From: Trichosphaerium sp. ATCC 40318
Lineage: Eukaryota > Protista > Tubulinea
DNA length: 64,000 nt
NCBI GenBank assembly: GCA_038496445.1
Contig: JALMLS010000216.1
Coordinates: 186,001 to 250,000 of the forward strand
Direction of reading: 5' to 3'
In this document: positions 1 to 64,000 of the stretch, piece by piece
How positions within the stretch are numbered: the stretch's first letter is position 1
Layout of the letters: each line of letters opens with the position of its first letter
The notes under the pieces: generated by a model
The model's input: only the letters and a program-made list of their open reading frames with translations
Told to the model about the DNA's origin: nothing
The model's database searches: none
Made by a program: the position numbers and the translations under genes

Positions 1-2998
1 CTGCCTTCATTCTTTGAGCTATTTCTTTTTTGACTTCAAGAGATAACGAAACTTGCCACTCTGACTCTGAATCATCACTGACGAACTTGTCGTATATCCT
101 TGTTGCTTCTGAGCTCATTTGATCCATACCAGAAAACTCCATTGTCTTATATACTCTTAAATCCTTATAAAACAGCAAAACCTCGTTATTGTAGATTGAC
201 TTCAAGAAATTATAAAATTTCTGATAAAGAACTTCATTCGAGAAGATTTTCTCGAAAGTTAAGTTACCCTTCTTGTCCTTAGTTTGCTTCTTTTTCAAAC
301 TCTTCTTTTCAGAATTATCTTCATCTGTTTCACATAGATGAGATAAACGTAATAACTCATCTTCGTTGTATTCAATCGTTTCGTAGCAAGAAATATTACC
401 AATGTAATCAAGTAGGCTTGTATCTTTTTTCTTTTCAATATCAACATAAGCAGCTCTTTGGAATCGCAAAATTTGACCAAACCTATTTACAAAAAACCGA
501 ATAAATAAAAAGTGTCTATGCGCAGAAAGCAAAAAAAATTTCAAAAAAAACAAACAAATCAGCTTTGAATCGCAGCGGGGTAACATACACGGTAGCCAAA
601 AGAGTCATTTTCTCCCAGTTTACAAAAGTATGAACATCTTCAACAAAGTCGTGGCTTTCTTCAATGTAAAACAAATCACCCAAGATCATACCTATTACAA
701 ACAATCATTAAGAGTCTATTATTTGACGTAGTTAGTTGGAGAAAATAGAACGAACCTTGATAAGGGATGCAAGGAGGTACCGTGTGGCTAAGAACGTCTC
801 GATAGGTGCGGAAACCATGATCTTGACTCATTAACTTACCAATGCTCGTAAAAATGGCGGTAGACTTGCTTGGTATATCCTAGACCGAGATTTAATACGC
901 ACAGTTTGTTAAGCCAGTTACAAAAAATCAAACAGAAATGCTTTGTACCTTCCAAGTCTTTTTTAGCCTTTGCACAGCGAGTTTATTAAACGCCGAATAA
1001 ATTTGCATGACGCCTAGGCCAAATATTAGTCTCACTAGTAAAAGAAAACTACTAGTCTCTTTCGTCACGAATTCTAGGCATAAAAATACGCACCATTGTA
1101 ATTTTGGAGCACTTTTAGGTGATCCATAACAGCCATAAACTTTTGAATCTTCTGTGACCGTACGCGCTTGTGTGTAGCAGTAACAATCTCCGTTGCAACC
1201 CAGTAACTCACCATATTAAACCGTTGTATAATCCTAACGGAGATTAGCAACGAGAAAACAAATCCAAAAAAAAAAATGTACTACAAACGCGTAAAATAAT
1301 TTCAATTACATTCAACAAATGGTTTTTGTCGACAACTGCACTTCCGGCAAAAAAAAAACAACCAAAAATTCTTAACTATGCGTACTTTTGTATAGGATGT
1401 ATTCCACTATGACGCTTATCTTTTGGTGCTTTATCCCACGTTTTATGATAGTAATTTGATAGATCAACAGCCTACGAATTTATAAACCAAACTCCACGAG
1501 GTTTTTCTTTTCATTCAAAAAAAATTTATACCTTGAACAATGAATGATCTATAAGCGTCATTTGAATAGCAAGAGCGATAGGATCCGCATCAAGTAGGTG
1601 AATATTCTTTGGAGGATTGGGGTGAGGTATAATCAATCGATTTGCAGCCTCCGTTTTATATTGCTTCTCGTGGTTGGTCTACAACATGAGTAAATAACCT
1701 CCAAACGTGAACAGCACGGAATACATGAAAATAATAGCCACAAATAGAAAACTTGTAAAAAAAAAAAAATACGTACCACGTATGCTTGAATAGCTTCCGC
1801 CCAATGCTTCTCAGTGTCATTTCCCTATTACAACCATTTTCAGTAACCACCAGTAACGAAAAACTTTTTTAGAGTACCTTTGTGACCAGAAACGTAAAGA
1901 AGTTCTTTAAGAGCTTATTCCACTCCTTGTGTACTCTCAAAGAAGAGTATTTTAGTTCAATCCATTTTTTAATTACATTTATCACCCTAAAAAAGAACTT
2001 GTCAATCTTTGTTTTTACAGCTTTTTTTTCTGGTTTTCAGGAAAAACCAGACAACCTTCTAAATAAAAATTCGTTTGCGCTTACCTTAGCTGAATAAATG
2101 TGCGAGATTTATCGTCTATGATACCATCACTTTGTAGAAATTTAGGAGCACGGTAGCTTTGTATGAGTTAAAGATCGTTTTAATGACGAATCTACAAAAC
2201 CAAATAAAAAGCAATAAAAACAAAAATTATATTTCCTCTCTCTTTCGGATACTGGTTAATCATCATTTTTAGGAACTTCACAGTGTCTAAAAAGTACTCG
2301 TATGATAGAAGAAACGTATTGATGTAATTCTTGTCTAAAAAAAGAGTTTAGAGCTGCAATTACGCTATTTGCAAACGAGAGGTATTAAATTTGTGAAACG
2401 TTAGGCGTGGGTTCTTGAGCACACCAGTACAAAATCACATACCTTGGTATTTCTGGTCGGCTAATTTACCAATGAGGCAGTCTATTGTAGCCAATGAAAT
2501 CACCAGTTCGTCTTTGTCTCTGTAACGCATTTGTGATGCGGCTTGCTTTTGCTTCTCTACCTCGCGTAGGAGCTTTGCTCCGTCAGCCTTAGACAGATCT
2601 GTGTCGGAGGAAGTAGACTCTCCTAAATAACTGTCTGTGTCGTTGTTCGTTTCCTCACGGAGTATTGCTGCCTTTTGCTGTAGACTGTGTTCCCATGCGT
2701 TGAGGTTTGGTTCACTCAATCTTCTTCTGGGCTTCGTTTTGGCCGTATTGCTCTCCGAATTTTGTAGGGAGCGTTGTAAATTGCTGGGCTTCTTTTTTTT
2801 GCCCTTAGAAAGCCCTTTGCGCGATTTGCTTTCTTTGAGCGGGCCTCGCTCTGTGGAGCTTTCTTTCCTTCCCTTGTGCTTCTTAGGGGACGAAACGGAG
2901 CCTGTAGCGTTTTTCATGGATGAATGCAGTTTTGTTTTACTTCCTCTTGATGTACGTGTTTGTTGTGCGGCGTCTGCTTCAGTGGTCTGTTCACTCAT
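1..2998 (-). CDS. Ras guanine nucleotide exchange factor (RasGEF_N + CDC25 domain), multi-exon, 3' end probably runs off the window
   Basis: Spliced translation gives a REM domain (YINTFLLSYEYF...FIQLRVINVIKKWIE) and a CDC25 domain (PIALAIQMTLIDHSLF, IIQRFNMVSYWVATEIV, LQNYNG, PPCIPYQGMILGDLFYIEE, VNWEKM) after a basic low-complexity N-terminus. Confidence 0.9.
2157..2252 (-). other. Probable U12-type intron in RasGEF
   Basis: Donor GTATCCG; TCTTTAAC 10 nt from an AAG acceptor; the alternative pyrimidine-rich acceptor 35 nt upstream leads to a stop. Confidence 0.6.
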
Positions 2999-3103
2999 TG
3001 CCTCATCGTTTTACTGTATTATTGTACAATAACAGTAACTTAACGGGTTCTGTTCAATTTGGCATTTGGACCGTACATTGTAGCATAGTAGACACTGTCG
3101 CAT

Positions 3104-6100
3104 ATGGCAACTGTCAATCTCAAAAAAGGAGGCACCGAGGTGCTAACAAGCGAAATGGCGTGGCGTCAGTTAGAAAGCCCTGATTTGTTGCTGAAAGTAG
3201 AGGAGAACAGATTTTCGTGCTTTACAGCTAAAAATTTGAAAGAGCGCCAGTTAAAGTCCCTAGTAGACGGACAATTGATGGCAGCTAGTGACGCCTTAGA
3301 GAAACTGGTTTGTTGGTTGATAATAGACAGTTGTGCTAACACAGTATAGAAAACAACCGACAAGCTATTAGACCACCCTGTAAACAACAGGTGCGTGTTT
3401 ATAAATAAATTATTTGAAACTGCAAATAAAAAACGTTTGATTCATTTACTGTTCGCGTGGATTGATGCAAATGACTAATATTAACGTAGTTTTAAAAATA
3501 TAGCCGATCTTAGCGAAAGTGCTCATGTACTCATGTTTAAGCACTACAAAATTATCTACGATGTTAATGTAGCGCGAAACAACTTACTACGAACACATCA
3601 ACAATTAGAGCACATGTTGGCACTACCAAAAAAGGTTACCTTGCCATTCTTTTACTTCATCTCACGTGGTTTTTATTTGCTTACATATTTAATGTTCAGG
3701 TAAGAGAGATAAAGAGGCTGATGAAGAGTGACATTCATTTTTTTGAAGGTTTGAAATTTTTTGGGTTTCTGAACATTGTCTTATATTAATTTCTTAGTCC
3801 ACGAAGAATTGTACAGGCTCAATCACATGAAAACGGAAATACTTAAGGAGGTAGTCATGACGCTCATTCATAAGTGGTTAACACGGTAACTAGGCCAAGA
3901 GGCTAGCTAAAGTTGCAGCTGCGGAAGAAGGAGCAACTCCAGTTTCAACCACGAATACACAAAAGCCTGAAGGAGAAGAAGATGACTTAGAAGAGCCTAA
4001 AACACCGTCTACAAAGTTGATTGATAAAATGCAAGGTCTCACTCAAATACAAGGCGTTCAAGAACTCACAGAAGCATTTGAGCATCGACTATGGACTTTA
4101 TTAAGGGACCACATGTTTTTAGCGCGTGTACGCAACTCTTGTTTGAAACGTTTATTGGCGAGTACTTGTTTCTCATTTCTCTTTTGTTAGCATCGACCTG
4201 CAGTTTTAGTAAAAGTACTACAGATCATATTCAAAGAAGATCAGCGTGCTAGAGTAGAACATATGCATCGTGTAAAAGCGAACGAACGTTCTAAAAACAG
4301 AGACAAAAACGAGGATTTTGAGTATGATTCGGTGTATCATAACAAGATGATCAATTCTCTAAAAGATGGCATAAATCAGCGCTTTGAGGACTTAATTTCA
4401 AAGTGCAGGGATAAAGATAGCGGCCTATTGAAAGTATCAAAGTGTTTAAAGCAAACTACAAAACTAATGGAAGATCTTTCTAACGTTGTAGAATATGTTG
4501 TACCCTGCTTTCCTCCTGATGTTCCTATCTTTAAAATATACTGCCAAATGTATCATAACAGACTTCACGCTCTTCTGATGCAATTCTCTAATAATGGTGT
4601 ACCCCCTAAAGATATTATTCGGTTAGGTACGTTGCCTTTCTTCTTAGGGTTCTTCTAATTTCTGCAAAGTAAAATGGATTAAAACATACTACGAGCCACA
4701 AATTCTTAGGTTAGGAGGACCTAAACCGGAGGTACTTAATTAATAACAATCCGGGTGATAGCTAATTTTATCAAGGTCCCTCTGCTTGAAGCTATACAAG
4801 AGCTTTTGGATGAGTACAGGAACCACGTTTATGAACTAATGAAGGTTAGTACCACGCCTGTTTATCATCCTTGGTTGTCTCATTCGTTTTGTAGGAATGG
4901 GTTGATAATGTTGTTGCCAAGGACGAAGAGAAAGATCCTGTGACCGAAAACTCAAAGTTCTATACTTATGCACCTCAAACTATATTCGCATTTGTCAACC
5001 AGCAAATTGAGGTAGTCCAAGAAACTGAAGAGGACGAGGTACTAAAGAATTATTTACCCTTTTTTTTATTATTATCACGTTCGTTCGTAAGGCTTATCAC
5101 GATATTCTAGTTGCTGTATTTACTCATCGGTACTATATGTAGTATCTTGATATACTACCAAGGATGTATGATTACAAAGATAAATGAAGAAAGAGAACCA
5201 CCTCAAGAAAAATTATCTCTAGGGTATCTTATCGCTTTGGTTAATAACCATGATAAATGTTACGAGTACGTTTATCATTCTGAAATTAGTCACGTGATAA
5301 AACCGTTTTTTTAACATTATTTTTAAAGTTACATTGTTCAATTGAAAGCGAATAAACTCGCTCAGTTATCTGATAAGTACACAACTGAAGAAATACTTGA
5401 AGCATTCGAAGAGTGTCAGAATGGTAAAAGTTATTGTTTGATTTTTCTTTTCTAAAGGATTCTGTTTAGGTTTTCAGATAGTTATCAAAGAAGCAAGAAA
5501 GGAGCTTGTTAATGTTATTTTCTCTGATTTAGTCGAAGAAATGGATTCTTTCTTTGTTGATGCATACTATGAAACTCCTGTTCTTGAAAATGTTTTAACT
5601 ACTTTGGATGATTATTTCGGCGATATTCAGGCATATTTGATTGCAAGCTACTTTAAAAAATTAAAGGCTGAGTGTCTTGAAGTACGTACCACAAAGTAGC
5701 ACGATATTCTTTTTGCTATGTACTCACTTTTTATCCAGTACATTGTTATACAGATGGTTGCTTGCTTCATCAACGGAAAAGTCAGGTATACCCATTTACC
5801 GTTCCGGTATTTTTGCTAAGGAATATTCTAGTTTCCGAGATACAACGTTAAATAAACTAGAAAGCGATTGTCAAGCCTTGACAGAATGGTTCCAACAAAG
5901 AAAGCTTGGTAAAAAGTTTCTGGGAAGGGTTGTTGGTGTATTACTCGCCATCAAGCGTTTCCTTACATGCACTGCTGATAAACTTGCAAAGAGCTACAAA
6001 GATATGGTACTGGTTATCACGTGATTTTTTTTATTTAAGTTGCTTAGGTTCGTGTTTATCCTGATTTCACTGTGGCTATGTTAGAAGCTTTGATTTCTAG

Positions 6101-6415
6101 GAGAATTGATCTTAAAACAGATGCTAAAGGCCTTAGAGCTGTACGTTGTTGACAAATAGTGGCTTCGTTCTTTTGTGATTTTTGATCATGTTGATGGGTT
6201 TTTTTCCTTGCTGCTTGCTTGGCTGATTGGTTTTTTAGATATTTGACGAAGCAGAGCATTATCAAGTAGCAAAGCCTACTAGTACCATATTCACAAAAGC
6301 AGCAAAGTTTCAAAAAACCGTTGAAATGCGTACACGAGCTTACACAGCCCTTAAAAAAGGATTCCAACAAGTTGTCAATAGTGGTACTAATGTATTAGCT
6401 ACTGCTGGTACGTAA
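3104..6415 (+). CDS. EXOC3: Exocyst complex component Sec6 (EXOC3), about 16 exons
   Basis: Sec6-like segments: QLESPDLLLKVEE...QLKSLVDGQL, LVKVLQIIFKED, VVPCFPPDVPIFKIYCQMYH, YLIALVNNHDKCY, VLTTLDDYFGD; GT-AG introns join in frame. End at TAA 6413-6415 is approximate. Confidence 0.85.
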
Positions 6416-7032
6416 CGGTAGTTTAAAAAATCCCAAGCAACCCTTGGTATGAGAATGAATCGTAATGCAATACTAGGTGTGAGTGAGGTCCCAGATGCTT
6501 GAGATGTCATTTTCTTTGTAATAAAAAATGTTGTATTTAAATCGTAGGGTAGATTAGTAAGCACGATACAACTCGCTTTCGCTTTCCTAGGTTCATTGCG
6601 TGACTAGTCACCAGTGATTCAAAGAATGCTTCTTGTTTTTAGACGAAGAAAAAGTGTATGCTTATTTATCAATCATTTGTTTACACAACAAGTATGCGAT
6701 AAGTTTAAGACTGACGTTGAGTTTTATCAAAAGCGAATTCTGCAAGGCCTTTTCAACACATAGTAAAAGTTTGGGAGTTATTCAATGAGTGTGGTGAGCT
6801 TAAAACTGTCAAACGTTTGAGGGTTTTTTCAGAGGCGAATTCCACCAAGCCTTTTTGCTCTTGCGGACAAAGGTGAATTGATTTTTCCATTAGCAATGTG
6901 ATTTACAAGTATTGTTTCATTATTTTAGATTATATTACACTAAGCACCCTCTCCTATTACCCACACAGCTCAATCAACTATCAACATTAACTGTATGACA
7001 CTTTCATCTTGTTTTACACTCATTGTTCGTAG

Positions 7033-7988
7033 ATGGCTAACGAACTACAAATCACGTATCATGCGATGCTCAAACAAGCATTACCAAAAGCAGTAGAAGA
7101 TTTCCTGTCATCTATCGCTTCTGAAAATACTTCAACAGAATCAGTCGATTTCGTTAACTACTATGTGTCCCTACAAATCGAGCAAGTGAAAGATGGATGT
7201 ATCTCAACTACTAGGGACATTTTTACTACTATTCCAGAATTCGAGCCTCTACCAGGTAGAGCAGTAGGTCTTACTCCTTGTCAAAGTTCTATCGTGAATT
7301 TTGGTATATCGACATTCGGTACGCATCATTTAAGCACGTGATTGACCCTACGACCTTTTTTTTCAGGTTGTCGTTTTTTGAAATCAAATTTTCTTTCGAA
7401 CAGTTTACAAAATCAAGCGCCGCAATGGTATTGTAGCCTATTCTTTTGGTCGAAACAGCTCAAGACTTTTCGTAATAAATGGAATACGGTTTTTTTTTGT
7501 CACGTGTTTTTTTCTCAGTTTTTTTTTTCAGGTTTGTTCTTTGGTATGCTTGGTATTCGTACTTCAGTTGCTGAAAAAGCTTCCCGTAAATTAATGCAAG
7601 ATATGGGCGTAAAAACTTTGAATGGATTAGAGAGATCCATTAAAGCCATTCAAGATGCATCAGGAAACGTATCCAAAGCTAAAGCTGTTATCGCTTTTCT
7701 TGGTAAAGTCAAGACTGCTCTTGGTCTAAAGGCTATTTGGGGAGCAATAAAGTCCAGTATGAAGTGGTACGTCAAAGAAAGAATGAGAAAACAAGTACCT
7801 TTTCTCCTGTTTTAACTTGGATTTTTTTAAGGTATGACTGGGTTACTTCTGGTGTTGCCATCATCGCTCAATTGACAGCTTTCTTTGCTACTGACGGCGC
7901 TGCTTTTGTTGGAGAAATCGTGTTGGTTATGATTACTGCTGTTGGTTGGGCACGCGCTCTTGCTGCTGTAACACACGATTGTCACTAA
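7033..7988 (+). CDS. Uncharacterised helical protein with C-terminal hydrophobic hairpin (3 coding exons)
   Basis: Exons 7033-7318, 7532-7766 and ~7832-7988 splice in frame: ...CQSSIVNFGISTFGLFFGMLGIR...IKSSMKWYDWVTSGVAIIAQLTAFFATDGAAFVGEIVLV...; the true 5' end may lie upstream. Confidence 0.7.
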
Positions 7989-8597
7989 TTTGCATTGATT
8001 CATTCTTCATCTGCATTATATCCCGTATAACACTTCCTCAATTCTTACAATAAATTCTACTTACTAGTACTTAAAACTCGTGCAAAGGCAATCAAAATAC
8101 GTTCTAATACAATCTTTTCGGAACCTGTACATATCACGTGATACTCTTGTTTACCTCAGTAAAGAATATAAATTTCGCTCATTAACTTATGTTTCTGACT
8201 AGCTATAATACATCAGGTACCAACACTTATTGAAAAGTAGTACAAGATGTAGCTAGTCGCAAAATTGAGTAGGTTTACAAACCATTTGGGAAATTCCACT
8301 TACAGACTATTTTATGTATTGTTTGAAAAGATCCTACATGATACCATTGTATAAAACGGGTTACAATATGTATAAATAGAGCGACCTGAACCGCCAGAAT
8401 TGTCTTTTTGGAAAGCGGAGTTAAAAGTAGTTTGTTTGGATTTCATCTGTAAACGGAATGAAGCGTTAAAATTACACTACTACGTGCTAGTATTGTCGCT
8501 ATGTAGTAACCGAGTAGTTTGTAAAAACAATCTAAAAAAAACCCTGGCAGAAAACCCTGATACGTGTTCGCCCCAGTAACCTGTAACTAGCGCAATT

Positions 8598-10113
8598 ATG
8601 ACCACAAAAGTATGTTTCATCTGCAACCGCGATATCGAACCTGGCACGAAATACAAGACTACTAATACACAAAACTTCCACAGAGAGTGCTTCAAGTACG
8701 TCATAAACACTATAGCACGCTCCATGATCTCTAACGGTCTTTTAGATGTGCACAATGCTCAAAGCAGCTCGAGTACGAATACTGTACATCTGAAGGCAAT
8801 TTCTTCTGCTCTGTATGCTATGATAACAAATTCGCTCCAAAAGTAAGCAAAAAGCGTTAATTTCATTTTTCTAATCAATGTTGTAGTGCGCAAAGTGCAA
8901 CCAGCCAATTACTGAGGAACACGTACAATACAGAGGCACTCGATTCCATAACCACTGCTTCTCTTGTCTCAACTGTAACGTACGACATCTAGACCTCACA
9001 CAAACGTTGCCAATCCCATTATTAAAACGCGTTTTAGAGAACTTTGGACATTGATAATTTCTTCCGCGTTGAAGAACGCGGTCCATACTGCGAACCTTGC
9101 GCTGACAGATTAATAGCAGGTACACTCTAAACCCCTCCCTCTATCTCTAAATCTTTTTTTTTTTTTTCGCCTGTCAAGTTCACAACAAAACCGTCTTTAA
9201 TGAACAAAATGACGCGGAATAATACGCTAGGAAGCTGTAATTTTTTTTTCCTTTGCCTTTTGGGCGTTTTTTTGAGCCAAAACCTGCCGTTATTCGCTTT
9301 GTCTTTAACGCTTTTGCTTTATCTCTGAACCGTTAATTTACTTGTGTATAGGCGGTAGCGGTGGAAATCAACCACCTCCACCTCGAGAATATGCTCCTGA
9401 CCCTGTCATTGCTGAAACAACTGTTACAACCGCTGATGTTGAGAGTGCTTCTGATACTTCAAGCGAAAATATAATTGATGAGGTACGTATTATTTATACG
9501 TGTTCTGTTGTTGTCGTTCTTTTAGAACAAAAATTTTGCCAGAGGGTAGTTGCTGGCGTCTACCAAAAACCGGAAAACTATTTTTGTTTTTTTTCTATTT
9601 TGAAGAATGTTTTTTTTTGGCTTCTAAATGTTCCTTAGGTCACTGAGAAGCTTGGAGAGTTAGAGACTGACTTTCAGGGTATGTATAATATTTATTGTCA
9701 TACTATCCAGCCTATTTTAAAGGGCACTCGGAGAGTTTCTTTAGAAATATTTGAGTTTTTGTTTTGAATTATTGGTTTTTCTATTTCTGAAAAAACTTGG
9801 TTCTGTTGTTATAATCGCCTTTCTTACATTCTTGAAGCTGATGAGGACTACGGCATTTCAGCAGACGCGGACTTTGATGTTGACGCTGAATTTGGCGTTT
9901 CAGCAAATGTAGGGGTATCTGTAGGTGATGGATCATCATCTGATGATGAACTCAAAGAAGCAGATGCCGTCAATGTAAGTTTTTTTCTTTCGCGTCAGAG
10001 ACATGACGCTATGTTGCTTTTTTTTTCTTTTCAACTTTTCAGTAATTTGTGCTCACGTGTATTTGTTATTTTAGGCAGAATTGGATGATCTTTTGGAGGA
10101 CTTGGACTTTTAA
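8598..10113 (+). CDS. Two-LIM-domain protein with acidic tail
   Basis: CFIC...FHRECFKCAQC...FCSVC and CAKC...FHNHCFSCLNC...YCEPC LIM zinc-finger patterns across introns; acidic C-terminus ends AELDDLLEDLDF*. Confidence 0.85.
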
Positions 10114-10886
10114 TAACTACCCCATATTGTACGCACAAGAAAATAAATACAAAAAGAAAAAAACATACAAACAATACACCCTTGCTTACCAATTAGTTGC
10201 CGCTCTACTTTCGTTTTGTTTTTTCGAACAAGAAACAGTTTTCGCACTACGTAAACTTTCATCTTCAGGTTTTTCACGTAACTTTACAGTTTTGCCCGCA
10301 AAATCGCGTGTGTTGAGTTTTTCAGACATTTTGCTGGCCATTGACGCTAGGGTGATATATGGTCGTTTGTTTGGACCACTTTGTTGCGCTAGCACTTCTT
10401 TTGTCGTCATTTTAGTGCAATACAACTTCGAATGCAAAAATACATCTAATGGCACTTTACATTTTAACGGAATACTACTTGTCATAATACAAAGATGCAC
10501 TAAATTGTAGATAACTTCCTTTGTGCCACTATGGTGGATTGACTCAACAGTGTCGATCCAGTCTTTGAGCAACTGCAATGCTGTTTTATGCAACATTCAA
10601 AGTCAGCACTTTTTGTAATAAGGTCAGCATGCCACGTATCAAACTGTAAATATCTGATGGCTTTCTACGAAATCTACAACATTATTCGACATTAAACTTG
10701 CCTTCGCACCCTCTTGTCATGAAGCAGCACTATGTGCTCTGTTGAATGTAAAGGCTATCAAAATTACCAGAATCGCTTCAGTGAAATTAGCAACAGGATT
10801 ATACAGTGAAAAGCGAATTTGCAGTGCAAAAGATTATTGCTTAACGGGCTCTAACTTACCTATTATTTTACAAGAACTACCTGACC

Positions 10887-11654
10887 ATGAAACGTACACG
10901 TTCAGAATGTTATCAAACGCAATTCGACTGCCAACAGTCGAGATCAAATCTTTTCGCGAAACGTTTTAAGAACAATGGGTCAGTAAACGAACAGCTGGTA
11001 CTACCGTTGAACCTACTGTGCCAAGCACACACTGCGAGTCCAAACAAGCGAAAAATTGGTAACTTGTCATACTCTACTCAATCTACGAAAAGACCTCGTA
11101 CGCAATACGACGTTATGTCTGTTTCAACAAATGAGCCTGAGGGTATTGTAAAGTTCCAAATCCTAAAACAAATCGAACATCATTTCTCGCCTGCAAATTT
11201 CTACAACAGCGACTTTATGCAACGTATTTTTGCTCAGTGGCATAACTGGTTCCCAATCGACCTATTATTAAACTTTCGAAAGCTAAAAGGACTACTGAGA
11301 GAGTTAAACACATGCAGTATTGCTCTCATACGAGAAGTAGTCAAGATGTCAACGGTTATCGAAATGAACAATGAGGAGACATGTATCCGACCAAGAGACG
11401 ACATAACGACATCTAGACAACGTCTAACAACCTTTTCAGTCCATTTTTGGGTAAATTGCCCTCACGGTCAAGTACCGACGATTGAGCAACTGATGGATTA
11501 CTTTGGTTGCTCAGGACTTGTTGTTCGTATTAAAGTCTCTCGTCACAAGTCAGGGTACATGGCGAGAATTGAGTATAATAGTAGAGCTTCTGCTGTCAAC
11601 GCAGTTAAGCGTGGCCATAGGGATGGCAAAGTATTTTTAAATGTAGTACAGTAG
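10887..11654 (+). CDS. La-motif + RRM RNA-binding protein (LARP-like), intronless
   Basis: ILKQIEHHFSPANFYNSDFM...WFPIDLLLNFRKLK resembles the La winged-helix motif; PTIEQLMDYFG...MARIEYNSRASAVNAVK resembles an RRM. Confidence 0.7.
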   Translation: MKRTRSECYQTQFDCQQSRSNLFAKRFKNNGSVNEQLVLPLNLLCQAHTASPNKRKIGNLSYSTQSTKRPRTQYDVMSVSTNEPEGIVKFQILKQIEHHFSPANFYNSDFMQRIFAQWHNWFPIDLLLNFRKLKGLLRELNTCSIALIREVVKMSTVIEMNNEETCIRPRDDITTSRQRLTTFSVHFWVNCPHGQVPTIEQLMDYFGCSGLVVRIKVSRHKSGYMARIEYNSRASAVNAVKRGHRDGKVFLNVVQ

Positions 11655-12052
11655 AAAAAAGTTATAAGATGTAAATAAATAAACAAAATTTAAAAATAAC
11701 ATGTCTAAAACAGAATAGCGATTTCTACTTTTTTTCGAAATTATGGTAAAGCACGAACGCTCTTTTAACGGTTGTCTATTTGGTTGTTTTAACCACAACC
11801 TTTACAATTTTTGATCAAGCGAGTTGTCTGAGGTTTACCCTTTCATTGAAAAATCTATATCAACATAATAAATCAGATTAAACAAGTTGCCTAGAATATT
11901 GTACAGGCTGACGCGCAATGAACCAAAATTATTACTTGATACTGATAAACAGACTTTAATTACATATTTTATTTAAATTGTTTAGTTTTGACACATGGTC
12001 CTTTGGCGTGTCACGGAGTTTTAAGAAAAATTGGATTGTATATATTCGTTAC

Positions 12053-13075
12053 TTATGCTTTCGAGTTGTAAAATGACGCTAAAATGAAGCCAACAGATAC
12101 TCTATTTCCATCATCGAGTGACAAAGAATCTTTTTTTTTGTTCGTTGCTGGATCGTGATATCCATAAGGGCTTACTTTTATACAATGATCAACAGCTCTG
12201 AATCTACCCTTTGATCTCTCTTCTAAGTCCTCACCTACCTTCAACAGACATTAAAACTACCTTTACATAAAGACACAACGTCAACATACCAGTAGAACAG
12301 CCTCGTTAGGATCAAGAGTATTTTCCATATCAAACCAAGTATCTTTTTCTGTATTTTGGTCTTCTATAAACAACTTGCTTACTGATTCATTATCTGATGC
12401 TTTTCCAAATATAACAGTAACAAATCCACGGTCTTTATGTTTATTAAGAGTACCGTAGTTGTAGTTGAAGAAATTAATAAAAGATTGTTGAAAACCGAAA
12501 TCTTCTTCCTTGCTATAAGGCGCATGGCGAAAAGGAAGGTTACAGCTAAGGTCGAATGGCGTCTCTTTAGTGTTATACCGCGGTAAATGCAAGCCTGATA
12601 CCTAAAAAGAGTATATCACTATACGTCTGAATAGTCTGAATAGGATGAAACGAAAAATCCTTCTCGTTTTGAACTAGGTGTCAAGTTGGTTTTTTTTGTC
12701 AGATATTGACAAAATAGGACATACTCCCTTGTTTGTTTGGTAAGTCATAAATAACTTTAACGTACGTGTTTATCAATAGCATTTACAGATAAAATAGCAA
12801 CATTGTAGAGTGCGTTGAAGCTTTCTTTGGTAATCTTGTCATACTTGATTTGGTCCTCAGTAATGTCAATGGAAGGAAACCGGAATGTTTTGTATGCTTT
12901 AAACTCATCTATTCTGGTTTGAATTGTTCTGATGTGCTTTTCGGGTAGTCGGATTCTTGAAAAGCCTTGGCTGCTTGTTAAGAGTGAAATCATCTTAAAC
13001 TCCGTACTTTTGTAGGTTATTCACCAGTGATTGCTGTGTTGTAGTGTTTGTGGCTAAATGTTCAAAACTCACCAT
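12053..13075 (-). CDS. 2-oxoglutarate/Fe(II)-dependent oxygenase-like protein (IPNS/PcbC type)
   Basis: HKDRGFVTVIF (HxD), VGEDLEERSKGRFRAVDHCI (distal His), NRVSVGF (RxS); N-terminal LQNQGFSRIRL. Confidence 0.7.
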
Positions 13076-13636
13076 TTCTGCCTTAAAAGCTTTATACCGC
13101 GTTGATTTACGCGTAGGATTGTTATTTGATGTACAAATGTAAGTTTTAAAGTGTTTTTTACACAACAACATCGTATATTCAGAACAAATACAATTTAGCG
13201 ATGTGTGACGCTATTCTTATCTTTAAAACAATAATAAACAAAAGGAATGAGTCAACAGAATTAACAGAAAATAGTCGTGTGTCAAATGCCAAAAACGCGC
13301 GTAGACGACGAAAAGATAAAAAGATGAAAATGTAGACACCATAAATAAGACTGTTATTATGAGATTGATATTATTATGCTTGCTTTTTTCCTATTTACAA
13401 TGTACAATGTGAAATTTTAATAATTTTCTTCGTTTTTTTGGTTTTTTTTTTTCGTTTTGTATTTAGGGGTTCCAAAAGGGCTTGAAAATTGGTGGTGTGT
13501 CGGCCTCTTTTGTTTTTAGGTTAATTTAGGGGGTGCTTATTACATAAAAAATCCGGAATAGAGCTCTACAAAATAGACAAAGAGTTCCATCAAACGTCTT
13601 AAAAAGGTTGTTAAAAGACTATTAAAAGATAAACCC

Positions 13637-15007
13637 TTAATAGTATTTTTTGTCTTCTTCTCCTTCTCCTCCTCCGGTGTTGTTATAAAATCGTCTTTGT
13701 TGAGTGGGTGGACTATTTTGGTGATGGTTTGTGGTTGGTTGATAATGATTAAACGTGTAGCTTATCTGCATGGGGTCTATAATAAAATAGAAAGGAAAGA
13801 GTTAGTCATCTTTTAAAGTGTCGAAAAAACTAATAAAAAAAAGGATGGAAATAAAACAATTTTATGTAAATAGTATACTGCAATAAACTACGTAGTATCA
13901 AGTACAAACAAAAAAAGACACTATGTGTTGTATATTTGTTCTAATAGCGGAGGCTATCATAACAAGAAAAAGAAAATACAAAGCGTTCAGAGGATGTCAG
14001 AAAAATGACAAAAAAATCTTTCCGAAAAAAAAAGGTATTTTAAAGTTGAAATGTCAGTAAATAAATTCTGTCTATAACATTCGACTACTTAAAACGTACC
14101 ATACGAATTACTCTGCTGTGTTGGTTCTGTAGCTTCTTTACCTTTATACCGTGGGTCTGGTTCAACACATGACTCTGAGGCTCCATCGTTGCGCATTTGA
14201 GCAGCAATGTCAATAGCAGGTGAAGGTAGCACTGGTTTCGGGCCAACAGGTGTACTTTGTCGCGTCATTGTATCATTATTTGTCTCATCTGCACTGTCGT
14301 CTTGATCTAGACGTTGTAGCTCTTGTATAAGAGAAGATAATTTTTCGGTATGTCGGCCACTACGTTTTGGATTTCGCCGTGGTGGCTCTGCGTTCTTTAT
14401 AACCCTTACAGCAGGCATTGAAAGACGTCTTTTTCTCCTTTGAGCCTTTTTAAATGATGGTGGTGGCTCCCATTCCTTGTCACTATCCGAGTTGGGCGAA
14501 GTAGAACCACTGCCACTGGACGAGCCAGATACTACTCAAGAAAACAAAAAGTAAGGTTCGGATACAGAATACCAGAAAATTTATACACGGGATACAAAAT
14601 TTGAGCTCAATTTCGATTAAAACCGATGTAATATGTATGAACGCATAATGTATAACAGTATAATAATAAAAACAAAGTGTAATGATTAAATTAAATGTAG
14701 CGCCACACGTAAAAGTCAAAGAATGACCATTTAACGTGTCTAAGCGCGCTTTCTATATGTAAATAAACGTACGTGATGGCATATTAGCAGTTCCACGAGG
14801 GTACATTCTCACAAAATGCGGTAGGTACTTCAATGCAAAATTCTGCTTCTCTTCGCTTGTCAGGTTGGTGCCAGTTGAATGCCATAGTGGATTTGTGTCT
14901 AGCTCTGTCACAATAATTTGAAAACACTTTCTATGATGTTCTAGGTTACTTCTGAGCGTCTGTACAGCTTTGTTATATCGTTCTTCCTTCTCGCTCTCTT
15001 CCGCCAT
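13637..15007 (-). CDS. Uncharacterised low-complexity protein (3 exons)
   Basis: Exons starting MAEESEKEERY, LSGSSSGSGSTSP...QQSNSY and DPMQISY...KKYY* join in frame through GT-AG introns; no recognisable domain. Confidence 0.55.
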
Positions 15008-15575
15008 ACTTTTGCAGACAATACGTTATTAAACGCCAATGCCTTGACGAAAAGCACAGAGTACCCGACGTGGCTGTTCGAGTTAAAGAGAAAATGTCTT
15101 GCTTGTTTCGCCCCTAGAAGCAGTCACAGCTACTTCGCAGGGTGTCCCTCTATAAATACGTGGGTACCCGCTGCGGTGCTTACGCGTTCAGAACAGTTTC
15201 TATTGTCAGATATTCTGGCTGAGGCTTTCTGTTTTTGTCAGAAAACCACTAAAAAACAAAAGTACAACTTAAGTTTATTAGTTACACAAAAATTTTATTT
15301 ACAACTCACACGTAATTTCTGCAAGTTTATAAATGCGTTACACGTGAAAAAAAGCTTTTTTTACTTATTATTTCTGGTTTTATCAGAATTTTTTTTTTTG
15401 GTGCATTATAACAAGGAGTACTACCATATATTTGTTTTTTTCTCATGTGTTTATTGTACAATTCACGAAACAACCAGGAAAGAGAGTTTTTTGAATTTTT
15501 CAAAAAAAAAAAACTAACCAAACGGTTCTCGGGGCGTGTGAAGCGTCTTAGAAAAAACAGACGTCACAAGTCACT

Positions 15576-18178
<2,603 letters not shown>

Positions 18179-18615
18179 TTTGTTTAGGAGCCTGTATCGT
18201 TACTTTTTTTAATGGTTTTTGTAAACAAATTTTCTTGCTTTACGCTATTGTGTACGCACACAACCGTTCGTCAGTATTGGTACGTGATATTGAAACCAGG
18301 CGACCGCCTCAATCGCTTAACCAACTAGGTTTTTTTGTACTTCTCCTCTCTCAACTCCTACAATTGTAGCTTATAGGCCAAAAAAAAACTAACGAGGAGT
18401 ATTCACACCGGTGTGAACCACAAACGGGTTTCTGGCTCTAAGATAAAAAAGAACATCCAAAAACCTGAAATGCTACCTCCGAGGAAGACACAACGAGATT
18501 CCCATGCGAACAGCCCGTACAAATATCCATCTGTAAATGCGCCTATAAAAAGCCTCATCATCGCGGTACAATGATTCAATAAAACGTGTTCACTGACGTT
18601 TTAAACCTGAACCAA

Positions 18616-19828
18616 CTACCAAACATTTATTCTGTCTTGGCTACACTCGGATGCAAACGTTACAAGCGAATCTTCTTTATCGTTTTCTAGACGTTGCTGG
18701 AGCTGTTCGTTAGCTGTAGCGTTACCATTGAGCATATAGTCAAGCCACAATGACGTGTAAGCAGAAACCATCTCGTGTTGTTCATCTATTTTCTTTAGCT
18801 GTTTTCCTTTTTGGCAGCCAATAGCTTCTTCTGCTAGTTCGCAAGCATCCAATTCAATCTTGTAGCTATTAGATAAAATAGGTGAACAATTCAAGATTTT
18901 AAGGAAGTACCGTTGGTGCTTGAGTGTATCTGCAATGCGTCCCGTTGATGATATTTATAAGTGTCTTACAAGAAGATTTGACGTCTTTGTAGTAAACATC
19001 TGCTGTCGTTTTAGGTGGACAGAAGCAGTCATTGCTCGCTGTTACAGCCAGAATAGCTTTATATAACATTAGCGCAACAATGGTGGGTGGTGCTGACGTA
19101 CGTAGCCTCAAGGTTGAAACGTATTTAGAAACATCCTCAAAATTTGGGCATCCAGAAAGTGACACGACATTATCGAATTGTATTGGACTGTGAGGTGCGT
19201 AGATTGAGCTACTTGCAACAATGCTACTTACACCACCAAGTGACATCCCTGCTGCCGTGTACTTATCGCCTACGATGTTGTATAGAGGCCACGAAGTATC
19301 ATTTGATGCTTGAGAGACAATTTGTTCTAACAGAAAAAACTGATCCTTCGCATAATCTGTGGTTTGTGCCAATGGGTCGCTGTCGCGTCAAATATTAGTG
19401 TCAGTTGTTTTAAGTAAATGATACCTTTCGTAACTGCCTAAAATAATCAATACTTATTGCTAGCGCTACTGGCGTGCCTGCCATTACCATGATAATGCCC
19501 TTTGGTACTACAGCTTCCCACAAATAACTGAACCTGTTTTTCGGGTTAAAACAAAGTGATACTGAAATCTAATGGGCATGCCATGATCCAGAGCATAGAT
19601 AACAGTGAAAATATACAACCAAAGGAAATTTCTCACTAAAAATCTCAGCGGTTATTTTGAGGCGTGTTTGTACTTGGCTACTGGTTCTGGGTAGTAAATA
19701 AGCGTAGGAATATCATGATTGCCAAGTTTAAACGATCGCGTTGTTTGTTTGATCTTATATGGCTGAACGCAACACCCAAAAGCTAATAAAGTACACACCA
19801 CCAACGCAAGGAGTCGCGGTAGAGACAT
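18616..19828 (-). CDS. Secreted alpha/beta hydrolase (chlorophyllase/PAF-AH-like)
   Basis: Signal peptide MSLPRLLALVVCTLLAFG; FPLVVYFH; nucleophile motif AGMSLGG; ASNDC (Asp); NGTHC (His). Confidence 0.7.
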
Positions 19829-20082
19829 TGTCTGCTCATTGACCGCTAATGGAACTTTTTACAGTCTACAAAACGTAGTGCTATTCAATAACAAGGTACC
19901 ACATTACAGTGATACGGTACCAAGCTTACCGCTAAAATACAATGCTCCGTGCCGAAAACAAAGAAATTTCACATGTTTTTAGGCAAAACAAAATTGGCCG
20001 ATTCCACCAGAAAAGCCGAAAATATCTGGAATTTCCGGGCTATTGCGACCCGATCAAAGCATAGCAATATCATCCAACAACA

Positions 20083-20959
20083 ATGACAACTACTTACAAA
20101 CTCACATACTTTAACTGGCGCGGATTGGGAGAGGCTGCTAGGTATATGTTTGCACTTGCTGGCAAAGGTACAACAAGAAGCTAGCTACAACTTATTGATA
20201 ATTTGATGGCATAGAATTTACAGATGTACGCTACAATAGTAAAGAAGATAAAGAGTGGCTCGCACTTAAGCCTTCAACACCTTTTGGCCAAGCTCCATTG
20301 CTTGAGGTTACCGTAGATGGAAAATGTACAACTTTGCCTTTTTTGGTTTTTTCAGATGTTCTGACTCATATTTAGCTTCCGTTTTTGGACAGTCATCAGC
20401 AATCAACAGATTCTTGGCACAAGAATTCGGGTACATGGGTAGCAACAAAATGGAGGCGTTCCTCATTGACTCTGTCTGTACGTTTTCACAACAAGCATAC
20501 AAAACAAGCCACTAATCTAAACAGATGAAACGTTGAATGAGCTGTTCTATAAATGGGCATTTACAATGTTTCGTAAACCTGAACTTGATAGACCTGCACT
20601 AAAAAAGTGGTTTGACGAAGTTACTGTACCTGGTGTACTAGCAAAGTTAGATGTCCTTTGGGGACAAACAGAGGTAACCAGCTTTCGCAACAAGGCCGTT
20701 TTTAACACATTCATAAAAGGGACCGTACCTGCTTGGAGATAAGATATCACTCGCCGATATTATGTACGCTCGTATGACAGATGCTTTTGATTGCGACGCA
20801 AAGATATCCAAGCAATTTCCGAACATGCAAAAAGTCAGGTACAACAAACAAAAGAGCAAATCATGTTTTACTTTGGTACTCATTTTTTTAATCAACAGGG
20901 AAGTTACTGATGTGCTGATGAAAGACTGGCGTACAAAAAGACCTCAAACACCATTGTAA
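20083..20959 (+). CDS. Glutathione S-transferase (sigma-like)
   Basis: YKLTYFNWRGLGEAARYMFALAG, KPSTPFGQAPLLE, GQSSAINRFLA, C-terminal DWRTKRPQTPL. Confidence 0.9.
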
Positions 20960-21028
20960 TGATCAAATAAACCACACTATATATACCTTTTATTATTAAT
21001 ACTTTTGTTACGAATTGTTTTTCTTTCT

Positions 21029-23524
21029 TCAAGATTTTTCTGTTACAACAACATTACACATTGAGCTACGAAGATAGCACATTGAAAATGTATCTACAAG
21101 AATATCATTAACCTCACTTGCAATAAATTTCACGTACCAGATATACATTTAACAGTTAAGGCGAGTTCTGAAGCGTCTTCTACTAGTGCGGAGTGGAGTA
21201 AATCGAAAACATCAATCTCATAAAATCCAGGTTCGCCTGTTGTTTGAATTACACCTGCAGTTTCTCCTTCCGATACATTATTGAAAGCAACACCAGACTC
21301 ATTGAAAGGATTAATTCGTGTCACTTGGAGATCACAAACTCCAGTCAGAGTGGCTTCAACGTCCAAAGTGATATAGGCGTGATTTAAATTATGTTCAGAT
21401 AAATCTTCTATGTCGAACTAAACCATTTCTTGTAAGCTTGTTTGTTTTTTTGAAACAAAATATACCTGTATGAGAGCGTCGTAGGCATATTGCGGATCTG
21501 TATAGTATCTATATAAAAAGTAAGCCAACGTTGTAGACATTGTAGAGGAGTACCTAATAGGTAGATATTCGTAGCTTGGTAGATGTTGCTCTGGGAATCG
21601 TGGTGACACGTATGATGAACCACTTGGAGGCATCTTTTTACGAATGTTAACTCCGGCCTTATTAGAATATAATACGTACTTGTATAATTTCAGTTGGTAC
21701 TCCTGGAGGACAGCTTAAGAGCTCAACTGCAGAGGCAATAGCAATTTTTACAAATTTCGCTGAATGATCGAAGTCTATTCGTTTTCTTTTGTTAATCACG
21801 TGACAACGATAATAGTATGCTTACCTAAGTTATCTACAGTATCGGCACTTTGATGTATATTTGGATTTAAACTTGAAAAATGAGTCTCAAAGGTAAAGGC
21901 AGCTGGGAAATAATTCTACAATAGCTAGGTTAAAATAGGATTTTTTCTCAATATTTTCGGACGTACTCCATGCCAACTTGCATGATCAGAGCAACCGTAA
22001 TAACATAAAGCACGTGTAAAAGTACCAACGTAAGTTGTTATAATCATTTCAAGAAAATCATTCAAGTCAGGGTCAGTATAATCAGATATTATTGCAACTT
22101 CATCTATTTGAGAATTAAATCATGTTGCTTTATTTCAATCTCTACGTACCTGTGCTGTGATGCCCTGTCATGTCAAAGTTAAGATATGAATATACTTTCT
22201 TGTTTTCATTAGCGTATTTGGTAGATATATCTATGTATAATTAATCAAGTAAAGTACTATAACACCCAAGAGATTGTACCCAAACTTCCAAGCAAACCAA
22301 CCTAAAATAGGAACTTGTCAGGTTTGCTCACCGTTTTTGGTATCGTACCTCTTCTGCAGCGTATGCATGGAATTCTAACGTACGCCTAGCCCCTTTATGA
22401 GTACTTATATACTCAATCATTGCTTGGAAAGCCTAGACAAGGAGGTATTAGTAAAAGCCATTAGTTGAACTTTTGTACAAGAAGTATGGTTGCAACACCC
22501 GATGCATTATCGTCAGCGCCAGGAGCTCTGCTTGGAATACCATCACAATTCCTTTGACACTATCAATTGTTAAAATGCGGCCGTAGTACATAATACAGGT
22601 ACTATTGAGTCCAAGTGAGCACCAAAAATAATACTCTAAAAGAAAGTTAATAGACCGCACGCGTGACGTTTGGGTAATTATTTTATTTTCGTACTTCTTC
22701 CGCAAGATAGCCTTTTCCGTGGATTCTGGAAGTGTGTTTATGTTAGTAATTTGTCCTGGTATACTATCCGCGTACTTGGCAATGACTGATGGTTGTATAA
22801 AATCTGCATGCTCATAGAAGTTTACCTTGAAAAAAAAAGTGACTATTTCGCTTTCTTTGTTGAACAAAACTCCTTACTTCCACGTCATCTCCTAAATACG
22901 ATCCTGCATCGTTTTCAAATTGTTCTAGTATCCAATGCGCTGCGTCCACACCAAAAGTAGATTCATAGTACCTGAATACACAATATTTTAAACGTAAGCT
23001 TATTATAGGATATACCTCGTTACAAAACTGGAAAGATAAGTAACAATATCTTCAATATCGGTTGCATTTACTTGAGCTATTAAATCGTTTACGTCTTGTG
23101 TATGGCTTGCAGAACTAATAAAGTGTTTAGAGAGCGATTATAAACGTAAAACAATACATACCCAGGAAACGGACTAACAACACCACCTACAAAAACATGT
23201 TAAGAATATCACGTGATACTTTTTGTACAATGACGCACGTTTCTTATTAAATGAACCTAGAACGAAGTTTGGGTTGTCTGTAATATCAACAAAACGTGAC
23301 AGAGCACCAGGAGTCTAAAAAAGACAAATTAACCCAATACACCAGTTTTTCTGCATGTAATGCGATTTGTTTAATACCCCTAGCTCCTTCACTTGCTCTT
23401 TTGTAAGCCATTGATGGTCTGTATCAGAAAATGCGATGAGTCTTTTGCTGTCAGGCGTATTTTGAGCCCCGGATATGCTCCATGATACCACAAGGATGAG
23501 TACTATTATTATATGCATTGTCAT
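21029..23524 (-). CDS. Secreted M28 leucyl aminopeptidase with C-terminal beta-sandwich (DNRLRE/CBM96-like) extension
   Basis: Signal peptide; IILGAHLDSI (as predicted), APGADDNASG, EFHAYAAEEVGLLGS, YLNFDMTG, CYYGCSDHASWH, PNIHQSADT motifs of the M28 family, followed by ~170 extra residues. Confidence 0.85.
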
Positions 23525-23849
23525 CCAGCTAACGCTTTATTATCCAAATGAAAACACCTTTTTTTCTGTAGTTAGGAAGTTCGTCATATGACTTAAAATG
23601 TTTTAGTCACTTTTGTAGACACACTCTTGTGTACTCAAAGACTATTGGTCACACTGAAACAAGCTATGTTTCTACTGTACAATTGAAACAAGTGTGGCAA
23701 ATAAGGCGCTGTTTTACTTAAGTACGGAACGACGTAAGTCTTGCTCCTTGTCGTCTATGTAATTGAAGAGTACGGTGTAACTGGGTGTTTATAAAAATAG
23801 CGAAATAGATTTACCAAAAAACATCATTCTCGCTTACAACACACTATAA

Positions 23850-25969
23850 ATGCATCACATAACTGCATTTTTTTATTCTACGCAATGTCGTGTTGCTAGA
23901 TACCCTATGCGGGCAATTATGATTGGGTTAGCCCTTGTACAAGTTTTAATAGGCTCTGGAGTTGTATACGGATGGGCTTCACTGCTACTACGTGCGTTAC
24001 AAGCGAATGAAGATGTTTAACCGTTCCGCCTTGTTGAAACGTCATAGTGCTGAAGAAAGAAGGCGTCTACTCGGAGAGTTGTGCTCCAGGCGAAGAAATT
24101 GTAAGTGTACATCGTACATTTGTACTGAACGACTTGACGTTCAATGACGACGTCATAGAAGAATAGGCTGTAAGCGCTAACAGCCTTTTTTAGTGTCCAG
24201 AGCAAGAATTAAAATTAAATCTTGTTTACACTGTAGCTATAAGCGTCTTGGTGGCGGCCAGCTTACCAGTTGGTATGCTAATGGACTGGTAAGGCTTTCT
24301 GATTTTATTAGCAAGTTTGGCCTAATTTATCAAATAGGATTGGTGCAAGGCGTACTATAGCGCTAGGGTGGGTAGGATTTCTATCAGGATGTCTTGTTTT
24401 TGCCTTTTCAAGCGCTGGCACGTACCATAGAAAACAACTCACGCCTTTTTTGTATTTTTCACTTTTTTCAAATAACTGAGTTTGTAGATTTTGATGCTTA
24501 CATTTATGGGTATACAATGATTGCTATGTCTGGTATGGCTGTATACTTCTCTATATTCAAATCTAGGTGAGCAATAAGAGCTGTAGATAAGCCTTTAATT
24601 GTATTTTTGTTTATAGCCAAGCTTGGGGTGCTCTACAGAAGCGTGTACAAGTTTTAGTCACGTGTACTTTTGATGCCAGTTCTGGCGTTTTCCTTGCTTT
24701 TTGGGTACGTAAAGAAACGTGTATGAAGACTTATTTTGGCTTCCAAATATTAGTACCTATCTAAGCTTGATGATTCCATAACGGTTCTACAATTTTTCTC
24801 GTATTATACTATTCCAGTAGCCGTTATCGCAGTTGTATACCTTTTTATATGGCCTAAAGGTGTAACAGGTATATTTTAAAAGTTATAAAAAGCTATCACG
24901 TGGCTTAGTAAATTTGCCCAGGTGATCCTGTTCCAAAGTCGAATGAAGTGAAAGTTGAATTAGACAAAGACGATTCAACACCTTCAGATGAGAAGTCTGT
25001 AGATTTAGATGATAAAACACCTCTAATATCTAGTAATGACTCATCTGGAGAAGTAGCTTTCAGCAAACTTGCTGACCTACCTTTTTGGTAAGCCGTTTTT
25101 GTTTGGCTTGATGCTTGCTAAAGCTGTTTTAAGGAAGCAGGTTTTAACGCCTGAGTTTATCATCTATGAGTTGTACTTGATGGTCGCTACTATGTGGTTA
25201 AACATGTACTTTGGTACTGTAGAAGCGCGAATGTTACAGTTTCTACCTCAAGACAGAGGTACGTGAAAGTGTTTTATGGCATGTGTTAATATTAGGTAGT
25301 TGTCTTTCTTGTTGAGATGTTCAGTCTCATTCTCCCTGCGAGTTTTCTTGTAGCGCCAGTTATAAGTACATACCTTGTTATCAGTACTTTAATGACTAAT
25401 ATTTTGACAGGTTACTTGTCTGTGCTACCACACTCATTTCACTTTTGGTGTATTCACATGAGTGGTATTCTTTTCTCAATGCTTATTTTTTTAAAGTTTG
25501 AGTGGGTGTTGTACCCAACGTTCATTCTGTTCTCGTGTTATAGAATGATGTGCGTTAATAAATACAATACAGGATTTACTTGCTAACCATGAATCAAAGG
25601 TTTTACGCAACAGTAAACACGTATATTGTAACCGTTTTTGGCTTTAAAAACTTGGGTAAACTTCTTGGATTGGCTGGTGCAATTGCAGGTATGTACTAAC
25701 ACGTGATAAAAATTCGTCATGTGTGATGTTAATAAAATATAGGGGCGTTTAATGCTATCCAATATTGGTTCTTGGAGCTTGTGTTTGACACATACGATGG
25801 TAAATTCTTAGTAATTGATTACATACAGTTGGGTCCGTTTTACTTTACAAAAGCCTTTTGATATCAACTAACGCTTTCTTTACTTACAGGATCATACCTG
25901 GTCTTGACTATATTCCCTATTTACTTAATGACATCATGGCATAGAAGACACTTTAATCATCTGCGATAA
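23850..25969 (+). CDS. MFS transporter, SLC43/LAT3/Fmp42-like
   Basis: GSGVVYGWASLL, TCTFDASSGVF, MWLNMYFGTV, FGFKNLGKLLGLAG; many TM segments in short exons. Confidence 0.8.
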
Positions 25970-26160
25970 GGCGATGAGTCAACAAATGTAAAAAATGTAC
26001 AATGCTACCTTTCGGTTGTTTTACCCTTTTTTTTTCTTTATTTTTTGGTTTGGCATAGCGACTAGCGCATGTGCCAATGAGACAAAAATTGTGTTCTAGA
26101 GTAACCCATAACGGCGTTATCTTACTTTAGCCACCCGAACAATGTGCATTACGGGCTGTT

Positions 26161-28879
26161 CTAAAGTAGTGGCTCTGCCTACATGATCACAGAAGACACA
26201 GAACAGGTACGTAAACTTTGAGGTATTCAGAAATAGAAAACAAGAATAATAACGAAAAAACCTGTGGTTTTGCTCGTTCAAATTTCTTGGCGAAGTACCA
26301 TATGTAATACTCTATATTCCTTGTCAACACAGTGCGTTGTTTTGCCCAGAAGTCGAACAAAAAAAGAAATGAGGCTATTGTGGCCTCATTCTGTGAATTT
26401 CACTTTCTCTTTGAACTCTTGCAACAATACATTACTATCACGTGTGTTATTCTCTCAATTCAGTCACTCTATTTTTGCTCGAAATTATTTTTACTACATA
26501 CAATACAACGATTAGTTTACAATAACAAAAAAAAACCAGTAGTGCTCTGAGATAGTCCAGGTTTCTTTGCTTTTTCTTTTCCATTTTTCTTCTTTTTTTG
26601 AAAGAAAAAATCATCAAAAGTCACTACTTGTTAGCAACAATACCAGCCCTTACATAATGTTTAGGCACCGGTTGCGTAAAATGTGCAATATGACTCTCAT
26701 TTCTAGATGAAAGACGTGCACTTTTACGAGGAGGTGTTTTGACACTTTTTTGTTCAATAGGAGCTGGAGCTGTTACTGTTTTAATTGTTCCTGGATGATC
26801 ATCAGGTGCTGTTTTCTGAGGTGAGTCTGTGTTGAGGAACTGCATGACAGACGCTGGTGAACACTCAGGTTCATTGACTTGAGGTGTTGCGTCCGAGAAA
26901 CTTGGGTTAATTGGAGGTACAGGATCCTGTGGTTGTTCGGCTATCGAAAAGTTAATCAAATACATCAAATGAGTCATAATCACCAAACCAAAAAACAGAC
27001 GCTTGTTTTCATAAATGCAACCACATAAATCACTCATCATTATCATTATAGCAGCGTATTGTACATTAACGATATGGTGATAGAATGACACGTGAAGTAT
27101 TCTCAGAAGCCGGAAAAAAAAGAAAAGATCACATGGGCAAAAACCTGGTTGATTTCAAAAAATAACACACGTGTATTTATCTCCGTACCCTGTGATAATC
27201 CCAGTCTCTTCAAAATCTCGTTGTCATCATGTATCTGGAAAGGCATAGAAAAATCAAAAAAGTACTCGCTACGATCCTCACTCATTTCGCATTCAATAAC
27301 AGTTTCTTTCTTTGTGTGTATGATGATAAAAGGTAAAAATAATTTCTCATCGGTATCTGTGGTGTCTATGTTTGGTTGCTTGTTTCTATTCAATAAGCTC
27401 TTATAAAGCATAAACTAGTATGACATAAGTATAAACAAGTACCAGAGAGAAGAATAAAGCTATTTGAAAGACCAAAAGTACGACGTAAACTCGAGGAAAA
27501 TCAATTCTAGGAAAGACAAACAAAAAACAGCGGAAAGCATCCAGAATAACTCTGCGTATTCCATGGATACACTCAAAATAGTTTATGTACCTGTGTATCA
27601 AGATCTTGTAAATACTCTGTTTTACGCTTTATTCGCTCAGCTAATTTATCCTTTTCAGCCTATATACATTAATAAGAAGGTAACAGCGCCAAGAATAAAC
27701 GAAATTGTGATGTTGAAAACGGAGTTGAAAAAAAACCCAAAAAGTCCTTGACTTGTGGTTGTTGATTTTTTTTTGGGTGCGCTTTCTTGCCTGTAAATTG
27801 TGTAGCTCTTCTTTTCCAGTTGTTGGTAGTCCAATCCATCGAATATCTTTTTTCTCCTTTGAAATTATATCCATTGCACGTAAAACGTTCAAAGCATCAT
27901 ATACACGTCGTCTAATATTTTTCTAGAAGGACAACCGATAAGCAACCACACGAAGACCAAAAAAAAGTGTACAAAAAATAATTTATACTTTTGGAATTCT
28001 GTACTACGCACCTGATCTACCACTTTATCGTCACCCTCTTCGCGTGCAACTTCTGCTACTAGTTCATCTGCAACCTGGGAAACATAATTCAGTATCAAAG
28101 TATCCGAAAAGCGACAGTGGCGTTCACAAATACAAAAAAGTTGTAATCTTCTCCAGTGTTTTTTTTTTTTTTGCTGAACAAACGCCGTTGTGGTTCTGCT
28201 GTTGCTCAAAAAAATGACTAACCTCGTTGTATGTCGTTTGACCTTTTTGTTGTACTTTGAGGCACACTTGCTTTGAGAAATGTCTTAGACCTTTGCACAC
28301 GGCTTTCCGCCGTTTAGTAGCACTCCCTTCAGTGATCTCTGCCTTCTCTTCGCGCGCTGGCGTGTGCTTCCTTTTGCGACCTCTTTTGGTTGTAGTTGGC
28401 TCCTCTTTTATGACTGTTGCTTTGATAGGTTGTTTATCATCTTTCGTTACTGGTTTAGCAACTTGTGGAGGTTCGAGCTTTAGTTTTGTTTCTAACAAGC
28501 CTGCAGTATCCTCTTCGCGAATATTAATTTCATACAATAGATACTATTTAAACTACTTTTAGCGTGAACGCACCGGTGTTATAAGTTCGCAACTCTGGTA
28601 TACCATCGCCTTGTATCCAACCAATACGTTTACCGAACTCTTCCAAGCCAAGTTCTTTTGCAGTGTTTAAAATATCGCATTGTAGGTAATTTTGGTCATA
28701 AGATGAAGATAAAGAGTCCGTTACAGTCGGTATAGTGTCTGTGAAAGCAGAGGTGGGGAAATAATCTTGTAATAACATTAAATTGTTACTTGGAGGATTA
28801 AAAACAATAGGTTTGTTGCGACATATTTTATTTTATGTTTGTTCTTACTTGGATCATAAACTGAAGAATCCCAGCTCAT
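26161..28879 (-). CDS. TFDP: E2F dimerisation partner DP transcription factor
   Basis: [71 protein letters not shown]...[30 protein letters not shown]. The last exon is uncertain (the stop could be at 26624). Confidence 0.92.
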
Positions 28880-29500
28880 TTTTTCAGTATTCGTGCATCT
28901 CACACTCCCGCGCCTTTTTTTTTGAAACTGCTTGACAAAAGTTTTGTGTATTAAAACCTCATAATTACACGAGTTTTAGCGCCAAGCCGTTACATGTTCA
29001 TGCATTTGAGTACGCGACCGTGGTGATTGTTATTAGAGAAAGGGAGTTGACGCAAACAACAGTTTGTCCATTTTACCCTTAGCAAGCAATGTAGGCTCAT
29101 CTATTGTGAGCTGAGGCGTTTGCTAATAATCTAGCGCTTGCTGTTGCGAGGTAAACAGCGAAAACCTTGAAACATTACATTTTTTGACTGGTAAAAATGA
29201 CACTTTGGGTTGTGTAGCGATTGACACCGATAATACACTATATACTGTACTGACAACTATCAGCCTATCCCGGTAGAACCTAAACTTCCCTGTTTACTTA
29301 TTCGGGAGGCTAGATGTAACGCTATCACTTACGCGACAAGCACAAAAAGACGCACTATGATGTAGCGTTCTTACTTGTCATGGCTTCTACTCGTTTTAGT
29401 GTAAGGCCGATACTTGCACAACGCCCGAAACATCGGAAAACTCGTCTTTTTTGTGATTGTTTAAGAATACCATACTACAAGCACAACACATTAACCTGAG

Positions 29501-31244
29501 ATGGTGCTAAGTACAAAACTCGCTCTCTTACTTGTATTCCTCATCACTGCTTGTGTTGTACGTGTCACCCATTTCATCTCTTTTTCTCGGAGTTGTAGAC
29601 CTGACTTTTGTACTGCTAGTTTGTACAAGCAAGTACTGAAGATGACGACGATGATAAACCAATGGGAAAACCAATGGGTTCAAAGTACGACGATGAAAAG
29701 TGGAAATGGTGGAAAGATATCTTGAAACAATTGAAAGAGCGCAAAGAGCGTGAAAAGAAATGCGGAAACTGCCCAGACCATTTGGAACGTATTTGCGGTA
29801 CTGATGGTGTATCATACCAAAACGAGTACGTGGAAACCAAAGAAACCAAAAGAAAGCAGCAAACAGGTCTGGAAACCGAATAGGAAAGCAAAAACTCTTC
29901 CTTTTTTGGCGAACCGTGATAGCTTTGCGTTTTTGTTTTTTTCAGAAACTCTCGGATTTTTTACCTTTGATCTTTTGTAACTCCTTTATTAGATGCTACA
30001 TGACAAGAGAAAATTGTCTCGAAGAGAAATCATCAAAGGATAAAGCACGTAAAGAATGTGATGGTCCATGTCCATGCGAAGATGATGTCAAGGTTTGTAC
30101 TTTCCAAAAGACATGTGATGGATGGCCACTTGACCCTAACTTTGAAGCACTCAACTGCAGCAAAGGTGAATACTGCATGGTACGCTTACATGACAGCGTA
30201 AATCGGTCTATACCTTGTCTTTGTTATACAATGCAGTTGCCTAAAGAATACTCTGTAGGAGACTTCTGATAATGATGCTTGCCCTACAATCTACACTGGT
30301 GTATGTAAAGAAATCTTTGCTGATAAATGCGTGTTCCTAAACAAAACTGGATGTGATGAGGATTTTGACGCACCTGTATGTGGTTCAGACGGTACCACAT
30401 TCAAAAACGAGTATGTCTTTGTAAAAACGTACTCATTGTTCATATACTGACATTTCTCAGTTGCCTTCGCTTCAAAAGAAACTGTGAAGACGGTGTAACA
30501 AGAGAAGATGATGGTTGGATAAGAAGACAATGCCACGGTGAATGTCCTTGTGAGCCATGTGCTTTCACACGTGAATTGGTTGAAGGTGAATGTATAGCTG
30601 ATCAAAATCAAACCAGCACTGGATGCCCAGAAGGTATTTTTGCAACCCAATTCTTCTTAAACTTACCTTCTTTAGATTGGGAATGCGGCGCTAGAGTATG
30701 TGTTGGTGAAGATGACTGCTCCCCAGAGTGCTTCGGATACTGCCAACCTAAGGGTGCTAAGGGTTCTTTCGATTCTCCTACTGCACCTTCTGAGGATTCA
30801 GAAGATGACGATAAAGTATCTGTACGTGGAACAAGTTGTTTGTACAAAAACTTATCGTATTTTTTCTAGATCAAGATACGCGTTTTCCTAAGCAACTGTG
30901 AAAACTTGGGAAAATTGACTGATTTCATCGCTCAATACACTGACAATGCTATCAAAGTTGTTGATACATCAGGTTGTGATACAAGCAAACGTGGTGCCGT
31001 CATTAGAGGTCACATTGATGTCGCTGTTGACTCTGAATCAAGTGAGTTGTCTTTACTTGGTTACTTTTTTTTTTCTCCTTTTTAAGTCTTCGATTATTGA
31101 CATGTTGTAGGCGAAACTGTTAGCGCTGTTGTATCTAGCTTGAAGAGATCTGATCTCAACGTAGTCACTGTAACAACTAGTTCAAGTGCATCTGTTGTAG
31201 CTGTCTTGTCTATGATTGTTGCTTGTGTAGCACTCTTGTTCTGA
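29501..31244 (+). CDS. Cysteine-rich surface protein with two Kazal domains and C-terminal TM/GPI signal
   Basis: Signal peptide; CPDHLERICGTDGVSYQNEC and CDEDFDAPVCGSDGTTFKNEC; hydrophobic C-terminus SASVVAVLSMIVACVALLF*. Confidence 0.8.
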
Positions 31245-31584
31245 ACGAGCTAGCTCTTTTTTCCTATTGCACAAATAAACACTTTATAGTTACACACCAG
31301 TTTTTCGTCAGGCCACTAAAATACTGTTGTAATTGCAAATAGAATTGCCTTAGTTTTTACCGATTTACAGAGCTGCAAATTTTTACAAAATGCCGCTTAG
31401 CTAACGAATAGGAATCGTCGCTTAAGTTATCCCAATTCGTTTAAATCTAGTCTGAGGTATAATGTATTCTCTTCATTGCTCGCATTAATTACAACGGTTC
31501 ACACATGTTCAAACTATTTGTTGTGATTTCGAAAGTCCACGTGATATGTACTTTATTTGACCAGTACAACATCGCTTTTACATA

Positions 31585-32756
31585 ATGGATGAGCAAAAAA
31601 GACGAAGGTTTAGAACACAACGTTCTCAGAGTGTTGGAACCGGTATGTTGTTAATTTCGGCTATGGCTTCAGAGTCACGTGGTAGTACTTATTAGCAATA
31701 GCCACAGCACAACTCAACCAAGTACAAACGAGCGGTACAGTTTCCATTAAAGCATTGGCAGGTAAAGGATACGTTTATTCTTTTGTTTACCAATCAAAAC
31801 CACTCAAAGCAGTTCTATAGGTAAGTTAGGCCACTTTGTAGTGACCAATGCCCCAGATAAGGAGCTTACGACTGTATCATTTGCTCAACTCGTAAAATTC
31901 TCATGGGTTATAAACGTGACGAAGTAAGGAAAGAAAGTAGCTGTTATTTAACTTGTTTTAGGAATCAGCATCGTTACTTTGAAATTGAACTGTTAGAGTG
32001 GCCCGAAAAGGTAGAAGAACGCTATGGCGGCGTTATTGGAGGTAATAAGCGAAGATATAACGCTACAGTTTTGTATCTGACTCAAAAGGTGGTTCCCTAG
32101 GCATAGTCATGTCTTCAGTCAAACTGGACGATACTAACATGCCTGGAGCTGACAAAGCATGTATCGCTACAACACTCTTAACTGCGAGACTTATTCTATA
32201 TTGTAGTATTCATACGCGTACCATAGCCAAGGGGAATGCCATATAAAGGGAAGAGACCCTTTTTATTATGGTAACACTTGTTTAGAACGTTTTTTATCTT
32301 CTCACGTGGTGTTTCAAGGTGACACGTGGAAAAAAGGTGATATTATTGGCTTAGGTTTACACATTGGTTCAGGGAGGATATGGGCTTCCCACAATAAGGT
32401 GGAAATCTTTCTTAAATAATTCTTACCCTTGTTTGCAGGAATTTCTTGGCATTTTTGCAACATTGGATCAATTCAAAACAGTACGAAGTTAGTAACTTTT
32501 AACGTTATACCTAAAAGTAGTACATAGTATTTTCCCGTGTTAGCGTTATGTGAAAAGTCTAAAGTAAGTGGTAAATTGGTTCATTATTAGTTACAATGCA
32601 CTAGGTTCTTATAAGGCATAAAAAACCATTTAGGGTAAGTTTTTTCTTCAAAAGTTGACTTTTCTTTAAAAAGTTTGCGATGTAATACAGTTTAGGGACA
32701 ACCTAAGATCCCAAAGGAACATCAATTGGTACGCAAATATACTAAACAATCATTAA
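31585..32756 (+). CDS. SPRY/B30.2 domain protein
   Basis: RYFEIELLE, MPGAD, SYAYHSQG, YGDTWKKGDIIGLGL, YFPVLAL; 3' end approximate. Confidence 0.7.
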
Positions 32757-33136
32757 TTATCACATTGATTACGCCAACCTACACCTTGTCGCTTAATTCC
32801 AAATTACATAAAATTGTCACAAAACAAAAAGACACTTTTTTTGTACCACTTATATGGTTTCTAGTGGAATCATGGAGACTCGTATAGAATAAAAGGAAGC
32901 GAGAAAAAAGAACAAAGTGTAGCATGAGAACCCACAAAACCAAAAGATTGAGGAATAATTAACGGGGTGAAGTGACTGTTTTACTGCAGTAAGGGTTGTA
33001 ATTGCACTAGTGGTAGTTTATTTGTATTATTATAACAATAATAAAGCACTTAAACCTGTTGTCGTATTTGTGGTTCTTTGAAAAGATGCTCGGGTAAAAC
33101 AACTGTAATCGAGGCTGTAATGTGAGGAATTTGGAA

Positions 33137-34292
33137 CTATGACAACTTTTTTGGAAAGTAAACTTCCACTTCATCTGCACTGGCGTATGACCATACAACT
33201 GGAAATAAAGGACCTTTGGCATTTTTCATTGATATTTTTCTTTGTGGCTCCTCTTTTCCTTCACAGTAAATTGTCAATTCCTTCTCATTCAAATCTAGCT
33301 TCACACCCACTTTCTTGTCTTTGTAGAAACTTTCATATTCTCCATTTACCATTATGTTTGTATGAGCACGTTTTCCAGCGGAAACTATATTAAGTGAAGC
33401 ACCTCCATGGTAGTAACCCCAGAATCCTAGCATTATTGTCAGGTCATCCTCTTTTGAAAGGTTTCATTTTGTTCAAAAGGTAGACTTTCTGTTGTTATAA
33501 CTAATGTTCTTATATTAAGACTAAACAATACCTTTTATATACTCAACATCACGTTTCAGTGTCATTGTTTCGCTTCCAAATCCTATAGCCATAGCAAAAT
33601 TTCTTTTTATTACTTTCATTTCAAATAGCCAGCACCCTTCAACAATTAGGAAGTCTGTAAAAAATGTTAACAAATGCTTTTTGGTTTTGTGACAAAGTAT
33701 TTGGACACCAAGCCAGGCAGGCAAACATGGTGTCACAAAAAAATTGTATTTTTTACTGATTAAAAGCTAGTCGGAGGGGATGCAGACGTGTCTGAAAATT
33801 ATTGAGACAAAAAGAATCTAGCACTTTTGTGTTTGTACCCAGCATAGCTGAACCTGGTAGTATGCATTGTAGTCTTTTGGGCCATGTTGTCTTCTTTTCA
33901 TCCCATAGTTTCGTAATTACTGTCTCATCATCCTCTCTTCTACGATACAATGTCAGTCGAGACATTTCAAGTAATGGCTAAAAAATTTTGGGTTCGGTGA
34001 AAGCATTTCTTGCCAACAAAAGCGCCCAGCGCTTGTTTACATACGCTTCATGTACCTCGAGCCTAAACGGGCTCGATAGTTCCTTATAACCTAAACGCCA
34101 ATCACTGTATTCCACACGGGTTCCATTTGCGTCATTAGCGTCAAACCAATGGCTTTCTGTTAATTTGCGCCAAACTGTGTTTGAACCAGCGAAATGCCTC
34201 CAATCTACGCAAACACGCATCGAGCGACCCACAGCAGGTGCGTCTAGCTCTGAAAACACATGACAGAGGATCTCCGGTGGTAGATCTTCCAT
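33137..34292 (-). CDS. F-box + SPRY domain protein (FBXO45-like architecture)
   Basis: MEDLPPEILCHVFSELDAPAVGRSMRVCVDWR (F-box); WLFEMKV...KVGVKLDLNEKELTIYCEG...GPLFPVV (SPRY). Confidence 0.8.
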
Positions 34293-34494
34293 TGTTGTTT
34301 GTTGCTTTATTTTTAGCTGTCTTTTCTCCATTTAGTTCTCCACATAAAAATAATCCAAGTCAGTCCATTTCTCTTGCTCGAATTAACTATGAGCGTATTG
34401 AGTGTCAGAGCCTTGATCGAATGTAATCTACCCTTCTGAGATATAATTCCAGTGCTATTAACTATTGTGTAACTGTGGAGGATATACAAATTAT

Positions 34495-35857
34495 TTATTC
34501 AAAATGCTGTTTTAAGTACATGATTGCTGGATGACCGTTCTTTAGAAATATAACATTAGGTGTTCATGTGATAAATATACTATAATTTGCAAAATCGTAC
34601 CTCTGTGTACCGAAGATTAGAAGCTGTTGGTACTCTCCGTATTTCCTTAAAAGTTTTTAGTCAGAATTTTTATTGGATACGGAAATGCTCCATTATTAGT
34701 GTACCTGCACTGGTGGGCCAATATAGTTATCTACAATGTATCTGTTATCTGTTGAAGCTGATGACCAATCTAAAAACGTGAGTATTAGTATTGATTTAAG
34801 AAAGGACCAGTCGTCACAATCAAAATTCCATTCAACTGCTATCATTTTTTGTAATACTGCCGTACCAGCTGTTGTATATAATAGGTTGGCAAATAGATTA
34901 AAGTAGTTTGTGAACAGATACTTGGACTTCCAAGTATATACAATTGAGGTACAAGTACTTAAAAGTAAACCCATTTGACGCTTCCAAATGTCTAAGTATT
35001 TCTTAGCACAACAAAGATACAATGCAAGAGAAATATCGAGAAAACGCAATACAATGACAATATAAAGGCATTCAACACTGGTTAGTTTACCTCGTGAAAG
35101 AAGCAATGCAAACGCAACAAAAAACATCCATGACTCCCATATGGCGTATAAATATGCTGAGAAGAAAAGATTAGTTTTTCATGTGACATTTTATTTTTCT
35201 CAAAATATTGAAAATAAGCGCACCTTCTTTAACGAATGATTGTAGGAACGTATCTGGCTCTACCATTACCATCTTTAGACGCGATCTCTTGGATTTCTTT
35301 GCTTTAAACGCATAACGGAGCACGCCGCGCCAAAATATAAATGTTGCTGTGAAAAGGTTGCTGATGAGAGCAGCACGGTCTGTAATGGTGTGAGGGGTGG
35401 TTTATAACATACTCTTCTTAAAAAAAAACCGTACGACTGTACCGCAATTCCCACTTAGTTTTACCGAGATTCTTTTCTGCCTGTGCCATACGCTCTTTCA
35501 GAGCAGCTATTTCTCTTTGACCAGAGTTAAACTGACTTTTTTTGCTTATTGATACTAACCTGAGCGAAGTCTGTTGGTAGTGCTCAATCTGCGTCAACAT
35601 GTCCAGAATGTCATCTAAAATGCGATTGTGAGGAAATCTAAATCATTCATTATGCTTATTTCTGTACCTGAGGACGCTATGGATGTAGACGCAGTAGATT
35701 CACTGCGAGTTAACACTGCATTAGGTTGCATTAAGTTGTGGGTTCCGATTCTAGCTTCTTCCGCGTCTGTGATAACGTGGCATCGCTCTTTGGAGGTATT
35801 TGCTGTATTCTTTTCCAAATTCATGTTACTTATCGTATCGTCGTTTGAGCGACGCAT
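34495..35857 (-). CDS. Uncharacterised membrane protein with coiled coil
   Basis: Spliced ORF from MRRSNDD with a short coiled coil (EIAALKERMAQAEKNL), several hydrophobic helices and end NGHPAIMYLKQHFE*. Confidence 0.55.
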
Positions 35858-35976
35858 CTAGCTCATAAAGGAGCAGGTTCTGTACTGTAGAACTGTAAAT
35901 AGTGAATGGCCTGACTTAAACTCTTTTTAAAAAAGTGTGACTTTTCTGTAAGCAATTTTGTTCTCACGAGCACGAC

Positions 35977-38642
<2,666 letters not shown>

Positions 38643-39137
38643 TAAAAAGTACATTACATAGTAATCTAGATGCCAAGGGTAGAAATTAAGCTCATAATTT
38701 GCAGCATGTAGTGTGAACGTCCCATTATTTAGTATATGAAGTAATTCGGCTGGGACAGATGAGGTCCACTTTGCTATTCTCAAGTGAAGTTAATGCTTAC
38801 AGCTTGTCCAAACAAAGAAAGACAGTTGTCAACAAGAAGAAAGGTACTATGTTAGTCACCGTACATGACATCTGACTAAGGGTGCGCCCAACCTTGTACA
38901 TTACAAAAAGCAACAGCTGCCATAAAATAACGTTAGCTAAATCTAATCTTTCGAGATGTGTAATATGCTTGTCCGAAATAATATACTGCAAGATCTCAGT
39001 AATGTAGTCTTGTGGAATACTTTATTTGATGGTAAGTATAAATCACGTGATTATTACTGATCGTGAGTGGTTGTTTAAACAGAAGCAATTAAATTGTTAG
39101 TTCAGATTGTGTTTACAAGGACGAAAGAATTTATGGC

Positions 39138-39505
39138 TTAGGACAAAGTCACTTTATCGTTTTCGTTCAAGGTATCGCTTGATTCAACACCATTAACCTC
39201 AACAGTCGCGTTTGCGAGAATATCAGAGAGTTGAGGGTACCTCTCCGCCAAAATATCTTTGAGCCCTTCGGAAGTTGTCTAATAGGTCTATGAGATCTTG
39301 CATGTGGCTATGCGCACCTTATCCGGTATTTCGAAAGTGAATTCGTTTTTAGTGGTGCTAAGGGCGTTTTTCATCTCCTCGGACGTAAGTACTAACGTTA
39401 TTCGCGTTTTCTGAGGTGTTTAGCGACGTTTATAGTTGGGTTGTTTAAATGCGCATTACGTACTTCTGTAGGCACATAATCGCTCTCTTCACTATGTAGC
39501 CTCAT
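39138..39505 (-). CDS. Small MoaD/ThiS-like beta-grasp protein lacking the C-terminal GG
   Basis: Three exons give MRLHSEESDYVPTEKTRITLVLTSEEMKNALSTTKNEFTFEIPDKTTSEGLKDILAERYPQLSDILANATVEVNGVESSDTLNENDKVTLS*. Confidence 0.6.
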
Positions 39506-39795
39506 GTTGTGTTTGCCTGAGCTTGCGTCTCGCATCTTATGTTTCGCTCTGAAGCACCACATTTCGTTGTAATGATTAAAACCACTCAAAAGAATTCACA
39601 TAACCAACAAGACCGTGTTCGTCCTGTTTTCAAGATAATAAACTAGTTTTCGGTTTGAGCTTCACTGAACAAATAGTGTTTTGTGTTGTAAGAAGTTCTT
39701 TTACTGGTTGGGGAAATCTAGTGATTTATTATAGCTGCACTTGTTCTTGCTGTTGAGTTCTACAACTGAGAGCTTCATAAAGCTTTTTACTTCGT

Positions 39796-42700
39796 TTACG
39801 CAAATAAGCGATGGCTTGCTGATTTCATTTGTATAATGTTCTTAGCTGCAGAATCATCCTTCTGTTCAACAGCTGCATCTTCTAATATCTCTTCTTGGAC
39901 TTGCGCTTGACGCATAAATCCATCTAGTTTCTCAGCTTGTTTGATAAAGTTAATATACTGCCTTTGGTGTGATTTTGAGAACATAGCACGTTGGAGAAGA
40001 CGTTGATGAGATATGAGATTAACACGTGCTTCTTTATATTCTCCAAACTGTGCCATTTCAGCTGATTGTTGAACAGCTTTCATAGCAACAACAGAAGCAG
40101 CAATATTTTTCTCAGCTTCTTCAATTTCATGTGTAGTAGGTAGTGATCTTGTTTCAACACGAAGTACCTTAGCTCCATTCGGTTGAATGTATTCTATCTA
40201 AAGTAAACAATCCATCAGTATGTCACTAAAAAGGAGCTGCAATTTTGAGCCCAGACAACTAACGTACTTGAACTTGGAAGTTAAGTGACTTTGGTTCCTT
40301 AAAGAACTCTATTGGTTTGAACGAGAAAGTAACATCAGTGTCTTCGTTGACATTACCCAACTCTCTAACAGATTTACATTCGCCGGAATCTGCAAATTCA
40401 AGGCTCTTATGACTAACAACGGTACATGTAAGACCAGTAGCAATAACAGGTTTACTCATAATCTTTGCTACCTGAAAAAAAAAACCCAAACGTCAATAAA
40501 AACTTGATGAAGTTCTACAGCAAACAACGTCGTACCTGTTGGTTTAGATCTAATGGATTTACTATATCTACAACACCAGCAGTCTTATCGGCAAGCACAC
40601 CAACAGTTTCAACTGATGTATCATCACCACGGATACTAATAAAGTTGATAGTGGTTCCATTTGATTTGGCAATATCGGCCATCTTCTCATAGTCAATTTT
40701 AGCTTTTTTCTTTGATGACTCTGAAGATCCTATCTGTCCGACACCAAAGTTGGCAAGACCATCAGTACATACCATTACTAAATATAACACGTGAGTGGAG
40801 TATAACAGAAAGCAAATGAACAGGAAAGAAAAAAAGGACGCACTCTTTGATCCAGGGCTAGAGGAAGCCATACCAATGGCGTAACATACAGCTGGTCCAA
40901 GAGCAGTTGATCCTTCTTCAGAAATGCGATCAACTACATTTGTGAGTTGGTCAGCGCATTCTGATGCTGGCTTAAGTTTGTGCGTTTTGAAGTATTCTTC
41001 TCCCTGTGAGCTAATGAGACTAATGTGACTTCAAAGAAAAGAAAAAAGTGGAATCTACTTACACCTTTTACAAGCGTGTTTATCCTTGCATAGTTTCTTC
41101 GATTTATGTAGTCTGGTTTTCTAGATGTACCATCACCATAAACAGCGATGCGAGTACCGAAAGTGATAAGAACTGGTCTTGAGTTTGGAAATCTGTACTT
41201 CATTTGCTGCAACTGAATATGTACAGCTGAAAAAAAGGGTGAGCGAGAAAGAACAAACGTGACATGTTACATACCTGCTTGGATACACTGCATGCGTGAT
41301 ACGTAGTCCGAGTTTTTACTCTTCTTGGCAATAGCCTCCGGTAAGTTTGTTCCTCCCTCTACTTTCGTAGTAACTGTCATAGATCCTGAAATATCAACAC
41401 AAAAAATAACAAGTGCTTCATCCATAAGATTCTTATCAACCTTCCCACTTCCTTCAGATACAGCAGGGTTCAATACATATTCAACAGTCTGTTGATTAGG
41501 CTCCTCCCCTTCTTCTAACATTATCTCATTCTCAGTATCACAGAAGGAGCACTTCCAGGTAAAGGTAGCTACAAAAAAAAAGTTAAAATAAAAATAACTT
41601 GTTCTTTCCTTTTTCAACGTACTGTCATCGATTTTAGTAAGCTTTGAGCTGTGATTCATGATAGCAGGACATTCGTTGCAATATGTAGGTTCTCCAGTCA
41701 TCTCAACAGCTTTCCCTTTACTCTTATCAAGTGCTTGCATTGGCACGTGAATGATATTTGTAGTACTAAGCTCATGCTTGATTGGTTCTCTGTCAGCTAA
41801 ATAAAACTTAGCGAAATAAGGCAAAACCCAAAAAACACTGAGATTAAGGATTAACCTAGTAACGGACAATAGTCCAATCACCATGTTCTTCAACAAAAAA
41901 AAAAAAATTCATATATGAACGTACCTTGCGGTATAAGAGTCTTTGCCCAAATGATCTCAGTTCGTTCAGCTTCTTTGTTATTAGCTACTTGTTGAGACTT
42001 CTCAGGTAGTCCGACAACCTTAGGGTTTGTGGAAGCTCCGCCAGTCCATTGTCCTCTAGAAAATACTTCTTAGAAACAATCCTTCGACAAAGAAAAAGTG
42101 CAGCGTACGATGTTCCCCAAGGGCACTTTGTATCAATGATACTTGGTCCATACTCTTCATATTCTTCTTTGCTTATAGCCATATCTAAAAACGTTGGTAG
42201 TGATCCTAGAATTGAACCACCAATCCAAGCAGAATACTTTCTCTCTGGTGGTGCTATAACGTTTGCTTTTGTTATATTATTCGGAACCATGGCAGTGATA
42301 TCTTTTTTCAACCTTTCTGCGTATCCAGGGAACATAGTATTTCCGCCAGCAAGCACAATATTAGCAAACAAATCCTACAAAAAAGTTCCAAAATCAGAAA
42401 AATAGCTGAAACCTTTCTGTAACTTGTGCACTTAACGTACCCTTCTAAGATCAACGTCTATAGACCAAATAGAGTTAAATACAAGGTCAGCAACACCAGC
42501 ACTTTCCATACCGATAAACGAAGGCTATGGTGGTTGTTTAATGGTGAAAACAGGCAAAAGAAGAAAAAGTAGTCGTACTGCAAACATTGCTTCTGCACAA
42601 CGGAAACGTTCATTGGCAATAGTAATGATTTGTCCATCAGGTAGTTCATATCGTTTTTCCAAAGCAGAAGAAGAAGAACACTTTCTCATTTCCTCTTCAA

Positions 42701-44474
42701 AATCCAAAGAAACGTAGCATAGTTTTTCTAAAGTTTATATTAGAAATCTGATTGTTTTTGTTCTACCAAAAAACCTCCTAACCTTTAATGTCTTTAATAA
42801 TATCTCTCTCACTTGTTGTTGTGAAAGAATATCCACGTTCAGTAAGGATCTTCATTAGGTAGTCTGTAAGATTACCACCAGCAATATCAAGGCGTCTTAT
42901 ACCATGCATAATAGGAAATCCTTGCTGAAGAAAACTTTAGCACTAAAAACGCCCAATAACTTCGAACAACGTACATAAACTGGAACAACATTTGTGACAC
43001 CATCACCAGAATCTAACACGACACCAGTAGTCCTTCCAGTTTGAAATAACGCAAGAACGCTTGACATTGGTTGGTAATAAGCTGGAACATTAAATGACTC
43101 AAACATAATCTAAAAGAACAGTATTAATAAATCACTTCTTTGCTACTAGTTTCTTATTCTATTTATACCTGCGTAGCTTTCCGCCTGTTTGCTAAAGAAG
43201 TGAGAGGACATTCTGTAGATATTACAGGATGTTCCTCTGGAGCAACACGCAATTCATTGTAAAAAGTATGATGCCACAATTTTTCCATGTCATCCCAATT
43301 TGTTACTATACCGTGTTCTACTGGGTATTTCATTGTCAAGATACCTCTCTTAGCTCGAGCTTCATCACCTACATAACAGTCTTTTTGACCCATACCAACC
43401 TAAGTTTCAACCATTACAAAACAGCAACTTTTCAGAAAGAAAAAAAAAAAGGCAACTAAAGATTACCATAACACCTCTATGTCTGGGGCGTCCCACAATT
43501 GATGGCAAAACAGCACAAGGAGCATCATCCCCGGAAAATCCAGCCTTCATCATCCCAGATGAGTTATCTATAACAACAGTCTCACCCACATCATTATCAG
43601 TGGACAAAGCCAAAGCGTTTTTTACTTTTGGCTGAAACAGAGCTGGTACTGCAGATGGAGCTACTGAAGGTCTGAAAGTATGAAATATCATTAACAAGAT
43701 ATCACAGTTGATGTTAACACGTACGCAGATACTTTGGCAAGTTCATCTTGTCCTGTGGGGTTATTTTGTTCTTCCTCTTTTTTCCTTAATTCAGCTGATC
43801 TTTTCTCTTCTTCTTCAGCCATCTTACGTCTTTGTTCACGTAGTTTTGCTTCTGCTTTAACACGCCTTTGTTGCTCTTGTTTTACGCGCTTCTTTGACAA
43901 GGCATCGTATGTTGAAGCTTTTCCTTTCTAAAAATAGTTATTGCCTTGTTTTGGTACAACGCTCTCGTTGTAAGTGTTTCTACCTGAAATCTAGGCTGCA
44001 GACGCCTTGCTGATGAGAAAACGCCCAAATGCGATGCTTCCGCGTCATTGTGCTGTGCTGCTTTACCGCTTGCCTGCACTGAGCGTTAGAATGTTTTTTG
44101 ACTCGCTTGATTTGTACCTTTGCTTGTTCGTGGCCCATTCGCACCAACTCTTGTATAAACGATTTGTCAAACGAGCTTTCACCCATTTCAGCAGCTTCTG
44201 CCCAAAGCTAAACGATTATGTTGAGTATTAACAACAGGCAGACTAAACGCTTACCTTGGCTTGCTCTTGAGCGCAGGCGGCTAGCCCGTCTTCTATTTCA
44301 TCTGCACCATTTGTTAACCGCTAGAACACGTTTCGAGCAATCTTACCTTGATAAATCTCTTCTTCGGGCTCTTCCTATAGTAAGAAAAGGTAGAGCGAAC
44401 CATTTGATTACTATTTCACAGCTTTTGGGTACCTCTGGGATGTATACTATTTCAGAAGCAAATTTTAAGCTCAT
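39796..44474 (-). CDS. Actin-domain / Sec23-type zinc finger / vWA fusion protein (CPRas1-like scaffold)
   Basis: Continuous frame after splicing: [14 protein letters not shown]..coiled coil..[16 protein letters not shown] (actin ~43585-42121)..KCPWGTSGQWTGG linker..[54 protein letters not shown]. Confidence 0.85.
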
Positions 44475-44688
44475 TGCGTTGTTGGTTATTACAATTAATT
44501 GCTCTCGTAAACGATTCAACAAAACTGTGACAAAAAAAGTCGTTCAAAGTAAAGAAAACACATGGGAATTTCTCAGCTTTGTTTAACACCATTCTTGATA
44601 TCGTAGAGATTAAGATCAGATTGGTATCGTCTAAAGTTCAAATCACAATAAGAGTGCAGCTTCTTCACTCATCAAAATGTACATTTAT

Positions 44689-47600
44689 TTACATTCGGAA
44701 CCTTCCAAAGCGGTTGGTTCGACCTGTTATATGATCTGAAACATAATTCTCAATACTGTGTGGTAGGATCTCACTGTTTGCCATAAGAGTGCTGAAACTC
44801 TTAGTACGGATAAGCATTGGTCTCTTTTTAGGACTATTTTTAGGTTTATGTACTGCACCTCCTGTAGAAAACAATCAGCATTAAGAGCTACAACACTAAA
44901 AAAAAACCATAGAAGATTTTGTCACGTTTTTTGTTTACAAGCATGTACCTTTCGCTTTTTCTCTTTTGTAAGTTACAAAACGTTTGTGTTCTATTGTATC
45001 TTTAACCACAAACCTTGCAACATGTACACGGCTATCTTGACCCATTCTACAATGTAGAATAAGTATGAAGTACATACAAAACCCCAAAAAGTAGTAGAGC
45101 GTACCTATAAGCTCTACCAATAGCTTGAGATTCAGTAGCATCAATCTCTTCCTTAGTACCGATTGCAGAGTCTATCACCATGTTAATACAGATGAAGGCA
45201 GCTAAAGACGTTGCAAAAGAAAACAGATTAGTACCAAGGAGAATTATGTGTTTGGCATTCATCAAGTTTGTTCCTGATGCCGCTTTCTTTGTGCTAAGAA
45301 GTAAAACACGAACATCTTGGCCTTCAGTATCGTTAAAAGATTTGATAGCCTTTTCTCTTCTGAAGACACTCCTTAAAAAAACCAGTTTTAGTACTTTCCT
45401 TTGTTAGCTTTGACTGATTTACCCTTCGATAGATGTGCTGTATATTCCGTGTTGGAATAATACACCAGCTACTGCGTGAAGTACATTTGTAAACTATGGT
45501 GTATATTAGACATGTAGAATGTGGTGGGAGTAAAGAGAACGTACGCTAGAAAACAAAATAATTTTTGCTGTTCTTGTTTCTTTCCATATACTCTCAAGGT
45601 ATTCAATCAGCACAGATATTTTAGAACCATACAAAATCAATCTTTCTTCTTTCTTTAGACCAACATACATCTGGTTGGGATATCCTTTCTAAACAAAAAG
45701 TCAGAGGTAAACAGGAAACACCTTTTAAAGCTATCCTTAACCACTAGTTATCGTACCTTAATAAGGTTTGATTCAAACTTAAGTTTAGGCCTCAATGCCT
45801 TTGTTAGTTGTGCTATTGTCGCATCTTCTTCAACATTTAATGAGCGAGCTGCTGCAGCCTTTTGCAGTTTATTTACTGTTGCATTTTCTAAAACAGAAAG
45901 TCCTAAACTTCTAGTTTTTGCCTTGATATTAAGCTTGGGCTTTTCCTTTTGCAAAAGATGCGTCAACAATCAACAAGATAAGGTGTTCTTAGAGAACTAA
46001 GCAACGCACTATTTCAAGAAGATCATCAAGAGCTTCATTCAAGTGCTTACACAGCTGAATAGAATCACGTTTTTCTTGTTTCAGTTTTTCTATTCTCGAT
46101 TTCGTTGTCCTAGTTTGTTGCCTTATACCTTCTTTCTGTGTCAAATATAAGTAAACACATGTACATTAAGGGTGTCTAGTAAAGACAGCAATATACAACA
46201 CCGTACCACAAGTTTTTTTAGTTTTTTTTTAAGTTTGGCGATTTCAATCTCATTACTTTTTTGTAGCGCTTTGTGACTGTTGACAGTTGTCTTCATAGAT
46301 TAAGTATTTCATTTATGACAAGTAACAAACGTGTCTAAGTACCTTAATCAATTTTTTTGTTTCATCATAGAGTGCAGGTAGCATTGGACCTTCTTTTGCG
46401 CTAGTAAGTGAACAAAGCATGCCAAGATCTACACAACATTAAAAAACCCAGCGTAGCAAGCCACATGTGAGACTTTTAACATGTCATATGCCCTACCCAT
46501 AGTATTGCATAATCTAGCAACTCTATAATGAACCCTTTGGATAGGGTGAAAGTCAACAAGCTCCTTTAAAGGAAAGTTAGTACCAGACACAAATAAAAAA
46601 ATATGTTTCATACTAAGATCTCTTTGTATGGTGGTATCTCCCAATCGTCTTTTGCGCTTTCTTTAGTGTGTCTCCACATATAATTATTGAATAATATATC
46701 ACTTAGAATCCATCTAATATAAATAAGCAAACAACCCTAGAAAGTTGAAGACCGAAAACCACATACGTCCTGTATTCTTCTGCAGCACTTTTGTTATCCC
46801 AATTTGTATGAGGTTGTCGAGTACCAGATAGTATATCTTGGATTGAGAAACCATACCGAGATACTCTTCAAAGGGATTTTAGATTGAAGCTATAAAATGG
46901 GTAATAATCATACCCATAGCGTGGATCACTACAAACTTTGTCTCTTGTAGGTCTTAATACTTCTCCAGTTAAGAAATTCAGAACACCAGGAAGTACAGGA
47001 CTTTTATAAATATTAATACAAGTCAAATAGCACTTATATAAGCTTACCTTTTAGGGAACGGTGTTCCAGTCACATACCACCTGAACTTGGATTGAAGGGA
47101 TGACAGGTAAGCTGAGGAATTATGAGATTGAATTTTCTTAAAAACACTACGCACAGTGCCATTGCTTTTTAAATAGTAGTTCATGTCCTTCATCAAGTAT
47201 TAATCGATGCCAGTAAATTAAATTCAATCCCTTTGTTCCCATTGATGCAATATAGTTTTTGTTACCAAGGAGTTGATGTGAAACAATAACAACATCTGTT
47301 CGATAAACAATAACTTGTCAGAAATGTTTAAGAATAGGTTGCAGTACCAGCCTCCAAAAGTGACTTCTTAGATGCTTTAGCTAGTGATTTCATGGTTGTG
47401 AGTTTTATAACTGTCATATCCCGCGTTGTTCTGTTTTTCATTTCGCCAGCCCATTGCTGAGCTAAGTGACTAGGACAGCATACTAAAGGAAAAAAATAAG
47501 ATAGGTTGATCAATGCGACTGTTTGCTGAAATAAAAAAAGTTACAGTACCAAGTGTAGCCTTAGAACAAGGTTTGCCTTCTATGGTTTCATCTTTCTCAA

Positions 47601-49610
47601 AATCAGACTCGTTATTCAAAATAAGGGCGAGGACTAAGTGTAATAGTTAATAGAGTATTCGCTAAGAAAAAAAACAAAAAGAATTCAAATAATGGTCCGA
47701 TTGACAAACAAGCCTACATACTTTCTATTGTTTTACCTAAAACGCATTGTTAGAAAGTTGAGTTGATATAGGTTACATTTTTTAGGTAAGTACTCACCAA
47801 GACCCATCTCATCAGCGAGAACACCACCGCGAAACTTTGCTTCTTTTTTATATTTGCCATATTGATCACTTGATATTACTAGCTTCTCGTTTAAATCGAA
47901 CATGATATTAGCACCTGATGTTGTCCAAGGTACAAGAGGTAAATATTTAATGTCTAGGCAAAAAGTGTTAGTAAGAAAACTAATGCGATCACCAAATCGA
48001 TTATTTGATTGAAAGTTGTATGACTTACATTCTCCTGCAGCTATCTGGCCTTCAACACCCACCATCCAACTCACACATTGTAGCTGGTAATTATACAATG
48101 TCAAATTTAAATCAGGAGGATTCTCAATAGTGTCTAGAACGCTCTAAACAAATTATTACCACCCGAAAAATTACAAAGTATCAGTTAGACATGCCTGGAT
48201 TTTTGGCTTCTCAAAGTCATAGCTTGCAACATCCAAAAGGCCACCTAATTTGGGATATAACTGACACAACACACAGTGAATTAGAATGTGTTGATTTGCA
48301 ACCTCTGAACCCTTCGCAATTTTTCGTTCCAATCTATTGAAAAGATCAGTTTATTTCAATCCTGAGAACAACTCCAATTTGATTTGAGGAACACGTACGC
48401 TCTTATGTTTATGTAAAGATCAACATTTACACAGGAGTCTGAATGAGGCATTTCTGCGCTGCGCTCAAACTTCCAAACTGATTCCTGCAGAACATAAGTA
48501 ATTCTCAAGAAAGATAAAAAAAAACTAGTGTCAAACCTTTTTCAATGGCTCTACACTGAATGAAGGATTGTATATATTATAATGTTTAATAGATAGCTTA
48601 GACCTTGCTAGACTTCCGACAAAAATACTTTTTCCCTTCTTGTTAAATCCCTACAAACCGAAACTGTAAAAAAACAAGAAATACGAAAATATCGAAATTT
48701 CAAAGCATAAAAGAAACATTTCACACATGTGATACCACGTGCTACAAAAGCTGTTGATTTTGATTCCTGACGTGTACCGAAATATGAAGAAAGGACTTAG
48801 TGCGTGATCTATATTCTTTAAAACGCTTTTGAAGAGATGTTGTGCTTTCCATAGTAATGGAATGTATACCCTTCTCGTAAACATAAATTTTTTTTTTACC
48901 CATCAACTCCTTTATCCAATTGCCAACGACAGAAGCAGATGATTTTACCCTCTAACGCTCAAAATCAGACTGTACAGTATTACCAAAGGTCACATAGAAT
49001 CAAGTCCTTTGTAGTACAAGAGAAAGAGACCTTCAACCAAAAAAAGAAAAAAAATAACAAAGAATTCAACAACAAAAAAAAAACGCACTTCAAACGATAG
49101 AGTATCAATAATTTGCCAATTTAATGTAATATCCTTTGATATATGCCACCAATGTATCTAAAAAAAGGTGTTAATTACACAAGTTCCTTCAGAAAATATA
49201 AAAACGACTGTACGTTTACTAAACCGCTTCTCTTTACGTCGCTACTGTGTAAATACGTAAAGATTTGCAGTAAAATTTCGCTTGGCAAAAACGGCGCCTC
49301 CTCAACGTCAATCGAAGTTAAAATTGCCTCCGGTTCATCTTCATCCATTGAATCAGCGATATCGTCTACTTCCAGGTCTTTTGGTGACTCAGGCTGTTTA
49401 AACTTAATTTTGCGCTTTTTCTTTGGCCTAGCCACTACTTCTATGTCATCAGTGTCTATATCCGCCTCGCGCCCTTTTTGATTTCTTGTAATGCGTTTTC
49501 TTTTTGGTTTGCGCTCCTACTCTCTGTTAGACCACACAATGCACCCACAGGGCAACCTGGACTTCCATATCATCCGGCACATAATCACAGTCATCATGTG
49601 TGTACGACAT
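44689..49610 (-). CDS. F-box-containing SNF2-family (Rad5/16/SHPRH-like) helicase
   Basis: FLPSEILLQIFTYL (F-box); LYNYQLQCVSWM, GGVLADEMGLGKT, CPSHLAQQW, WHRLILDEGHE, WYVTGTP, YGSKISVL, ASGTNLMNAKHIILLD, ESQAIGRAYRxGQ. Confidence 0.9.
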
Positions 49611-50190
49611 GTCAATTGTTAGTTTTTTGGCACTTGTATTGCGTTGACTGGTTTAAGAATCTACACTGCGCTGTACAAGCAGAGAATACCCTACTAACAA
49701 CGCTAACACAAAGCTATGCAACTAGTTTATCAACAAATGTAGAAGCGTGCAACACAGTTTTTGTAATTGATACAATTTGCCTAAAATTGAGAATGCGAAA
49801 ATACCTAAGCTAAAAATAAATTGACAGCACTGGCAGTACCTTTTCTCACCACTGCATTAACGAAATAATTTCTTATTACTTTACAGTACGATGTCAAGAA
49901 CTCTTTAAGGAGGGAGGAATGTTTCTTGAAGACAGTTAATGATCGAGATGTAGTGCTATATAGCCCTATAACTTATGTATATATGTAAACAATAGATAGG
50001 CCCAACTCATATACCACTCCTCTTGTTATATCCTCTCCGTTACAGGTGATGAGTCACAGTTTTGGCACTTTACGATGTAAGGAATGTCATTCTGAAGAAA
50101 CCTGTGGCAGTAACACGTTGACATTCAAAAATTTCATTTATCAATAAGGCACAGTAAAGTCTTAACTTTTTGTAATTTATAAGTTTTGTA

Positions 50191-53100
50191 TCAAACTCGC
50201 ACGTTCCTTTGTGTTAATAGTTCACTAGCAAGATTTAAAAACATACATCGTGTATACTAGATAATATAGGATATGTATAGGAAATAGTTGAAAGCATAAC
50301 TGTCAGTGAATACAAGTAAAACTCACGCAAAGCGACGTTGAACAAAGATTTACTTACTTCTACTTCTTTTGAAAAAAACTTCGCCGGTAGCATTAGTTCT
50401 AGAACTTATCAGTTAGACTGTATTACACTGTCTGAAGATATGAAATAACTTGTTTTAATAAAGGACGAAGGACATACCTGCTAGTAGCAAAAGGGTATTT
50501 TTCCAATGATTCTAAAGCTAATTTCTCTATGTTTTTCTGTCCTTCCAACAACGCTGGCGGTACAATATCTGACGCTTTGATTGTGTCTGCTGAGAATTCA
50601 ATATACTTGTCACCCTAAACAGCACAGGGTTAACAACAAAAGCTCTTGTCTGCATAATAAAGGTCGTACATAAGATTTTTTCTTTTTGCTGGTAGGGTTT
50701 ATTTCAAGATCAAGGTATGATTCTACATCAAACACTTGCTCAACGATTTCTGTGACAATCTGAAGAGACTGCCGTTTGTCTATTGACTTACGCAATATAT
50801 TCTTATAGCATAATGACACTAACGCACATCCTTCATCCATAGCTTCCTTTAAATCTTCGTTTCTTACTTTACACAAACCACGAGCACTTATCTTATAGAA
50901 AAAAAATCAGTTACTTTCATGTGTCAACCAATTATGTACCTCAGTCTTTAGTATGCCGTCATACTCTGATCGCATTGCTTCATTTATTTGGGTCCTTATT
51001 TTTCTATAGTCAATACCTTCAAACCATACGCAAAGACCAATACGTTCAAGCTCATTGTCAACTTCTTTTACTTTCGATATTAACTTGGTACGTAAATCTT
51101 CCACTTCCTTAAGTTGTGTTTGCTCTAATTCGCTTTGTAATATTTTATCCAAGTAGAACTACATCCGTGTTAAATAAAGTGAGAGAGAAAAGTAATAGAA
51201 CTTACCTTTATTGCATTCAAAACATCATCTTTTGATATTATCTTGAAATCTGTTGCATCTATAATACCTGGTCCTGACTCTCTCCATACAACAACACTAT
51301 CTTGTTGAGGAATCCTTTAAAGATGCGCTTAATACAGTTACTAAAAGAAAAATACACTCACCTTCCAAGAGGTCGGATTAACAAATAAAAAGCAACTAAA
51401 CAAAAAAAGTAAGCAAACAACTTTTATACTGCTGTTGACGTACGAAAGTCCCATAAAGTTACAAAATTATAGTAAACATAACTTAACCCTTGAATTAATA
51501 ATATTAAAGCAGGCTCTAGGGTATTAGAAGAAATAACAGGTAATGTAGCCAAGACACCTTAAAAACAACGCAATAAGAACTAAATAAATATGTTGTTAGT
51601 TACCGATTAATTGACTTCCAAACATGTAGAAAAGGGGGCTAAGTATTTTGTATAGCTGAATGCGAGATGAAACGTCCATTGTGTACATATCTAATATAAG
51701 TGCGTTCCATAGATAGTCAGTAACACCCCAACCTGTTAGTTTTTAAAAGTAAGAATAAACCAAGAAAACTTAGCACTTTTCATCTTACCAACGCCAATTA
51801 CAGGTGACGCTACAGTACCCCCAACCGTGATTAAGGCATGCCCTGTTGCAAAAATCGGGAAACTAATTAGGTTGTACGCGGTGAGTAAAGGTCCTGGGAA
51901 TAAGTAAGAATGCAACATAGAAAAAACTGTTACTAACCTTTAATGCAATAGTAGTAAATAATATTGACTGGTCGGACTAAAAACTTAGGGAATAATCCTC
52001 TATCTGGTTTCTTTTCAAACTTTCTCTAGATAGAGTAACATTTTTCCATACACCTGTAAGACTTTAGCCAAAATGGAAAGACGAAAAAAAACAAACACAA
52101 TAAATGTTAAGTCTCCTTTAACTAAATTTAAGTCATACGGCTGATACGGCCACGCCAAGATAACACTATCCTTTGTTTTTTATGTATTAATTTACATGTT
52201 GTCGTAGTTTGCTTCTTGAAACTACACAATGCCTACAGCCTGTTAACTTAGTTTAAAAAACATACACGACAGAAAAGTAAAATTACGAAGAATGTTCAGT
52301 ACGTTAAGTCCATAAGGACCAAGAAGAGCATAAGCAAGGCATGTGTTAGCAATATTAGCCGCCGCACATAATACTGATAGTAGAGCATTATAAAACCTCC
52401 AACCTAGTTCAGAAAATAAGGAGAAATATCCAGTACGTATTAACATTAAATTCTATGAAGGTACCAATGAATGTGCTTCTTGCACTTGTCTGTAAATCGT
52501 CTTTATACCACCGCTTGAGAACATGGCCTATGTCAGCAGCTGGTTCATGTAAGATTTCAACACAAGGACCATATACATCAGTAAACTCTTTGTGCAACTT
52601 TCCAAAAACTCTCGATGTTGGATCTTTACAAAAGTAAACGACTGACTCCTTTTACGTACTAACAGGACGTACTCTCTAAATATGAATTATACCTATGAGA
52701 CCCAATGAATAAACCTTCAGTTTGTTTATCTGTAACCTTCTTTGATCTTCAATAAGGTTTTTAAGTTGTTTCTTTATCCTCAAAGCATTTGCACTACTAA
52801 TCTTTATACGTTCAACATTATCAATCCATTTCGTTATCTCATCAATATCAACAAACTCTTTTCTTCCACCGAAAAATTCTTTAACCATTCTTCCATCACT
52901 CAATATAGCATCTACAACTTTAGGCTCTTTACCTTTAATGTCCTCATACATATAATCGCCATTGGGATGATGATAAAATTGCCTCACAAAGGCTTTGTAG
53001 GCTTGTTCTCTAAGATAATCAGTTAGCTATTTACCATTGTTCGCAATACCACCCAGTACTTCTTTTCCGTAGAACACGACTTTGTTTTCTTTTGAGGAAG

Positions 53101-53898
53101 CCCCACTATAGCACGAAATAGCATACGAAGAAACACTAGCAAAATAAGAAAATGAGTAGGCAAAGTAGAAAAAAACAAATTATGTTCAACTGTTTTGTTT
53201 GACTTACATCTCAAGTTTGCCGGCTTGAAGTAATCTGCAAGAATAATTGGTATTGAAGAAAGCCTTAATCTTTTTTTATACCAAGTTTCCCAGCTTAACA
53301 AGTTAGTAAGAAGATTGAAAAAATACCACGTGATTATCGTACGTTTTGGTATCAAGCTTTAATTTATTTCTTTTCTTGTAACCACTTTGAAGAGCTGGTG
53401 CAAGTTTCCATGTATACCCATCATGATCAAAAGTACCAGATTCTCTTATAGAAGCATATTGCTCTTTAGAGAATGACCGGAAAGCTCCAGTTTTAACTAC
53501 AAACTAAGTAAACAAAAGTTTTCAATAGTTAAGTTTCAAAAACGAAAAATCTGAAACTGAGTGAGCTCACTAAGAGTTGAGATTACAAAAATTAAACGCT
53601 TGCCTTCGGGTTTGTACTCGAATGACGTTTTGCCAAGCCTCTGGTTGAGTTTGGCTGCTTCCTTTGCACTCAATAGCGTAGAATGTACATAAATTGGCAT
53701 TGACGTTGGCCACTTAACGTCAAAAGTGCTGAGCAGGTTATTAAATTGTATTGACATAACTGACAAGTTGTTGGGAAGGTTATGCTGCTCTTCAACCCTG
53801 TAGTTTTCAAATTCAACCGGTATTCTGCTCTTCTTGACCTGTAAGCAATATTTTAGCGCTCTAGGCGCATTTTGGGTTACAATATTAACGCACATCAT
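50191..53898 (-). CDS. Large uncharacterised multi-pass membrane protein (many exons)
   Basis: Chain of in-frame exons with hydrophobic segments (WRFYNALLSVLC..., PLLTAYNLISFPIFATG...) and a helical C-terminal region; ends approximate. Confidence 0.6.
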
Positions 53899-55093
53899 GT
53901 CTAACGCGTACTACGTATGTTTTAACCGTTTTTTTGTTCTACATAGCATTTAACGCGGTTTTTAAATGTACACGCACTCTCAGTACTGTTTCAAGTCTAT
54001 TAAGCATAGTTTTAACGGATACCAATCGTACGCTGTTTTCTGCTGAACGTTGAATGCAGTGAGCTTATTCACGTGAGATTTGTTATAATTAACATTTCAC
54101 TAAAATAATCACGTTTAAGTGTTGGTGCATTAAAATACTGTGGACACCAAAACGAACTGCAGATGTAACCATGCGAATAATAATTGAGTTTATTCATTGC
54201 ATCACAGAAAATACAATCTATAAATATTATGCCTTTTAATCTAAAAGTTTGAGAAACAAAAATGCTGGTCTATACATCAAGAGTTACTTTGAAAAGAGGT
54301 TCACATCACAGCCAAAGAACACCAAAAACGGAAGGAGCATTATTGTAATTAGCATATTCAAGAATAGCGTGGTTCAGAGGATGTACCTTGTAGGACTTGA
54401 ACAGAAGTTCAAAGATACTTTCAAGCTAAGTGTACATGCGTTCAATAATTGCATGGCATTCTTCAAATTTTGATTGTAGTAAATAGAAATTGCTTTGTTG
54501 AGTGATAATGCTCATTGATTTACTTATGTGGTACTAGTACATTCATGTTTACATCTTTTTATGCCAGAGCTCATAGTGTTGTACGTAATCCATTGCCAGT
54601 ATAATCACCGTCCATCTTTGCAATATCAACTAAAAAAATAGCATATTTACTGTAGTAGGATACCAAGAAGCAATTCAAGAAGCACCCAAGTGCACAAGTT
54701 TGCAGCATGTTTTATTACTTCTTTTGCCTTCAGACTTTCTGTCGGCTGCTTGAACTGTCACAGTCTCAAATTTTTTTTCATTCCTGGTCAGCTTTAGACA
54801 CACTTCGACAACTAGGTGGCTGGTTTTTATTTGGCTAGGGCTTCTATAACTGTAGGTTCTAGTCCGTCATTTTTTCATGCAAGTTAGTTAATTTGTAAAG
54901 TATGTAAAGTGTTACTTAAAAAGTGATTGTTGTGTTGGTTTGTTTATTAAGAGCAGTTTGTAAATAATAGTCTTCAAACACGCAAGAAATTCATGTGACT
55001 GCTGTTTATCACGTGATACAAAATGTTTCAGATAGCGCGCAGCTAATATATTTTCAATTCAGGACAAACTGGATATTGTCACCATAATCTTGA

Positions 55094-55975
55094 ATGACTT
55101 GTCTGATGAATAATAACTCATTTATGGTACATAGTTGCAACAATCATGCATTGATTACACAACAAGCCTTCGCAAAAGTAATGAGCAACATTTTTAAGTC
55201 AGTTGTTACGACTAGCAAATATGGTACAGCAGACAATTGTCAATTTTGTTTGAGGACTGAGCTTGACCAAGCAACAAAAAAAAACATCGCAACTTAGCAG
55301 TGCCTGTAACAGGCTTATGTCAAATCTACCCGCCAACCGCCGTAAATCGCAAGAGCGCGGCATAGAACATCTAGCGGATAAGTATTTAAAAGAACTTGAT
55401 CAATTTGCCGCAAAGAATGCCAATATTAATAAACAACGCGAAGAGAATGATGAATTGCGAAAGGCACGTAGAAAGCGAGTCGCTGTGTGGAAACCTACAG
55501 CTTTCTTGCATGCCGCAGGGCTGCGTTAAGGGCGAGTTGTAGCTGAAAGCGTAGGAGACTTTTAAACTGTGAACTGGTCATGTGGAAACCTTCAACTTTC
55601 TTGCACGCCGTAGGGCTGCGTTAAGGGCGATTTGGAGCTGAAAACGTGTTTAGTGAGCGGTTTGCGGTCTTTCAACAACAATGTGGTGGTTTTTTTTAAT
55701 CTTTTGTTTTATGCACTTGAGAATACCACTAACGTGTGCTATAGAAAGCTACCAAGGACATGATAATGAAATTACTACAAGATGCAACTGAGTACAAGAA
55801 TTTGAAACGCAAGTACGACGAGCTAAAAGATGACTACAACAATGTAAAACAAGAGCTTGAACGTGTCAAAAGATTTAAAACATCAATTTATGAGGCAGTT
55901 GATAATATTTGTGAAACAATAGAACAAGAAAAGGCTGCTGAGCAGCCTGATGTAATACTACTAGAAAAACCGTAA
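55094..55975 (+). CDS. Uncharacterised coiled-coil protein
   Basis: Exons HLADKYLKELDQFAAKN...RKR and KATKDMIMKLLQDATEYKNLKRKYDELK...; start and intron boundaries uncertain. Confidence 0.5.
55486..55647 (+). repeat. Tandem direct repeat, two 67-nt copies (55486-55552, 55581-55647), each folding into a hairpin
   Basis: Direct alignment shows 7 differences in 67 nt; period 95 nt. Confidence 0.9.
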
Positions 55976-56200
55976 ACAAAAAGATGAAAGGTGCTTGTAC
56001 AATAGTAAAAGAAATGAAAGAACGAAAGTGTCACTTTTTTTGACACCTGTCAAACCTATGTCCCTTATCTTAGATAATATGGACACGCTTTTCGAAAGCA
56101 ACTTCGTTGCACCTTATTCCAGTGAAGAACTTGTATTACTATCACAAGATGATGTAGTAAACTTATTTATTCGATTAAAAAAAAATAAAGTTTTATCTTC

Positions 56201-57658
56201 TTACAAATCAAGGTCATTGTCGTCATCAAGAGTTGTTCTTTTGGTTCCTTCAGTATCTGTCATATCTTCAAGTGCAATAAATTCTCCACCCTGTTGTTTT
56301 CTTTTATATCTTGCTACAAAGAGGCCAGGTAGAGCAATGAGTGTTAGTGTAAACCTACAACGCAAAACAGTTACTTCCAGCTAAGCAAAAAGATGGTGAG
56401 ACCACAGGTCTGTAAACATACCAAAGAACGTTTGGCACAATCATGAACAGCTTTACAAGGAATAACCAAGCTGCGTAAACTGTATCAGGATCCTCCCACA
56501 TGATGATAGGAACGTTTTCGAATACAGTGATTGGGTATGCAGCATCAGCAGCTTCAATAGCTTTGATACCTTTCTTGCTACCAAGAATGTTTACTACGCG
56601 TACACCTACGAGAAATGTCAGTTTACAAAAAAATAATACAGCAACAAAAGCTGCGTGCAACCTACCAGCGTTTACGTCAACGTTCCATCTACTCAAGCAA
56701 GGGTGATCTCCTTGGCTAAATATTGTTTTACAAGAGTTCTCTTCATCATCCTTAGGCGCTTCATAGCCGCAGTGAGCCCACGCGTAAGCAGTTTTGTTTA
56801 CCTAAAGAAAAAAAATTGGTATTTCAAAGGTAGAATGCCCAAGTAAGCCTACTTCGTGATAACTTGACTCATTCGAGAATATCGGCGCTACACAAGAGAA
56901 ATGGAAAGCACCAGAACCATGTGAAGTTTCCTTAATATGATTAAGTGAGTATGAGACTTTTTTAACAAAATAAAAGTGTCAATGTCATACCACATGTTGT
57001 CCAATGTAGTTAGTTTCAACATACACAGTATCTCTGAAGTAAAATGCATCGTATTGGCTGAACTCAGCCTTTGACAAAGGAATAAATGATGCTGTGTTAA
57101 TACGGTATTCTTCGACAGTGTAAAACAAGAAAGAAGCCATGAAAACACCAGCTCCGATAATGATTGCCTACAAACAGTTTTAACAGTTTTGTTGCCATTT
57201 TAGGACGCACTCCAACAACCCAACCCAAACCAGTACTAACAAGGGCGCGTTTATCGGCGTACCAACTAATACGAGTTTAATTTTCGTGTACCTAAAACAA
57301 AGTATTCGCTACCTGTACGACATCAAGCCAAAAATTAGCAACGATAAGGCTACTATACCGCCTAGCATGCCAACTATCAACCATTAGTACCCTTTGCTTA
57401 AATCATCACGTACGTTTGCTAATACCGCCAAGAGGGAAACAACTGTTTAAAGCAGCGACCAAACAAAGCAACTACGTCCCGTAAGCATTAAAGTAAGATC
57501 GATAAGCTATTTTCTTAAAACTCTGTGTATAAGCGAAAACGCACTGCGAATTGGATACTCAGGAACGATTCTGGTCCTCCTAGCCATAGAAGCCGAAAGA
57601 CATTAAAGCACCCGCAGCAGCAGTTTGCCATGCAAGTGAAAGGGTTTCCACAAGCCAT
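56201..57658 (-). CDS. Uncharacterised membrane protein with Cys-rich N-terminus
   Basis: MACGNPFTCMANCCCGCF..., hydrophobic helices, acidic end DDDNDLDL*; multiple short exons. Confidence 0.55.
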
Positions 57659-58018
57659 TAGAAGTGTTTATGGTAACAACGAGCCGAGTTTCAGCTGACT
57701 ACTCGCGACTTGTGTGTTTTCGATAACGGCACTACGGATTCCGCTAGTACGACGCGCGTAGCACGTAAACAAATAAGTCCGAAACGCAATGGCTCAATTT
57801 TGAGCGGAGTTGAGTTTTTGTAATTGGGACGAAGCGCAGATATGTTTCGTTTGGTTTTTTTGCCGAAACGAGCGGGTCGCTGGATTGACATTTGAGCGGT
57901 ACAGTTTTTTTTTTTTACTCACAACAATCTAGATACAAGAAGCGTTTAGTTTAGTTCACACAGCGTAGAGATTGTGGTAATAAATAATTTAGTTAATTTA
58001 TTTGACACTTGAGATATT

Positions 58019-60128
58019 TTAAACACTGCTCAATAAGCTACTACTATAATAACCGCTACTCAACATTGAGTCATCATCATCCTCAGTGAATTCCTTTGGC
58101 AACAGTGACGTACTGCCATTTGGCATAACCGTAGCAGTAGTAATCGTAATATTATCGCCTTGTTGATTAATAGTGGGCGTGGGTGTAGCTGGTACATCTA
58201 TCAAAGGAAAAGCCAGCAAAATTGTAAAAGCTGACAAGCCACAAAGTGAAGCGTTGACGCCAAAATTCGCTGCAAACTTAAACTGAGGTTCTAGAACAAA
58301 GTGAGTCGCACAGTAGTAACGTTTCAACTAACCTGATGCAAAATACATTGGCACGTTCCAGTGTGGAAGTATTATACGCCCCAATAGGCCACTGAATACC
58401 ATACAGCTCAGAAGAAAATTCTACAAAAGAAAATAAATAAATACTCAGCTCTACAATTTTTTTCACATACGTTATTTACATGTCGTCCAAGCTTAGATGC
58501 CTGGTAAAACATTGCCAGGCGAGTAATAGGAAATCCAAGATTTAGAAGAGAAAACCTTTAAGAAATTTTTAGTGAGAAGAATAAAAGTATTGCTGGTCGT
58601 TCAGCTCTTAATACATACCCTATAAAAAATTGTATTTGTGTCAATCCATCATAGTCAATGATAGTGAGGTATCCAGCTGTTTGTAAAACTAATCCCAGAA
58701 CCATACTGATCCTAGCATCGAAGTGTTGACCAAATAGTTCCATAACTATTGTCACCAAAATGTTTATCCCACCAACTATTATGTACACATAATTTGAACT
58801 TACAGTGCCAAATTTAAACGTGTCCATCATTATAGGCGTAGCGACAGTCTCATTAACCACAAAGGTAAGTGTGTTGATAAAAAAAGTTGCAAAGAAAATA
58901 ATGAACACAAACAATGATAAGCTGTTTCGGTTTGATCTGAGCTTCATCTGTGGTGCAACTAAAAGGTGTCAAAACTCGAATACCATGTACTCCAAAATTT
59001 ACCTGGAGCTTGTGGAGCACGCTCAGTATCATCACCAACTTGGAAAACAAAGCGTCTCTCAGTAAAAAACAAAGCCCATAGAATAAAAGAAACCACTCCT
59101 AGACACGCCTACAAGTACTTAAATAAGTAAAAGGATCGTGCAGGATTGTACTTGCCTGTAAATATCCAGGACCAGTAAATTCATCAATGTGACCATAACG
59201 CGAGTCGCTACCCAAAGCAATGCGCTTTCCCATGAAATGAAATGCTAGTTTGCTTATGTCAATGTTGTTTGTTATGTTAATAAATTGTCTTGCTTACCTA
59301 TAGCTATCGTTGGTCCAACTATGAACCCAACTGACGTCACTACTCGTATACGTAGCAGGTATTTATTTCTATCATTTGCTACAATATAACGACCAGCAAA
59401 CGTTCGCGTTCCCGAATTTTCGCCTCCTTTTAAAGATTAGTGTACACCAACGCACGTGTTTCTTTTTTAGGTTTTTTAAGTAAAGACACGTCTCATACCT
59501 TTACCAATACCAGTAATCAATCTAGAAAGGATAAAAACCCACCAATACTGTATATCTTTAATACCAAGCCAGACAGGAATACTACAAAGAAAATTTGGTA
59601 AACAGAAAGAAAACAAACTCGATAAGTTACATAGAAAGTAGAAAATAAGTACCTGCAATACAGTAACCCGCCTAGGATAGATACAGCGAATGATATGAGT
59701 AGCACGTGCTAACAAAGTCATAAGATCCAGTTTTGACATTATTTTTGAAACTGTTTACCTTAATACGACTCTTTTGTGGTTTATAGCTAAATAATGGTAT
59801 GGCAATTAATTCTCCAATGCCGTACGCCGATACTGAAAAAGATAGAACTAGATAAGGGTAATTGTTGTGTTTGTGAGTCTAGGAGATGTTAGTACTGTGT
59901 TATACGCTCCGCAAACACGTACATCAAGAATATACGGCCATAATGTCGCCCAAAGAATAGAAACGGACGTAGATGTAAAAAATAAGGCTAAATAGAATAA
60001 TATGAATTTTGTGTAGTGCGTTTGATGACCCTCAAGTCCTCTAAAGACTATAAAGTGTTACGCCAAGTATTACTTACAATAAACATACCTGTATGTGTGA
60101 ACGCTTTTCTAGGCGCATTGGTATCCAT
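58019..60128 (-). CDS. MFS transporter (MFSD8/CLN7-like)
   Basis: SVSILWATLWPY, SAYGIGELIAIPLFSY, FILSRLITGIG, VTSVGFIVGPTIA, FTGPGYLQ, FVVNETVATPI. Confidence 0.8.
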
Positions 60129-60352
60129 CTACACCATTGCAATTATGAATTCGTAAATGTAATAGCAAAATTCTTCAACTGAAGAATTACGAAAAAAATA
60201 AGTTAATCAAGTCCACCTTAGTCAGTTTCGCTCACTGAATCAAGGACAAAAAATGCCAGTTGTGCTATTTAAACCTGCACTATCTAAAAAAGTGATTTCG
60301 TTTACAGATGATATAGTACAAAGTAATTAACCACTAAAGATAAATGCTTTAT

Positions 60353-61902
60353 TCAGTTTTTTTTGTCTTGCGGATACACTAAGCCAATTTGCTTTTTGAC
60401 TTCATCAATGATTTTACAAAATACCATAGATTCATCTAAAGGCATCAGGGGACTTTCAGTCTTGCCCTATACAGGTATAAACATTAAATGTGGCAAAGTT
60501 AAAGAAAATGTGTCTTACTTCTTGCATGCAACGTGTCACATGTTCGGCCTCATACATCATGCCTGTTCCATTTACAAAGTTCAGTTTTGCTAACTCTGGC
60601 TTGATTTTTTCCATACTATTCGGTGGCATTGGAAAATCAAATACTTCAGGCTTTTCAGCGTCACCAACAAAAAGTTGAACCTAGTTAAAACACTTTAATT
60701 ATTACCCAAAAAATGTTTTCTCGTTACCGTTGGTGGACACCAAAATGGTTGTGGCACGATAATGCGCCCTTTAGTTCCCCAAATGCTTGCTGCATTATTT
60801 TGTGGAGAGACAAAACTTGATGATAGTACAGCTGTTCGGCCACCCTTATATCCTAAGATAATGTATCAGATAAAACAATACGAAGTAATTATACCTAGAA
60901 AAATTGCATTTTGCTCGTCAAATCCTTCTGGACTCAGTACACCACTAGCCTATAATATCACACCGATTAATTACTACGTATTTATAAATGGAGGATTAAT
61001 GCCAAGTACATTAATTGTTGTAGGCATCTCTGGGCCAAATATCATTGACGCAAATGAGATCGTGTAAATACCAATGTCTAATAGAGCTCCAGCACCATAC
61101 TCCAGTTTGTTCTAACACTGTTACTAATCGACCCACTAATACAAATAGTGTGTCAAACGTACCAATCTTGGATTGTCAGAAGTGGTAGCGTCAAAGCCAA
61201 AATTTACTGAAACGGTTTTCACCTATGTACTTTTTTAAGTGACATGTGCAACAATTTCGTTCATACTTCGCCTATTTTCCCTTCTGATATAAGTTCCTGT
61301 ACTTTCTTTATTCCTGGGAAAAATCTAAAAATACTCAGTACGTTTTTAGATAGAATGAAGATTTCAAAAGCAACCACTAAGGTGAAGATCTGACCTTGTC
61401 CAAACACCTTCCATTAAGAACAGGTTTGCTTTTTTAGCTGCATTCATAACGTCTTCGCCTTGTTTGCCATTCATTGTCATTGGTTTCTCACATAGAACAG
61501 CAACGCCTAAAGTGAGCGTGAGGAATGTGAAAGTAGAAAATTTGACATACCATTGTTTAAGTATTCTAAAGCGAGTTGCGCATGGTACGTATGTATAACC
61601 CCAATGTACACAATGTCAACAACGCCGCTTTTGGCGAGTTCGGCGTGAGAACTATGTCATTAGTGTAAGGAGTATTTTATTTCGCGTACCCAAACGCATT
61701 AGGTACGTTTCGTGGCTCTGCAAATTGTTTTGCCTTTTCTACTGTTCTGCTTGCAACTCCAGTCACCTTGGCACCTATAACATCACTCAGAGGTAACTTA
61801 CAGTGTCGATGTACCTTCAACGGCCTGTAAAGCAGCGTAGAAATCAGCACATATTTTCCCAGTTCCAGCAATACCCCAATTTATTGTTTTAGCAGCTGAC
61901 AT
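60353..61902 (-). CDS. Gfo/Idh/MocA-family oxidoreductase (dihydrodiol dehydrogenase-like)
   Basis: INWGIAGTGKI, VDIVYIGVIHTYH, VLCEKPMTMN, FLMEGVWTRFFP, GAGALLDIGIY, GMMYEAEHV. Confidence 0.92.
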
Positions 61903-62175
61903 TCTTGTACACACTTTGAATAATGATTAGGTTTTTGATCAACAAAACGTGACAGGAATACGCAAAGTTTTGGTAGTTAAAGTCGGTATTTCGATGTAGA
62001 GGAGAAACAAGGTTTCGGGAATTATCTTGACACTCCTTCTTTGACGTCTGGTGCCTTATAAACACTTTTTTTTTTGCAAAACAGTGTGTCGGTTGTAGTC
62101 AAGAAAATCAAAACCAAACTTTTGTTGAAAATAGACTAAAACGTTACCAATCGCTTATCGAAACAACACGGAGGC

Positions 62176-64000
62176 ATGGCATCTTTTGCCTCCGCATTAC
62201 TTGATGCTGTAACACCAAGCAGCTTTAAAATCGACCAAGGAAACCCTCCAGATGATGGAGTACAACAACAGTCTAGAAAACGAGCAGAAGGAGACGCGCA
62301 AATGAGTCCTAGAAGATCAAGCTCCTTCGTTAACCCAAGTGGTGTCAATAGTGTTAAAGAGCATAAAAAACACGCGAGAAGGCCTCACAGCGGCTCGTTA
62401 CCGCCAAGTGTAAAAAATAGCTCAGGCAATCACCGTCGCGGTAACCATGAGCATAAGCACGCGAGTGGCGCTAGGCACAAGAAGAGTGGAAAAGAATTAT
62501 CTGACGGAAAAGAAAAATCTGGCTACAGCAAGCAGAAGAAGCCGAAGAAAGAATTGACACCAGAGGAGAAAGAAAAAGAGCAACGCCTACGAGAAGCAAG
62601 GCGCCTTTGTACGTTCCCAATTTGCACGCGTCATGCCTAGCGCGACACTGAAGCAAGAGTTTACAAAAATACTCTTTATGTTTTTCAAAAGTCGCTCAAA
62701 CGAACGGAATAACTTTTTGTGGCGCGCCACTGCAGATGTTAGTAACGATTTATTTAACTAACTGATATTTGTAGTACGTCTGGAACAAGTAAAGCGAGAG
62801 GAAGTCCGTATGGCTGAGCTATTTCGTCAATTAGAAGAAGCGTTTGTTAAAGCCGATGAGGTAAGACTTTGAGACTATATAACATGTCACCAACCTTTTT
62901 TTGATGTAAAAGAACAAGACATCAAAAAAAAACGTGCAGAAATTGTTTTCGTTTGAGTAAAGAAAAATTATACTTGTTATCGTTTCACCGCGTAATATTA
63001 ACGTGTACGCCTTAGGATGGTGCTGTAGCAATTAAAAAAGAACTCGATATTCTCAGACAGAAACAACATAAGAGAGAGGAACGGCGTAAGCAAATGGAAC
63101 AAAGGAAAAAGAAAAAACCTGTTAAAAAAAAGAATGGTAAAAAAAAGGGTGCCGCACCAAGGCCAAAACCAACAACCGTACGTTCGTACAAATGGCTTCA
63201 TTATTAGCTGTTTTTTTTGTTTGTCCACAAATTTCTTTTTGCGTGACTGAGAATACTTAGGTTGACACAGAGGAGAGTATCTCAAAGAAACTCGAAGCTG
63301 CTGAGCAGGTGAGAATTTTTTTTCTTCAACTCATCGACTAATACAGGTATCTAGGTTCATTTTGATGTTTTGCATCCGCCTCGTGCCAAAAAATGTTGTT
63401 TGGTTCTTGACATTGATTACACTCTATTTGATCACCGCTGGCAACAAGCATTAAAATCAGAGTATAAGCGTGAACGTCACATGATTATTGAGTTTAAACG
63501 TCCGTACTTGCACGAATTTTTGGTACGTTTATATTTGCGTAGTACTCACTTGAAACTATTCAGATTAGTCTCTTTCTTGTCTAATATATTATAGACGACG
63601 TGCCACGAATTTTACGATTTGATCATATGGTCGGCAACGTCTATGGTTGCTATTCAATCTAAAATTACTAATCTCAAGATTTTGGATTCAAAAACTTATC
63701 ATATTCAATTTGGTATGTATAACAATTGTTTGTTTATTTTTTTGGCGCTTGTTCGAGTATTTTTAAAGGTGATTTTCTATTTTAGTTCTGTCTAAAGAAC
63801 ACATGTTTTACATAAACAAAAGAAGAAATCCAAAAACTATTGTTGGTGAGACAGTGAAGCCTCTAGATGTCATTTGGTCCAAATTTCCTGAATTTTATGG
63901 AAAGCACAATACTATTCACGTACGACTTCATGCTTTAGATAATGAATTGTGTGTCTAAATTGTTCTGCAGATTGACGACTTGGGTTCGAACTTTCAACTA
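62176..64000 (+). CDS. FCP1/HAD-IIID phosphatase, UBLCP1-like; 3' end beyond the window
   Basis: [70 protein letters not shown]. Confidence 0.85.

Follow-up and report, generated by a model that had tools for sequence, protein, structure and literature searches.

A conserved protist protein family in which a complete actin domain is joined to a Sec23/24-like zinc-finger/vWA module, with a member in Trichosphaerium sp.

Gene structure at the locus

The window analysed here is a stretch of 64,000 nucleotides from Trichosphaerium sp. ATCC 40318 (assembly GCA_038496445.1, contig JALMLS010000216.1, positions 186,001 to 250,000), and all coordinates refer to it. On the minus strand, a single gene of 21 exons extends from 44474 to 39796, with an uninterrupted frame of 1,160 codons and a stop. 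Listed from high to low on the minus strand, exons 1–7 lie at 44474–44433, 44374–44347, 44301–44255, 44207–44118, 44073–43984, 43927–43725 and 43671–43467; exons 8–14 at 43399–43169, 43109–42975, 42924–42783, 42727–42579, 42524–42441, 42374–42109 and 42055–41925; and exons 15–21 at 41796–41623, 41568–41275, 41226–41063, 41003–40844, 40777–40536, 40471–40268 and 40197–39796. The 20 introns are all of the GT-AG type, with lengths of 44 to 128 nt. The encoded protein of 1,160 aa begins with a 108-residue module and a coiled coil, followed by a full actin domain and a linker. A four-Cys zinc ribbon and a vWA domain, the MIDAS of which is intact, come next, and a beta-sandwich and then a helical domain come last. 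We are confident that the locus is one gene for a member of a conserved family for which no published description was found. We are equally confident that the C-terminal half of the protein is a Sec23/24-type core that lacks the gelsolin domain and shares ancestry with the cpRAS-vWA scaffold.

Parts of the gene structure had been outlined in an earlier note made from the DNA sequence without database searches. The introns that it placed at 42108–42056 (53 nt) and 41924–41797 (128 nt) are both canonical GT...AG introns, and the GC|A splice that it put at about 43723 is real, with the donor GT at 43724–43723. Its start at 44474 is the ATG of three short 5' exons in the final 21-exon model. Two of its lengths had to be corrected: the region upstream of the actin domain is about 195 residues long rather than about 150, and 87 residues, not about 45, lie between the actin C-terminus and the first zinc-finger cysteine. 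An 18-exon model starting at 44186 was also considered and rejected, as the relatives extend about 45 residues further at the N-terminus, which led to the three additional 5' exons.

The main proposal of the earlier note, a single gene in which actin is flanked by an N-terminal region and by a Sec23-type zinc-finger/vWA module, was borne out by the in-frame exons and by the presence of the same fusion in relatives. The alternative is a gene-model artefact, in which two separate genes, one actin-like and one for a zinc-finger/vWA protein, stand head to tail, or in which an intron-retained form ending at 41985 is the main product. Retention of intron 13 (42056..42108, minus strand; 53 nt, just past the actin C-terminus, with a GTACGC donor, a TAG acceptor and the frame kept at TC|A) does indeed stop the frame at 41985 (ORF 41985–42371). 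However, the actin exon has no stop at its normal end, as the note had seen: a P stands at the position of F375 and the frame runs on (PWGTS...), and canonical splice sites hold this frame across the linker. Furthermore, the linker and both halves are colinear with complete transcriptome ORFs from several species and with the single intronless ORF that contains the whole fusion in one relative (GCA_040384145.1), and the N-terminal module, actin and C-terminal module are inherited together. An artefact of this kind is extremely improbable. The fusion lies far beyond chance, because the frame is open over 21 exons, the alignments to relatives are colinear (E = 0) and the protein keeps 84 of the 85 family-invariant residues. 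One relative has no intron at this site, so that the putative retained-intron isoform cannot be conserved across the family.

The N-terminal module and coiled coil

The N-terminal module (aa 1–108; 43901..44474, minus strand) is specific to the family. It has an acidic ...LWAEAA motif, FIQELV and RLQPRFQKG...YD, and it is conserved in 26 aligned relatives. An HMM built from it matched only the actin-fused proteins among 286 proteins, and no Pfam family matched the module. A language-model look-alike search with it returned RWD clusters only, with a score of 0.76, which is below the useful level. The earlier note had suggested a degenerate UBA domain in this region (IQELVRMGH). This suggestion found no support: no UBA match was obtained with Pfam in the exons of the window at E values up to 0.1, nor in 32 relatives at E values up to 0.01, and the stretch is part of the family-specific module. 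In the full-length AF2 model of the relative P0198, residues 1–66 are ordered (pLDDT 66–92). An ordered module in this position could occupy an actin surface in cis, which would count against the docking mechanism considered below. The module is followed by a predicted long helix or coiled coil of charged, heptad-like sequence (aa about 102–166; 43727..43921, minus strand), the equivalent of which in P0198 is modelled as a single helix (residues 104–157).

The actin domain

The complete actin domain (aa 197–566; 42123..43583, minus strand) is spread over seven exons and is flanked by about 195–196 residues in front and about 594–595 behind. All the actin motifs quoted in the earlier note, including the D-loop and the plug, were found on the minus strand, and Pfam Actin (PF00022) was matched by single exons (E values of 2.8e-31 and 4.2e-20), in agreement with the complete fold that it had claimed. 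PDB actin alignments covered residues 2–44 and 292–374, the latter corresponding to the last actin exon. The domain is 69% identical to a nematode actin over 376 columns, and P0198 matched positions 5–409 of the 410 in the Pfam Actin profile (E value of 2.8e-131). Like conventional actin, the Trichosphaerium domain has a complete fold from residue 5 to C374 and keeps the phosphate loops, the adenine pocket, the D-loop and the hydrophobic plug FIGM. Unlike conventional actin, it has an altered W-loop (VYQGFPIM), S at Q137 and N at H161 in the alignment, and no free C-terminal F375, this residue being replaced and the chain continuing.

The two altered residues are catalytic, and among 32 relatives Q137 is kept in five and H161 in 17. 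The nucleotide-binding residues D11, S14, G15, K18, D154, G156, D157, K213, E214, G301/302 and K336 are kept in the Trichosphaerium protein, in which G13 is replaced by S, S303 by N and Y306 by F. Among the 32 relatives D154 is kept in 4, and the P2 loop has decayed in most of them.

The conservation of the actin surfaces was compared with sets of pointed- and barbed-face residues picked from general knowledge of F-actin structures, without a tool. In the 32 relatives, pointed-face residues were canonical at a mean fraction of 0.87 and barbed-face residues at 0.72 (p 7e-6); the values for the nucleotide site and for the remaining residues were 0.57 and 0.68. The same residue sets gave 0.90, 0.92, 0.93 and 0.86, respectively, in 18 ordinary actins, in which the two faces are alike. 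The Trichosphaerium domain has canonical residues at 31 of 37 pointed-face positions and at 27 of 52 barbed-face positions. Little or no variation is seen in the family at H40, M44, G46, M47, K61–L65 (I or V at position 64), T202, E205 and E241–G245 (L242 in 31 of 32).

The linker and the Sec23/24-like C-terminal half

The linker (aa 567–618; 41786..42122, minus strand) consists of a disordered stretch followed by a helix and holds the 128-nt intron. Its equivalent in P0198 has pLDDT values below 50 at residues 563–592, followed by a helix at 592–627. Next come an N-terminal strand and the zinc ribbon (41516..41785, minus strand), and the CxxC..CxxC finger of the earlier note is formed by CNEC (41680–41669) and CSFC (41551–41540). 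The four cysteines are invariant or nearly so across the family, and Pfam zf-Sec23_Sec24 was matched with an E value of 3.8e-4 in the window and down to 2.1e-9 in relatives. The vWA/Sec23-trunk domain (40454..41488, minus strand) has all the elements of the intact MIDAS that had been reported, namely DISGS (41395–41381), the T of GSTALGP (40913–40893) and TDG (40769–40758), and the D, S, S, T and D of this site are invariant in 32 family members and 99 scaffold relatives. Pfam Sec23_trunk or VWA_2 was matched by 27–29 of 32 relatives and Sec23_BS by nine relatives. As judged from the AF2 model of the relative, a beta-sandwich (aa 968–1047) and a helical domain (aa 1052–1152) precede the C-terminus (39799..40447, minus strand).

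The AF2 model of P0198 residues 630–1178 had a pLDDT of 94.3 and a pTM of 0.91. Its best Foldseek matches were Sec23/Sec24 chains (E value of 4.5e-23, TMq 0.57–0.66), and the targets included 1m2v_A, 5vng_B and 3eg9_A (E values of about 1e-22). A search of PDB with the family profile (hmmsearch) yielded Sec24A (E value of 1.8e-16). No gelsolin-like domain follows the helices in the AF2 model, and about half of each Sec23/24 target was covered (TMt 0.39–0.51).

Distribution and origin of the family

The same layout was found in more than 35 proteins from Amoebozoa, Paulinella, a dinoflagellate and metagenomes. The layout of actin plus vWA is not rare, since dozens of proteins in public databases have it and are automatically named 'actin', and a literature search found no description of an actin-vWA or actin-Sec23-like fusion. 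The Trichosphaerium protein itself was not found in the protein collections searched, the best match being 50% identical. Residues 3–1159 of its model align end to end with residues 1–1167 of P0198, and identity with the complete transcriptome ORFs of Pyxidicula and Copromyxa is 50%. Colinear full-length alignments were obtained with transcriptome ORFs of Pyxidicula, Copromyxa, Paulinella and Mastigella, all of them complete, and with gene models of Mastigamoeba, Balamuthia and Pelomyxa.

In a quick, unrooted IQ-TREE analysis of the C-terminal modules, the actin-fused proteins formed one clade (SH-aLRT 99), with the cpRAS proteins (SH-aLRT 97) on the other side, together with scaffold-only proteins. 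In the actin-domain tree, which contained neither amoebozoan ordinary actins nor an Arp outgroup, fused and ordinary actins were split in one step with 86% support, and this tree is only consistent with a single origin of the fusion.

The kinship with CPRas1-type modules claimed in the earlier note was supported by phmmer, the matches of which included permuted-Ras proteins, such as one from Dictyostelium purpureum and a Branchiostoma 'circularly permutated Ras protein 1-like'. True cpRAS matches show Pfam Ras as two permuted stretches, and no Ras domain was matched with Pfam in the exons of the window or in 32 relatives. The note had also envisaged a modular scaffold on which the front domain is swapped. 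This idea stands insofar as the C-terminal module is homologous and a third group carries a non-permuted Ras; however, the actin-fused proteins form an old clade of their own, so a recent swap within the cpRAS clade does not hold.

Possible role of the actin domain

We tentatively propose that, by docking on other actin subunits, the actin domain would tether the adaptor to filaments. Taken as a whole, a single fusion gene with an actin domain used in this way is our best explanation, to which we give slightly less than even credence. The actin domain would still bind nucleotide and would hardly hydrolyse it, because Q137 is replaced by S and H161 by N. It would be an actin-binding handle, the conserved pointed face of which (D-loop, residues 61–65, 202–205 and 241–245) would dock on the barbed face of another subunit, either at the barbed end of a filament or by co-polymerising, since this face is about as well conserved as in ordinary actins. 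With its own barbed face relaxed and its C-terminus running into the linker, the domain may end or mark a filament, and the Sec23/24-like module would thereby be fastened to actin. The MIDAS metal site would hold an acidic ligand on a putative partner, for example a membrane protein, cargo or a component of the ubiquitin system. Fusions to the actin C-terminus often disturb polymerisation, and this counts against assured co-polymerisation. The profilin domain of one relative likewise counts against the mechanism, as it suggests continued use of the barbed face in that protein.

The pattern of conservation also bears on a second reading, in which the actin domain does not polymerise and has a structural or regulatory role, the N-terminal module or the long helix holding it in cis. 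Such a domain would act off filaments, for instance as a nucleotide-state switch before the Sec23/24-like adaptor, in parallel to cpRAS/Ras and to Sar1 beside Sec23. Actin and Arp4 in chromatin remodellers are a model for non-polymerising actin modules. The joining of the scaffold to permuted and ordinary Ras in other clades suggests a front domain acting as a switch, and the loss of catalytic residues, the decay of the P2 loop in most relatives and the blocked actin C-terminus point the same way, as does an N-terminal module that is found only alongside actin and is ordered in the full-length model. However, D-loop residues that lack order in monomers and serve mainly for actin-actin contact are invariant, and it is the pointed face that remains at the ordinary-actin level, whereas the nucleotide site, on which a switch would depend, shows the lowest conservation. 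We consider this reading rather unlikely.

A third reading would make the actin domain a bait, or integrated decoy, for pathogen effectors or quality control, with the vWA module and the E3-ligase domains of some relatives reporting or disposing of the modified bait. R177 is a classic toxin target on actin, and it is kept in only 12 of the 32 relatives. Some family members do carry U-box, Deltex C-terminal or WW domains, and a RING finger is present on the CPRas of Naegleria (PMC2430557). However, the Trichosphaerium protein has none of these ligase domains, and the family is not fast-evolving but old, and single-copy-like in several lineages. A decoy function is very unlikely.

Returning to the docking of actin on filaments, a bolder and distinctly doubtful version would see in the family actin-filament end-anchors of a new class. 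Through its conserved pointed face, a 'terminal' subunit incapable of hydrolysis would add to barbed ends and block or mark them, coupling them directly to a COPII-like adaptor for cargo or membranes. The family and the cpRAS and Ras fusions would then belong to an ancient set of Sec23/24-like adaptors, in which each member is permanently joined to a nucleotide-binding partner of its own, much as Sec23 has Sar1 for a partner.

To our knowledge, very few natural proteins contain a whole near-conventional actin, and we found no other actin joined to a coat-type adaptor. This family, conserved over distant protist lineages, has selectively kept the subunit-docking surface of actin while the ATPase site and the opposite face drifted, giving a concrete, testable idea of how filament ends might be attached to cargo or membranes in cells. 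The long-uncharacterised cpRAS-vWA scaffold also gains a second and easier experimental handle, because standard actin assays can be used.

Comparison with known systems

The zinc finger and VWA/Sec23-trunk half is the same as that described for the cpRAS-VWA proteins (Elias and Novotny 2008, PMC2430557), a paper from which actin is absent. Proteins of this type (Dictyostelium CPRas1) share with the actin-fused family the four-Cys zinc finger, the VWA/Sec23-trunk with MIDAS, the beta-sandwich and the helical part, with about 30% identity over ~500 residues, as well as a nucleotide-binding domain in front and a poorly conserved linker. The actin-fused family differs from them in having a full actin instead of a permuted Ras, its own 108-residue N-terminal module, a coiled coil and a separate clade of C-terminal modules.

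COPII Sec23/Sec24 have the same order of zinc finger, trunk (vWA fold), beta-sandwich and helical domain. However, the actin-fused family lacks the gelsolin-like C-terminal domain, has actin in front and is only 12–16% identical to them, and it keeps the MIDAS intact, whereas Sec24A has Q at the MIDAS Asp in the profile alignment. We found no evidence for a Sar1 or coat function in the family. Filactin is similarly a much larger amoebozoan protein with a near-conventional actin domain inside it, but its actin is C-terminal, after an unrelated N-terminal extension, a distinction made here by description rather than by sequence; the actin of the Trichosphaerium protein is internal and is followed by the Sec23/24-like vWA module.

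Gene model and domain layout

The fusion gene on the minus strand comprises, in the final model, 21 exons and 20 introns of 44-128 nt, all of the GT-AG type and with donors that are mostly GTACG or GTAAG. The open frame of 1,160 codons runs from an ATG at 44474 to a TAA at 39798-39796. An 18-exon version (44186 to 39796) was rejected, being too short at the N-terminus by comparison with full-length relatives, and three short 5' exons were added after these relatives had shown about 45 extra N-terminal residues; the first of these exons opens with the ATG at 44474, the start proposed in the earlier note. The introns at 42108-42056 (53 nt) and 41924-41797 (128 nt), both GT-AG, match the earlier description, as does the GC|A splice, whose donor lies at 43724-43723. 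Retention of the 53-nt intron in the transcript would bring the frame to a stop at 41985. Two plus-strand ORFs of 118 and 122 residues (42049-42405 and 44218-44586), antisense to exons of the fusion gene, are probably only mechanical ORFs. A further plus-strand ORF of 131 residues (35977-36372) resembles the N-terminal part of glucose-6-phosphate isomerase, and would be part of a gene convergent on the 3' end of the fusion gene.

Pfam detected Actin on single exons (E 2.8e-31 and 4.2e-20) and a weak zf-Sec23_Sec24 match on the exon pair 41794-41276. In alignments with solved structures, the first actin exon corresponds to actin residues 2-44 and the last to residues 292-374. Over its whole length (aa 197-566), the actin domain shares 69% identity with a nematode actin. 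The phenylalanine after C374 is replaced with a proline and the chain continues past the normal actin end. A linker of 87 residues separates this end from the first zinc-finger cysteine, and is followed by CNEC...CSFC and a vWA domain with the DISGS, T and TDG motifs.

A conserved module occupies residues 1-108. In the family alignment it shows three motifs: an acidic stretch followed by ...DG(I/L)A..A.EQA..WA, F(I/V).EL, and RLQPR(F/Y).KG....YD. Matches to an HMM of this module were confined to actin-fused proteins among 286 fetched proteins. In a full-length model of P0198, the relative from Pyxidicula operculata (pLDDT 79, pTM 0.59), residues 1-66 were ordered, and the D-loop and the post-actin linker were not.

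Family members and distribution

When 1.84 billion representatives were searched by phmmer with the zinc-finger and MIDAS exons of the window, 538 matches were obtained, including a 1,114-residue transcript ORF from Paulinella chromatophora with the same layout as the window protein. With this ORF as query, about 30 further full-length proteins with Actin and zf-Sec23/Sec23_trunk/VWA_2 were recovered. The fusion is present in Pyxidicula operculata and Copromyxa protea (complete Trinity ORFs), Paulinella micropora, Mastigamoeba balamuthi ('putative actin'), Mastigella eilhardi, Pelomyxa schiedti ('actin 11'), Balamuthia mandrillaris ('actin') and the dinoflagellate Biecheleria cincta, and is also encoded on many metagenome and Logan contigs. 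The architecture already exists in public databases, where it goes under automatic names such as 'actin'; full-text searches, together with checks of papers that included those on cpRAS and on COPII evolution and a review of actin evolution, brought up no description of it.

Residues 3-1159 of the window protein align with residues 1-1167 of the Pyxidicula protein at 50% identity, and about a dozen others align similarly. Moreover, P0235 (GCA_040384145.1, JAWVHD010003418.1, L001:3001-6603) encodes the fusion as a single intronless ORF of 3,603 nt, so its fusion requires no splicing. That the fusion in the window is a gene-model artefact is very improbable. The genes next to the P0235 ORF encode a LIM-domain protein and a BAR-RhoGEF-RhoGAP protein, both related to actin. 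The window protein retains 84 of the 85 family-invariant residues and 112 of the 131 nearly invariant ones, and therefore looks functional. The Pelomyxa schiedti model (P0246) begins at actin and carries the family N-terminal module at its own C-terminus (residues 1023-1098); it probably represents two tandem family genes fused by annotation.

Pfam detected Actin in all 32 relatives scanned, VWA_2 in 29, Sec23_trunk in 27, WW in 12, Sec23_BS in nine and zf-Sec23_Sec24 in seven; the UBA domain considered possible in the earlier note was not detected in any of them. Extra domains occur in P0281, P0282, P0283, P0264, P0210 and the 12 WW-bearing members: a U-box separating the beta-sandwich from the helical domain, a Deltex C-terminal domain between actin and the zinc finger, WW domains ahead of or directly behind actin, and, in one member, a C-terminal profilin domain. 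They hint at a link to ubiquitin ligation and actin-monomer binding. The U-box, Deltex-C and WW domains, together with the RING finger of a Naegleria CPRas (PMC2430557), would suit an actin domain serving as a bait linked to ubiquitin ligases, a role that we consider rather improbable.

Relationship to the cpRAS proteins

The C-terminal scaffold is common to CPRas1-type proteins, as previously proposed. In matches with the scaffold at residues 250-350, including a Dictyostelium purpureum protein and the Branchiostoma 'circularly permutated Ras protein 1-like', Pfam identified Ras in two permuted stretches, and the 2008 paper on cpRAS (PMC2430557) describes the same zinc finger and VWA/Sec23-trunk half, also in relatives lacking cpRAS, with no mention of actin. 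The window protein is a cpRAS-type Sec23/24-like scaffold with actin as its front domain.

In an unrooted tree of 100 C-terminal modules (quick IQ-TREE, LG+C20), all 35 actin-fused rows and one truncated fragment formed a single clade (SH-aLRT 99), in which the window protein grouped with those of Pyxidicula and Copromyxa. The cpRAS clade (SH-aLRT 97) lay on the opposite side, among scaffold-only proteins. P0075, P0076 and P0064, in which the scaffold accompanies a non-permuted Ras (Pfam Ras 1-160, one stretch), formed a small group apart from the cpRAS clade and are a third case in which a nucleotide-binding domain was separately fused to the scaffold. The separation of these three groups implies at least three joinings of the scaffold to a nucleotide-binding domain, and the actin-fused proteins represent a lineage both old and distinct. 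In the actin-domain tree (quick search, unrooted, no outgroup), a single change between fused and ordinary actins suffices, with a support of 86.

Surfaces of the actin domain

With manually chosen residue sets based on F-actin structures, the mean canonical fraction in the 32 fused relatives and 18 ordinary actins was 0.87 and 0.90, respectively, for pointed-face contacts, 0.72 and 0.92 for barbed-face contacts, 0.57 and 0.93 for the nucleotide site, and 0.68 and 0.86 for all other positions. The two faces differed in the fused relatives (p 7e-6) but not in ordinary actins. The window actin is canonical at 31 of 37 pointed-face and 27 of 52 barbed-face positions, and its W-loop reads VYQGFPIM. 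It keeps the nucleotide-contact residues, with Q137 replaced with serine and H161 with asparagine.

The main role of the D-loop residues is insertion into the cleft of the next actin subunit. Their invariance while the ATPase site decays suggests that the fused actin still docks on the barbed face of another actin, and, with its barbed face relaxed and its C-terminus occupied, it may be poor at accepting a further subunit. We tentatively favour, from these patterns of conservation, an actin-binding handle, perhaps binding filament ends, that would fasten a MIDAS-bearing Sec23/24-like adaptor to filaments. A non-polymerising switch or structural module is a somewhat less probable role for the domain.

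Comparison with Sec23/Sec24

Folds were predicted on P0198, which is about 50-52% identical to the window protein. The AlphaFold2 model of its residues 630-1178, built on a 99-sequence alignment, had a pLDDT of 94.3 and a pTM of 0.91. The best 46 Foldseek matches in the PDB were chains of Sec23 and Sec24, with E-values as low as 4.5e-23 and a TMq of 0.56-0.66, followed by the bacterial vWA protein 4fx5 and archaeal ArnAB. Included in the 46 were chains GA, GB, GC, GF and GH of 9ya0, named Sec23/Sec24, from the Toxoplasma preconoidal ring P2; there, too, the fold serves outside COPII, at a place where actin assembles. The alignment profile matched Sec24A (E 1.8e-16). In this alignment, Sec24A has a glutamine at the position of the invariant MIDAS aspartate of the fusion family, and the predicted C-terminal module of P0198, unlike Sec23/24, stops at the helical domain and would lack the gelsolin-like domain.
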